A DNA stretch of 63,929 nt, the filler included, from Choristocarpus tenellus KU-1152 (taxonomy: Eukaryota > Protista > Phaeophyceae), in NCBI GenBank assembly GCA_964200185.2. It is 12 parts of 12 records of this genome, joined end to end, with 100 filler letters (N's around TTAATTAATTAA, not from the genome) between each part and the next. Parts side by side here need not be neighbours in the genome. Positions count along the whole stretch, not along the records: positions 1 to 10,064 come from CAXNAD020003174.1; 11 more parts are not named here. One strand, written 5' to 3'. The notes beneath the pieces are model-generated. The model worked only from the letters and a program-made list of their open reading frames with translations. It was not told the DNA's origin and ran no database searches. Shown here in pieces: positions 1-63,929 of this stretch. The position numbers and the translations under genes are program-made. Within the stretch, counting starts at the first letter, position 1, and each line of letters starts with the position of its first letter.

Positions 1-125
1 GTGTGTCCGGAACATTGATATTGACACTTCCTAACCAACACGATAGCCAAAGGGGCGACCAGATCGCAGCCTTGGATTTTGGTCGCAAAATGGACGCGGC
101 CCTACCCTCTAAGGTACTTTGGCTC
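1..125 (-). mobile_element. MITE family A, partial copy (truncated by window start)
   Basis: Reverse complement of the family A left part; ends ...TACCCTCTAAGGTACTTTGGCTC at 125; matches copies at 40277 and 60199. Confidence 0.85.
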
Positions 126-1026
126 TCAGTTTGTATAAACTTTAGTTATGGGTGGGTGGGGATAGTTCCCAGACTAAGGTGAGGAATACTGAATAAACTA
201 TGATCCACCTGATCGTACTGTGTGGGCCTTCTTACCAGAGCAGTATTTAACCAAACTGGCAGGCCAGACCTGGAATGTGGACTTGCCTACGGAGCACATT
301 TTGGTTGAAAGTTAACAGATGTGTCCACAAACGGGTTCTGACTACACTTGACAATTGACATCCAATTTAAGACAAGGCTATCCAATACGAACAAAATCAC
401 ACCATGCTATAGAACAAAATTCAGAACTATATTTGTGCCAAACCAAAATGGATCACCTTCTTCATGAATGACGAACTTGCCTCATAGATGGTCGGCTTAA
501 ATGGGACGATTGACTGCATCCCAATCTGTTGTCAGAAGCACTACTAATTTTACTATACACATTACACTACTTCTCGTACTAACCACTCTTGAAAATAACT
601 GTTCCACAAGGACTAATTGCACTGTCTCCGTTCATGCTTTGCTTATCGTGTGCTGGATTCATCCATTCCAATGTTCCTGCTCCACCTCCTCGCGTAAATC
701 TATTGCTGAACCCGCCTCACTGACACACATGAATGAAGACTTGCCACCTCGTTCTCGCTCTGGTATTTTTGTAGTATAGTGACAGATATGAAAACACAGG
801 TTTGCGGTCCATAGAGCTTGCCACATAGACTTCAGATAATCGAATTCAGATTTCCTTGAAAAGAAGTCTGATGTCAATGGAGTTTGAACCTACGAGATAC
901 ATTTTGGAACACAATCCACATTAACTGGACCATACTATTGTTGTTTTTTATTATCTTCACTATGGTGTTGGGAGTATTCCAACAAGTATAGACACACTAC
1001 ACTACTGCACTTCTTCTCACAGTATT

Positions 1027-1267
1027 AGGCAGGGTCGCATTTTTAAGGATCCCAAGAAAGTCTAAAAATATTATTTTGTACAACTGTAAAAAGGGGCTTT
1101 GCTTAATTGTGGTGCCACTTTGTGTGTGTAAAGGGAGGATATCAATTTTGTGCACACTGTTGTGTACGTAAGGCAATAAAATTGAGTGCATTGCACAGGG
1201 TAAGAAATATCGCTCAGAATGCGAAAAAGGGTCAAAACCTGCCTACCCCTCAATTGTTTCTGTTCTC
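1027..1267 (+). mobile_element. MITE family C, diverged copy lacking the left TIR
   Basis: Co-linear similarity to 1889-2148 (shared AAGGATCCCAAGAAAG, ATTGCACAGGGT, TGCCTA..CTCAATT). Confidence 0.7.
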
Positions 1268-1888
1268 CTCCTGCTGGACAGCTATATCTATTACCTGGTT
1301 GAGCTTCTCATCCTCTCCGATTCCCCTAAAGCACAGCCAGCAACCCCCCTCCCAGTGCCCTTTCTAGTGGTGCTGTGGCTGCTAATTTGTGGATCTTCTC
1401 CTTTTCCTCTTTTCTCCCCAGTACCTGGGATACCCAGGCATAAACCCTTACTGTTCCTTTTTTCCCTGGCACTGCCGGAGCACAATGACTACGTACTGTT
1501 GGAGTTCTCCTCCTCTTTTCCCAGTGGCACACGCCTCATGTGAACCTTGCACACACGCGGTTTGTGTGTGTGAGAGGCCTGCACTAGCCACTCTGGTTAT
1601 TGCAGGTTAGTAGTAGTAGCGTCTCTGTACGATTGTTGGAAGTGAGACATCGGTGTATTCAACAAGAGTATTGTTTAACTAGACTGCGCAAAATGTTCGT
1701 CTGAGCAATGTGAAATTGTCTAGATTGGTGGAATGTTACAGATTAAACAATTGATTGCAACATGAGGTGCAGGGACAAAGTACACATGCAATTTTCTTGC
1801 AAGTGAGACCAGGGAGGAGAGGAACGAAGAGTGAAGCATTCAAATCATCCTTTGTCCGAGGCACAGATCCAAACACAGCAACCTGAAT

Positions 1889-2148
1889 GAGTCAAACCAG
1901 CTGAGAGACAGGCAGGGTGGTATTATAAGGATCCCAAGAAAGGCAACAATTTGCCATTTTATACAGTTGCAGAAAGGTTTGTCGATGAATTACGGTGTCA
2001 CGTTTTGTGTGGAAAGGGCGAATATTAAATCTGTGTCCATCAAAGTGCACATGAAGCAATGAAATTGTGTTTATTGCACAGGGTGAGAAAGAGAGATTAG
2101 AATGCAAAAGGGTGTCCAAACTTGCCTATCTCTCAATTAGTCTGGCTC
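1889..2148 (+). mobile_element. MITE family C, full copy (260 bp)
   Basis: Imperfect TIRs GAGTCAAACCAGCTGAGAGACAGGCAG vs (rc) GAGCCAGACTAATTGAGAGATAGGCAA; AAT on both flanks (possible 3-bp TSD). Confidence 0.75.
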
Positions 2149-3345
2149 AATGGAGCTCATTGTACCCCACTACGGCACCTTGGTCCCTCTGATTTTGTTG
2201 ATTAGAGGGTGGATCCTGTATCTCCCATGACACTTTTCCCACAGGTTGAAAGATGTGATATGAAAGGAGGTCTTTATCCCCATGCGCCCACCTAGATCCT
2301 TGACTGACATCCTCACGTAATCCATTCCGAGTGGTTGGAGTAAGGTTGGAAAATATGTAGTTTTCCTTGGGACAATTGCCTCCAAGTCCCACTTTTTTGA
2401 CACAGCGAGACCTCATTACACTGAGAGCAATGATGAGTGGTAATAGAGGGGCAAACATTTCCAGACTACCACTAACATCTTGGTTGACTGAAGTGTAAAA
2501 GGGCCGAATATCTTGGAGGGATACTTTCGGGGCCAGTGTATTGTACCAGGTACAACCAAAGACAAGTCTCTAAGTTATATGTTTATTGTGGGTAACATTC
2601 TGGAAAAGGCGTAGAGAATACTCCACTCGCCGTCGTGCGACTTAGGGCGCGACAACGACCTTCATTAAATGTCCAAAATAAATCCACAATCGCAGTGTCG
2701 CGAAATCACATACAAAAAAACAAACGACTCTGTACATCCCACAAAAAAATACGGATCCTGAACCCTACACCCCTGCGCGTTCAAAAAAAGTTCCGGTCGG
2801 CTTCGGAAGTGGAAGAAATATAAGAAGTCCGGACATTGTCAGAAAAGAAAAGTTTATGTGTGAAACACGTTAAATGAAACCTTCACTTTTCAGTTGAAGG
2901 GGAAGGGATAAGACCTGCCGTGGAAGAGGGGTTTGGATATAGAGAGATTGGTCTAGAAAGAGAAATCGCACCAGGGTAAAGTCAGTCAATCGGACCTCGG
3001 GAGAAGTTAAATGGTGGGAAAGGTACAACAACAATAATAGTAGTTTTCTATTAGCACCTTCCATTTGTTCATCAGTGTCACGAGGAAGTGGAGTTGCGTC
3101 GCCATGTATAATAATTCATGATAGAAGAAAAAACCCTGAGGGAAGTTGAAAGGACAGCGATCCCAAAAGGTATACCTTGGAGGGGAGGTGCGTATTACTG
3201 ATGACGTAAGGAAATATTTCGTATTGAAATAATACTGTTGTCCACGTTACTACTACTACTACTGTATAAACTATTCACCATTTCTGAGAGTTGTGCCATC
3301 TACATACAGTGGTCGAGGGTGTATACACAACACAACAATATTGTG

Positions 3346-3603
3346 ATGGGACTCGACCTGTGTTACAGCAACACAAGCATAGCCGAAAACACGAGTCCCT
3401 TGAGTACACCTGTTAAGAAAAGCCTGACTCGGGGTGGTGAGGTGATGTCGAACCATCGAGAGGATGGACACAGTTCTAGACCTACCTGGCATCATCAACA
3501 GCACCCGAACTATGTCCCCCATTCCATCTCTCACGATCAAGTAATGGCGACAAAGAGTGAACCAGGGTGGGGAGCTGAGAAGCGACCTTGGAACGAAGAA
3601 CAG
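3346..3603 (+). CDS. NRF1/EWG-like transcription factor, exon 1 (start codon uncertain: ATG 3346 or 3445)
   Basis: Open frame ending ...GAEKRPWNEEQ with donor CAG|GTGAAG, phase 0; KRP matches the NRF1 KRKRPH basic motif. Confidence 0.6.
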
Positions 3604-3741
3604 GTGAAGTAATGGGCTTCAAGGTCTCGTAACACTTAACCAGGATGGAGTCTGTTCCCCCATCTTTGTATTGCTATAGTTGCTATATTGGCCTTTCCTA
3701 CTTGTCATGCTGATGTTTTCCTTTGCACCACACGGAGACAG

Positions 3742-3900
3742 GCTGGATTTCCACTGGATCCGCGACACCTCCTTAGCAAGCTCAAAGTTTTGCACAAGGA
3801 GGCCAAGAAGAAGTATGGGGTGGATCTCGTCACTGTCTACTTGGGGGAAGGAGGTCGGATCAACACCATCGTTAGTCGCAAAGACGCGGTTGTCACAAAG
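3742..3900 (+). CDS. NRF1/EWG-like transcription factor, exon 2 (dimerisation / MADS-like core)
   Basis: Acceptor ACAG|GCT, donor AAG|GTCAGG, 53 codons; RHLLSKLKVLHKEAKKKYGVDLVTVYL aligns without gaps to NRF1 TRLLRKLRATLDEYTTRVGQQAIVLCI. Confidence 0.75.
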
Positions 3901-4294
3901 GTCAGGGGAAGGATCGGCTCAACTATTTTGAAATTTTTCGACCCCTCATCACTGTTCTGGAACCAATTAGTCTACAAATATACCAGCTATGGACACATCT
4001 TATAAATCTCGGGGCAACGTTATGAAACTTATCTCTCAAGACATATGTGTGGGTAGCCTCAACAAAACTACCGATCTGGACAACGGTGTACACTCATCAC
4101 CATTGAAGGAAAAGTATCAAGTAGCTGTTACTGTGTTGAGATTGAAATTCTGCTTAAATTCGGTTGTGTCGTAGGTGCTGAGGTTAACCTGCCCTCGGAT
4201 TGTAACCATCAGGACATTGCCCCTCTTCCTCCCACGGTGTGTCGTCCACATTCTACGAAGTGATTCCAATCTCGTTCCCTATAAAAACCCTCAG

Positions 4295-4559
4295 GTAATG
4301 ATGGATGAGACGGTCCGAAGCCGCCAACAAGCCATTGTTGACTCTTTCAGACTTCAAAGCAACAACAATAATAATAACGAGACCATGTCGGGAATTGAGG
4401 TCGGTGGCGATGGTGTTGCGGTTGGCGAGGTAGAGCATCACCCCCACGGACACACAAATAAGTTTTTGAGGGTGACGGATCGTTCCACTTCACCCATTGA
4501 GACAGGGATGAGCGGATACCGTGAGCAGGCGACGCGAACCCCGAAACGGCAAAGGACAG
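4295..4559 (+). CDS. NRF1/EWG-like transcription factor, exon 3
   Basis: Acceptor CCTCAG|GTA, donor ACAG|GTATGT (phase 1); MMDETVRSRQQAIVDSF aligns to NRF1 PLENVVRKYKSMILEDL. An alternative in-frame acceptor at 4174 would add 40 aa. Confidence 0.7.
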
Positions 4560-5077
4560 GTATGTGTTTTGAAGAGCCACCACCCCTCTTGGTCAGGCAT
4601 TCAAGTTCGCTTCATCTATTATCCCCATACATGTATGTTCATAAAAAAATGTGCCCACATTAAACACCTGTGCAAGCTTGGTCCAATATTTGTAACCCTG
4701 CTCAAAGAACGAGGGCAATGTATAAGAATGCAGTTGTGTGTCATGAGTGAAGTATTGGGTTGTGTTCGTCGTTGAGAGTTGGTGGTGGTTTAGGAAGGCG
4801 GGTTGTGGATGGTGGGGGGTGGGGGCAACTCTGCCCACTGTTCGTGTGTGGTGACAACATGCAGCACAGTACTTTTCAGTGGAAAAAATATGTATATTTA
4901 CATACGTATGTTTTTATGTTAATCTCGGTATGGTCCTGTACAACAGCATCAATATCACAGTAGCATCTCCTACAGACATGTATCTCTTAAAAAAATCTTA
5001 GGGTTAGGGATACGAAATGTAAGTAGTAAATATATCTCCAGCATGTTTGTACAAGTATATACTGCGCATGGTACCTG

Positions 5078-5513
5078 CATTGTTATGCTTGTACTAGTAT
5101 GTACTATTGTATTATTATGCTCGTACTAGTATGTACTGTTGTATTGTTATGTTTGTACTAGTATATACTATTGTATTGTTATGTTTGTACTAGTATGTAC
5201 TATTGTATTGTGATGCTTGTACTAGTATGTACTGTTGTATTGTTATGTTTGTACTAGTATGTACTATTGTATTATTATGCTTGTACTAGTATGTACTGTT
5301 GTATTATTATGCTTGTACTATTATGTACTATTGTTATGTTTGTACTAGTATGTACTATTGTATTGTTATGTTTGTACTAGTATGTACTATTGTATTGTTA
5401 TGCTTGTACTAGTATGTACTATTGTATTGCTATGTTTGTACTAGTATGTACTATTGTATTGTTATGTTTGTACTAGTATGTACTATTGTATTATTATGTT
5501 TGTACTAGTATGC
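5078..5513. repeat. Intronic minisatellite, ~32-bp unit (TGTACTAGTATGTACTATTGTATTGTTATGTT), ~13 copies
   Basis: Directly visible tandem array; each unit contains the palindrome TACTAGTA. Confidence 0.95.
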
Positions 5514-5636
5514 ACTGCCAAGAGTGTATTACTAGGGTAGTACCAATATGAATCGCCTTCAGGACCTATATTTTTTGTTCCAGTACCAATTTGTGCTGAC
5601 AGTACCTGGATTATTAGGGTGGTACCAGTATGTGCG

Positions 5637-5810
5637 CTGACTGAACCAGTATTGTTACACAATACCAATGTATACTACTGACTGAACCAGTATTGTTACA
5701 CAAGTACCAATGTATACTACTGACTGAACCAGTATTGTTACACAAGTACCAATGTATACTACTGACTGAACCAGTATTGTTACACAAGTACCAATGTATA
5801 CTACCGACTG
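5637..5810. repeat. Intronic minisatellite, 42-bp unit, ~4 copies
   Basis: CTGACTGAACCAGTATTGTTACACAAGTACCAATGTATACTA repeated. Confidence 0.95.
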
Positions 5811-6015
5811 TACCTGTACTGGTCCAATTCAATTATCTTGGTGCCTGCACGCCTTACATGACTACACACTGCTGAACCTGTAATATTATACTTAAAACTT
5901 TCTAAAATTAAAACCTTTCATTTTTGTCATTTTCAGAACAAACCAAGCCTCCCCCCCTCCCACCTCCCCTCCCCTCCCTATTTCCCTCCCATCAATCCAT
6001 GATCATCTCCATCAG

Positions 6016-6587
6016 TGACAGAAGCCAAGGCAACTGAATTCAAAGACGCCATGTCATCCAACAGGCAAGGAAGAGGAGGCTCTGGCAACAGAGATGCAAC
6101 CCCCCCAACCGTGTCCAACGCCTCCTCTTCTACAAACGCCTCCCTGGGCGGTGGAGGCGTCAGCACCTCGAACCTCCTGAACGAGTACCTTCCATCGAAC
6201 CCCGCTGCCCCCCCCCCTGCCCCTGCCCCCGCCCCCGCCCCCGCCGCCGCCTCAAGATCCGGATCTTCTTCCTCCTTAACAACGACCAATGGGAACATCG
6301 ACTCCACGACTCCCCTGTTTAGCAACAACAACAATAACAACAACAACAACAATAACGCCTCCTCTTCTTCAACCTCTTCTTCTTCTTCTTCTTCTTCTTC
6401 TTCTTTTTCTTCTTTTTCTACGGCACCGGCTCTTCCAGTTACGGTGCCCTTGCCCTCGACCAATAAGGGGCTGGCTGAGTTCATTCGGCAGGTGCTGGGG
6501 TTGCGTCCGCTATATGGGAATGAAGCTGCGAGGCCGTGTTTCTGGCCGGATGATGTCCCTTGGCAGAAGGGGAAGAGCATCAGTCAG
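6016..6587 (+). CDS. NRF1/EWG-like transcription factor, exon 4 (low-complexity linker plus DNA-binding-domain core)
   Basis: Acceptor CATCAG|TG completes the phase-1 codon G|TG; donor CAG|GTGAGG, phase 0; PA/poly-N/poly-S linker, then LAEFIRQVLGLRPLYGNEAARPCFWPDDVPWQ vs NRF1 LRAFIPEMLKYSTGRGKPGWGKESCKPIWWPEDIPWA. Confidence 0.85.
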
Positions 6588-6777
6588 GTGAGGGTTGTTT
6601 TTTTTTTAAATGTTTTTTTTAATGTTTTTTAATTTTTATTTGGTGCAACAAAAGCGAACAAAAAAATAGTGTAGTTGAAAGGTACAGTGTATACCCTTTT
6701 TGTGTATAAGTTGAGAAAAAAAAGAAGGCGTTGGATGTGCTCTTCTGTATGATCGATCGATTGCTTTTTTGTTTGTT

Positions 6778-6808
<31 letters not shown>

Positions 6809-7094
6809 ACTGTGTGCGTGTATGTATGTGTCTTATGTATGTGTCTTATGTATGGACGTTTTTTTACATCCTTAATGTGAGTGTGTAAATTGTGGCGTGA
6901 TAAATATGTGTATCTACGTATCTGTGATTATTATTTTTTTATTGTGTGGGTTTGAAGTAGTAAATGAGCACAAAACGGTACCAGAGTTGGCTTTTTTTTT
7001 AGTTGGTTGGGGTTAGGGTTAGGGACAGGCATTTGTGAATATTCACTGTGGTGGAGAGGTTGAGGGGATGGTAGTTAGAGTGGCCTTGGCATGT

Positions 7095-7149
<55 letters not shown>
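7095..7149. repeat. (CA)n(GA)n microsatellite
   Basis: Directly visible. Confidence 0.95.
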
Positions 7150-7672
7150 GCTGCGTTTAGTGTTTAGTGCTGAATATGTTGGAGTCAACCATGTCAATGC
7201 TCAGCTAGTCCTTCTCAACTCTGTCCAACTTTCTGCTATGGGGTGACACCGTGTAGGATGTGATTGCCTTGTGGTTTGGTCATGCCAAGTGCATAACTTC
7301 CTCACAAAAATGATTCGTACTGTACAATGCATAGTACCAAATATAGATAGACTGTTGCTGGGCTCATGGTTTTGAGGTCAAATTAGAGATATCCATCAAT
7401 CAGGTATTGGTGCATCGGTATGATGTTATTAGGTATGATGGTATAAGGTATGATGTTATAAGGTATGCCTCTCCTATGTGTTGTACATTGCACCCCACCT
7501 ATAGCACAGAAGGGGCAGGGCTAGGTATCAGTTTGAGTCGATCCCTAACAAACGTACGTGTGCTGCCAAGTGTGTATGTTCAAATCATGTTCAAATCATG
7601 TTCAAATCATGTTGTCACTGGTTTCTTTGACGGTAGTTAGTTGGTCATAATGTTCTGCTGATGGTGAAAATT

Positions 7673-7935
7673 TTGCAGTTTTGATAGTGTTTGGTACTTA
7701 GTAGTTTTGATGGTGTTTGATACTTAGTACTCTTGATAGTGTTTGGTACTTAGTACTCTTGATAGTGTTTGGTACTTTGCAGTTTTGATAGTATTTGATA
7801 CTTAGTACTCTTGAAAGTGTTTGGTACTTTGCAGTTTTGATAGTATTTGATACTTTGTAGTTTTGATAGTGTTTGATACTTAGTACTCTTGATAGTGTTT
7901 GGTACTTTGCAGTTTTGATAGTATTTGATACTTTG
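7673..7935. repeat. Intronic minisatellite, ~26-bp unit with two alternating variants
   Basis: AGTACTCTTGATAGTGTTTGGTACTT / TGCAGTTTTGATAGTATTTGATACTT; explains the periodic ORFs 7698-8159 and 7750-8049. Confidence 0.9.
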
Positions 7936-8687
7936 TACAGTTGGTAGTATGTGGTACTTTGTACAACAATAGGGAAGTAGAAGGGTGCTGATACAGAAGA
8001 TTTGCAGAATATTATTCTCAGAACAATTCGAGCAGATGTACAAGGCCAAAGATGAGGTACAACCAGTATGTTCAAAATGGTATAGAGCTGGTTAGAGTCG
8101 GTGGAGTGCAGAGGCGATGTGGTTTGTGGGAGGTGTGCGCGGTCGGCACTAGGTAACACACTTTAATGAATTTGAGGTAGTAACCCTGGAGGCACGAGAT
8201 TGTGAGCAGACGCACGATACGGAGGAGAGCAGCTGACAGATACGGACTATTAATAGAGCCGGTGTGAGTTGGTTTGAGCCGACTCGATCTCGTGTGTGGT
8301 GTTTTAAATATGTTTTGTCTTGAGGAACGATGACGTTTTAAATATTTTTTTGCAGTATTACTTTTTGTTTTGATTTGAAGGGTTAGGGTTAGGGTTAGGG
8401 TTAGGGCTAGGGTTAGTGAACTACAGCTGGCAGTGGTAGTGTACAACACGGATGGATGGATGGATGAAAGGAATAATGGATGGGAATTATTCAGATATGT
8501 GAGGTAGTTGTAGGTCTGCTGTGTGGAATAAGATGCAGTTGATTTTCTAAAATATATGTTTTCCTTTCTAAAGTCAATGAAATCAAATACTGCATATACT
8601 TGTAAGTTAAATACTTGAGTTGAAATGACTCATTCATAGAGTGGGGAATTATATTGGTGTCAAACTGGACTACTTTTGCTCTCATCA

Positions 8688-8888
8688 ATATTATTATTGC
8701 AATTATTATTATTATTGCTATTATTATTATTATTGCTATTATTATTATTGTTGCTATTATTATTATTGTTGCAATTATTATTATTATTGCTATTATTATT
8801 ATTATTGCTATTGTTATTATTATTGCTATTATTATTATTATTGCTATTATTATTATTAGTAGTAGTAGTCGTATTATTGTTGTTGTGA
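8688..8888. repeat. Compound (ATT)n/GCT microsatellite
   Basis: Directly visible; source of the poly-I/Y/L/N ORFs. Confidence 0.95.
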
Positions 8889-8947
8889 TGGTTTGCCCAA
8901 TTTGCTTCAAGGTTAGAGAGACAAGCATACAACCTCCCACTGCCTTA

Positions 8948-9055
8948 TATGTACATAATATACATAATACATATGCACATAATATACATAATACATATGC
9001 ACATAATATACATAATACATATGTACATAATATACATAATACTTATGTACATATA
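8948..9055. repeat. 24-bp minisatellite (ATATGCACATAATATACATAATAC), ~4.5 copies
   Basis: Directly visible. Confidence 0.9.
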
Positions 9056-9885
9056 GTCTGATACGATCAGTATTATTCAATCCAAGTATATGGTACTTTT
9101 TGGTACTTTTTTTTTTAATGCATGCTATACAGACAGACAGAACCCTCCATTATTAGTAATCATTAGCAGTTATCAGTAATCATTAGCACAGCTACCTCTT
9201 CGCTGCAGTTGGTCTACACTACAAGTGTTAGTGTTAGGGTTAGGGTTAGGGTTGTCACAGTACTGTCTTAGTGATTCCCTTGTGAAGTGTGCCCTATTCT
9301 AGCTCCATGCATGAAGACAGCTTTGTAGTGTTTCTCCTGTTTATTATTTATTTTTTTAGTATTAATTTTTAAATTTACTATTCATTGTTGTACTATTTGT
9401 TACTATTTTTTTAAAAATTATTTAATACTTATTATTTATTAATTATGATTTGTTATTTACTATTTATTTATTGTTTATTATTTTACTAGTTATATTTTGC
9501 TTATGATAAAAAAAGGACATTTTAGGGTGTATCTGCTAGTGGAGTAAGCTGCACTCATTAGATTCTGCATGTACATTCAGATTAAAAAAAAAAAATTCAA
9601 ATATATGTTTCATTTGTAGTTGATGGGAAAAGGTTTTCGTGTGTAAATTTATCTTGAAAAAATTCAGGTATTTTTTATTTCATTTCAGAACAAAAATATA
9701 ATTTGTTGTCCGTGTTGTAGCATCACAAGCAAGCCAGTGCAGTGAATATTGCTCTGTGATGATGCTCCCTGCGGGCTTATCACTGATTGTTTTTTAGATA
9801 ACCTTTGTAGATAACCTTTGTTTTTGACCTCCGAAGCGATGATGTTTGGTGTTTTTAAATTTTTTTTGTGCTGGCTCTTTTTCAG

Positions 9886-10008
9886 ATGAACAACACCTAC
9901 TTGCAGAGTCTCGCCAGGGCTGCGCTCAAGCACCAGGCACAGGCAGCCTCAGAGCTTGCGGCTGGGGGAGGGGGGGGAGGGGGGGCCGGGGGGGGGGGGG
10001 GAAAAAGG
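9886..10008 (+). CDS. NRF1/EWG-like transcription factor, exon 5 (3' end uncertain)
   Basis: Polypyrimidine acceptor CTCTTTTTCAG|ATG, phase 0; MNNTYLQSLARAALKHQ aligns to the last NRF1 DBD helix SWTQALRTIVKNCYKQH; then poly-G and an in-frame TAG at 10009, or a donor, near the contig end. Confidence 0.7.
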
Positions 10009-10064
10009 TAGAGAAAGGGGAGAGAGGCGCCGGGGGGTGGGTGGAAGGGGGAAAAAAAAAAAGA

Positions 10065-10164
10065 NNNNNNNNNNNNNNNNNNNNNNNNNNNNNNNNNNNN
10101 NNNNNNNNTTAATTAATTAANNNNNNNNNNNNNNNNNNNNNNNNNNNNNNNNNNNNNNNNNNNN
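10065..10164. other. Artificial contig linker (N44-TTAATTAATTAA-N44)
   Basis: Identical linkers at 10065, 13518, 18311, 23806, 33201, 37778, 41743, 46891, 52214, 55323 and 58977 (100 bp each); stops in all six frames. Confidence 0.98.
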
Positions 10165-10229
10165 AATCGTGACAACAAAAAATTGACCCCAAATGGACAA
10201 CCGCCACCCCCCCCCAGATACTTTAAGCC
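10165..10229. mobile_element. MITE family B terminus
   Basis: ...CCCCAAATGGACAACCGCCA(C)nAGATACTTTAAGCC; reverse-complement relative at 46825-46890. Confidence 0.7.
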
Positions 10230-10299
10230 TAAGACAAGCCATTAAAGACAAAACGGCACACCATGCACTGCTCTATCTACCCTAAGCCTTTGTGTAGTA

Positions 10300-10930
10300 A
10301 AGGGGTACACATCTCTTCTGGCGAATGGATACTTCCAAATATCAAACCATTATCAAACACAAAAAAATATCTCGTATGATATTTTTGATACTGGAGCATT
10401 ACCTATCAAAAATGATTATACCGTTTTGATCATACATAAACAAGAAGATATTTCGATTTGAGACCACTGCATTCTTTAGACGGAAGATACACGACAAATC
10501 TTACAAAAATTGTGGCAGCAAGGAAACGATGAGGATTCAACCCATATGTGGAGGAGAAAAAAACATTGAACAGGATGGACAAAGATCAGGACCAATGTCA
10601 GACTTGAACAATCACCTCTCCATCCACTAGAGGTCGTATTGGAGGTTCTGGGTTGCAAAAAGACCACCCACGATAACTTTCATCAAAAATAAAAACATGT
10701 CCAATAATCGGCAAGTAGGGTGTAGACATTAAAAGCCATGCAGCTGTAATCCCTTCCAATCAACCAGAAACATACCTGTACGCTTAGGCCTGTTCCTATT
10801 GAACGATTCTTGGGCAGGTACGGAATTTTGTGAAATGAGGATCTCCACAACAATTTTGATTGGAATTCTTGGTGTAGTGCAACAAAACCACATTTTCCGA
10901 GGTCAATAAATCTTACATGCATTTTCATAC
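10300..10930 (-). pseudogene. Degraded non-LTR (LINE) reverse transcriptase remnant
   Basis: Degenerate motifs in the expected order on the minus strand: FIDLGK (FxDLxKAFD), SGWRGDCSSLTLVLIF (GxxQGCxLSPxLF), LFMYDQ (YADD region), FG.VSIRQKR (GLxIxxxKT). Confidence 0.55.
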
Positions 10931-12124
10931 CTTAGATATTACTATTGCTACTATTATTATTATTATTATTATTATCTGACTTCCCAGAACACCAGATGTA
11001 CTCCATCAAATGTTTTTGTTCCGAGCTATTTCTCTCACCGGAGCTCACAACATAAGAAAAGTAACAAAGTTCCTATCTTATCTTCTTATGCTTGATCATA
11101 TACATATCTTTCCGAGTGCCGCATGCGACATGACCATACACAGATAACAATCATACTTCAGAAATAACACGTTGCCCATTACCGAACCCCACAAAAAAAA
11201 ATGCAACAAAACAAAACAATTAAATTTAATTATTTATCGTTGGGAATGGACTCTAGCAGAAAAAAAATATATATATATATATTAGGGAACAACTAGTATC
11301 CCATTCCTCCCATCTTAAACTACAAAAAAAAAAACAGAATGTACAACAGTACTACAGGTTGTAGCTCCGCAGTAGATTTTATCCTAACCGCTCACACCGT
11401 AGGAATGCGAGGGTTCAAACCCCAGTCAACACAACACCTTTTATTTCAGGGAAATTTGTTGTCGACAGAACAAGAACAAGCGGCACGCACCACAACCGGA
11501 AAAGGTACACCTTGTACCCCTCCTGTGTCTGGTCACTGAACCACAACAAATAAAGCAGAAAAAAAAAATGTATTGCGGTGGCAACCCTTAACTCCAACCA
11601 GCCAAAGCACCAAATAAGAATCGGGGGAGGGGGAGGGGGAGCGACAGGAGGTGGGGTGGGTGGTGGTTCAGCACAAAATAAGAAAAATAAGAAATGCACA
11701 GGGGTACTACAGTGCAAGAGTCAAATCATACCTAATGAGAAGCACTGTAGTGCATAGTGCCTCTGGACACAGGGCGGGGCTAGGTAGGTAGGTTAGAGTT
11801 ATGTTTCTCATCCCAAGCTAAACCGCAGGTGGTAAAAATAATTAAATAATGGAGGTAAGGGAGAGGGCCTCCTTCACCCCAACAACCTGCACATGATCAC
11901 CACCATCACCAGTATTGATCTTCTTCCCCCACTGCCGCTAATATTAAATTCAACACCGCCACAGAAATAGAACGAGCTGGGGGTGGGGGGGGGGGGGGGG
12001 GGGGGGTAGGCCGGGGGGAAAAATGCAAGACAAAAATCGTATGATAGACTTAACTACAGCCCGAGACAAGAATACACCAAAAATACTTCACACCTGGCAG
12101 AGTGGCATTCAACAATTCTAACAC

Positions 12125-12155
<31 letters not shown>

Positions 12156-12173
12156 GAAACACATAACTTCCCC

Positions 12174-12215
<42 letters not shown>

Positions 12216-12482
12216 TTTCTCACCCTCACCCCCCCCCTCCCCAAACCCCACCCAGATGACTATGTACGAGGTGCAGGTGCAGCTCCTGTTTCATTTCATC
12301 CTTCCCTGAACCTACAGGAGGAAAGCAAGCCTTTTCTCCACCCCCCACCCCCCCAGCCGGAATCAACCCTGCATTGGCACCGCGGCCATTGCAATCACTC
12401 GCAGCAGAGTCTACCACAACAGCTCCAACATCTTCCATCTCCAATTCATTCTAAGGGAACACCTGGTGCGCCCATCGCAATG

Positions 12483-12537
<55 letters not shown>

Positions 12538-13418
12538 GAGTGTATAAAGGGTGAGAACAGAGCGAACAAGGGTGAGACAGTTCTCAGGACAAGGGAGTAA
12601 AAATATATATATATATATAAAGATAGCACTCCAGAAGGGATGATGCATGCGCCAGAAAAGAAAGTGAAGAAAAATTAATTCCATTGATGTGGGCAAGACA
12701 CATCACGCAAATCAAAACCGCACTACTGCTTGTGTGCTGTCTGTCTCCCTAGTAAACAGTCCTATCTATTTATCACAACAATCATACCCAACAAAAAATG
12801 CAAAAGAGGAGTGATAGTGGGGGCAAACATGACAAAATGTGCAACACACACACAGACACACACACACACAAACACACCTTGAAGGAAACAGTAGTAACGA
12901 CAAAACCCCCAAAAATTGTGCAACCGAATGCTTTTCTGGACCTTACTGTACCCAAACTGACTGTACGTAACAAAAAAAGTAATACTAATCTTTAACATAA
13001 AAAGGTTTCTCTCTAGGCATGCACATTTCTATCCCATTTATTTATTTGAAGGTAAACTTTCATATATATATTTTTAACACACATCAATCAAAGAGATAAG
13101 AACTTGATGTAGATTCATACGCATTATGGTCGCAGGGATCGATCGCCCTGTGCAAGCGCCTCTCACTGCTTTCGAATCCATTCCCATCAAAAGTTGCAAG
13201 GGGGAACATAGGTGTAACATGACAATACCCACAAAAAATATACTCACTCACTCACTCACTCGCATTGGACAGAAACGGACACTCAACACTCATCACATTT
13301 CACACAAAGGTGAATAAAAAAAAAGGAAAAAGAAACAAAACAAAAAAAACCAAGTGAGAAATACAATCAACACTATTAACAATAGAAAACTAAAAGAGTA
13401 GGGAAAAAAGAGAAATAC

Positions 13419-13455
<37 letters not shown>

Positions 13456-13814
13456 ACAAAAAAAAAAAAAAACAAAAAAAAAAAAAAAAAAAAAAGAAAA
13501 AAGAAAAGAAGAGACCANNNNNNNNNNNNNNNNNNNNNNNNNNNNNNNNNNNNNNNNNNNNTTAATTAATTAANNNNNNNNNNNNNNNNNNNNNNNNNNN
13601 NNNNNNNNNNNNNNNNNCCCTTCCAAGTGCAAAAACAGTAGCAAAAAAAAACTTTCAGCACTTTTTCAAGACCGTTTTCGCAGAACAACCATCCTCATAG
13701 CCCCGCTCCATCCTCAATTTTTAAAATCCACTGTTTAAGGCTCATAACCTGTGCATTTTACCTTGGGAGGTAATGCTATTTATCAGTAGTAAAGACAAGA
13801 AGGTGTGGAGCCTC

Positions 13815-14760
13815 TGTTACAGGCGAATAGCGCGAGCATTTCTTTCTGCGTGCCAAAATGCGCAAACAGTATACATACGAAAGAATTCATGCAAGAGGAA
13901 CATCACCCCATGTTCTGCGGGTAGTGTTTTTCATTATCAAATGTGATGAGATTTCTCATATATCTAGTTGGAAACAACAATGAAGGTAGATTGGAGACAC
14001 AGGAAAGTAGTAGTACAACATAGTGGTGAAGTAACAATAGATTAGTGTATTTCACATTTATGACATTTTATTTCTTTAGGGCTTACACTGACATGTGTGA
14101 GTAGTTTTCATTGGTTTCCCCCCTGACACGTCTGCAAAATGTCCGAGGGCATAATGATAAAATAATGATAATAGTGAAAAGCATTGTGGCCTCAGTAAGA
14201 TCCTCGGGGCAACACTCAAAGATTTGATATCTCATAGAGGAATTATCCAATCGAAGCAAACAATACGCATTTGTCTTAGCCAATCAAAATGCTACAAAAG
14301 CTACATCGTACAAGGACAAGGCTCACAATGGCTTGAGTACCATAGCAGATGCGCGTGCTATGTTTGCTAGCATGTCACACCCTTTCGCTGCCTCAGCCGA
14401 AACCCCGATCATTAGGCAGGAACTAGGACTACCTTACCAAAACAGGACGTCCATGCACGATGAGTTATCCAGCCAAACTTCGCTACCACACCAAGAGATT
14501 GTCAACAGTGTACTGGCAACCCTCATACCGATGCTTCAAACTGTTTTAACCCAGAACTCCTCGCCCGCTGTCTGTGCTGCTGTAAACAAATAACCTGCTT
14601 CGGTTCCTACTAAATACCGACATCATTCATTCCAAAAAGCAATACATCAAACCCATTCGACCAGTCACATCCGTTCCCCAGCCTGTGCTTCGATCCCCAC
14701 TTGCTTTAGCCACAGATAGGGCGAGCGATAGAAGTCGACACCATTCGGACAAAGACCTAC
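13815..14760 (+). mobile_element. Gypsy-family remnant: LTR start plus gag-like region
   Basis: TGTTACAGGCGAATA start shared with the LTR at 23439; about 14235-14760 is co-linear with 19095-19620. About 14040-14180 is a different repeat also seen at 37357-37500. Confidence 0.65.
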
Positions 14761-16021
14761 ATCACTCAATTCACTGCGGAATGTCCAGGGAAGGGTCGAA
14801 ATAGACGGCAGCTAACACGGGCTACGGCAGACTGCTCTTTCGTGATGGGGCGCCCATTAATCATGCTGAAGATGGTTTGAATTTGCTCGTCACCTTCGGG
14901 GGAGATGTTTCTTGTTTTTTGCATTTTTTCTTTTTGATAGTGAATTTCATTTTGCGCAATCTGATTTTCGTAGTGTATTTTCTTTCCGCCATTAGACAAG
15001 ATACAATAATGAATTTCACTTTGCGCAATCGCTGTAATTATAAAGAGTTAAAAATATCCTTCGAAACCCTTCTCTGCCAAGGTGGCAACCCTCTTCACAG
15101 AGGATGAATTTCTTCATTTGAGTGCCTCAATGAATGACCACACTGTTTCTATCAATCACAGTCTGCTTGAGTAAAACATGCCACAGACGTACCAGTACTC
15201 ATTTCACTCCAACCAAAGTCTGATTGAGTAAGACATCCCTTCAGACGCACCAGACCGAACCCGCAGGTGTCTTGTTACACTATGACCTATACTTGCCTCT
15301 AAACGTGCTAATCACAGCACAACCAAACATGCCCTCACATCGAACACAGTCTGACCAAATACAACATGTCATCAGACATACCAGAACAAATTCATCAATG
15401 CTTTGTTGTGCTATGATCTCCTTCGTCACAGATCAGACACATCACAACAACACACAACTCATACGAAATCAGGTTTCAACAGTGACTAGCTATCAACAAA
15501 TCATTTACATGCGTGTTATCAGCACTTCCAACACCCCGTGTTCCACTAGACGAAGTAAACAGATGGGTCAGCATCACATTGCTCAAAACCTAGTCCTTTG
15601 AGGGTTCCAACTAGTTTGAGATGTCAGTTGCGCAATGCTTGTACCAACCCATGCAATGATCTCTTGAGCTTTCCCACCATTACTGGAACTGCTGTCACAC
15701 CCTCCAGTAGTTCTTGTTCGATTAGACTCTTCCCAACTCTATTGGACAGTTACGGTAAAGTATGTATGGAGTAACGGAACAATCAATTAGTGGTTGAGTT
15801 ATCAGAACCTTTTACTAGTAATTAGTTGAAGGAGATTTTTTCTCATATAAAAGGAAATATTTCCGTTGTTATGGGGACTTGCATGCCCCACCTAAATCTA
15901 ATCAATTACTTTACAGACACCAAGCAATCTCGCCGGGTTTATCACCTTTACCCTCTTTGATGATTTTGGGGATACTTTAACACAATATATTGAACCCTAG
16001 GTTTTCACCCATCATTTCATC

Positions 16022-18310
16022 ATGTCTACACGAGGAGATGTGATTCAAGAATTGCGGGAACCTGTTCCTTCCGAGGGCCCATCTGTCCAAGAATTCAGAC
16101 AGCTTATGGAGTCGGTAGCGAAGCTGTCAAGAAACGTTGGCAATCTCATGGTTCAGTCTGAAATAGTCGGCGACGGAGATCATCCCGTCGTCCAGGCCGC
16201 TGTGCCCAGCACATGGCCTCCGGCTGGGGACGTACCAGTCGAAGTGGGTCCTATGGAACCCATGNNNNNNNNNNTATCAGAAATGAAGCAAGCCGGAGGT
16301 CCGGTTCTTCGGAGAGCTTGGGGACAGGCGCACATATTGTTCGCCCTACGACAAAGAGATCGAGAACCCAACCACCGAAACTATTGGACGACTCGGACTA
16401 CCGGGACTGGTGGAGGCGTTTCATCGTACATGCCGATATACTCACTGTTTGGATGCGTTGACAAGTGAAAGATCAGTCAATCAAGAACGCTCCTACGAGG
16501 AACTTCTCTTGGACGACTTCAGCGCAAACAATATCTGGAGGGCCGAAGAGGCCTACCATGCACTTACTGTTGCTCTCGTTGCACCCACACCAGGGCACTG
16601 TGCTATATGCACCAAAGCCCGAGCGAGCTTTTCCTAGCAATAGATGATTGGTTCATGCCTAATACGGTGGGTAATAGCCAACATTTGTTCCGTGCGTTTT
16701 TCACATCAAAGGTGGAGAAGCGGGCGAATCCGATCCTGACCTTAAACCACCTGGAAGAGCTTCGGGGGAGGATGCTATCAATGGACCTGGTGATCTCGGA
16801 CAAGCTGCTGCTTCTACAGTTCCTGAGTGCTCTCGGATCAGATTACAACACCGAGATACGCATGATGTCCTCGCAGAGAACACTATGTCGATAAGACGTA
16901 GAGAAACCTGCTAGAGAGCGATATGCTTCCCTTCATCACGGCAAGGACTCAAGACACCAAGAACAGCCATGCTTTGGTTGTTAACAGCTCATCGCAAGTG
17001 AAGAGTCAGTCTCATCGCAACGACCAAGGTCGTGGGGTCCAACGTAAACTTAATGGTGCAAGAAAGAAACATGGTTCTAATTCCAACCCAAAACGTTCCG
17101 AGAAGATTCCTTGTGAGAGATGCGGTAAGCATGGACATGAGAAGCCATCTTGCCCAAATCGCATTTGCACCAAATGTGGTGAACGTGCCCATGATGCAAC
17201 AACATGAACTTCGGTGTTCTTGACTACGGTGCAGTCTGGGAAGGAAGAGATCAAGACTGAGGCGAATCCTTCCCACATTACTGTGAATAGTACCACCAGC
17301 TGTGGTGACGAGCGATATGGACTACTGGTCGCCACTGAGGACTCTCCGAGCAGCAATGCTCCAGGCAAGTGTGGGGAAAACGAATGTTTGTTGTCAAGTG
17401 TTGGGTTGGCCGCAAGAGAGGAATGGATTTTGGACAGTGCGACTTCATGTCATGTAACAAACATGGTAAACTCCATGACAAATTACAAGCCTTGCATTGG
17501 AAATGAAAGGGTAGTCACTGCTAGCCAAAATTCCTTTTGCATCGCTGGTCATGGTGATCTAACCATCTTGTTTCCTTCACGCGACAACAAGAAGGTAGAA
17601 ATACTCCTTCAAAATGTCGCCCATGTCCCTGATCTAGGATTCAACCTTTTCTCTTGCGAAGCAGCAGCTGACAAGGGTGCAAAAAGCATTTTCACAGCCA
17701 GCACATTCTCGATATTAGATGGATGGAGTACTTAACTTCACAAGAGATTCTGGTTGCCACTACACCCTCCATGATCAACGCATATTGCCGCGACTAGATC
17801 AAAATGCTGAAGTTGCTTTAAAGGCCACTATAGCCCCCTCGCTTGCATCCCACGCTCCCCACACCAACATTGATATTAACCTCTTCCACCGCTCTTATGG
17901 CCACACACACGAGGCATTGCTCAAGTCCGTCGCCACTTCAATGGGCATTACATTGGTGGGTGAGCTGGAGCCATGTGCGGGCTGCTCCATGAGCAACGGC
18001 ATACGGAAGGGCGTTCGGTCCAGCACGTCTACAAGGGCGGTAAGAAAGCTGGATCGTGTTTTTGTCGACTCAAGTGGGAAGAGGGCTACCCTTTCAATCG
18101 GTGGTAAGCAATACACCATGATAATTCGGGACGATTATTCTCGTTTGTTTGGTTGTATTTCCTTCGTGCAAAGTCGGATGCTGCCGAAGCCTTCAAGAAG
18201 TACCTGGTCGATATCCGGGCTGATGGTACTCCCTCTCGGGTCATGTGTGTGCGGTCTGATAATGGGGGGAAATTTTATGAGGGTGCTTTCGGCGCTCTTT
18301 GTCGTGATCG
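16022..18310 (+). mobile_element. Ty1/copia retrotransposon gag-PR-integrase, disrupted, truncated at contig end
   Basis: Gag LLQFLSALGSDYNTEI; zinc knuckles CERCGKHGHEKPSC and CTKCGERAHDATT*; protease WILDSATSCHVT; integrase HHCC FHRSYGHTHEALL...CAGC; core VFVDSSG..IRDDYSR..VRSDNGGKF; stops and frameshifts. Confidence 0.93.
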
Positions 18311-19089
18311 NNNNNNNNNNNNNNNNNNNNNNNNNNNNNNNNNNNNNNNNNNNNTTAATTAATTAANNNNNNNNNNNNNNNNNNNNNNNNNNNNNNNNNN
18401 NNNNNNNNNNGGTTGCGCTGAGAATCAGTGATTCGAAGATGTTCCTGCCCAAGGCCAGACTTTACAAGAACTCTTGCAGCAGCCGTGACGGCTCAACCTG
18501 TTTATGCATTGCATCCATGCATCAACAATTTCACCCCTTTCCACATCGAGCTTGTCGAAGACTCTTGCCCGACTTTCTTAGGACACACAGCGGTCCTTTC
18601 AGGTGCTTCGTCTTCAATCAACATCCCACACATCAAAGGACAGCTCTTACAGGTTCGTTGAGACATTACGGCAACGGATGGGTTCATATTTCGGTGAGAG
18701 AATACACCCTTTTTTAGGTGGCCAGCCGAGGATGGGGTCAAGGTTGCCATGTTTTTTTTAAGAGAGAAAATGGTGTGACGCGGAAGGCTGCGGCCATAGC
18801 TTTCCATTATCATCGAGCGCATACGTTAGACTTGCGAATGCCCCATAAATGCAAGGCTCGTTTTGGGGGGGATATATAGGTGATCAACTCGTTGGATCAA
18901 CTCGTTGATTTGTACAAACATGCCCAACTCCCCTGCCCATACCAAATTAACCTCTCTTCTCTAATATACTACGTATTGTATTTTTTCTCTACAGATTAGA
19001 AGCCAAATTCGCCCACTAGGATTTTCGCAGAATAATCCTTTGGGGAACGAGATAGTAAACCATCGAATTAACCATAACGGTTTATTGAT

Positions 19090-22000
19090 TAAATAGAAGA
19101 GTTATCCAATGGAAGTGACCGATTTATCCTAGCCAATAAAAAATGCTGCAAAACCACCTACATTGTAGAAGGTGGAGACTTCCATCGTTTTGGCTAGGTG
19201 GTAGAGACGCTTGTTTGCTAGCATGTCACACCCTTGCGCTGCCTCAGTCGAAACCCTGATCGTCAGGCAGAAACAAGGACTATATCGCCACAGCAGGACT
19301 TCCATGCACGAATAGGTATCAGGTCAAACTTCACTTTTATACAGAGAAGTTGTCAAACATGTACTGGCAGCCCTTGCACCGATGCTTCAACCTGTGCTAA
19401 CCCAGAAACCCTCGCCAACTGTCTGTGCAGCCTTAAATACCGAACCTTCTTCTGTTCCCAGCAAGCTCAGTACCTAGTTCGTTCCCAAAAAAAACAAGGC
19501 ACCAAAACCCGTCCGATCAGTCACATCCGTTCCCCAGCCTGTGCTGTGATCCCTATTTGCTTTAGCCACAGACAGGACGAACGATAGAAGTAGGCACGAT
19601 TTTGGCAAAGGCTTACCTCCATCTTCTACCTCCACAAGACGAAGTCGACATATGGCTAAAAGCGCACCAAGTTTGCTTTCATCATGCCTCTAGTGAATAC
19701 TGCTTCACGTCTATAACTGACGAGTGCAGGTATACGTAATGCCACTCATTAGTTCCCAGAGGAATCCACTCATACCTTTCGGGAACCCACCGATGACCTC
19801 CTGGTACTCAATCTACTACAGTGTCTCGTACGATGGTAGCCTCAATAGAAACGAATCTCCGATACCTAGCAGCGATGCAACACTCGAAACTTTCTCCACT
19901 ATCCGCGAGAAGCCCAAACGTTTCGGACGTTGCAGAGTCGTCTTGAAGTTGCACCATGGAATCTGAAGCCCCAGCGGTCCATGTCACTCAAACTATAGAC
20001 AAGACTTTCATTCCCTCCTCGATAATATTCGCCATGACACTGACCATTGTACTAGTCAAGTATCAATATATGCCCTGCCATGTCACCCACATAGAGTCCA
20101 CTCGAGAATGCTTGCCCAGGTACTCCTTGACACAGGTGCAGATCTCATCTATTTTCTTGAAAATTGCTTACCACAGCTCAACATGGCAGGCAATGGTACC
20201 TCAAATGCAGCAAACCTCAGAGGGTGCAATATTCTACCTGTACTGGTACTGAGGTCATGCAAACTTCTAATAGCGTTTTCCCCAGAGGAAAAGTACGCAA
20301 TATGGCTCTTAGGATAATGGTGGGGATCCCATACGAAATTATTTTTAGGTAAAACATTTTGTAGGCAACACTGGAGTGAACTGCCATTTAGAGAAGACCA
20401 ATGCTCCCAACCATCACCACTGTCACCATGGGTACATTTTGTCAACATTCCAACACCTAGATCGAGCAGTAGCAATGTACCCTTGTCAGACCTTAGCAAA
20501 TGGCATTGTGGTACAAAGGAAAGTCCTAAGATGGATAGTTGTTAGACTAGGTAACTAAACAGAAGAAATTAACAGCTTTAACTTAGTACAGTTAGATGTT
20601 CATCTTGCCTTCTAGGAGGACCTTCACAACTCTAACACAAGACCATGTCCAACTAATGTTCCCACCCAAGAACAACTCTTGCCTGGAGAGGATGTGTTGC
20701 GTCTCTTCCCTCTAGGTACTAGAGTCAAACATTTTGGATGAATGAAAGCTGAAGAGACTGGTAGGACAAGGTCCAGTTTTTGAGTTCAAGTCACCCCACT
20801 GGAGGGTATGGTTGAAGGATGGAGGTAAGGAGGAATTCGGCAGGAGAGAGATGAGTGCCTCCTCCAGAAACCCTTCCAGCAGGTAACAACTGTGTGCCTG
20901 AGGGACAAGGTGAGGTCCAGCTGGTACATGCTAGAACAAGAAATTTAAGCATTGAAAATCATAAGTAACTGAAAGGAATGTGAGGCAACAGAAGTTAAGA
21001 TGAAGCTGCCCACATTAGAGTACACAGTATTATACATTGGTTGTATAGGTTGAAGTTCTTGGAAAATATAAACACTGAACTCATTAATTTTTTATTTTTT
21101 ACTTTGCAACAACTCTGTGATCTTGAATCCTTACGTCTTTCTAATGTTATTTATTTTTTGTTCTCATCCCATCACCCCCTGATTTTGAATTTCATTTTCT
21201 TTTCATAGTTGTTACCCTCCTTATTTACTCACTTTTCTTTTCTTTTTTTCTTCCCTTTTAGTTTTTGTGCTTTTATTTTATTTTATTTACTATTCAGTTT
21301 CCACTTTATTAACCTCATCATCCACACATTTTTTTATTATTTATTTTCTATCTATTGCTCATTTTATCTTTTTCTCTTTATTTATTTTTGGTACTGTTTG
21401 TTGCTCTAATTGACTCTTCTTTATTTATTTTATTATATTTTTCATTGCCTGTTTTGCACACAAGCAACCTGGAGTATGCTTTGTGCATGGGGGGCATAGG
21501 ACAGGCAATAATCAGATGCTGTGTAGGTCATGAATAGTGTAAGTCTAATCCTTGATAGCACTTACATTTTTGTAACTGGGAAGATTAGAACGGAAGACAC
21601 ACGAATTGTACGCCCAATCAGAGCTATGTATTTTGTAACTTTTGAAGGTCCAGTTCAAAAGAAACAAGGTATAATCGGACTAGGCCAGGGGCAATCTGAC
21701 TCTAATGTTATTCTGTGACCTTGGAAAATTTTCCCAGGGTACACAAGGATATTTGCCGACCTGTTTTGAGGCTAGTTGGATTTATATATATATATATATT
21801 CTTATAATAAAAGTATGTACTCTTATCTGGTCAGACATATATTGATCTTGACTTTGTCTTACAACTTTTGTGGATCCGTTCTCGAAGGAAACCAGAGGAG
21901 TGTTGGTCATTGTTGGAATCCCTGGGTGAATTTGGAACTGGATTCCCTATGTCGGAGAAAATTGGCAGAGTCTGAACTGAAGCCCCTATGTTACCAAATG

Positions 22001-23805
22001 GCAATTATGCAGGCCACCGCAGCATGATAAAAGGTGATGGATATTTATTATCCAGATAATGATTACTGTCTGTAGAAAGCATGGAACAGGTAGTCCCTGC
22101 ATGGAACATAGGATAGCAGAAGTCATAAATATGAAGTAACCCATATCAGACCAGACAGTAACTTTCAGAGGATGCTTTTATCTATTTATTTTCATTTTTA
22201 CTTTGCTATTTTCATTTTATTACATTTTTTCTTTCTCCCTTTCTATCAGACCAGGTACCCCCTTGCGCCCTTACTATGCTCTACCTTCAATTCTTTCTTT
22301 TCTGTCCCTTGTATCCTCTATTTTATATATTTATTATTTATTTTGGGCGCTGATGATGTTATTGCCTGTTTTACTTACCAGCAGTCATCAGTATGCTTCG
22401 TGCTGGGGGGCATGAGGCAGGCAATATTCAGATGATACTCAGCACCTTAAGGAAGCTGTACTTTAGAAAGAGCAAAGGTGTGCTCAGATTAGGCTAGACG
22501 CAGACAGATTCCCCCAAGTAAGATAGGGATACATGTTTAGCCCTAGTAGGAGTTGGGCATATTTTCGGCAACAATCAGATGATACTTGGCACTCTAGGAA
22601 AGCTGTACCTTAGAGAGAATGAATATATCCTCAGAATTCGGCTAGACACAGACAGATTTCCCCAAGTAGGATAAGGATACATGTTTAGGCCTAGTAGAAG
22701 TTTGGCATATATTTTTTTGCTCTTCCTTCTCCCTACTACAGGATGATTTGAGGTGATGAATGATGTCTATTGTATTCACCAGTAACAATCACTTGTAGTA
22801 AATGTTATATAGGATACATTCTTCTTTTGTGTTATTTTTGGATGTTCTTATTTTCTCCTTTTCGTTATCCTGAAGTCCCAGCCCAAAAGAACAGGCATAT
22901 TTAGGTTAGGCAGACACAATTTGAATAAGATTACATCCTATGACCTTGTGGATGGACTCAGAATTGTGGAGATGAATCACATTTATGATTAAGGTGATCG
23001 GAACTGGGGTCCCATTCATTTTAGGTCATGTCAGAGATGTATACCTTGCAATTTTTGAAGATGTTTTAGAAAGAGCAAGTACATACTCAGACTAGCCGAG
23101 ATGGAAATGATATTCTGTGCCTCTTAGGATAAATTATCCCAAGAGAAACATGGATGTGTGTTGATCGATTTTGGTCCTAGTTGAAGTTAGATATTTTTAA
23201 AATAAATATATACTTTGATTAGCTCAGACATTTATTGGTTCTGACTGTGTCTTAAGACTTTGAGGAAAGGTTGGAAACAGCTGACAAGTTGAAACTGGAG
23301 CCCCTCTTTTGTGTGATGGCAACTAACTCATGCTGCTACAGCGTGATCTAAGGTGACAAGTAATATCTATTGTCTTAACCTGTGACAGTCGCCTCTTGTA
23401 AGTGTGAAACATGTATAACTATTTCACGCTGGGGGGCATGTTACAGGCGAATAACACGAGTATTTCTTCCCGCGCTTTGACTGGCACGAGCAGTATACGC
23501 GCATGGGGAACCCCAAAAGGGGGAACTCCGATTGACTAAAAGTTGTAGAATAAACTGTAACTCGGGTAGTTGCAGAGGGTCATGAATGAATGGTCGGAAA
23601 GGGTTCTGAGATACATACCAGTATTTACGATCCCCCCAAGAAAACTGAGAACGCATATGATGATTAGAGTTCCTACAAACAGCTCAAGACGGCTCAGTTA
23701 TTCTGACCTAACAGAGAGACCCACACATGACACTCTTAAAAACCAATGCAAAACTTTATATACATTTTGTACTGATTGAATCAATCAAGAGTACCCCCGT
23801 TCTGC
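19090..23805 (+). mobile_element. Internally deleted Ty3/gypsy-like element (gag, protease, chromo/Tudor-like remnant, long repetitive 3' region, 3' LTR)
   Basis: gag region homologous to 14235-14760; protease LLDTGAD near 20120; no RT/RNaseH/IN core recognised; purine-rich GGGGGGCA directly before the LTR at 23439. Confidence 0.7.
23439..23805 (+). repeat. 3' LTR of the gypsy-like element (truncated by contig end)
   Basis: Starts TGTTACAGGCG; co-linear with the reverse complement of 59360-59776. Confidence 0.85.
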
Positions 23806-23905
23806 NNNNNNNNNNNNNNNNNNNNNNNNNNNNNNNNNNNNNNNNNNNNTTAATTAATTAANNNNNNNNNNNNNNNNNNNNNNNNNNNNNNNNNNNNNNN
23901 NNNNN

Positions 23906-23953
23906 AGGGTGAAAAACGGACGCCGACACCCCCCCCCCCAGATACTTTGACCC
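23906..23953. mobile_element. MITE family B terminus
   Basis: AGGGTGAAAAACGGACGCCGACA(C)nAGATACTTTGACCC; near-identical to 37967-38012. Confidence 0.85.
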
Positions 23954-24140
23954 TGTTCAAAATGAACCAGCATACCTGAGAGCAAAATACTGATGGTGAG
24001 GGGGATATACCAGGGAAATCTCGGTTTAGAATTTTTTTCCAAGACTCTGAGTCACCCCAGGACCCTCAAACTGGCAGCCCATCCACTAGCTCATCCCTGA
24101 GGTCCTTGGCCAAGGCCTTGACTACACCCTCTTGCTTTTT

Positions 24141-25100
24141 TTACAGTTGCAACCATTCCTGAGCCCTAGTGATGGTACTGTTGGTTGGAAGCTCACCAGC
24201 CTTGATCTCAAGGTCTTCCAAAGCCTTCCCCAAGTCAAGGGTCACAGTCTCCTCTCCCTCCTCTCTTTGTCGGACACTCACACTCAGTTTTTCCAGGACC
24301 TCTGTGAGGTCAAAGATATGCACCATCATGATGTACCCCATGACTCACCGCTGCAGCTAGCTAAGTTTGCTTTGGGGCATTGACCACTCTCCTTAACCAG
24401 TACCTATGGCCAAGGTTGGGAGGTGGGGTAGAAACAGGGATCTATTATTGTGCCATGGAAGCACGGTCTAGGGGGATGAATATGAGGTAGAGTGGTGAGG
24501 GCACTCATAGGAGAGAACTTCAGTCTTGTTTACTTGGTGATGGAGTCCTCTGTGATCTTGTCCCAGGCCCTGACTCCGATCTCACAAGCATCCAGTGTGT
24601 GAGCAAAATAACTCTAATTCATTCCAGGTACCTCCCAAACCATTTTCTGTCATGTGCCTCATGATGTAGTTGACAGAAGCCATCGATATCTTCGACACCT
24701 GGACATACTGCTGATGACATACTGTTGATAACATACTGTTGATGACATACTATTGATGACATACTTCATCCTGCAATGTGCCTTGTATATGCACAGCAAT
24801 AATGCCTGGTCCATTCACTTGTGTTTTCTGATGCAGTTAGGCGGGAACTCCATCGTTGTCGCCTGTCTCTCACCCATGCCCAGCATAGTTATTCATCAGG
24901 AGTAGAATAGGGTTGGAAAGTCGATCTCCCCACATGCGGCAGCAAGATGGTACAAAACCATTTGTTGAAAGTTGACTGGTCAGACCATGCAATCCTCTGG
25001 ATGATGTAAACACACGAAGGTGACCTTTTCCTGGTAATTTTACCACAAATGGGGTTCTAACAAGCCTGGACAGGCATGTCTGCCCACTCCAAGGCGTCAA
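24141..25100 (-). pseudogene. Degraded pogo/Tigger-like DDE (DDE_1) transposase
   Basis: Ordered motifs across frameshifts: AWSDQSTFNKWF, PILLLMNNYAGH (LLLLDNxxxH), FPPNC..MDQ(G)II, YKAHCR, LDACEIGVRAWDKITEDSI. Confidence 0.8.
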
Positions 25101-27199
25101 TTTACAATATGACCCAAGGCATGTCTGATGGTGTGAAATTCAAAACAACATTTGTATCAACCCCAAAAGGGTCGTCTTATTGACTGACTCACCTTAATTA
25201 GGGTCACCTTGAAAGATGCCATCAACTGCAAGAAGTTGGAAAATCCAGACCTCAGAACAAAAAGACAATATTGTCATTTCTGAAGGGAACAGCTGTTTAA
25301 TTGTGTGTTGTCACTCGGGCATCACAATAATCTTGTGTAGACATTCATCATGGATATAAGGTACAGAGATAAGAACCTTTGGCAAATATATTGAATTACT
25401 TGGGGAGAATGTGCATATATTGCATGGCACATGAAATATGTTGATTCTGAGCAACATGCTGGGAATTGATCTCCTAAGTATGGTACCACTTCAGATCCAA
25501 AAGCACAGCTTTGAAACTGTTTGAAATGGTGAGAGAAAGATTGCATGGAGAGAAAATAACAGCATTAACCAAAAACCAAAGAAGTGACAATATTGATGTC
25601 CCTTATTCAATCTGTAGATGGTGTAAGTGGAGGTAAATTGAATAATGCCCTCATAATAATAGGAACACACCTGCATTGAACTATTTGTTAATGTGATGGG
25701 TTTGGTATTGGGAATATCCGCATACCCATGGGTGTCTTAAATGCAAGACCCCAAATAGATGGATAAGCATCTCAAATCAAATAAGCACAACCTGACAGTC
25801 TTAGAAGAACAATTGCAACTTTTCCAGACCCTTTCACCAGACCAGGCAAGGACACCAATTATGAATGTTTCAATTTATTACCAGTCCACTTCCATTGCTT
25901 GGTGACAGGTCTGTGGGCCCCATTATGTTTGAATAGGGTTGTCAGATTTATCAGTAGATCAGTCAATGACTCACCATAGCCTGGACTACAACCCTGGACT
26001 CATGACAGCTGGTAGGAACACCTTCAGATAGAACAGCCCCTACCTGGTGAGGAGTCAAACTTGGAGGAAAGAGTTGTGGGTCACCTGCAGCATTGATGTA
26101 CTTCTGTACATGGCATGTGGTAAAGAGGAATCAAGGAGGGACTTTGCCTATCCCTATCAAATAAGAAGGTATCATACATTTGTATTTTAAAAGTATCGCA
26201 TAAGAAAAACTCCAATATTCCATGCTCTTTTTTCCAAGCATGGATGAAATGCCTGGAAATAAAGATTATTTAAATGTCATCTCTAACAATCTTATCTTGT
26301 GAATTTTCCAATCTTGGGGTGGTGAGTACCTATGCACTTCAATATGTTGCTTTACTGTGTTGATGCATATTGTATTTCAAAACATTGATAACCAAAGGAG
26401 TGTACACACACATAAGCTGATGGAGGTTGGTTTAGGGGGAGCATATCCAACTGGTCTGCATCAGTCTCATTTTCCACACTTCTTCACCATGCCCCACAAC
26501 ACAGTCATCTATGCTTTTAGTCCTGACATTTTATTTTATGAATGAACTACATTAAGACCGCCATACATCCATTTACAACCAAAAGCAATCCTGACCTTGT
26601 ATGGTTCTGCATATTCTTTGACACTAAATGGCTTTCAGTCAGGAATATCACTGGCAAAAGCAGAGTGTAGTGGGTAGGAGATACTATCCTGCAAGAGCAA
26701 AGGAACACTTTTTGACAAGAAGGTGATATTTTTAGGAGAATAAAAAGCAATGACTATTGGCACTGCAGTAGTGTTGATCCAACCTCCTTTGATTGTGCTC
26801 CCCAACAGCGGGTGTTTCCTGCTGAGAGGAGGATGGACCTGAAGAACAAAGAACATATACACTCTTGATCCAGCTCTGAGCAAACTTGGACAGTCTGCAG
26901 CTAGAACTTAGTGGAGTATGATATCCTCCTTCTCCATACACAGGAGTAGAGTTCTTTTTAAAAAATTGACCTCGTGGAGACTTTGGTCTCAGGAAGAATG
27001 CTGCTGGTTACTGCAGAGTGCATAGTAATGTTAACATTTTTGGTATAAAATTTCTTCTAACTGATTCTTGTGGAGAAAATCACCGTTCCACATTTGACTT
27101 TTGCATACTGTGCTTGAAAATGAGGTGATATTTTGCCCCTGGATGAATACCATGTGTGCATGTCTTCTATGCAGTCTGATGCTTCAGACCCTTACCATA

Positions 27200-27960
27200 A
27201 GGGACTGTCTGCACTTGCTCCCAATGATGAAAATCAATGTTTTTGAAAAAAGTGGTGCTTGACAGCAATTGCTGTATTATGATTGTCTTCCATGTTTCGA
27301 GAAACATTCACTACAGCTTGCTGCATGATGAGATATTGTATGGTATTGGGCGAAAAAGCAAATGTTGTTGACAGAGAAATTAGAGAGTTTCACACTATCA
27401 GTGGAAACCAGTTGGTAAGATGATGGGGAGGAGACTCTTTTGCAAGTTTGAGTGCGAATTTCTTGGTGCCATGTTCTCACTATTGAGCAGAGATGGCAAC
27501 AGGGTTCAGACTAATTCCCAGAAGGAAGTCAGTATCTCAGGAGAATACATGACTGCTATTGATCAATTTTTTTCTCTCTGTGGCTGCTCAGATATTATTA
27601 CATATTTTCTCCAAATACAGTTTTTTTATGTGAGCAATGATGATTATACCCTCACCTCCACACTTATTTTATCTCTATCCCTGCTCTTGATCAAACTCAA
27701 GAATGTGGTTGAACCAAGATGACTGGTAGCCCAAAGAAATTCTGTCTTGCCCATTCTTGATACATACATGCTCATAGGCTCTTATACTCTTACAGAGAAA
27801 GCTCATATCAGCACATTCAAAACTTATATGGATCAAGACCAGCGCATTGCCCAGGTATGTGGATGAAAACTACTGGATCATGGATTAAGACATCTAATGT
27901 GGTAAATGCTAAAGTTGAGTACATGGAGAGAAATGTGTCAATTTTAACCTGAAGAAATAG
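27200..27960 (+). pseudogene. Possible hAT transposase remnant
   Basis: LPCFEKHSLQLA (CxxHxLxL-like), in-frame QRW about 66 codons later, then LKNVVEP; many stops. Confidence 0.35.
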
Positions 27961-29629
27961 ACCAAGATCCAAATGCTGTCTCCAGTGAGCAGTCAGCAGC
28001 CAACAGTCAGCTGAGGAAAGTCAACAAACAAACAATATTTTACATATATATATTGATCTTACACAGAGCTGGGCGTCCTGTAAATCCGGTTCATTTCCAA
28101 CCTTACATAGTCCAGATAACATAGTATTCAAAATTGAGTGTGGGGCAACATCTTCTTAAGTTTAGGCAATTGGAAAAGGAAAAAACGATTGTGGTGACAC
28201 TCTCAAGAAGAGGATTCCAAATCCGGCCTTTAAGCCTGATGGTATCTATATGAGATATCTCGGCTCACAATTAAACCAAAATTCTTCCAAATGATGTCAC
28301 ATTGATTGTAATTGAACCGGTACGTCCAATGATATGTAGGTCAATGCGTGTAACATCACCAATCTAAAGAAAAAATCGGTATGTGACAGGCTATGATTGA
28401 GAATATCATGTTGCATGACCACAGCTATCTTATGTTTCCTGGGTCATACATCACACAACATTTACTAGAAAGCCCCAGAGTTCAAAATGCTGTGGCTGCA
28501 AAACACCCCAAGGCAAGTTAAAATGTCTCAGATCTGTTCGTCAGAGTGAAACCTTTGCACCTATTTTCTCAGAGACAAGAGGTTCTTGAGACATTGCAAA
28601 ATGTTGGCATCTTAGATCCGAGCTTACATCTTTCTGAAAATTCTATTTAAAAAACATTAATGATTTGGCATCTCTTGTCAAACGACCTTCCAACACCCCA
28701 TGCACACTCCTCACCGTTTAATTAAAAAAGCTTTCATATTTTTGTACCTGCTACTTGGTGTAAGATTAAGCTGGAAATTGTTTTGTGCATGGTTGTTAAC
28801 CATAAAAACACCTAAAATGGCGGAGTGACTAGGACAGAATAACTCCAGACAAATATAGGGACATTTTATTCTACAATCCAGCTTGTTCAGCTGAGTTGGA
28901 TCTTTCAGACGATAGCAAGGTAAGTGTCCAAAACATCTCCCCTGTGTCGACATAACTCACTAAGTAGAGGGTTATTGAAGGTCACCATCCTTTTTGGGGT
29001 AGGGGATATGGGTTGGCACAAGGTGATACCACAGATTCCAGTGAATTAAGTATAACCTAATCTTGACACTGTAGCTATGGCTTGCGGTTTATTTTATTGG
29101 ATGCCCTCCTTCCTTGCCAACCACATACATGCACGTGAGCATACAATCTGAGGCTATCTCTCTTCACAGAAGACAGAGTTTTGATTATAAATTATTTACG
29201 AGTTTCGGGACTAGTCTAACCCACGAGGAAATGTTTTTGAAACAAGGCAGACAATATACTTCAGTCTAATTCATTGACTTCAACAAGAGAGATCATGAAC
29301 AAAACATCGTTGAAGTTTGCAGGACTGATCAAGTGATGGACAGGTGACTTCATGAGTGGGACATTGCTCCACCAGTACCATTAGGTTAGGTGACCCCCAG
29401 AGTGCCTCAAGCAGGCAGTCTTAGAAAAATAGGAAAATTAGAACCCTTGGACCTCCTTTATGCAATAAACTCAGAGAGTATCAACTGAACTATTTGACGT
29501 AACATTATGCTGTGCTGCTTGCTCAGTTGATGCCCTACAGACCATGCAAACACCCCTTAAGATGGGATGTACTGTGGAGTACTTACTGCTGCATACACGC
29601 TCTGAAGGGATATACATAATGCATATATA

Positions 29630-29720
29630 TATTATATTATATTATACTATATTATACTATATTATACTATATTATACTATATTATACTATATTATACTAT
29701 ATTATACTATATTATATATA
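29630..29720. repeat. (ATTATACTAT)n 10-bp tandem repeat
   Basis: Directly visible. Confidence 0.9.
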
Positions 29721-32700
29721 TGTATGGTTGATCAGTATGTGCGGTGCAGAGCACTTCCACTTCCCACCTACACATTCTTTCACACTGCACCAAGGCTTGA
29801 CTCCCCTCTACATGAAATGTTAGGATCTGGTAATGAAAAGTGTTTTTGCTCCACACAAACCACACTCCCAACATCAGCGGTCATTTGTACCTGCCCAGTG
29901 AACTACTTGCAGTCTAGACACCCAACCATACTGGCACACTTTTTTGTGGAAAGTCCAAATTCACCAGTTCACCAGAGAGAGACAGACCCCTTACAGATTA
30001 CTTGGGCCTCTTTAACTTAATAATCATACCTCCGAACCCATGCACCTCCTACTGGCTGGTGATGTTGTTGCCACAAGTTTAACAAACCAGAAGATGTCCT
30101 TCCTATTATACTATATACTAGTATGTTATATTATACTTCCATCTCAGTCATGCTATACTTACATTGATTGCGTCAGCATACTGAAATTTTTTCCTGCTTC
30201 ATCAAGTAACTTGTCTTAACTGGTGATTTGCCAAGTAATAATAGTTGTATGCTGAGGTAGCTGTTCAAGGAATCATATATATGATGGAAAGGAATTTTAT
30301 TGCCAAGTTCCTTGGGAACGCGTAGCACTCAATGCTTGGTGCCAAATAATTGACTTTGAAAGGCATCTAAACCCTGCCAACACGTTGGTATTTTGTTGTT
30401 GAATTTCAAAACTTATCATTCCACGTGGAACATTCACCTGCTTCAAGATTTTCTTCCACATTGATATAGTGAATAATCTAATGGAGACATTTAAACATAT
30501 TTTGTCTCAATTTCAAAAAACATTTACAACTGCCATTTTGTGTTGTCTCAATCTCACCTTGCTCTTGACAAAATGGCACATTCAAATGTGTCTACTTGGA
30601 AGTATCCTTGGACGAATTTGCAAATAAAAATCCGTAAGGATGGTGGGATGTGGTTGAATTGCAGGACACAGGTTTCAGCAATAGATTCATTCACCTCATT
30701 AGTTTCTATACCCTGTGTTCGATTAATAATGTGTCAACTGGTCTGTTTGCAATATTCACAGCTGAGCTGTTGAATTAAAAGGTTAGGAGTCAAGAATATG
30801 CACAAGATCTAGCAGGATACTGATTGTCAATATACAAAATTGTTTGAGCTCTTTCACACGAAAGAAATGGATTAATGAATCATGGGTACAAAGATTTCTA
30901 TGTTGCTTCAATTACCCGAAAATGGTAGCAATAGGTACCCATCTCTCCTATACATTATTGTGAACACTTGATGAGTGGGTTTAAGAATCTGAACTTTGAG
31001 TCTGTCTTTATTGACTGCATTGGCGGCAAAACTTCCAGAGGGTGGTCATGATGGAAGCATTGCTTTATTCTCTGGTGTAACTTTGTGACAATCCACGTCC
31101 AACTTGCAGTAGGACTGTTAGCACCAAGGACAGTTAAAGATGCACTGAGTGTGCACTTGTGACAGTACCTTGAGAGCATGGAAAACTAAATTCAAGGGAT
31201 ATGCCAACACTCTAGTATAATGGTCTCCCAATTGCAATTGGTCACGGTAAGTGACATGGCTTGTCTGTGGTACATAGTCGATAAATTGTCTTTCCCCTTC
31301 TGCTTGTTTTCTTGTGATTCTTCTCTGTATGCTTTTTTTGCATTTGAAAACCTTAATCCATTTTGCTACTCCTCCTCCTTTCTGGTTTACTATTCCATTT
31401 TTTCCCATTTCATCTTTTACAGTGATAATCATTGTGGTCTTCTATCTAGTGCACCAACTTACCTGGGATGCTGGTGACCCCTGTGGTGGTAAGGGAAGTG
31501 GGCACCTCCACTTATGTACATGGTTGTAGACCTATGATGAGAAATAGTTTCTGTTGAGCTCCTCCACCTTGATGCCCATCTTAATCAGACCCACTACACC
31601 TCGTGAGTCCCATAAACACCCTATACCCGTAACAAGCTTAACACCTTCATGAAAGTGAAGATTGGGAGGTGGCATGCATGAGTCGGCTAGTACTTTCTCA
31701 GAACCATTATCATTGAGGTACACAGCCCTGCCACTAGTACCAGAGTTGGTTCAATACCTAACAGCTCTAGGTAGGTAGGTGCCTTAAACTGTATCCACAT
31801 GGTTGATACTTCCCCAGAAATCTGAGTGATCTAGTTTCGCCACCTCCATCCATGGGATTATGGGGATGGTCAGCACCACCTGTACTAGACCCCCTTATCA
31901 GACGCTTCATCCTCATAACGATCCTGTTGTTGCTTTGGCGAAAGTACTACTACATAGAGCTAGCAGCCTTGAGAGTTCGTTATTCTCAGCTGCATCTTTC
32001 AACTTTCAAGGACTTCATCCCAGTCCAGTTTGCGATCCATTTAACCTGCTCCACAGTAGTCTGAATAATCTGAAGGCCTTAGACCGGTGTTTTTAATCTT
32101 TGTCCAAACCAACATCACTCCCAGTTTCTGAGCCTCATTGGACGTTATGGCATTCTGCCAAAAGAGGAATGGTCCAAGTTATTCTTTTTGAGGATTTCCA
32201 GAACATGTCCTCTCTGAAACTAGAGGGTCCTTAAGGCTTACTGGTTGGAGTGCTTCTTACCTTCATAATTTCACCCTGATGCCAGACTTTTTCCCATGGA
32301 TTCTGGTTCTGATCATTCCAACAGAGTCCACATGGCAAGCTTTATGGATTGTGCACTATCCTATTGTTGCTATACAACAATATTACCAGACCAAGAATGC
32401 GGTTGAAGGGTTTCACTGCTAGACAATCAATTCCAAGGTGGATCCACAGGAAAATTTGAGGGAGAGGACAGAATGACAAATAATGGGATGATCGAACCCA
32501 ACTTCATGAGAAATGAGGCATGAACTGAGGAAGTATTAATTAGTCCTTGTGCAACAACTAGTAAGGTTAGAGTGCAACTTGTTGGCAACATGAAGTATGT
32601 TTTTGTGCTAATGTTTGCACAAAGTTGCCATAATTGGTCTACCTTCAACTGTTCTACACGTGAAAACAGTTATGTCACTTGAAATCAAGGTCTGGATTTT

Positions 32701-33300
32701 CTGTATTTCAAACCCAAAAGAATGCACGTACACAGAACTAGCCAGAGGGCATATGTGAGAGATGGAGTAATTGTGCGTTTCTATCCCATCATGCACAGTG
32801 AATGCTTGTTCTGGTGTCTTCCCCCTGACAATATCTGCAAATGGTGGTATAGTATGTACTCAGAGTATTATACTTTGAAGTACCTCATTGTACATACGTA
32901 GTACAGATCTTTTTTTTTCCTCCTTTGTGAGCATAAGAAATACTGTAAAATGTGTTGAGTTTTCAAAAGAATTATCAGAAAATTTCCAGGGCTTTTCGTT
33001 GGGTAGGGTAGTTAGCATGTCCAATGTTGGCCATATGGCCAAGGGCCGGTCCGTGACCTGGCCATGTTGGAACGGTCAATGGTCATAGACTCGGTAATGT
33101 TTGAACTTAGTTATACATGGCCAGTGGGGACCCCAGTCATGTTGAGTGAGTGATGGCCATGGACTTGACCATGTTTGAACTTGGTTGTGGCCAGCCACAG
33201 NNNNNNNNNNNNNNNNNNNNNNNNNNNNNNNNNNNNNNNNNNNNTTAATTAATTAANNNNNNNNNNNNNNNNNNNNNNNNNNNNNNNNNNNNNNNNNNNN

Positions 33301-36300
33301 CTCCCAAACAAACAGTCCACATCCGCCGAGATCACCCCCCCCCGCCCCATCCGTCACACACCTTGCCACTGATTTCCTTGAGGATCTGGAGGTAATTCTG
33401 GGTCTTGGTCCAGGTATCGATGGACGGTCGACCATCAGCAGCGCGGCTGGGGCTATCATCCAACAGGCCGTTCCTGCACCCTGAACTCCCTCCGCTGCTG
33501 CCACTTCCGCCACTCTGCCCCTTGAGACGCTTGCGACCACTCCGATTCCTGGTGTGCCCTCTCCCTCCTCGAACCTTTCGAGTCGGGGTGCTACCTCCGC
33601 CTTGCCGAGGAGACCGGGGAGGAGACAAAATCTCGACCCCAAAGGCCATAGCCTGGCGGGCACCACCTCCACGATCTTTCCTCAGTGTTTTTTCCCAGTG
33701 GAAGCCAGTTGAGACCCTGCGGAGGGGAAGGGTGAGATTGTTGGCAGCGGCACCACAAGAAGGGGGCGAAGGAATGAAGGCAAGGCCATTCTTAGATCTC
33801 TTGCATGAACAAACTGTACCTTAAGTCACAAGAAAAGCTGACCCAACCTGTGCAACTTCCCCAGGTAGGTTTTTGGAACATTTTCTACTACCCCTTAAAA
33901 AAAGTTTATTGCTGCGCTGCAGTGGAATCATGAATGGATCATTGCACTGCGATAAGAGGTCAAGTCAGAGACGTTTCGCCACACAAGCAACTACCCCAGA
34001 GTAATAAATCTGCAACGCAAACAAGGAACACTTGGTAGCAAAAAAGGGGCCGCTTGGACACAGTAGACACAAACATGAGCATACTTCTGAAAATGCTATT
34101 ACAGACGCTTGACCCTAAAGCTACTTCAATCTATACCACAGTTGTCTAGCACAAGACACTCAAAATACGATATATCTCAATGGAGCGGTGATGATAGTTG
34201 GGAGGTGTGCTGCAGGGAAGAGAGTTCCAAATACTCCTTGTACACACCATATTTTTTCCAGTAATGTGTGAGGTCGAAGCGTTTTCTTCCGGAAAAAAAC
34301 AAAAAAAGCGCTCCAGACATGAAGCAAGCAACGCACCACCACATCAGTCACCACCACATCAGACACCACACTTTGCTTGCAAAATAAGGTTCAAAATTCA
34401 TAGCATTTAGGCCAACCCAACTATCAGCACGATATGCGAGAGTGCTTTAACACAGTAAGGTCCCTCCTCTCTCGCCTCGGAGTCACAATGCCATCCTTGT
34501 TCCTTCGGGTCGGTGCCATGAAACTGGCTGAGTCAGGGGTACACCCATATTTCATAAGCTCCTCGCCCCCATCCTCCTTGCCCTTGATCACTCGGCCTTT
34601 GTGGCACCGGTCAGCTTCTCCATCCTCCACTCTTTCCCCCCCTTGATCTCCTCTCATCATAGCACCCCTCCCCACTCGCCTGCCTCTGCCAGTAGGGCTG
34701 TCCTGGGTAAGTGCCACCCCTGACTCCATCACCTGCAAGGCTGGCCGTGGTCTGTTGTGGGCATTACCCCTGGATGGCAAGGCTGCCTTAACTGCCTCCT
34801 GCGCCTGTACTTGTGTTTGCTTTTGAAGGGGGGCAACTCCTGTCCTGGCCACTGCAGGGTTCCGAGAGGACTTGGAGGGGGTAACTTTGATTCTAGCATT
34901 AGAACAGTTTCGCTCATCAACCCTCTTTGAACCATAAGACTTGGACATTGAAGGGACAGGCGGCTTGAGGCGACTTCGCCCCCCGCCAGTCCTTCGATTT
35001 GGGGTAGTGCACTCCTTGGAAGGACTTGTCACAGGGGCTATGATTGATGTTGCATATCACAGGGATGAGGGGCAGGGTGGGGTAAGTGGGGGTGGGTGAG
35101 TCGGGGCATATGGATCTTGAACAGTCTATTCGTACTGACAAAGTGCTGCTAGTCTTGCCATTATAAAGCGTAACTGGAAAAGAACTGGAAAGGATAGTAT
35201 GCCCGTGAAGTTGGTAATATTAATGTGATCCTGGCATCTGGTTTTTGGTCAAAGCATCATCCAACACATCAACAAAGTTAGTACCCAAAATCCCGTTAAG
35301 GATACATCTGTGTCAGGGATGCCGCACCCAAGAATAAAATTCATCTTCGCGGATAACATAGACTTCCCTCTCACCTATTGTGCCAGCAGCGTCTTTCCCA
35401 ACAGAAAAAAGGCAATCGCCAACTCCGTCCTCAAGATAATCCACATTCCCACGACGATTGCTTTTGGTTGCACGCGGCGACAAGCTGCCAGTATTCCCAT
35501 CCCCCTCTTTCATCCCAAGCTCCCCTTTGCTTCCCTCCTCTTTCCCTTCCTCCTGCCAAGAGACCTCCATTTCTACATTACGGCCAATCATGTTGTGTCT
35601 GGAAGATGGAACAGGTCCAAACCCGCCACCATCATCAATCTGACCACTACCTGGTTGTTTCGAAATCGGCATGCCACAAGGATGATCACTATCAGTATTC
35701 AGTCCAGATTGTGTGCCTTCTCCATCATGCCTGACGTTCTCCCCTCCCCCTCGTGAAGGAGAATCTTCTCCTCCTACCAGAGATTTGGAGTCTGTTCTTG
35801 CACAATTCCCACCACTCCTGCTTACAGACGCCGTCCCTCCGCCTGAGCCCTTCTCCCTAGGTAGCAGCGGCGAGCCCAACCCCAGGGTAGAGGTGGATGG
35901 AGTGCTTCCGTTGGATAGGCGTCGATCATTCTCATTGTTCGTGTCCTTGCCAACCTTGTTCCGCTTATCAGTTCAGTTCACGTTGCAGCGGAAAGGGGGA
36001 AGAAGGAGGAAAGGGGGTGAGAGGAGGTTACGGCTATGCCTGTTGGGAAGCTGAAGACTTCCCGCGGGTTGGATTTCGCCAGAAGGTGCGCTCCCTTCTT
36101 CGAGGAAGTGTAATCCCTCCCACCATCAAGACACCCAGCGAAAAACACTGGAGAGCAAGGCTTCAGGATGCAATGCTGGGTAGTGCAACTGGAAGCACCT
36201 TACCTCCATGGCATCATCATCTCTGACTTGTTCGGCTGTTCCAATAAGGTGAACTTCCTCCTTGGTCAAGAATACTTGGGCATCGAAGTTTTGCTCATCC

Positions 36301-36504
36301 AGGGGCACGAGTACCCACTTCTTTTCATGAGACTGCGCTGGCTCACGGATACACAACTTGCGGATCACAATGCACTCGTCCTGGGGGGACTTGCGCAGGG
36401 AGGTCTGCAAATGACCCCTTAAACCCTCTAGGTCAGTGTTGTAGTTGACCAGAAGGTTGCGCCTAAGTTTCTTTTCGTGGAAAGACCAGAGAAAAGGGAG
36501 ACAG
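33301..36504 (-). CDS. Fragment of a multi-exon gene, unknown, mostly disordered protein
   Basis: Same-strand open stretches at about 36504-36204 (acceptor TTACAG|, donor GAG|GTAAGG), 35965-35331, 35030-34430 and 33760-33301; GC-richer than flanks; no domain recognised; most boundaries approximate. Confidence 0.5.
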
Positions 36505-37877
36505 CTGTAAGGAAAGCCGAGGTCAAAGACTGCCTAGACTGAGGGTGTGGTAGTTTTACTGATTACCTCAACAAGGAGCATTATTTCAGTGAGGAGGGCG
36601 GTAGCATGCAAGAGTGACGAATGAAGCTAAACTTGGGAGAAGAGGAGGGACGCTTTCAAAGGTATATGGAGGTGAAGTGCAGCCATTGAGGAAGTGTTTG
36701 AAAAACCATAACGAAACGAATTCACAGCGGAGGAAAATCTACTGACCAAGAAAGGAACATTTATGCTGTGTTTAGCGTCTAGTCAGTTTCGACTCGACGG
36801 AAATCAGGTTTCCAGAGAGAGAGGGAAAGTGTTTTTGTCTGTCTCACTTTTCCGTTAGCAAGCTTCACAACCAAGGTCGTGACACGGTTCGTAGAGGCAT
36901 TGGTTGGCATCTCCTACACTCTTAGAGATGAACAGACCCTTATCCCCCCAAGATCACAAGGTGGATGGGGCAGGACCTGGGTGAGCCAGGCCCGTTGTTG
37001 ATGGGTCGACTCAGATTCAGTTGGTCCTTTTCACGTTTTGAACATAACCCCACCCTCCCTTCCCCCAAGTTCCTACTTTCAAGTGCTGTGTTGTAGTTGT
37101 GATTGGGTGATGAGGACATCCATAAATATACAATAAAACCGAAGAACCCCACACTAATATTGAATGATATAATCAGTAATAGCATTCTATAAAAATGGAG
37201 AGAGTAAGGTGTAAGTAAGTACACAACAATATAGCTATAGTAATATCTAAAAATGTTATCGGGGATAATATATTTAGTTGTAGTAATCATATTTATAATA
37301 GTAGTATACCAGTTGACAACTTCAGATATCGGGGTCTTCATACTTTCCAACGATCAGATTAGTGTTTCTCACATTTGTGATATATTTTACTTCTATAAGT
37401 TTATAGTGACATGTAAATAGTTTTCATTCATTGGTTTTCCTCCAAGCACATTTGGAAGATGTAAAAAGGCATAAATAATACATAGTAAAATATATAGTAT
37501 ATTGTGTACATCCTCGCCAACATCACATACGAATTTTTCATTGAAATTTGAATTTTGTTTTTGTGATGTGGTCAGGAGATGGAATATGTCGAACCACATC
37601 AATCGTTCTTTGTCTTACGACCACATCTTACTTTGTTCTTGTATTTTTATTTCTATGCCCTCTCACATTTTTTTGACATGTGCCAGGGAAAAGTCCAAGT
37701 CAATATCATCCCCCCCCAGGGGCACAGGAATAGGTAGATGGGAAGATAAGGACGACAGTAGTACAATATTTGATAGTNNNNNNNNNNNNNNNNNNNNNNN
37801 NNNNNNNNNNNNNNNNNNNNNTTAATTAATTAANNNNNNNNNNNNNNNNNNNNNNNNNNNNNNNNNNNNNNNNNNNN

Positions 37878-38012
37878 CGTTTCAGTCAAACAACTCTTTT
37901 TTTTTCTTTCTTTTCAAATCCGACACGTGCGACCAAATCAAACCAAAAAATTAAAAATAAAAAAAAGGGTGAAAAACGGACGCCGACACCCCCCCCCAAG
38001 ATACGTTTACCC
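37878..38012. mobile_element. MITE family B, right part
   Basis: Overlaps the internal sequence of 58886-58976 (GTCAAAC..TCTTTTT..TTCAAATCCGA) and ends in the TIR shared with 23906-23953. Confidence 0.8.
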
Positions 38013-38395
38013 TACATGCCACCCTTTAATTGGGTTTGGTTAGGAGTTTGGACGTTTGCATGTGTCCGATTTCGAGTCTGCTCAAACAGGTTTATCGGTT
38101 TATGTATGTTGGTCGCGCAGTTACAATGAAGAACAAGAGATACGTGTTAGGCTATTCCAGGGCTGGATTTTTTTTTTTTGTTGCATGACTGGGATTTGGT
38201 TAGTCGAAATAGAGGGTTGTCGGTTAGGGTGTGTTTTCCCACTGTTTTTGAGGAGTTGAAAAAAATAATATGGGCTGTTGCGAGGTTGCTCTTTTCGTTT
38301 ATTTGCTTGCATCGGTCGTGTCTGGTGCGTACACAAAGAGGACTGTCAGTTTGGGCCTGTTTTCCTGGCGTGTGCACGAGGAACCAAAGCATACG

Positions 38396-38640
38396 GAACC
38401 AAAATGTCTTAGAGGGTAGAGCGGTGTCGAAATGGGGGTCAAACACAAAAATTGTGATTTTGATGTAGATTTGGTTATGTTGTATATCAGTAAGTGTTCT
38501 GGACGCACCTTTTCATAACGTATACATTTTTCTACTCAGAAACGTTTCAGAGTAGGTAAATGTCATTAACAAAACGTTAGAAGTCAAGCACTAAAGGGAC
38601 AAGCAGGGCAAAACTTGTACCCTTTAAGATACCTTCGCTT
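38396..38640 (+). mobile_element. MITE family A, diverged copy
   Basis: Co-linear with 40277-40534; both degenerate TIRs present. Confidence 0.8.
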
Positions 38641-39428
38641 TGTATCATGCACAGTTTAAATCTAACACGTCGTTTGTTTGTGTGCATGTGTTGTATGTTG
38701 TATGTAGTGAGATGTGGTTGTCGCTGAGGATGTTAGGGTTGAAGTTATTGATATGAAGTACGGGAAAATGTGTAGACGGAATATGGACGTGTATACGAGT
38801 GGTTATTGGTCAAGAAATATTGTCGTACGTTCCGAGGAAAGTAGTCCAAGGTACAATTCCACAGGTCCTGGGACGGTGCTGTTGTTAGAGGCATCGTGCG
38901 TGGACTTAGTTATATGATCCTCCAAGATTCGAATGACTACACTTGATCGAAACTAGTTTGTCGACAGTTGGGCAAAGCAAGAGGTGGTGCATAGAGTATT
39001 GAGAAGAATGGGGGGAGGTGCGTTATCGTATACAAGGAATAAATAATGGCTCACGGAAGGACAGGGTATTCATCGCTGCCCCTGGCGAATCGTTTAGAAA
39101 GGTTAGCTGAGCAGATGGAGAAGAGTTGTTTGATTGATGTATTATATTTTAGGGTTGTAACATTGTAGCAGAACATTGTCCCCACACGACGACGCCACAC
39201 TTGACATGGAGCAGACAGTAATGAAGGAGTTTGATGTGTTCTGTCGGACAGTAAAGCGATCAGTTTCCATAGAGCCCCAAGCCCACAAGGTTCCGATGTG
39301 CAACACGCATCCCCTAGTATCCCTTCCCTGATAGATACACTGTTAACCCTAATTCCTCCACACCCTCAGAGCTCGGTTCTTTAACGGTATCCTAACCACA
39401 CACAATCGCACACTTGATATACATGTAG

Positions 39429-40191
39429 CCCACGGACGAGGTCAAGGAGCAGTATTTTGCAAGATTGTGTGCCGATGTCCTCGCTGGAGCCGGCTTAGCC
39501 ATCCTTAGAGGGGAGACTCCCCAAGGCCATCGCTGGCGCGACATTGTCGAGGTAGCTGCCCGCGTCTTCTCAGAACAGGCTGCAAAAAAATTGCCTACTG
39601 ACGCGCTTGCGTTGACGTATGTTGTCGGGATGGAGACATTTCCAGAGGAATGGGTAAGTCAATTCTGACTTACTCGATTAAAGTAACGTATGGATGTATA
39701 TGCATATACCCCCCTCCTGACCCTGCAACAGCCGCAATGTTTACCACCTATTTGGTACCTCGCGAGTCAGACACCCATGTCATCCATGTTACTTACCGTT
39801 CCACCACCCATGTGCTTCTCCGTGACAGTTCTCCCACACTCCTAGGGGCGTCCGGAACAAACGACCCCCGGCCCACCAGAACGAAGGAAAGAAGAAGACA
39901 AGAGGAAAGGGGAAGAAGAATAGACCAGGAGTCGGCGATCCAGACACGGCGTCTGCCGCCCAGGCGGAGGAGGAGTGGGCGTTTCAACCATGGAAGGTCC
40001 AGTTGGCATGCATGAGACGTGTGCACACGAGGAATGTCCTCATCAAGGGGGCTGTCCTGGAGGTCGCCATCCAAGATGTGAACGACCTAAACAGGCAAGA
40101 CAAGCTCGGAATAGACCCCTACACCGATGACTCACCAGGAGAGTCTTCAGCAGAGGGTCCTCCTACAAAAAAATATTTCCTCAGCGACAAG
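39429..40191 (+). CDS. Two exons (39429-39653, 39829-40191) of an unknown gene; a possible further exon from 40572
   Basis: TAG|CCC...TGG|GTAAGT and CAG|TTC...AAG|GTACTC; 75 and 121 codons, both phase 0 and open; basic KKKTRGKGKKNR stretch. Confidence 0.55.
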
Positions 40192-40276
40192 GTACTCAAC
40201 TATAATTAGTTCAATCATCTGATCTGTCCACCGTATTTGAGTTTGTATCAAGCCACCTCACAATAAACGCCCTGAT

Positions 40277-40534
40277 GAGCCAAAGTATCTTAGAGAGTAG
40301 AGCCGCGTCCATTTGGGGTTCAAAATTTAATGTTGCGATTTTGATGTAGTTTTTCATATCGTGTTTGTTAGGAAGTGTCAATATCCTTGTTCTTGGTACA
40401 CCTTTTCATATCGTACACGTTTTGCCTACTCTGAAACATTTTGGAGTAGAAAAATGAAATTAAAAAAAAATAGGAAGGCAAGCCCCAAATGGACAAACAG
40501 GGCAAAACTCCTACCCTCTAAGATACTTTCACTC
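40277..40534 (+). mobile_element. MITE family A, full copy (258 bp) with 4-bp TSD TGAT
   Basis: TIRs GAGCCAAAGTATCTTAGAGAGTAG / CTACCCTCTAAGATACTTTCACTC; subterminal inverted GTCCATTTGGGG / CCCCAAATGGAC; TGAT on both flanks. Confidence 0.92.
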
Positions 40535-42139
40535 TGATCACGCACATTAATCTAACCCATAAAATTCATAGGTGAAAAGAGACCTCGTGTTGAGGGTGGA
40601 TGTGGAGGAGGGTACAGAATATCTGGACATCATCAAATACGCTGAGGGCGTTACCCTGAACACCAGTGACGAACACACAGGCAAGCAATTACATCATTGT
40701 ACAACATCGCCATAGATTAACATCCAAACATGGTTCCCTACACACCAAACACACAACCTAGACTCTCACAGATCCTACCGACGTTTGACAGTTTCACAAC
40801 GCGAACATTGTCACAGGGTTCTCCGGTTCTTTCCAAGGGTGCGAAGTTCCTCGTTGAAAACATTATTTCATACTCTTGCTGTGTTGTACCGATCGACAGA
40901 ACCCGGCAAAAGGAGAGAAATTATGTCGCGATTACATGCTAGTCCTGCATACATCCTCTTCACCCTATGTTACCAGCCCTATTCGTCTTCCTGTTTTGTG
41001 GACTCGAATAATCGGCACACCTTTAAAGAACCGCTAGTACTCTGGTCCATCCATCCTTTCCTCAGCCCCCACATCCTCTTCTGTATCCTGCCCCGCTTAC
41101 TCCTTCGCACGAACCTCTATCTCATCCCTTGCCTCCTAACGCTAACCCCTCTTCCCGTTGTTTTGTCTCCTACTTCGCCACGTCATTTGCCTACTCCTCC
41201 ACCATCACGGAGATAACACGAGTCACAAATATTGTGATCACGACAGAGAAAAACGCCACGTCTGAGCACGACCTTGACAAGGTCTAGTCCGAAACGAGCG
41301 CCACCCGCGAGAGAGAAGTCGCTCTTCTCCAGACCCGACCAGGAGGCATGGTAATCACATGCACCGCCCTCGGGGACAACCTCAATCCGGATCGTATCCA
41401 ACTCCTCATAGACGAACTCTCCATCTTATGCAATTCTACATTGGTGAAGACAACGTTAGCTGGTGGCGTGTCCACACCTATACCTTGTGGTAGACCAAAC
41501 CCACCAGATGCTGAAGAGGAACAAGATGGCCCATCGCCTAGCCCTGCAGTAGGGACGGGAAGCAGGACTCTATGAGGGGGGGGGCATACAATCACACCCA
41601 CGGAATACGACTCTGAAGGCGATGGGGGCCGACCCGTTTGCCACGCTTTCACATGTCCAGAGGACCTTGCACAGGAGGACGTGAGGGGGTGGCTAGGCAA
41701 GGACTCGGAGTACACGCCTGTTAGGAGTGACACAAGGATGTCNNNNNNNNNNNNNNNNNNNNNNNNNNNNNNNNNNNNNNNNNNNNTTAATTAATTAANN
41801 NNNNNNNNNNNNNNNNNNNNNNNNNNNNNNNNNNNNNNNNNNTTGGGGTTTTGTTGGTTTTTTTGCGTTTTGTTTTTTGGGAGGGGGGGGCTGGGTTGTT
41901 TTTTTTTTTTTTTTTTTGGGGGGGGGGGGGGGGGGCAGGAAAAGCAAAGGAGAGCGATATGTTTCTTCTACCAGTGAATTGTTTACATGTGATGTATTTA
42001 GCCAATAGAATAGGGTGTGTTTCTTGCCTTCTTGTCGTGAGTCTTTTGAAGTACTTGGATGCCTTTGACGCAATAATAATAATAATAGAAGTAGTAATCA
42101 CTCCGTCCGTTGGATGACAAACAAACAGTACGAATACAT

Positions 42140-42246
42140 ACTTTGTAACTGTAATGTAACTATTGTAACTTTAACGTAACCATTTGTAACTGTGATGTAA
42201 CTATTGTAACCGTAATGTAACTGTAATGTAACTGTAATGTAACTGT
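42140..42246. repeat. (GTAACT/GTAAT)n degenerate tandem repeat
   Basis: Directly visible. Confidence 0.85.
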
Positions 42247-42429
42247 ACCGAGTGTATGTTTCGACATCGACTGAGTGTATTGGTGGGGTTACAGTAAGTT
42301 CTAGACATATCAAAAGGGTTTCCAATCGGTGAGGCGAGTGCGGGGACACTAAATGAATGATAGGGTTAGGGTTAGGGAGGAAATGGCAGTCGTTGGCAGA
42401 CACTAAATGTGTGCTTTTATGTGTGTTAA

Positions 42430-42467
<38 letters not shown>

Positions 42468-43531
42468 TACCTGGTCTGTGAGGTTGAATTGTTGTTAGAA
42501 AGTTAGGGTTAGGGTTAGGGTTAGATGAGAGATGGTCCTCCTGTGTTAAAACAAAAAAAAACAATGGCGGGTTGTGCACATGTAAATTAAAACAAAATAT
42601 ATATATATATATTGTAATCTGTAGTGCTGCTCCTATCCCAAACCCTAACCAGTTTTTTTGTCTGGTCCTTGATTGGTGGACACGCTTACCAGCTCTTGGC
42701 AGTTTCATATTTTGAACTACTCCAATCAAGAGCCAAGGGGAATGATCGAGCACATCGTAGCTCTCTTCATTGTGTGTGGAGTTTTTTGGGGGGCTTTTTC
42801 TTGTCACTATTTAAAAAAAAAAAAAAAAAAGTGGTCATTTTTTTTTTTTTTTTATGTTTTTTTTTTTTTTTTTTTTTCTTGAAATTTCCCCTTTTTTCCT
42901 GGTTCTTTCTGGAAGTGGTGGGGGATGAAATTTCCCAGAACAGTCTTCACGCCTGTGAACACTATTAAATAGAGACAAAGTAAGGTAGGTATACATGTGT
43001 ATCTTTATCTATATTTGTTGACAAAGTAAGGTATACCTGATCCGTATGGAGTTCCGTTAACGCCATATGTCTGTTCAAGTCCTTCAAACCTGAGCAAGAA
43101 AAATACTGTATAAGCATGCCTGTTTAGTACTATTTCATTAGGTGACTTGGAATTGATTTTTTTTTTTTACATATTTAAATTGATACGCGGTGTGGTATGC
43201 TATTTAAAATATAAATATAATTATAATTATATATTATATGTATGTATGTAGATTTTTTAAATAATGTAACTGTCCTCCAAATGTCATTAATTACATTTTT
43301 TAAATTACGTTTTGTTCAAATTGCGTCACCCTACGACAAACCCCTATTATTCTTGTCTTGTTTTATTTTCTTTTTTAAAGAGAGAAAAAAAAAAAGGTTA
43401 AAAAAAAAAAGTTTCGGTGTTACTGTTCGTCGCTCTTTTATTATCATTAACTATTTTAGTCAGTATTAACTCTCTTAGTTATTATTGTTTATTCCACCCT
43501 ATAAACCCATTTTTTTGCACTCTTTTATCAG

Positions 43532-43696
43532 ACAGAACATGATCAGAACATTCAACCAGCACGGAGACAGGGGGACTAGGCTGTTCCTGCTATCCACTGG
43601 GGCAGGCAGTGTGGGCATCAATCTCACCTCCGCCAACAGGGTGGTGCTCCTTGATACTAGCTGGAACCCTGCTGCTGATCTGCAAGCTATGTCAAG
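43532..43696 (+). CDS. SNF2-family helicase C-terminal domain exon (ATRX/ARIP4-like)
   Basis: RQNMIRTFN...[39 protein letters not shown]; acceptor TATCAG|, donor AAG|GTTTGA, phase 2. Confidence 0.9.
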
Positions 43697-43747
43697 GTTT
43701 GAGCGGGGGAGGGGGAGGGTGGGAATACTGTACCAACGACACTGTTA

Positions 43748-43780
<33 letters not shown>

Positions 43781-45032
43781 GTTGTTGTTGTTGTTGTTAC
43801 TATTATTATTACTATTATTATTACTATTGCTATTACTGTTATTATAGCATCCAAATAAAAATAATACTCATTAAGAAAAAGGAAGGTATTTCTAATACCG
43901 CAGGCTATTGCGAGTCGCGAAGTGGTGGAAAATCTGTATCTCTGTTGCAGTACCTCCCCTCTCCGTTTCTTTTTTTCAATGAAAGGTTTGGTAGGGTACA
44001 GGCTTGAACCCGCGAAATTTGTGAAATATGGTATCTTGGTGAAATGACTACGTTGCTGGCTCTTTTCTGGCATACAAGATATATATCGATACAGATATAT
44101 ATAATCTTCTGGTTTACTGGTCCTCGCAATAGCACACCATAAATAAAATAGATATATAGATATATATAGATATATAGATATATAGATATGTTTCTTCAGT
44201 TTGAGAGTCAATCACGGTTTGGAGCAAGTTGTTCACATCTGATTGTGATCAATTGAGGTATTTTTTCTCACTGTGTGATATGGAGATTTTATCCAGTTTC
44301 ATTATTTTATTATTTTACTATTTAGTGTGGTTGGGTAACAAAACAAAAAAGTGGGAATACTTTTTTTATGGTGTTTGTTAGGGTTCGGGTTTGTTTATCT
44401 TAACATATATCTTAACATATTATTTTGTTTATATACTTTGTGCAGGACCTCTTCTCTTTAAAATTGTTTATATATATATTAATCATATTGTTTATTATTA
44501 TTATTATTATTATTATTATTTTGCCTCTTTTCAAGTAAATCCGTCACCCTGATCCTGATCCTGATTCTGATCCCACACCATAGTAATGCTGTAAGTAAGT
44601 AGTAAGGTAGTGAAACATTAGTTTAAATTCAAGGTTTCAGGACTGCTGACCATTGTGGTGACCACTCTGGTCCTCTCTTGATGAAACGGAGATGGACACA
44701 ACTATTTTTTTTACTTCTTTTTTTACTTATTTACTTGATGTCATTGGGCAGTATGTACTGGATACTGAATACTTTTTGTTTTGGTTTTGATATTTGATTT
44801 GAATACTTTTTTTAAAATTTAGTGTGTTGTGATTTTTTTTCTTTTTTTGCCAACTACAGATCTGACTTACTCTTGTAGGAAGGACTACTTTAACACACAC
44901 ACACACACATATATATGATATATTTTTAGGGTATATGGAACTGTAGGTACAACCTGGTGCTTGTTCTTTTTCTATTGTGTCTCTTTTTATTTATTAAAAA
45001 AAAAGTGTGGTTTTTACTCTCGCTTTTTTTTC

Positions 45033-45303
45033 GTATATCATGTATTGTGTATTGTGTATCATATATCATGTATCATGTATCATGTATTGTGTATCATGCA
45101 TCATATATCATGTATTGTGTATTGTGTATCATACATCATGTATGATGTATCATGTATTGTGTATCATGCATCATATATCATGTATCATGTATTGTGTATT
45201 GTGTATCATGCATCAAATATCATGTATTGTGTATTGTGTATCATACATCATGTATCATGTATTGTGTATCATGCGTCATATATCATGTATCATATATCAT
45301 GTA
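45033..45303. repeat. 7-bp minisatellite (TATCATG/TATTGTG)n abutting a splice acceptor
   Basis: Directly visible; ends in CATGTAG|G. Confidence 0.95.
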
Positions 45304-45304
45304 G

Positions 45305-45392
45305 GTGCTACCGACTGGGGCAGACCAAGCCTGTCTTTGTGTACAGGCTGGTTATGGAGGGTGCCATTGAGGAGAAAAAACACCGGAAGCAG
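45305..45392 (+). CDS. SNF2-family helicase exon, motif VI (ATRX/ARIP4-like)
   Basis: AG|G completes Arg; CYRLGQTKPVFVYRLVMEGAIEEKKHRKQ; donor CAG|GTGATT. Confidence 0.9.
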
Positions 45393-45409
45393 GTGATTGT
45401 TGCTTACAT

Positions 45410-45787
45410 AGGGTTAGGGTTAGGGTTAGGGTTTCATCGAAACTAGTCCTTGGTTTTGTAAGGGTTAGGGTTAGGGTTTCATCGAAAATAGTCCATGGTT
45501 AGGGTTAGGGTTAGGGTTTCATCGAAAATAGTCCTTGGTTTTGTAAGGGTTAGGGTTAGGGTTTCATCGAAAATAGTCCATGGTTTTGTTAGGGTTAGGG
45601 TTAGGGTTTCATCGAAAATAGTCTTTGGTTTTGTAAGGGTTAGGGTTAGGGTTTCATCGAAAATAGTCCTTGGTTTTGTAAGGGTTAGGGTTAGGGTTTC
45701 ATCGAAAATAGTCTTTGGTTTTGTAAGGGTTAGGGTTAGGGTTTCATCGAAAATAGTCCATGGTTTTGTTAGGGTTAGGGTTAGGGT
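45410..45787. repeat. 45-bp minisatellite built on telomeric-type (AGGGTT)3, 8 units
   Basis: (AGGGTT)3 TCATCGAAAATAGTCCTTGGTTTTGTA repeated; one unit shortened. Confidence 0.95.
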
Positions 45788-46824
45788 ACATAGGCAAGGA
45801 CTAGTTTGTACAGACAGGTGATACCCTGTGGTACCTCCTGTTTCGAGAAAAGAAGAGTTTGTATTGTAATTGGGATTCCTACTCAGGGGGGGGGGGGTTA
45901 GGGTTAGGGTTAGGGTTCTGTATTTTATTTCAGTGTTTGTGTTGTCTGTAGGGATAGGGTTGTAGGCCCAAGGTTAGCGTTTCCATTTGTAGTAGTTATC
46001 CCTGGAGTTTGGGTTTTTTAGGGTTAGGGTTGAAATTGAAAGTACGTTTTGTGTACTGGTTGGTCAGTGCTGTTCTTGGACCTTGCCCTCCCTGTGTATT
46101 GGTTGTGCTGTTCTTGTCTAGGATTGAGTTTGATACTCTGCATTGAGAGATTGAAACATTAAAGCAATCATCGTCCTCTTACATCGACCTTTTAGCGAAC
46201 AAGTTTGTGTGATACTTTCTTTTATTTTATTGTTGTGAAAACTTTGATCACAACCCTAACCCTAACCCCCCCCACTCCGTAACATTAACACTACGGATTT
46301 TGGCATTGAAATTGAGCAATCCAACCCTAACCCTAAAAATCTAGACTATTTTTTGTTTCGTTTGTGTCTTCAGCAAATAATAATAAAAAATATATATAAT
46401 AAGAACAAGGTGGGGGGGAGGGAATAGAAAAGGTGTAGGGATGTATAGTGCATGGTATGGTATTGGTGTGATCATGTATTTGTAGTATGATCCCATATAC
46501 CCAGCCATGCCCCCCCCCCCACCTCTTTTGATTGGTTAGAAATAAGAATAAAATGCATCTTGGCGACTTTTTTTTTTTTGGAGGTTTTGTTGTTGGTAAG
46601 GAGAATGGACTTAGGGTTAGGGTTAGGGTTAGGTGCCATTGTACTACAATCGGAATAGTCTTGGTGCACACTGGTATTGGTATAATGGTGTTGTTGGTTC
46701 CAGTGTGAAATTATATCGGATCGTGATATATCGGATCACATGGGTGTTGAAGTGATTTCTAGGTTTGTGTTGTTCACATTAGCGAGCCTAGCTTGGAGTG
46801 AGACGCACTCAGGGTTAGAGTCTA

Positions 46825-46890
46825 GACTCAAAGCATCTGGGGGGGGGGGCAGCTATCCATGTTGGGGTCCATTTTTCCATTTCGTGATTT
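46825..46890. mobile_element. MITE family B terminus
   Basis: GACTCAAAGCATCT(G)n...; reverse-complement relative of 10165-10229. Confidence 0.7.
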
Positions 46891-47116
46891 NNNNNNNNNN
46901 NNNNNNNNNNNNNNNNNNNNNNNNNNNNNNNNNNTTAATTAATTAANNNNNNNNNNNNNNNNNNNNNNNNNNNNNNNNNNNNNNNNNNNNCTTCCTAATC
47001 TACTCCACCGATGGTGTCTATAGTGTATCAGCAGCACTATCTACGAACAGGTGATTCTGTCCTGTGACTTACAGGGGGAGATAAAACGCGCTTTTCTTCT
47101 GCTTACGGTACATCTA

Positions 47117-47378
47117 GAGTGAAAGTATCTTAGAGGGTCGTAGTTTTGCCCTGTTTGTCCATTTGGGGCTTAGATTCCCACGGGGGGGTTTATGACGTTT
47201 TATCTACTCGGAAATGTTTTGGAGTAGGTAAAATGCATATGTTATGAAGACGTGTGTCTGGAGCAAGGATATTGACACTTCCTAACAGACATGATAGCCA
47301 AAATTACATCAAACGTTCAACGTTGGATCTTGGTCGCCAAACGGACGCGGCTCTGCCCTCTAAAAGACACTTTTACAC
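47117..47378 (-). mobile_element. MITE family A copy, reverse orientation
   Basis: Starts GAGTGAAAGTATCTTAGAGGG; co-linear with the reverse complement of 40277-40534; CTA on both flanks if the end is 47378. Confidence 0.85.
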
Positions 47379-48693
47379 CTAGTTCATGTAGGCGAATGGG
47401 GGAGAGAGAAAGTCGTGAGAGGACTCATACCATGTTTTTTTGGTTGTCTTGTGTCGTAGAACATGAGGCAATATTCATCGGAATAGTGGGTGGATCTGGT
47501 GTGTTTAAGCTTACATATTTGCTGAACATTTTGTCCTGAATTATCAAAGCATAATCACACTAAACCCACTATTCCTAAGAAGTGTGCTTTATTTCGTGGA
47601 GCACAACATCAACAACTTAACTGCCCATCCGTCACTCACCCACCTACTCCAATCACGACCAACCACACACACACAGTATAAGATACACCCACCACTGACC
47701 TCATCTCATTCATAGTTGATTCTGGATGCACAGCGCCCTTTGCCAATCCCTCCATTTATCCACACCATCCACCACAATGAGTACATAGAAGCACAAGATC
47801 AGTAGACATACATCGCGGACAGAGGGATAGCATGCGTTACTCCAGTTCCATCAGATATGGATTCAAGCGTGTTCTTCTAGTAGTTCGTTTTTTCTGCTTA
47901 CAATCTTTCTTCTTCTTCGTAACACAAGGAGACCTCAAATACACACTAATTGTTGATTACTTTTTCTTTCTTGGTTGTCATTTTTCTTCGTCTTCGTAAC
48001 ACAAGGAGACCTCAAATACACGCTAATTGTTGAGTACTTTTTCTTTCTTCGTTGTCATTGCCCCCTCAAAATACACCAACTTCGCTATGCAATAAGTGTA
48101 CCTGATACACACCTGGATGCCGTATATTCAGAGCTAAATCATCTACAGAAACCCCTGTCAGCCAACAGACCATGGATTTCTTCCCTTGAGTATCTCAAGA
48201 AAGAACACTGAATTCGCATCATCCTTCTTGACTGAGCGATCAGTGATATACAAACTCACACAATACGACACACTAGTAAATGCCACACATTAGTAACTGC
48301 CCCGCCGAAGTTGGTCACTGATTAGAGGGATAGCAACCCTCGTGCGAAACCTCAACAAGCCTAACACCTTGCGATCCCTGGGATTAGATTTTGCCGGAAC
48401 ATTAGTAAGCCCCTGTGCGACCCCCTCCTCCGTAGCTCAGGGATTTGCTAATGTTCCAACAGAGAGCGGTGTGGGACAAATCTTCCGACAACATGGTGAG
48501 ATGTTGACGAGTTGACACACTGTTACTGTGATTTGTACAACTTGCGTTCACAGGAACAATTCATTGTGGAGGGATGCAGTTGTATCCTTATTTTCATTAA
48601 GGACCCCTTTGGACCTCTTTCACAGGCAGAGAGTTTGTGTACAAATGTTTGTACATCTTTCATAGACAGGAGGGTAGTGAATCAAGTATTTGT

Positions 48694-48939
48694 GAGCCAA
48701 AGTATATGAGAGGTACCAAGGTTTTGGTCGTTCCGTTTTAAGCCAGTTTTTCAATCTTTGACAATTCACCCATATTTCTACGGGTGAAGTGTTCGCCTTG
48801 AGAGAATTGGTTTCTCTATTGTTCGAGACCTTTTGAGAGAATTCAGAAAATGTCCTACACTCTTTTGTAGCAAGAGTCCAATTTTGAAACTATATTTCAA
48901 CGTCCTTAAGATGCAACTCTCTCGTTTGCTTTTTGACTC
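48694..48939. mobile_element. Further GAG..CTC MITE (family A-type TIR, different interior)
   Basis: Left GAGCCAAAGTATATGAGAGGTA, right CTCTCGTTTGCTTTTTGACTC; TGT on both flanks; 246 bp. Confidence 0.55.
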
Positions 48940-51869
48940 TGTACAATTTTCGTACCCGGGGAGTGGTAAGACAAGTACTTCTACATGTCTTGTAGAGCAT
49001 GAGTCGTACCGACAAACATTTGTTCGTCCTTTTTACACAGGAGTAGTGGTACCGATACACAAGATGTGAGCACTCCCCACCAATGTGACACATGTTTGTC
49101 CAAAATGTTAGGGGGAACAAAAATATAATATATACTCCAAAGTATATATATATATGTGTAGATGTGAGGGCATAAAAATATATCTACATATGAATTGTGT
49201 GATCCTGAGACGGCGTTGTTCACTCAGGGAAGGATGGTAAAGAGATTCAGCGATCAAGACGAATCAGAAGGACCAAGATGAACCAGACGGACCAAGACGA
49301 ACCAGATGGACCAAGACGAACCATAGCCGAGAGGACGAGGTTAAGGCTCGACAAGCGCAAGACTGCTTGCACAAAACTGTGGAGACCAACTGACTGATTA
49401 AGAGAGGATCATCAGAAAAGTCAAGACGTGAGAACAAAGTGAATATTTCATGTTTGACGAATCTGAATGTAGACCAGTCCGATATATGTGGAACTGGACT
49501 CTTGAAGAGATATTCCATGGATTCTTTCTCGCAGAAGATCCTCCACTGAAATCAGGGGTTCCTGGCATGGAACCTCAATCGGTACAACGGTATATGGCAT
49601 ACAGAAATAACGGTATATTATCAGGCAAACCTGCTTTCCACGTCACCCCCTTCCCCCATCTGATCGGCCTTGAAGCCATGTAAACATTGTTCAATGTCAA
49701 CCAAAAAGCGAGGTCTCGGAGCAAAATGGGAAAAACATGTGTGACAGTATACTACTCCGCCATTATAGTACACGAACCCATGGATACAAAATGAAGTGTA
49801 GAATATTAGCGAGGCATTAATGAATATCCGATCAGGATATCATTGCCCCAACGTTGATGGGATATGGTCAACGTGTTAAAACATAGACTACTCATATTTT
49901 GTGTAATTGATACGATACAGTATTGACAGTTCATACTGACTGTTGATTCGCACATCTGTGCTGGTCATTACTCACATTTCCATCATTAGCACCTCATCAT
50001 AGCATCTACTACTGTTTGAACATCATGGTGCATAGGAAGTATGGAACGGCCGACATCAGTCAACCATACAAGCATACTATGTGGCAAATGAGTTGTCCCC
50101 GATATTTATTCAAGTTTGATTCTTTGTTTTCTTTGGTCTTCACACCAGATCCATCAGTTCCATCTCATATGTTCATTTTTCTTTTTTTCTCTGGTTGTCT
50201 TTGCCCCTACTTAGACTTAGAGTTCACTCTGCACTAAGTGTACTTCTGCACAACAGGATGGCATATTTTCAGAGTTAAAAAAATCATCATAAACCCTTCT
50301 TCACAAGGTGCCAAGCCTCTACCCAGATTTAACGATCATCATGAAATGACTAACCCCATTAAAAACAAAGATTCTTGTCTGCCACTAGAAAAGTGATAGA
50401 AGGTTCAGGTGAGGAATATTTGCTCCTTGTTCTTTTCGAGTGGCATGATCCCCCCTCGACATGATGTAATGACAGTACAATCACACCCCGTATCGAGAGG
50501 TGAGCCACCAATATTGTAGTCGTTGTGAGCAATACTTCAATCGATGTCAGAATGTGAGGAAGGAGAGCATGTGCGCACATGTAATCTCGCCGTTTGTTGT
50601 GTTGATATCGATCGTGTAACATGCACTTGTGTTTCCACGCATCAGGGTGTTGACCAAAATCATCGCATAGCGCTCATACAGCAATTTCAGATCCCAAACG
50701 CTAGTCAAACATTTTATTGACATCGTATAGCGTTTGCTCTTTGCATCCTCATTCTGGGTATCCCGTGCTTATACAAGATACAGGAGACATACATCCTGGT
50801 CACATATACAACTCGAATGATATTTAGGCTGGTTGATACTCTGATCCCATATTCTCAGACCTCGTAAGTTTGATTGGCATGCTGTGTTGAAACTTGGGAC
50901 TTAAAGAATCGTGCTCTTGTACGGTGCCAGGTTGGTAGAGGCGAAGGAGTGTCATAGTGCAATGAAGCGCAGGTGAATTCATGCCGATGAACCTAGTGAC
51001 ACGATGTGCATAGTCAGAGGGTTATTTGGTAACATGTTGTGGGTATTATTAGGGACGCTCAAAGGAAAAGTACATGCTCTGAGCAACGCGACATGATGTA
51101 CTGAAAGGCCATCTCTAGCACATAGTTGCGAATGTGTCTGGTGATATGATCTCTTCACCGCCTCATGTGTCCACTCATGCAAACGAGGAGAGTTGAGAGA
51201 TAAATTAATTGTATTTTTAATATACCTAAATGCCACCAACATACACATGTAGTCTATTTGCAAGGACTTATAACCTAGTACACAGGAGATGTCAAGTCAG
51301 AGCTTGTCATGAACAGGTTAACCGACGTCTGTCACCAGTTATCAAACCTCTTCACAAAACGATAGATCTATGACATAATGACACATAAACGAATTGTCTA
51401 AACAACATGGTCAACCTATGTAAGGGATTGGAATATGCGGGTAACACGACAACCAGGCCAAGATACACAAGTAAAAAAAACACACACACACACACGCACA
51501 CACACGCACACACACAAACATTAAAAAACAGGATCTGTACCGCACATAGATACAATTTTATCTTTACTGAAACGATGATAGGTTACAATAATGCAGCAAT
51601 GCATGACATACAGACTATGCAAAGGAATATGGTAATGATAAATATGAATGCTCAAGTCGACATTGTGTGAGACGAGAATTTTACTGGTTATCCCATCCAA
51701 TTACTGCACGATAGGCTGCAATCAGTTCACGGCATTGTGAGATCCGTACTGTTCTTTTTTGAAGATCACAAGACGGTCCATAGCCACAAGGACAAGACGA
51801 TCGATAACATTTGTGGACAAACGACGATCAGGTCCAGGTTTATGTCCAACAATTCCATCAATAGTGTAT

Positions 51870-52213
51870 GAGCCAAAGTATCTTAGAGGGTAGAGTCACG
51901 TCCATTTGGGGACCAAAGTCGGATGTTGCGATAATGATATAATTTTGGCTATCGCTTTTGTTAGGAAGTGTCAATGAGCCAAAGTATCTTAGAGGGTACA
52001 GCCGCGTCCATTTGGGGACCAAACTCCAATGTCGCGATTTTTAATAATTTTGGCTATCATTTTAATTTTAAAGTGTCCTTATCCTTGTTCCAGACACACC
52101 TTTTCATGATGTATACATTTTACCTAGTCCGAAACATTTTGGAGTAGGAAAATGTCATAAAAAAAAGCACGGGAAGCCAAGCCCCAAATGGACAAACAGG
52201 GCAAAACTCGTAC
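51870..52213 (+). mobile_element. Two family A MITEs: partial 51870-51975 followed by a near-full copy 51976-52213
   Basis: Left TIR GAGCCAAAGTATCTTAGAGGGTA occurs at 51870 and 51976; the second copy is cut by the contig end. Confidence 0.9.
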
Positions 52214-52313
52214 NNNNNNNNNNNNNNNNNNNNNNNNNNNNNNNNNNNNNNNNNNNNTTAATTAATTAANNNNNNNNNNNNNNNNNNNNNNNNNNNNNNN
52301 NNNNNNNNNNNNN

Positions 52314-52352
52314 CCCTCACAAACCACCCCCCCCCCCAAGATACTTTGACCC
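52314..52352. mobile_element. MITE family B terminus abutting a copia RT/RNase H region
   Basis: (C)nAAGATACTTTGACCC directly followed by copia coding sequence. Confidence 0.75.
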
Positions 52353-53350
52353 TGGAATGATCGTAGATCAGTGACTGGCAGAGCAATAATGTTTGCAGGA
52401 GGAGCAATATCTTCTATGTCAACAGTACAAAGAGTTGTGTAGCTAAGTCTTCTACGGAGATTGAATACATAGCTCTTAGCAATGCGGTACAGCAATTACT
52501 TTTCTTGATAAGTGTTTTTGAGTTTATTCAACCACAGTTTCCTAGGCGTTGCATTGAATTGATTGAGGACAACAATGGTGCATGCAAGCTAGTAAGAAAT
52601 GCCACTAGCTTTACTAGAACAAAGCAAATTGATGTCCTACACCATTTTCTGAAGGGACTCATCTAGAAAAGGAGAGGTTCGTTTTGTTTCTGTTGGTGCT
52701 GCAAATAAGAGGGCAGATGTATTGACCAAGAATTCGCCAGTTCAAGTTTTTAGACAGCACGTGAAGGCTTTGATGAACATGTATGGTAACATGTGTATAG
52801 TATTATCTTTTGTTAATGCGATGGTTTGAGAGTTAATACTTGTTTTCAGCAAGGGGAGGATGTTGGGAGGCTTTTTTCTCTGTGACCGTTGTAGAGCCTG
52901 CCAAGACTCTGTCTGTCACAGATGATGGTTCAGCCCTAACCCTAAGTTCAACCCCAGGTGTTGACGCCCTGCCTTGCTCAACCTTCGGGAAAGAACGGTG
53001 GGGTCATGAGTAACGCCAAGGTCTTGTTGCTAATTTCTTCCCAATCAGGTATTTCAATGACTCGTGTGCTTCAGCAGAGAGAGTGGGTAACCTTGCCTTT
53101 CTTCAAATGGTGATTAATGTACAGAAAACATATATATATATATATTCTGAATTGCTATTTTGTGTTCATCTCAATCTCGCCCAATCAAAAGCTCTGACAG
53201 TTCTGCCCCCAAAAGGCAAGACAACTCTTCAGCACGTCAAAAGAAAAAAATATATAGAGAGAGATCATACTATATGATCCAAACATAACAGATCACTGTC
53301 GATCAAGACTCTGAAAACTTCCATTCCTTCACCTCTACTCAGAACCAACA
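52353..53350 (+). mobile_element. Ty1/copia 3' end: RNase H remnant, PPT and 3' LTR (52861-53350)
   Basis: DRRSVTG..AGGAIS, EDNNGA..RTKQIDVLHHF, ADVLTK; PPT AAGGGGAGGA at 52851-52860; candidate LTR TGTTGG...CCAACA. Confidence 0.85.
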
Positions 53351-53409
53351 CACACAGCACATCCCACACACCCCACTAATAAACTGACATAGTCACCGGC
53401 AAGGAACTG

Positions 53410-53610
53410 TATGACCATCCACCACCATGGCTGTTCTCTATCCTCTCATTGCCATCGCCCTTTGTGGTCTGCGCTACAGGGCAGTCATCCACAACTCCGG
53501 GGCGGTGTCCATCACCATACAGATGTGGTGCATTCACATACACCAACTCTGTTATTGGACGCAGTCTTTTCCACAGCTGATGCATCCACCGAGCAAATAT
53601 CCTTGGTTGT
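53410..53610 (-). pseudogene. Possible FSH1/OVCA2-type serine hydrolase fragment
   Basis: IFARWMHQLWKRLRPITELVYVNAPH resembles FxxKxxxLRKxLxxxxELVFxDAPH; WW motif follows in a shifted frame. Confidence 0.35.
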
Positions 53611-56600
53611 ATCTTTTTGTGTGGGTTAGATGTGTTAGGACAGGGAGGTGAAATTTTCAATCTAGACATTAGAGCAAGGCAGAAGAGAGATCTCATGGTC
53701 GTGACAATTGGGTCCACCGCTGGAGGCGTATGGGTGGGCGGTTTGGGTGACTTGGGCATGTTCGTGATGCTTCACAAATGTAAACGCCACCGTGAGAGAA
53801 GACAGACCCCCCACGGGCACTGAGACACAATGCAAGTGACCCTAGTGATAAAATTCAGCCCCACACACAAAATGTGGATGTGTTGCCAATGATTGAGATG
53901 ACAATTTGTGAGTGAAGAAGATATTCTTGTTTGTCAACAATAAGGAAGAAAAAAGACGTATTGCGCAGCTTGTTCCCCCTCTCTCTTGACTTTCAGAATG
54001 AAGACTTGTATCACTCAACGTTCTGTGAGGTGGAGTAGGTAGCATCCGTAACACATGGGAGGTGTGTAGTCTACAATGCTACATAACTTGATGGTGTCCA
54101 TCAAGGGGAGATATACTCAAGGGATAAATCTATAGCTAAAACATAGTCTTTCCAAAAGAGACCAACAACGTCAATAACACTAGACAGTTAAGCATGCCTC
54201 TAAAGTTGGAAAGCCTCGCATATACAAGGGACTCAACTATACACCTTGATTGTGACTTGAGCATTAACAGCCAAACATATTTCCAGTCATAAACAGACAC
54301 GCAGTTTGAGATATGCATGCCTTGTGTGGGCATTCTTAACCTGCATGGATCCAGATCTTAACAACTAGAGGAATGCTTAACAACACAAGAATCAATACAG
54401 GGGCAAGGTGAGGCTACTAATAGAAAGCCTGACTTGGCACACTTGCACCTGCCTTCAAAGCGGTGAAAAGGACATCTACACAGACTTATGTACATTTCTC
54501 ATGATCCAACAATAATATACACAAGTGGTAGGCCATCAATATTTTGTCCCTCAAGCCTGTCTCTGGTTTTGTAACCCTACCCTTCCCGCTTCTTAAAGGA
54601 TGATTTAACCCCTCTCTTGCTGGAGGGAGTCTTGGTCCCCTTCCCCCCTCCTAGAAAGTTTCCTTCATTCTATTCAAAGCAATCCCAAGGCTTTTTGTAC
54701 AAGGTTCTCCACAAAACATTGCAATGTGGGTTTTCACCAAGACTATCAGTGTGTTCCTTACCAGCATTTCATACCTCAATAAGAACACCCTTCCTCAACA
54801 CAATTTGTTTGCTTCATTCTTGATGCTCATCAACTGTGGGTGGATAATACTCCTACCCTATCAAAACCTATGCCGCATCAAGGTATTTTGTTCAAGCAAT
54901 AGTAGGGGTGTGTGTTTCCTAACACAAGTACAGCTATTCCCCTAGATAAGTATGGGTCAAGGGCACAGTATTCCATTCTCACAGGGTATTCTGCAGTCCA
55001 TAACCATGGCCAAAGTGGAGCAGACTCAAAACAGAAAAAAAATAAGAAAGTCTAACCTGTAAAGTCCCTGCCCATGGTGTCAAATACATTTCCCTTGTAT
55101 TGTAGTTGGCAAAACTGGCTGAACACACCCTCCACCTTAGCCTCGGTAGGTCCTACCCCTATAACCAGCATGGTGGAGCTCTGCATGATTTGTCCAACAA
55201 ATTGCCGTCCTATAAAGCACCGGTAGAAGAGCCACAATACCCAAAGCATGTCAGTGAGGAAGGGGGGGCTGTGTGTGTTTTGGGCGGGTGGGACAGGTAC
55301 AACAACTTCTTTTCCTTTGCAANNNNNNNNNNNNNNNNNNNNNNNNNNNNNNNNNNNNNNNNNNNNTTAATTAATTAANNNNNNNNNNNNNNNNNNNNNN
55401 NNNNNNNNNNNNNNNNNNNNNNGAGCAGCACCTCTCTGCAAGTGCTTGGGCTGACTCTCTGATCACATCATGCTTGAGGGGGGTGAAGTGGTACCTGGGA
55501 AGGTTAGAACTGCATGTTACCCAGTACCACTACTAGCATCTCAAAAAGCCATTCATGCTCTCAATGCATGTTGTCATGTTATCCAGTACTTGAATGAAGA
55601 ACTGAACAATTTCGGAGTTGATTTTAATTGGTGCATCCTCTCATTTAGCACTATTCTATTCTCACCAGTAACTGAACTGTGGATGAGGGAGCATTTACTA
55701 TCAAATATGGTAAATAGAACTTAGCAGACCCTATTCCTATTGTTAACCAGGGGGTACAATCAAGGGAAAATATGACACATATCCCTGTGGTATTAACATT
55801 TACCTTCACAGCCTTTCCACCCATGTTTTAATTACAACTATTGTAACAAGTTGTACACCCATCTCTGCAGGTTGCACTTGGTGGGGCGTACATTAGCTCT
55901 CCTTTCAAACATCATGTCCTTGCTTGTATGCAGCTTGGGCTTATTGGTGGCAGCTCTGGTTTGGGTGCTACTTCTTGGTCTGCGATTGCATGCCCTTGCT
56001 CTCAGAGAGGTTGCTGGTAGCGTTCATGTTGCAGCATGCTTCCTCTTTCCATACTTGTTCCGGTTAGTGATGATGTTGATGCTCTGTCGCTCATTTCAAT
56101 GTTGACATGTTTTGACACTATTCAAACCACGGATACTATTCCAATAAAAGTACTCTATCCTCTTGTGGGTTTGCAGTATATGCGTGGATAGCTTCATTAG
56201 TTTAGTAGGAGTGAGCCTACTTGCTTTAATCAGATCAGGAAATAACATCAATACAATCACCTATGGAATCTCTATGAAAACCTTGATCTGGGTCCATGCC
56301 ACCAATCCAAAGTAGCAAGTGCATTCTTGATAAGAACACAAACCACAATTAGTCAAATGAGAACTGAAATTGTAGCTATTTCAAAGCACAGCTATTAATA
56401 GAATCAATTCAAGGATCAAACTGAAAACATTGCTAATAACAGCCAAGGCTCAGCTCAAGCATCAATGTAAGGCATTGAAGAATCAAATCTATTGTTTTAG
56501 TTTGGTGTATGTTCATATTCATCCATGAGAATTGTGTGTGATATATGTCAACCATTATATCCATGTGTAGGTACTTTCTCCATGTGTCAAACGTAAAATC

Positions 56601-58885
56601 AGAGCATGAATGGTGAACATGAATGATCCATAAATAGCTCTTAAAATTGTGATTGTATTCCTGTATATGTTAAAAGTATATATTAAAATTGTATATGTTA
56701 AAATTGTACAACTGGTTCTACAATATATGAAGCAGCGTAAGTGGTGCTGTACATTGAGTCAGACAGTCCTGACTGCGGCCCAGATGCATGTGTTTGTGAA
56801 AGGTCCAGTTCCTAGCACAGAGGTCGGTGAAAGTCCTGGTCTGGACTACAGAGCTCAGTTTCATGTGTGAAGGGTCTGAAGGGTCTGATGGACCACGGTC
56901 CGGTTTAATGTATTTCTGAAGGTCAAGTCCCAAGTTGGCTGAGGTTGATTAGATGTCTGGTCCAGACCAAGTCAGGATTATTCCGGGAGAGACTGACTTC
57001 AATGCTAGGGTTAGGGTTTAGGTTAGTCGGACTTGTCCTGGCATTTGTCATTTTTTTTCAGTTGTGAGTGAGAATCATCTGGAGTTAGCAGTAGTCCACT
57101 CTAACTGATAGTGACTACTTTGCGGTATTACTATTCTCATTCTAATCTTTATGAAGTACCTTATTTTTAATAGTACATATTTTTATCCACCTTGCAGTGT
57201 GATCTTTTGACTATTAATATGTGATATTCTAGTGAGGACTGAGTCAGTCAGGGATGGCACTACCCCAAGCGTTTTGACTGGACTGTTCCAATGTAAAATT
57301 GCCTGAAAAGGTCTGGTCTGGACTGCAGTTCATTTTAGTATGTGAAATATCCAGCTTGCAGGTTGCAGGGGTTTGGTTTGATGGTCCAATCCAAACCACA
57401 GCCTGGTTCGATATTTTTTAGGAAAGTACAGTCAAGTCCCATCTACTATCTCAACAACCTGATTTTTGCAGGCTGCTGGAAATATATCCGTTAGTGAAGG
57501 GGGTTTCGATCAAGAGGTGTGTGGATTATGTAAGTTCTGTATTCCTGAGTTGACTATACTTGGTTGATTGATTTGATCCTTCTTGATCTGACCAAGGTAC
57601 CCTTCTTCGTAACACCCTTCATTGATCACACTAGTAGTGTTCTCATCCCCTCATGCAATGTCTTACATAATATCTTACACGCTGATTATTGTCTGTAGTT
57701 TTGAAACCTTTCTTGCCTGGATTATTTTTGTCCACGATTATCAATTTAGGTATCTGGTATTTATGTTGGATGAATGGGCACCCCATTGGCTTCCAGCTTG
57801 TCTTTGGTACAGCTTCCTAATGCAGGTGTTTTGCACCTCCAATCATTTGTACCTGGTGAGAGATTTACTTAGGGTGAGCAAGTAATAGGATAATATTCAT
57901 GTTCCAAGGATTGGATTGAGTCAAGTCAAATTTGAGCCCTGTTTCTCTGATGTTGATTGGCCTACTTACATTGAATTGTGTTCAGTTTTTTTGTGAAAAA
58001 AGTGGTTCTTAAAATTTTAAAAGATCGAATGGTTCTAAAATCGGATTGATTCTCTGTTGAGTTGTCGAAAAATCATTTTTGCAAGAAATTTGTTGATGAT
58101 TGTGCGAAAATTTATGATGGCAAGGTGAAATTGAAATTGTCATTGTGTAGTCTGCTGACAGTCATATTGGTGCATTAACATGTATACTTCATACTTGTTT
58201 TGTTACTTTTTTCATGATCATGTCCTTGTACCAACACTGATTCTGGCAGCACCCTTTGTCATCACATCTTGTACCAACACTGAGAGTTCTTCTTCCTGTG
58301 GCATTCCTTTGTGAGGTGAGGAAGTCATGATTATCACATCTCATCACAAGTACTCTCAGTGTACTCCTGAAGAAGCAAATGGATATTCAAGACTTGATTG
58401 GATGGGTATACTTGCATATAGTGTACTTTAACAAGTTAAGGTCCGTTTTGGTTACAATTTTTTTTTGAAGAGTGATCACCATGATATCATCCTCTGGTAA
58501 GTTTGTTATTGATTGTTGTTATTGATTGGACTCTCTCTCTGCTTCAGGCGCCATCAAGGCGCAGTCACCTTCTGGACCTTGGAGGTTCGGAGCTGGTTCT
58601 TCTGTCCTTTGCCCTTGCTGCTGTACGCCTTCGTTGCCTCTTCAGCCCCGTATTCATCGTGTCTTGGTCTCTTCAGGCATGTTGAATGTGAAATATTTTG
58701 TACTACCTAATGTTGAACGTTTTCATAAGTGTTGTCCATCTGTGCTTTAGCTCTTGGAGGATGCCTCAGATGAAGGTTGCAATGGCAGATTGAGAATCTT
58801 GAAGATACTTAAGGATAGGAACAAGGCAATTGTTAATTACTTTTTTTACAGTGGTTGCACCTTCCACATGAATTAAGACACCTCG

Positions 58886-58976
58886 GGGTTGAAGTATCTG
58901 GGGGGGGGGGGGGATAGTTCGTGAGGGGGCGCCCGTTTTGGTCAAACTCTTTTTTTTGCTGGTGTTTCAAATCCGA
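58886..58976. mobile_element. MITE family B, left part
   Basis: GGGTTGAAGTATCT(G)n plus interior shared with 37878-37922. Confidence 0.8.
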
Positions 58977-59076
58977 NNNNNNNNNNNNNNNNNNNNNNNN
59001 NNNNNNNNNNNNNNNNNNNNTTAATTAATTAANNNNNNNNNNNNNNNNNNNNNNNNNNNNNNNNNNNNNNNNNNNN

Positions 59077-59095
59077 CCCCCAGATACTTTGACCC
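59077..59095. mobile_element. MITE family B TIR
   Basis: CCCCCAGATACTTTGACCC at contig start; another TIR-like end at 60581-60610. Confidence 0.7.
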
Positions 59096-59359
59096 TCATG
59101 TCCCTTCTGTGGGCCTGGGGTCTGCTGGGTCAGTGTCTCACTGTTGTGGACTTGTGTTGGGTGTATGACAACAATTTTGGAGTATATCATCATTACCTAG
59201 CGGCTTAACTCACAGGCAGCTTTTGGCATTATTGATTGGTGTGGTGCGGTGTAAGGGTCTCATGATTCATTACATACGTAGTGAGAGCATGCAGGCACGC
59301 TGTGGAAGGTAGAGGGTATATTTCTCACTTGCAGCATTGGTTAGGGTTAGGGTTAATAC

Positions 59360-59776
59360 TGTTATAGGCGCCCCTCGATGCCCACCTTTCCAGGATGTAC
59401 AAGTCAAGTCCGATTCAAAGATTATCGAACGTCAGCTCAGCAGGAGAGGGGTACTCTTAATTGATTCAATCAGTATAAAATGTATATAAAGTTTGGCATC
59501 AGTTTTAAGAGTGTCGTGTGTGGGTGTCTCTGTTAGGTCAGAATAACTGAGCCGTTTTGAGCCATTTTTAGAAACTCTAAATCATCATTTTCGTTTTTAA
59601 GGGGGTTTTCGGGATCGTAAATACTGGCACGTGTATCTGAGAACCCTTTCCGACCATCCGTCCGTGACCCTCTGCAACTACCCTAGTTACAGTTTATTCT
59701 GCAACTTTTTAGTAAATCGGAGTTACCCCTTTTGGGGGTTCCCCATGCGTGTATACTGCTCTATTCGCCTCTAACA
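59360..59776 (-). mobile_element. Solo LTR of the gypsy-like family, 417 bp, 4-bp TSD ATAC
   Basis: TGTTATAGGCG...CGCCTCTAACA termini; ATAC on both flanks; homologous to 23439-23805 with a short internal deletion. Confidence 0.9.
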
Positions 59777-60198
59777 ATACTATTCCTTCATCTTCTGTCC
59801 TTCCTATGTGTGTCTTTATTAGAGGGCTATGTGAATATATATTGAATTTTCTCCAAAAAAAGTTCGCTTTTTGTTCATTAAATCAAATTGTACTTGCAGC
59901 ACCAAGCACTGCAAGGCACCATGATCATTTTTTTGAGGTAATTCGCACAAAGAGCTGTGTGCTTTGAATTGTTGTGAGAGTTTTAATTTTGGAGAGGAAA
60001 TTTGCAACTAATTTGACAAGCTTCAATTGTGATACGGATTATTCTTCCATTCAATCAATTGTGGCAATTGAATTACTACAATTTGCAACCATAGGTATTT
60101 TGGAAGGAAAAAAAATAACAAGTAAAACAGAACAAGAGTTTCCCCACTGAAGAGCTTCACCTAATATGATGCCTCTCAACAACTATCACCAAGCTTCA

Positions 60199-60456
60199 GA
60201 GTCAAAGTATCTTGAAGGATAGAGCCGCGTCTGTTTGGGGGCCAAAATACAGTGTTGCGATTTTGATGTAATTTTGGCTATCGTGTTTTTTAGGAAGTGT
60301 CAATATCCTTGCTCCAGACACACCTTTTCATAACGTATACATTTTACCTACTCCGAAACGTTTTGGAGTAGGAAAATGTCATGAAAAACCCGTGGGAAGT
60401 CAAGCCCCAAACGGAAAAACAGGGCAAAACTCGTACCTTCTAAGATACTTTCACTC
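60199..60456 (+). mobile_element. MITE family A, full copy (258 bp)
   Basis: Both TIRs present; flanks TTCA / ATCA. Confidence 0.92.
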
Positions 60457-63400
60457 ATCATTGTGTAATGGTTGTTCTATTAGCATAAAACAACAATTAC
60501 TGACCTCTAGCCATGTGCTGGGTTGGCTATACATGTTCAACTGCATGATCTGCAAATTCATTAATAGCTGCAAAAAAAAACCTCACTCCCCCCCCCAGAT
60601 ACTTTCATCCTATCATATGTTTCATTTTGCAGGTGGTGTGTGAAGTGCTGCTGGTGATATTTCGATGGTGTATTCAACACCTGAGGTCTACAATAGATCC
60701 TCTAGGTTTGCTCATTTGTGTGAATGATGCACTCTCCTCCAAATTCCTTCTTCTATTGCGTATGACAAAACATTGAATGTGAGGTAATGATTTGGACTCA
60801 TCCATAATATGCAAAAAATTGCAGGGCTGAGTATGGTTTCTTCACTTTTCTGCTAGAGACCAGACCTTGGACAAACTTCACACAAATGAAACCTCAATGA
60901 AAGCAGCAGCTGACTCCCTTCGATAATATTTGGGGGGGGAAACGCCTTCCTCTTGAGGTATGACTCTGTTGTAACCAAAACGGAATGCAATTTCATATTG
61001 GATTTTTTGGAGAAATTTGAACATGTCCTCTGAGGAGTGCAGCCTGCGATTTCATTTTCCTTCACCTTCACAATTCAACTGTACTGACTCTCTTCATTAT
61101 TTCAATTCAATCCCACGATATACCTTCAAGAATATACCCTTTCCACACCACAACACTTTTTTTTGCTACTTGGAAATGATCATGCTAGATCTGCAATGTA
61201 TACAGTGCAATTACCACACCCCCTTGGAATTTTTTTTAATCCTATTGTTGTACCAGCATCCTCAGTATTCAAAACCGATATTCTTGCATAGTAGGAAATG
61301 TAGTAGCAATACCTGTCATTTGTTGACGATACCCTCTTAATCAAACATTGTGCAATACATGCATGTGCAAAGCCACTTGTAGAATCAGATGTCACATTTG
61401 ATGGTCTTTATCCCCTCCCAGGTGCATTTCATACTCCAGGGGAGCCCATATTTTTAGTTGGGTTTGATTTCTGTTTAATCAGCAGACAATCTCGTTGGCA
61501 GGAGGGATTGCTATCTAAAGATCTCGCCATATCCTTCACACATTAAGGTCCTCAGGAAAAAATAAATGTCACTATGCCAATGCCTCCCCACAGAAGATTT
61601 CATCACAACGTAAGTGGGAAGAACTGGCTCTATACAAATGCAGCAGGTTTGTAGTCTCTTGAGAATTAGCTGAACTTGTAAGTAACTTTGAGAAATTCAT
61701 GCTGTAACATAGTGGTGGGTCGGTGCTGTCACTTAGCACCCTCATTTCAGGGGAGGATGACTCTAGGTTACTAGATATTGGAGACTAATTTTATTCTTGA
61801 ATATCGGTCTTCAAATGTCACGTATGTGTTGTGTGATGTGAGAGTTGCCTCTATGTGAAATCCCTACACCCCATTCCTAATGGTCTCATTAAATGAACTT
61901 GAAAAAGACATGGTGTCAACACCCATGCCACCACAGGATAAAAATATCTACCTGTCAACAGAGCCCAGCAGTAGTTGCTGTGTGGGGCCGGGTTAGGTAA
62001 GGGCTTGCCTACGGCATACTTTGTGGTACAAGGGCTTATTTGAGCGGATGGGAGAGGTAAGCAATTTTGTTTCACCAGTTGCTATGACTTGTATTTGAGG
62101 GGGTACAATTGAAAATAATTCACACATACCCACCATTCAAGGTTATATGTCCGTTGTCACAAATTGTAATGACTCATTGTGCAAGCAACATATGGTTGGC
62201 AGTTTTTTTGTTGTTGGTATGAGTAACCTCATTAGTCTTTCACACATACTGGTGGTGATTTCAAGAGCTTTTGACCAAGGAAGTAGGGTTAGTTCTTTGC
62301 AGATAGTTGTTTAAGGACTCGAGAGATCTGGAACAGGAGAGGGGCATCTAGAAGGACAAGGTTTCTGACAATGCTTACTCATGGAGAGGATAGTGGTAGA
62401 TGGCACCTTGAGGTCTATTCTTGGGTGGGCATGTGCCATGTCCTAATTACAGAAGCAGTAAGCATTAGAAGGAAATATGCACTGTTTGTTGTACTTATCT
62501 ATAGCAAAAGGGGGTAAATCAAAAAGGAGAAATAAGAAACAACTTGATGTACCAATGAAGGACAACAGCGTGAAATTAAACGTATTGCATTTGTTACACA
62601 CTTTTCAATACCTGAGATAGGACGTAATTAATGTGATTACACCTGCCAGAGAGAGAGAAATACCAGAGTTCAACTGGGTGCATCTATTTGGCAATGTACT
62701 CATCACAAATAGCACAAAAAAAAAAGAGGCAAGAATAATCAGTCCAAAAAACAAGGTACGACGAGAAAAGCAGCTTTCAGTAGGCAGTAAGAGATTGTGT
62801 ATGTGCTCTTATCAACTGAGACTGCCTTTGCTGCTACTTATTATGAGCTATCTAAGATATCGCAGCTTTCCTATAATGCCGCTTGTCCATGAATATCAAT
62901 CTACAGTCAACCACGCACTTGTACCACCTATCCAGGTTTCAGCCCTCAACCATCATCCCAGCTTCTCAACGTTATCTTCCAGGTACATCCACCAGTTAAT
63001 ATCTTGTCCAACTTGCTTCCATTTTCCATCTACATGTTCCTCCGACGTCGAGGCCTTTTCAAAGTGGATCATGCTTGTAATAATCCTGCGAACAGGACTC
63101 TCCATTTTCGCATAAGTTGTCTTTGTACTGTCATACCTAGTTTTCACAAAGACATTTTTGTGGGACTGTGTATGATTGGTGTGCTCCCATTTGCGAAATC
63201 TGATGTAGAGTGTAGAAGAAATACCTGTAAGAGAAGATTTGTGTAGTGAGGCTTGAGGAGTGTCCACGTCAAAAGGGGTGCTTCAAGGCTGATGCACTTC
63301 AGCCTTGAGCATTCAAATTTGAAGTTGAAGTGATACATACACTTGTGATTCTGTCATGAATACTTGGTTGTACACAAATGTACTTCATCCCCTTATATTC

Positions 63401-63909
63401 TTGCAATTGACAGGCTAAGATAAAACCATATATCGGTTGTAACATTAGTTACTTGATGGTCTTACAAAACCGTATAAAAGAAAGATCTGACCAAACCAAC
63501 AGTGCTTCCAGAGTTATCTATGGATGATGACTGCATTAAAAAAAATGTCGCAATTAACATGTTCGAGAGTAGGACAAAAATGGGGTACACCTGACTTAAA
63601 ACAACTGAAACACTGTACATGTCCTTCTCCTCAAGAGTAGTACCCAACCACTAGGTACACATGCTTGACCCTTGTTCTGAACAGCTATTATTCCTGTCTA
63701 TGCTCTAAGACAAAGTCGCTCGACTTGTATGAACACCAGAAAAGCGCCTATCTCGCACAAATATAATGTCCACAAAAAAAAATCTTGCTCTTGTACTTCA
63801 ATCAGATGTGCGTAGTCTTGAAGTTGCCCTAAAATACTGCTTTCTTTGTCACCAAATATCCTTCTTGAGCTTGTTTGTGCAGATATGGAGGGATATTGTG
63901 TTTCGAATT

Positions 63910-63929
63910 GGGTCAAAGCATCTGGGGGG
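63910..63929. mobile_element. MITE family B TIR
   Basis: GGGTCAAAGCATCTGGGGGG at the window end. Confidence 0.7.

What the first reader, a model, noticed from the sequence alone, without database searches (positions are those of the whole stretch)
3346..10008. Five-exon NRF1/EWG-like transcription factor gene in a probably non-animal genome
Seen: exons 3346-3603, 3742-3900, 4295-4559, 6016-6587 and 9886-~10008 join through canonical GT-AG introns with matching phases (0,0,1,0) into one ORF of about 460 aa that the ORF track fragments. Five blocks match human NRF1 (recalled sequence) in the correct order: KRP; LLxKLxxxxxExxxxxG; MDETVRSRQQAIVDSF; LxxFI...G.E..+P..WP.D.PW; and a final helix LQSLARAALKH. 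Known: NRF1/EWG/P3A2 (Pfam Nrf1_DNA-bind) is characterised mainly in animals and highly conserved there. Inference: this is a very divergent member, likely stramenopile, with a low-complexity linker of over 200 aa between the dimerisation and DNA-binding parts, which would imply a much older origin of the family.
Basis: partly seen in the sequence, partly recalled or inferred. Interest (0 to 1): 0.9.

Follow-up and report, generated by a model that had tools for sequence, protein, structure and literature searches.

The report
Brown-algal NRF1-like transcription factor
A brown seaweed has an expressed, single-copy gene, also found in other brown algae, for a probable DNA-binding regulator built like the animal factor NRF1 but with its DNA-binding part doubled; this suggests the design is not animal-specific, although it probably reads a different DNA sequence.

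Summary
The gene is real. Spliced contigs of one run (X3) show introns 1-3 and reach into exon 5. The contig is from the brown alga Choristocarpus tenellus (public model CAM9422220.1). The five-exon, ~460-aa model is incomplete: the 'stop' near 10008 lies in a degraded poly-G contig end, and the gene continues on contig C15431 with a second DNA-binding domain (DBD). Orthologues in other brown algae share the intron positions and the layout: N-terminal alpha-beta-beta-alpha domain, linker, two tandem DBDs. The DBDs' best Pfam and PDB match is NRF1 (E 1e-3 to 2e-4). Ectocarpales orthologues pass the PF10491 cut-off but lack the N-terminal domain. That domain has no sequence hit. Predicted models rank SRF/MEF2 MADS folds first, which is the fold of NRF1's dimerisation domain, but not significantly. 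NRF1's base-reading residues R206 and N242 are not conserved, and R244 only partly, so the GCGC motif is not expected. Verdict: an NRF1-architecture transcription-factor variant in brown algae. Shared ancestry over both domains is likely (~0.6) but not proven; ancient inheritance versus transfer is unresolved.

The parts
3290..3603 (+). Exon 1: 5' UTR from about 3290; first ATG at 3346; probably disordered N-terminus ending with the KRPW motif (public model starts at Met 3544)
   Evidence: Spliced contig starts at 3290 (a contig start is not a proven transcription start); no ATG in 3290-3345; no homologue of this exon found in orthologous loci
3742..3900 (+). Exon 2: long helix plus beta-hairpin of the N-terminal, MADS-like (putative dimerisation) domain
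   Evidence: 47-53% identical to exons with the same borders in L010 and L029; differences concentrated at third codon positions; AF2 helix-strand-strand
4295..4559 (+). Exon 3: last helix of the N-terminal domain (4295-~4354), then linker ending in a basic, NLS-like motif (PKRQR)
   Evidence: First ~20 residues conserved in L010, L029, L023; RNA junctions; NLS role is inference
6016..6438 (+). Low-complexity linker (Ser/Asn/Pro-Ala runs, 141 aa); the 5' part of exon 4, possibly removed by an alternative acceptor
   Evidence: Junction 4559->6016 in spliced contig; acceptor 6438/6439 is 423 nt downstream, in frame, and used by CAM9422220.1
6439..6587 (+). First NRF1-type DBD, N-terminal part: helix TNKGLAEFI plus the YG..WP.D.PW loop
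   Evidence: PF10491 E=0.0035; PDB 8K3D E=6e-4; 63-74% identical to exons in several other algal contigs
9886..9960 (+). Exon 5, reliable part: C-terminal helix of DBD1; the exon continues through a poly-Gly tract into G000:C15431:1-149 (first helix of DBD2)
   Evidence: Loose end in spliced contig; same exon and borders in L010, L023, L028, L029; continuation
9961..10064 (+). Degraded poly-G contig end overlapping the start of contig C15431; the apparent stop at 10006-10008 is not real
   Evidence: 78% identity over 104 nt to L021:17-120

Best explanation
A single-copy brown-algal transcription-factor gene sharing ancestry with animal NRF1/EWG over both modules: an N-terminal MADS-fold domain, a long flexible linker and NRF1-type three-helix DBDs, here duplicated in tandem before the brown algae diversified. 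Shown: gene structure, splicing, conservation, two DBDs, and DBD similarity to NRF1. Inferred: the N-terminal domain homodimerises as in NRF1/SRF; the protein is nuclear; the dimer presents four DBDs that read repeated half-sites at flexible spacing. Because R206 and N242 are replaced, the site is probably not TGCGC. In Ectocarpales the N-terminal domain was lost, so tandem DBDs in one chain may replace dimerisation.
For: Splicing. Single copy: one DD and two DBD matches in the genome. Same intron positions in L010 and L029. L029 shares RNase_T and TAF9 neighbours with the Ectocarpus fasciculatus gene. The DBD profile hits only NRF1 below E=0.5 in PDB (E=1.8e-4); 18 of 24 pieces hit PF10491; Ectocarpales orthologues score 26.7-27.1 bits against a 23.5 cut-off. 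ESM Atlas structure search: N-terminal part nearest SRF (TM 0.57), AGL27, fungal MADS; DBD's first row is Ewg (TM 0.48). Own AF2 model alpha-beta-beta-alpha; 22 of Foldseek's top 50 are MADS chains. NRF1's DD has SRF MADS as its closest structure and lies N-terminal to the DBD (PMC10810270). DBD1 and DBD2 form separate groups, each with Choristocarpus and Ectocarpales (support 86/57 and 90/86).
Confidence: 0.6

Rival explanations
1. Convergent architecture: a degenerate true MADS-box (SRF/MEF2 type) fused, independently of NRF1, to DBDs of the wider NRF1/YDR124W (and possibly EIN3) superfamily. It would still be a dimeric transcription factor, but not an NRF1 orthologue.
For: All MADS-type structural hits are SRF, MEF2, SEP3 or MCM1, not NRF1; SRF rows show 19-23% identity. 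Stand-alone DBD relatives occur in fungi (PF11001; Atlas clusters with Basidiomycota and Mucoromycota members) and as triple repeats without a DD (P0012/14/15), so the DBD is a mobile module.
Against: Same domain order as NRF1. The genome has no MADS hit (best E 1.2), and surveyed brown algae are reported to lack MADS genes (PMC10484287). From memory only: the algal helix pattern LL.KL+....E.....G matches NRF1 helix 3 without gaps and lacks the basic KRR.G stretch of MADS.
Confidence: 0.2
2. Origin by horizontal transfer: an NRF1-like gene passed from an opisthokont to the ancestor of brown algae, so the family need not be older than opisthokonts. Compatible with the best explanation as to function; differs only in history.
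For: Searching 1.84 billion representatives with the DBD exon found only brown-algal-type sequences and the triple-repeat proteins, none recognisably from diatoms, oomycetes or other stramenopiles.
Against: That search used a 56-aa query and did not find animal NRF1 either, so absence means little. The gene is very diverged and intron-rich, and related DBDs are widespread in eukaryotes. No viral carrier found.
Confidence: 0.2
3. The N-terminal domain is not MADS-related; alpha-beta-beta-alpha is a common arrangement. The protein is then a tandem-DBD factor with an unrelated accessory domain.
For: No significant structural or sequence hit; the best VIA-wide rows are SMC heads and phage proteins; Atlas search with my model gave unrelated folds; the domain is dispensable in Ectocarpales.
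Against: Two separate models (ESM Atlas, AF2) both rank MADS first in two searches, and the position matches NRF1's DD.
Confidence: 0.15

Closest known systems
NRF1 / EWG / P3A2 (Pfam PF10491; PDB 8K4L, 8K3D)
   Same: Domain order: MADS-like module, flexible linker, three-helix DBD with the G..+P.WG/YG.E..+P.WWP.D.PW loop. T201, L205, F208, I209, G223, P231, W234, P235, W240 and S245 equivalents are kept in DBD1.
   Different: Two DBDs per chain; linker ~70 or ~210 aa against ~28; R206, N242, R244 are A, K, K in DBD1 and C, K, R in DBD2; shorter loop before the last helix; below the Pfam cut-off; no detectable sequence similarity over the DD.
SRF/MEF2 MADS-box factors (PF00319)
   Same: Predicted helix-strand-strand-helix topology; they are the top structural neighbours.
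   Different: No Pfam hit; scores not significant; separate DBDs are attached; the basic DNA-contacting N-terminal half of the MADS helix appears absent (inference).
Fungal YDR124W-like helical bundle (PF11001)
   Same: Weak hits on the same WP-containing loop (best E 0.005).
   Different: Scores consistently lower than PF10491.
Ectocarpales PF10491-annotated proteins (e.g. CAM9728641.1)
   Same: Syntenic orthologues with both DBDs and the same DBD introns.
   Different: No N-terminal domain; faster-evolving; already carry an automatic PF10491 label.
Plant EIN3/EIL (PF04873)
   Same: From memory only: also has a P.WWP-type DBD.
   Different: PF04873 does not ring on this locus or on any family member.

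Membership tests
NRF1/EWG/P3A2 | PF10491 above gathering score (23.5 bits) | tested here: not met
   P0001 19.0 bits; exon 15-17.5. The complete two-DBD protein was not scored; Ectocarpales orthologues pass (26.7, 27.1 bits).
NRF1/EWG/P3A2 | DBD whose best match is NRF1 | tested here: met
   match limited to ~28-44 residues
NRF1/EWG/P3A2 | N-terminal MADS-like dimerisation domain homologous to NRF1 DD | tested here: inconclusive
   Topology right and MADS ranked first, but not significant and NRF1 itself not retrieved; no sequence hit
NRF1/EWG/P3A2 | Base-reading residues R206, N242, R244 | tested here: not met
   Residues from PMC10810270 mapped with PDB alignments onto alignment A5: A/K/K in DBD1, C/K/R in DBD2
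NRF1/EWG/P3A2 | One DBD per chain | tested here: not met
   Two tandem DBDs
NRF1/EWG/P3A2 | Homodimer binding GCGCATGCGC | not testable with these tools
   Needs SEC-MALS and DAP-seq/SELEX
MADS-box (SRF/MEF2) | PF00319 match | tested here: not met
EIN3/EIL | PF04873 match | tested here: not met
   the genome's one weak hit (E=0.043) is on another contig and is not a family member

The most novel reading that the evidence does not exclude
The MADS-fold-plus-NRF1-DBD architecture was present in the common ancestor of stramenopiles and opisthokonts, and this gene is its vertical descendant. NRF1 would then be an ancient eukaryotic family related to MADS proteins, and brown algae, reported to lack MADS genes, would keep a cryptic MADS-fold regulator that standard scans miss.
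Probability: 0.4. Interest if true: 0.75.

Novelty: new variant of a known kind. Interest (0 to 1): 0.55.

Why it matters
The NRF1 structure paper names only animal homologues and sees no evolutionary link to SRF (PMC10810270). The main text of the 60-genome brown-algal survey has no mention of NRF (its TAP table was not read). A conserved, single-copy, expressed factor of this design adds an overlooked transcription-factor family to brown algae, whose regulators are poorly known. It also offers a bridge sequence for testing an NRF1-MADS relationship, and a natural experiment (loss of the dimerisation module after DBD duplication) that can be tested in Ectocarpus.

Tried and rejected
Animal or fungal contamination: rejected (public model assigned to C. 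tenellus on a 10064-bp contig; orthologues with the same introns, one syntenic with an Ectocarpus gene). Stop at ~10008: rejected as a contig-end artefact. Two paralogue families: considered, then rejected because L029 and L022 share neighbours; they are orthologues and Ectocarpales lost the N-terminal domain. The single-sequence AF2 model of P0001 (pLDDT 37) and its Foldseek/VIA searches were uninformative. Word-index search with P0001 found only itself. The 18S genome search failed.

Full report
Observation. No run is on record as RNA, but run X3 behaves as one. A single contig covers 3290-6200 and skips exactly 138, 394 and 1456 nt at GT..AG sites, and a second contig leaves the genome at 6591 with 22 letters matching the start of exon 5. 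Runs X1 and X2 show unspliced sequence. All three runs come from one study. The only spliced sequence of this gene that I used is the public protein P0001, returned.

Organism. P0001 is CAM9422220.1 from Choristocarpus tenellus, on a contig of 10,064 bp, the length of this piece. A beta-tubulin of the same assembly is 99% identical to a cluster of Ectocarpus, Scytosiphon, Laminaria and Sphacelaria proteins. The gene is brown-algal, not animal.

The model is cut short. An orthologous locus, L010, has the same exons and then continues into a second DBD. Searching the genome with that exon finds contig C15431 (E=3e-10). That contig starts with a G-run, then an open frame ending RKTKKELCDVIRSKLG at a phase-1 donor (149/150), and holds the second-DBD exon at 1786-1912. 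The last ~100 bases of the window are a 78%-identical, error-rich copy of the start of C15431, so the stop at 10006-10008 is an artefact. The join of the two contigs is inferred from this overlap and from orthologue structure; no read spanning it was seen. The true C-terminus is unknown, as C15431 also ends in a G-run. A second in-frame acceptor at 6438/6439 is used by the public model and removes 141 low-complexity residues. The long form is shown by the spliced contig. The short form is only hinted at, by a contig that begins at 6436, exactly where the two forms would converge.

Family. Relatives come from many algal contigs and from Ectocarpus, Cladosiphon, Nemacystus, Scytosiphon and Hapterophycus. 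L010 and L029 carry the N-terminal domain and both DBDs with the same intron positions; their species are not given. In exon 2, differences fall mostly on third codon positions (11/8/25 between L010 and L029; 11/9/18 between the window and L029), as purifying selection predicts. L029 lies next to RNase_T and TAF9 genes, as does the E. fasciculatus gene, so these are orthologues. Yet an HMM of the N-terminal domain finds nothing in the Ectocarpus locus or in Ectocarpales proteins, so the domain was lost or changed beyond recognition there. DBD1 and DBD2 form separate groups, each holding Choristocarpus and Ectocarpales, with moderate support. Choristocarpus belongs to an early-branching order (my knowledge), so the duplication predates the brown-algal radiation. 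The gene is single-copy in this assembly.

DBD. The exon-4 tail hits PF10491 (E=0.0035) and PDB NRF1 8K3D (E=6e-4) as best matches. A profile of algal sequences only finds NRF1 at E=1.8e-4 and nothing else below 0.5. Of 24 pieces, 18 ring PF10491 and 10 ring the fungal PF11001; none rings EIN3. P0001 stays under the cut-off (19 bits), while Ectocarpales orthologues pass it. So the presence of this domain in brown algae is already implicit in automatic annotation, though I found no paper noting it. NRF1 reads bases with R206, N242 and R244 (PMC10810270). Mapped through the PDB alignments, these are A, K, K in DBD1 and C, K, R in DBD2; no algal sequence keeps R206. The GCGCATGCGC motif should therefore not be assumed.

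Mechanism. Shown: an expressed, conserved gene with one N-terminal folded domain and two NRF1-type DBDs. Inferred by analogy with NRF1: homodimerisation through the N-terminal domain, nuclear import through the basic motif ending exon 3, and binding to repeated half-sites with the spacing freedom that long linkers allow. Loss of the N-terminal domain in Ectocarpales suggests that tandem DBDs can supply the avidity alone. Confidence that both domains share ancestry with NRF1 is about 0.6. Independent fusion with a MADS box (0.2) and an unrelated domain (0.15) remain open. Whether the gene was inherited vertically or transferred is a separate, open question.

Verdict. It probably works like NRF1 but should not be filed as an NRF1 family member: it fails the Pfam cut-off, the base-reading residues and the single-DBD layout, and the DD test is inconclusive. 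It is a new variant of a known kind; interest 0.55.

Noticed in passing
window 1027-1253 and 1912-2138: Two diverged copies of a ~230-bp non-coding element upstream of the gene (alignment A7); probably an old dispersed repeat.
   Followed up: partly
window 8379-8416 and 9224-9253; L021:790-837, 2696-2743: Interstitial TTAGGG (telomere-like) tracts inside introns, with many minisatellites (32-, 42-, 26/78-, 24-bp units).
   Followed up: no
L003:1-836 (G000:C10314): The SSU rRNA alignment shows a 262-nt stretch where the Rfam model has about one position; possibly an rRNA intron or insertion. The genome also has two distinct 5.8S sequences (L002, L003), so a second eukaryote or divergent rDNA may be present.
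   Followed up: no
P0012, P0014, P0015 (ENA/JGI assemblies; L020): Proteins with three tandem NRF1-type DBDs and no dimerisation domain, one followed by a BTB domain; source organisms not given. A separate case of DBD multiplication.
   Followed up: partly
L010:1441-1515; L029:9563-9634; L022:12353-12415: A motif PPGLG...LWA..A.SLKRK is conserved between Ectocarpales and other brown algae just before the phase-1 intron, but is not recognisable in Choristocarpus exon 3; possible cofactor-binding or NLS motif.
   Followed up: partly
L022:2385-14966; L029:308-11401: Conserved microsynteny RNase_T gene, TAF9 (divergent), this factor in two brown algae; no such neighbours within the 3.3 kb upstream in the window.
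   Followed up: partly
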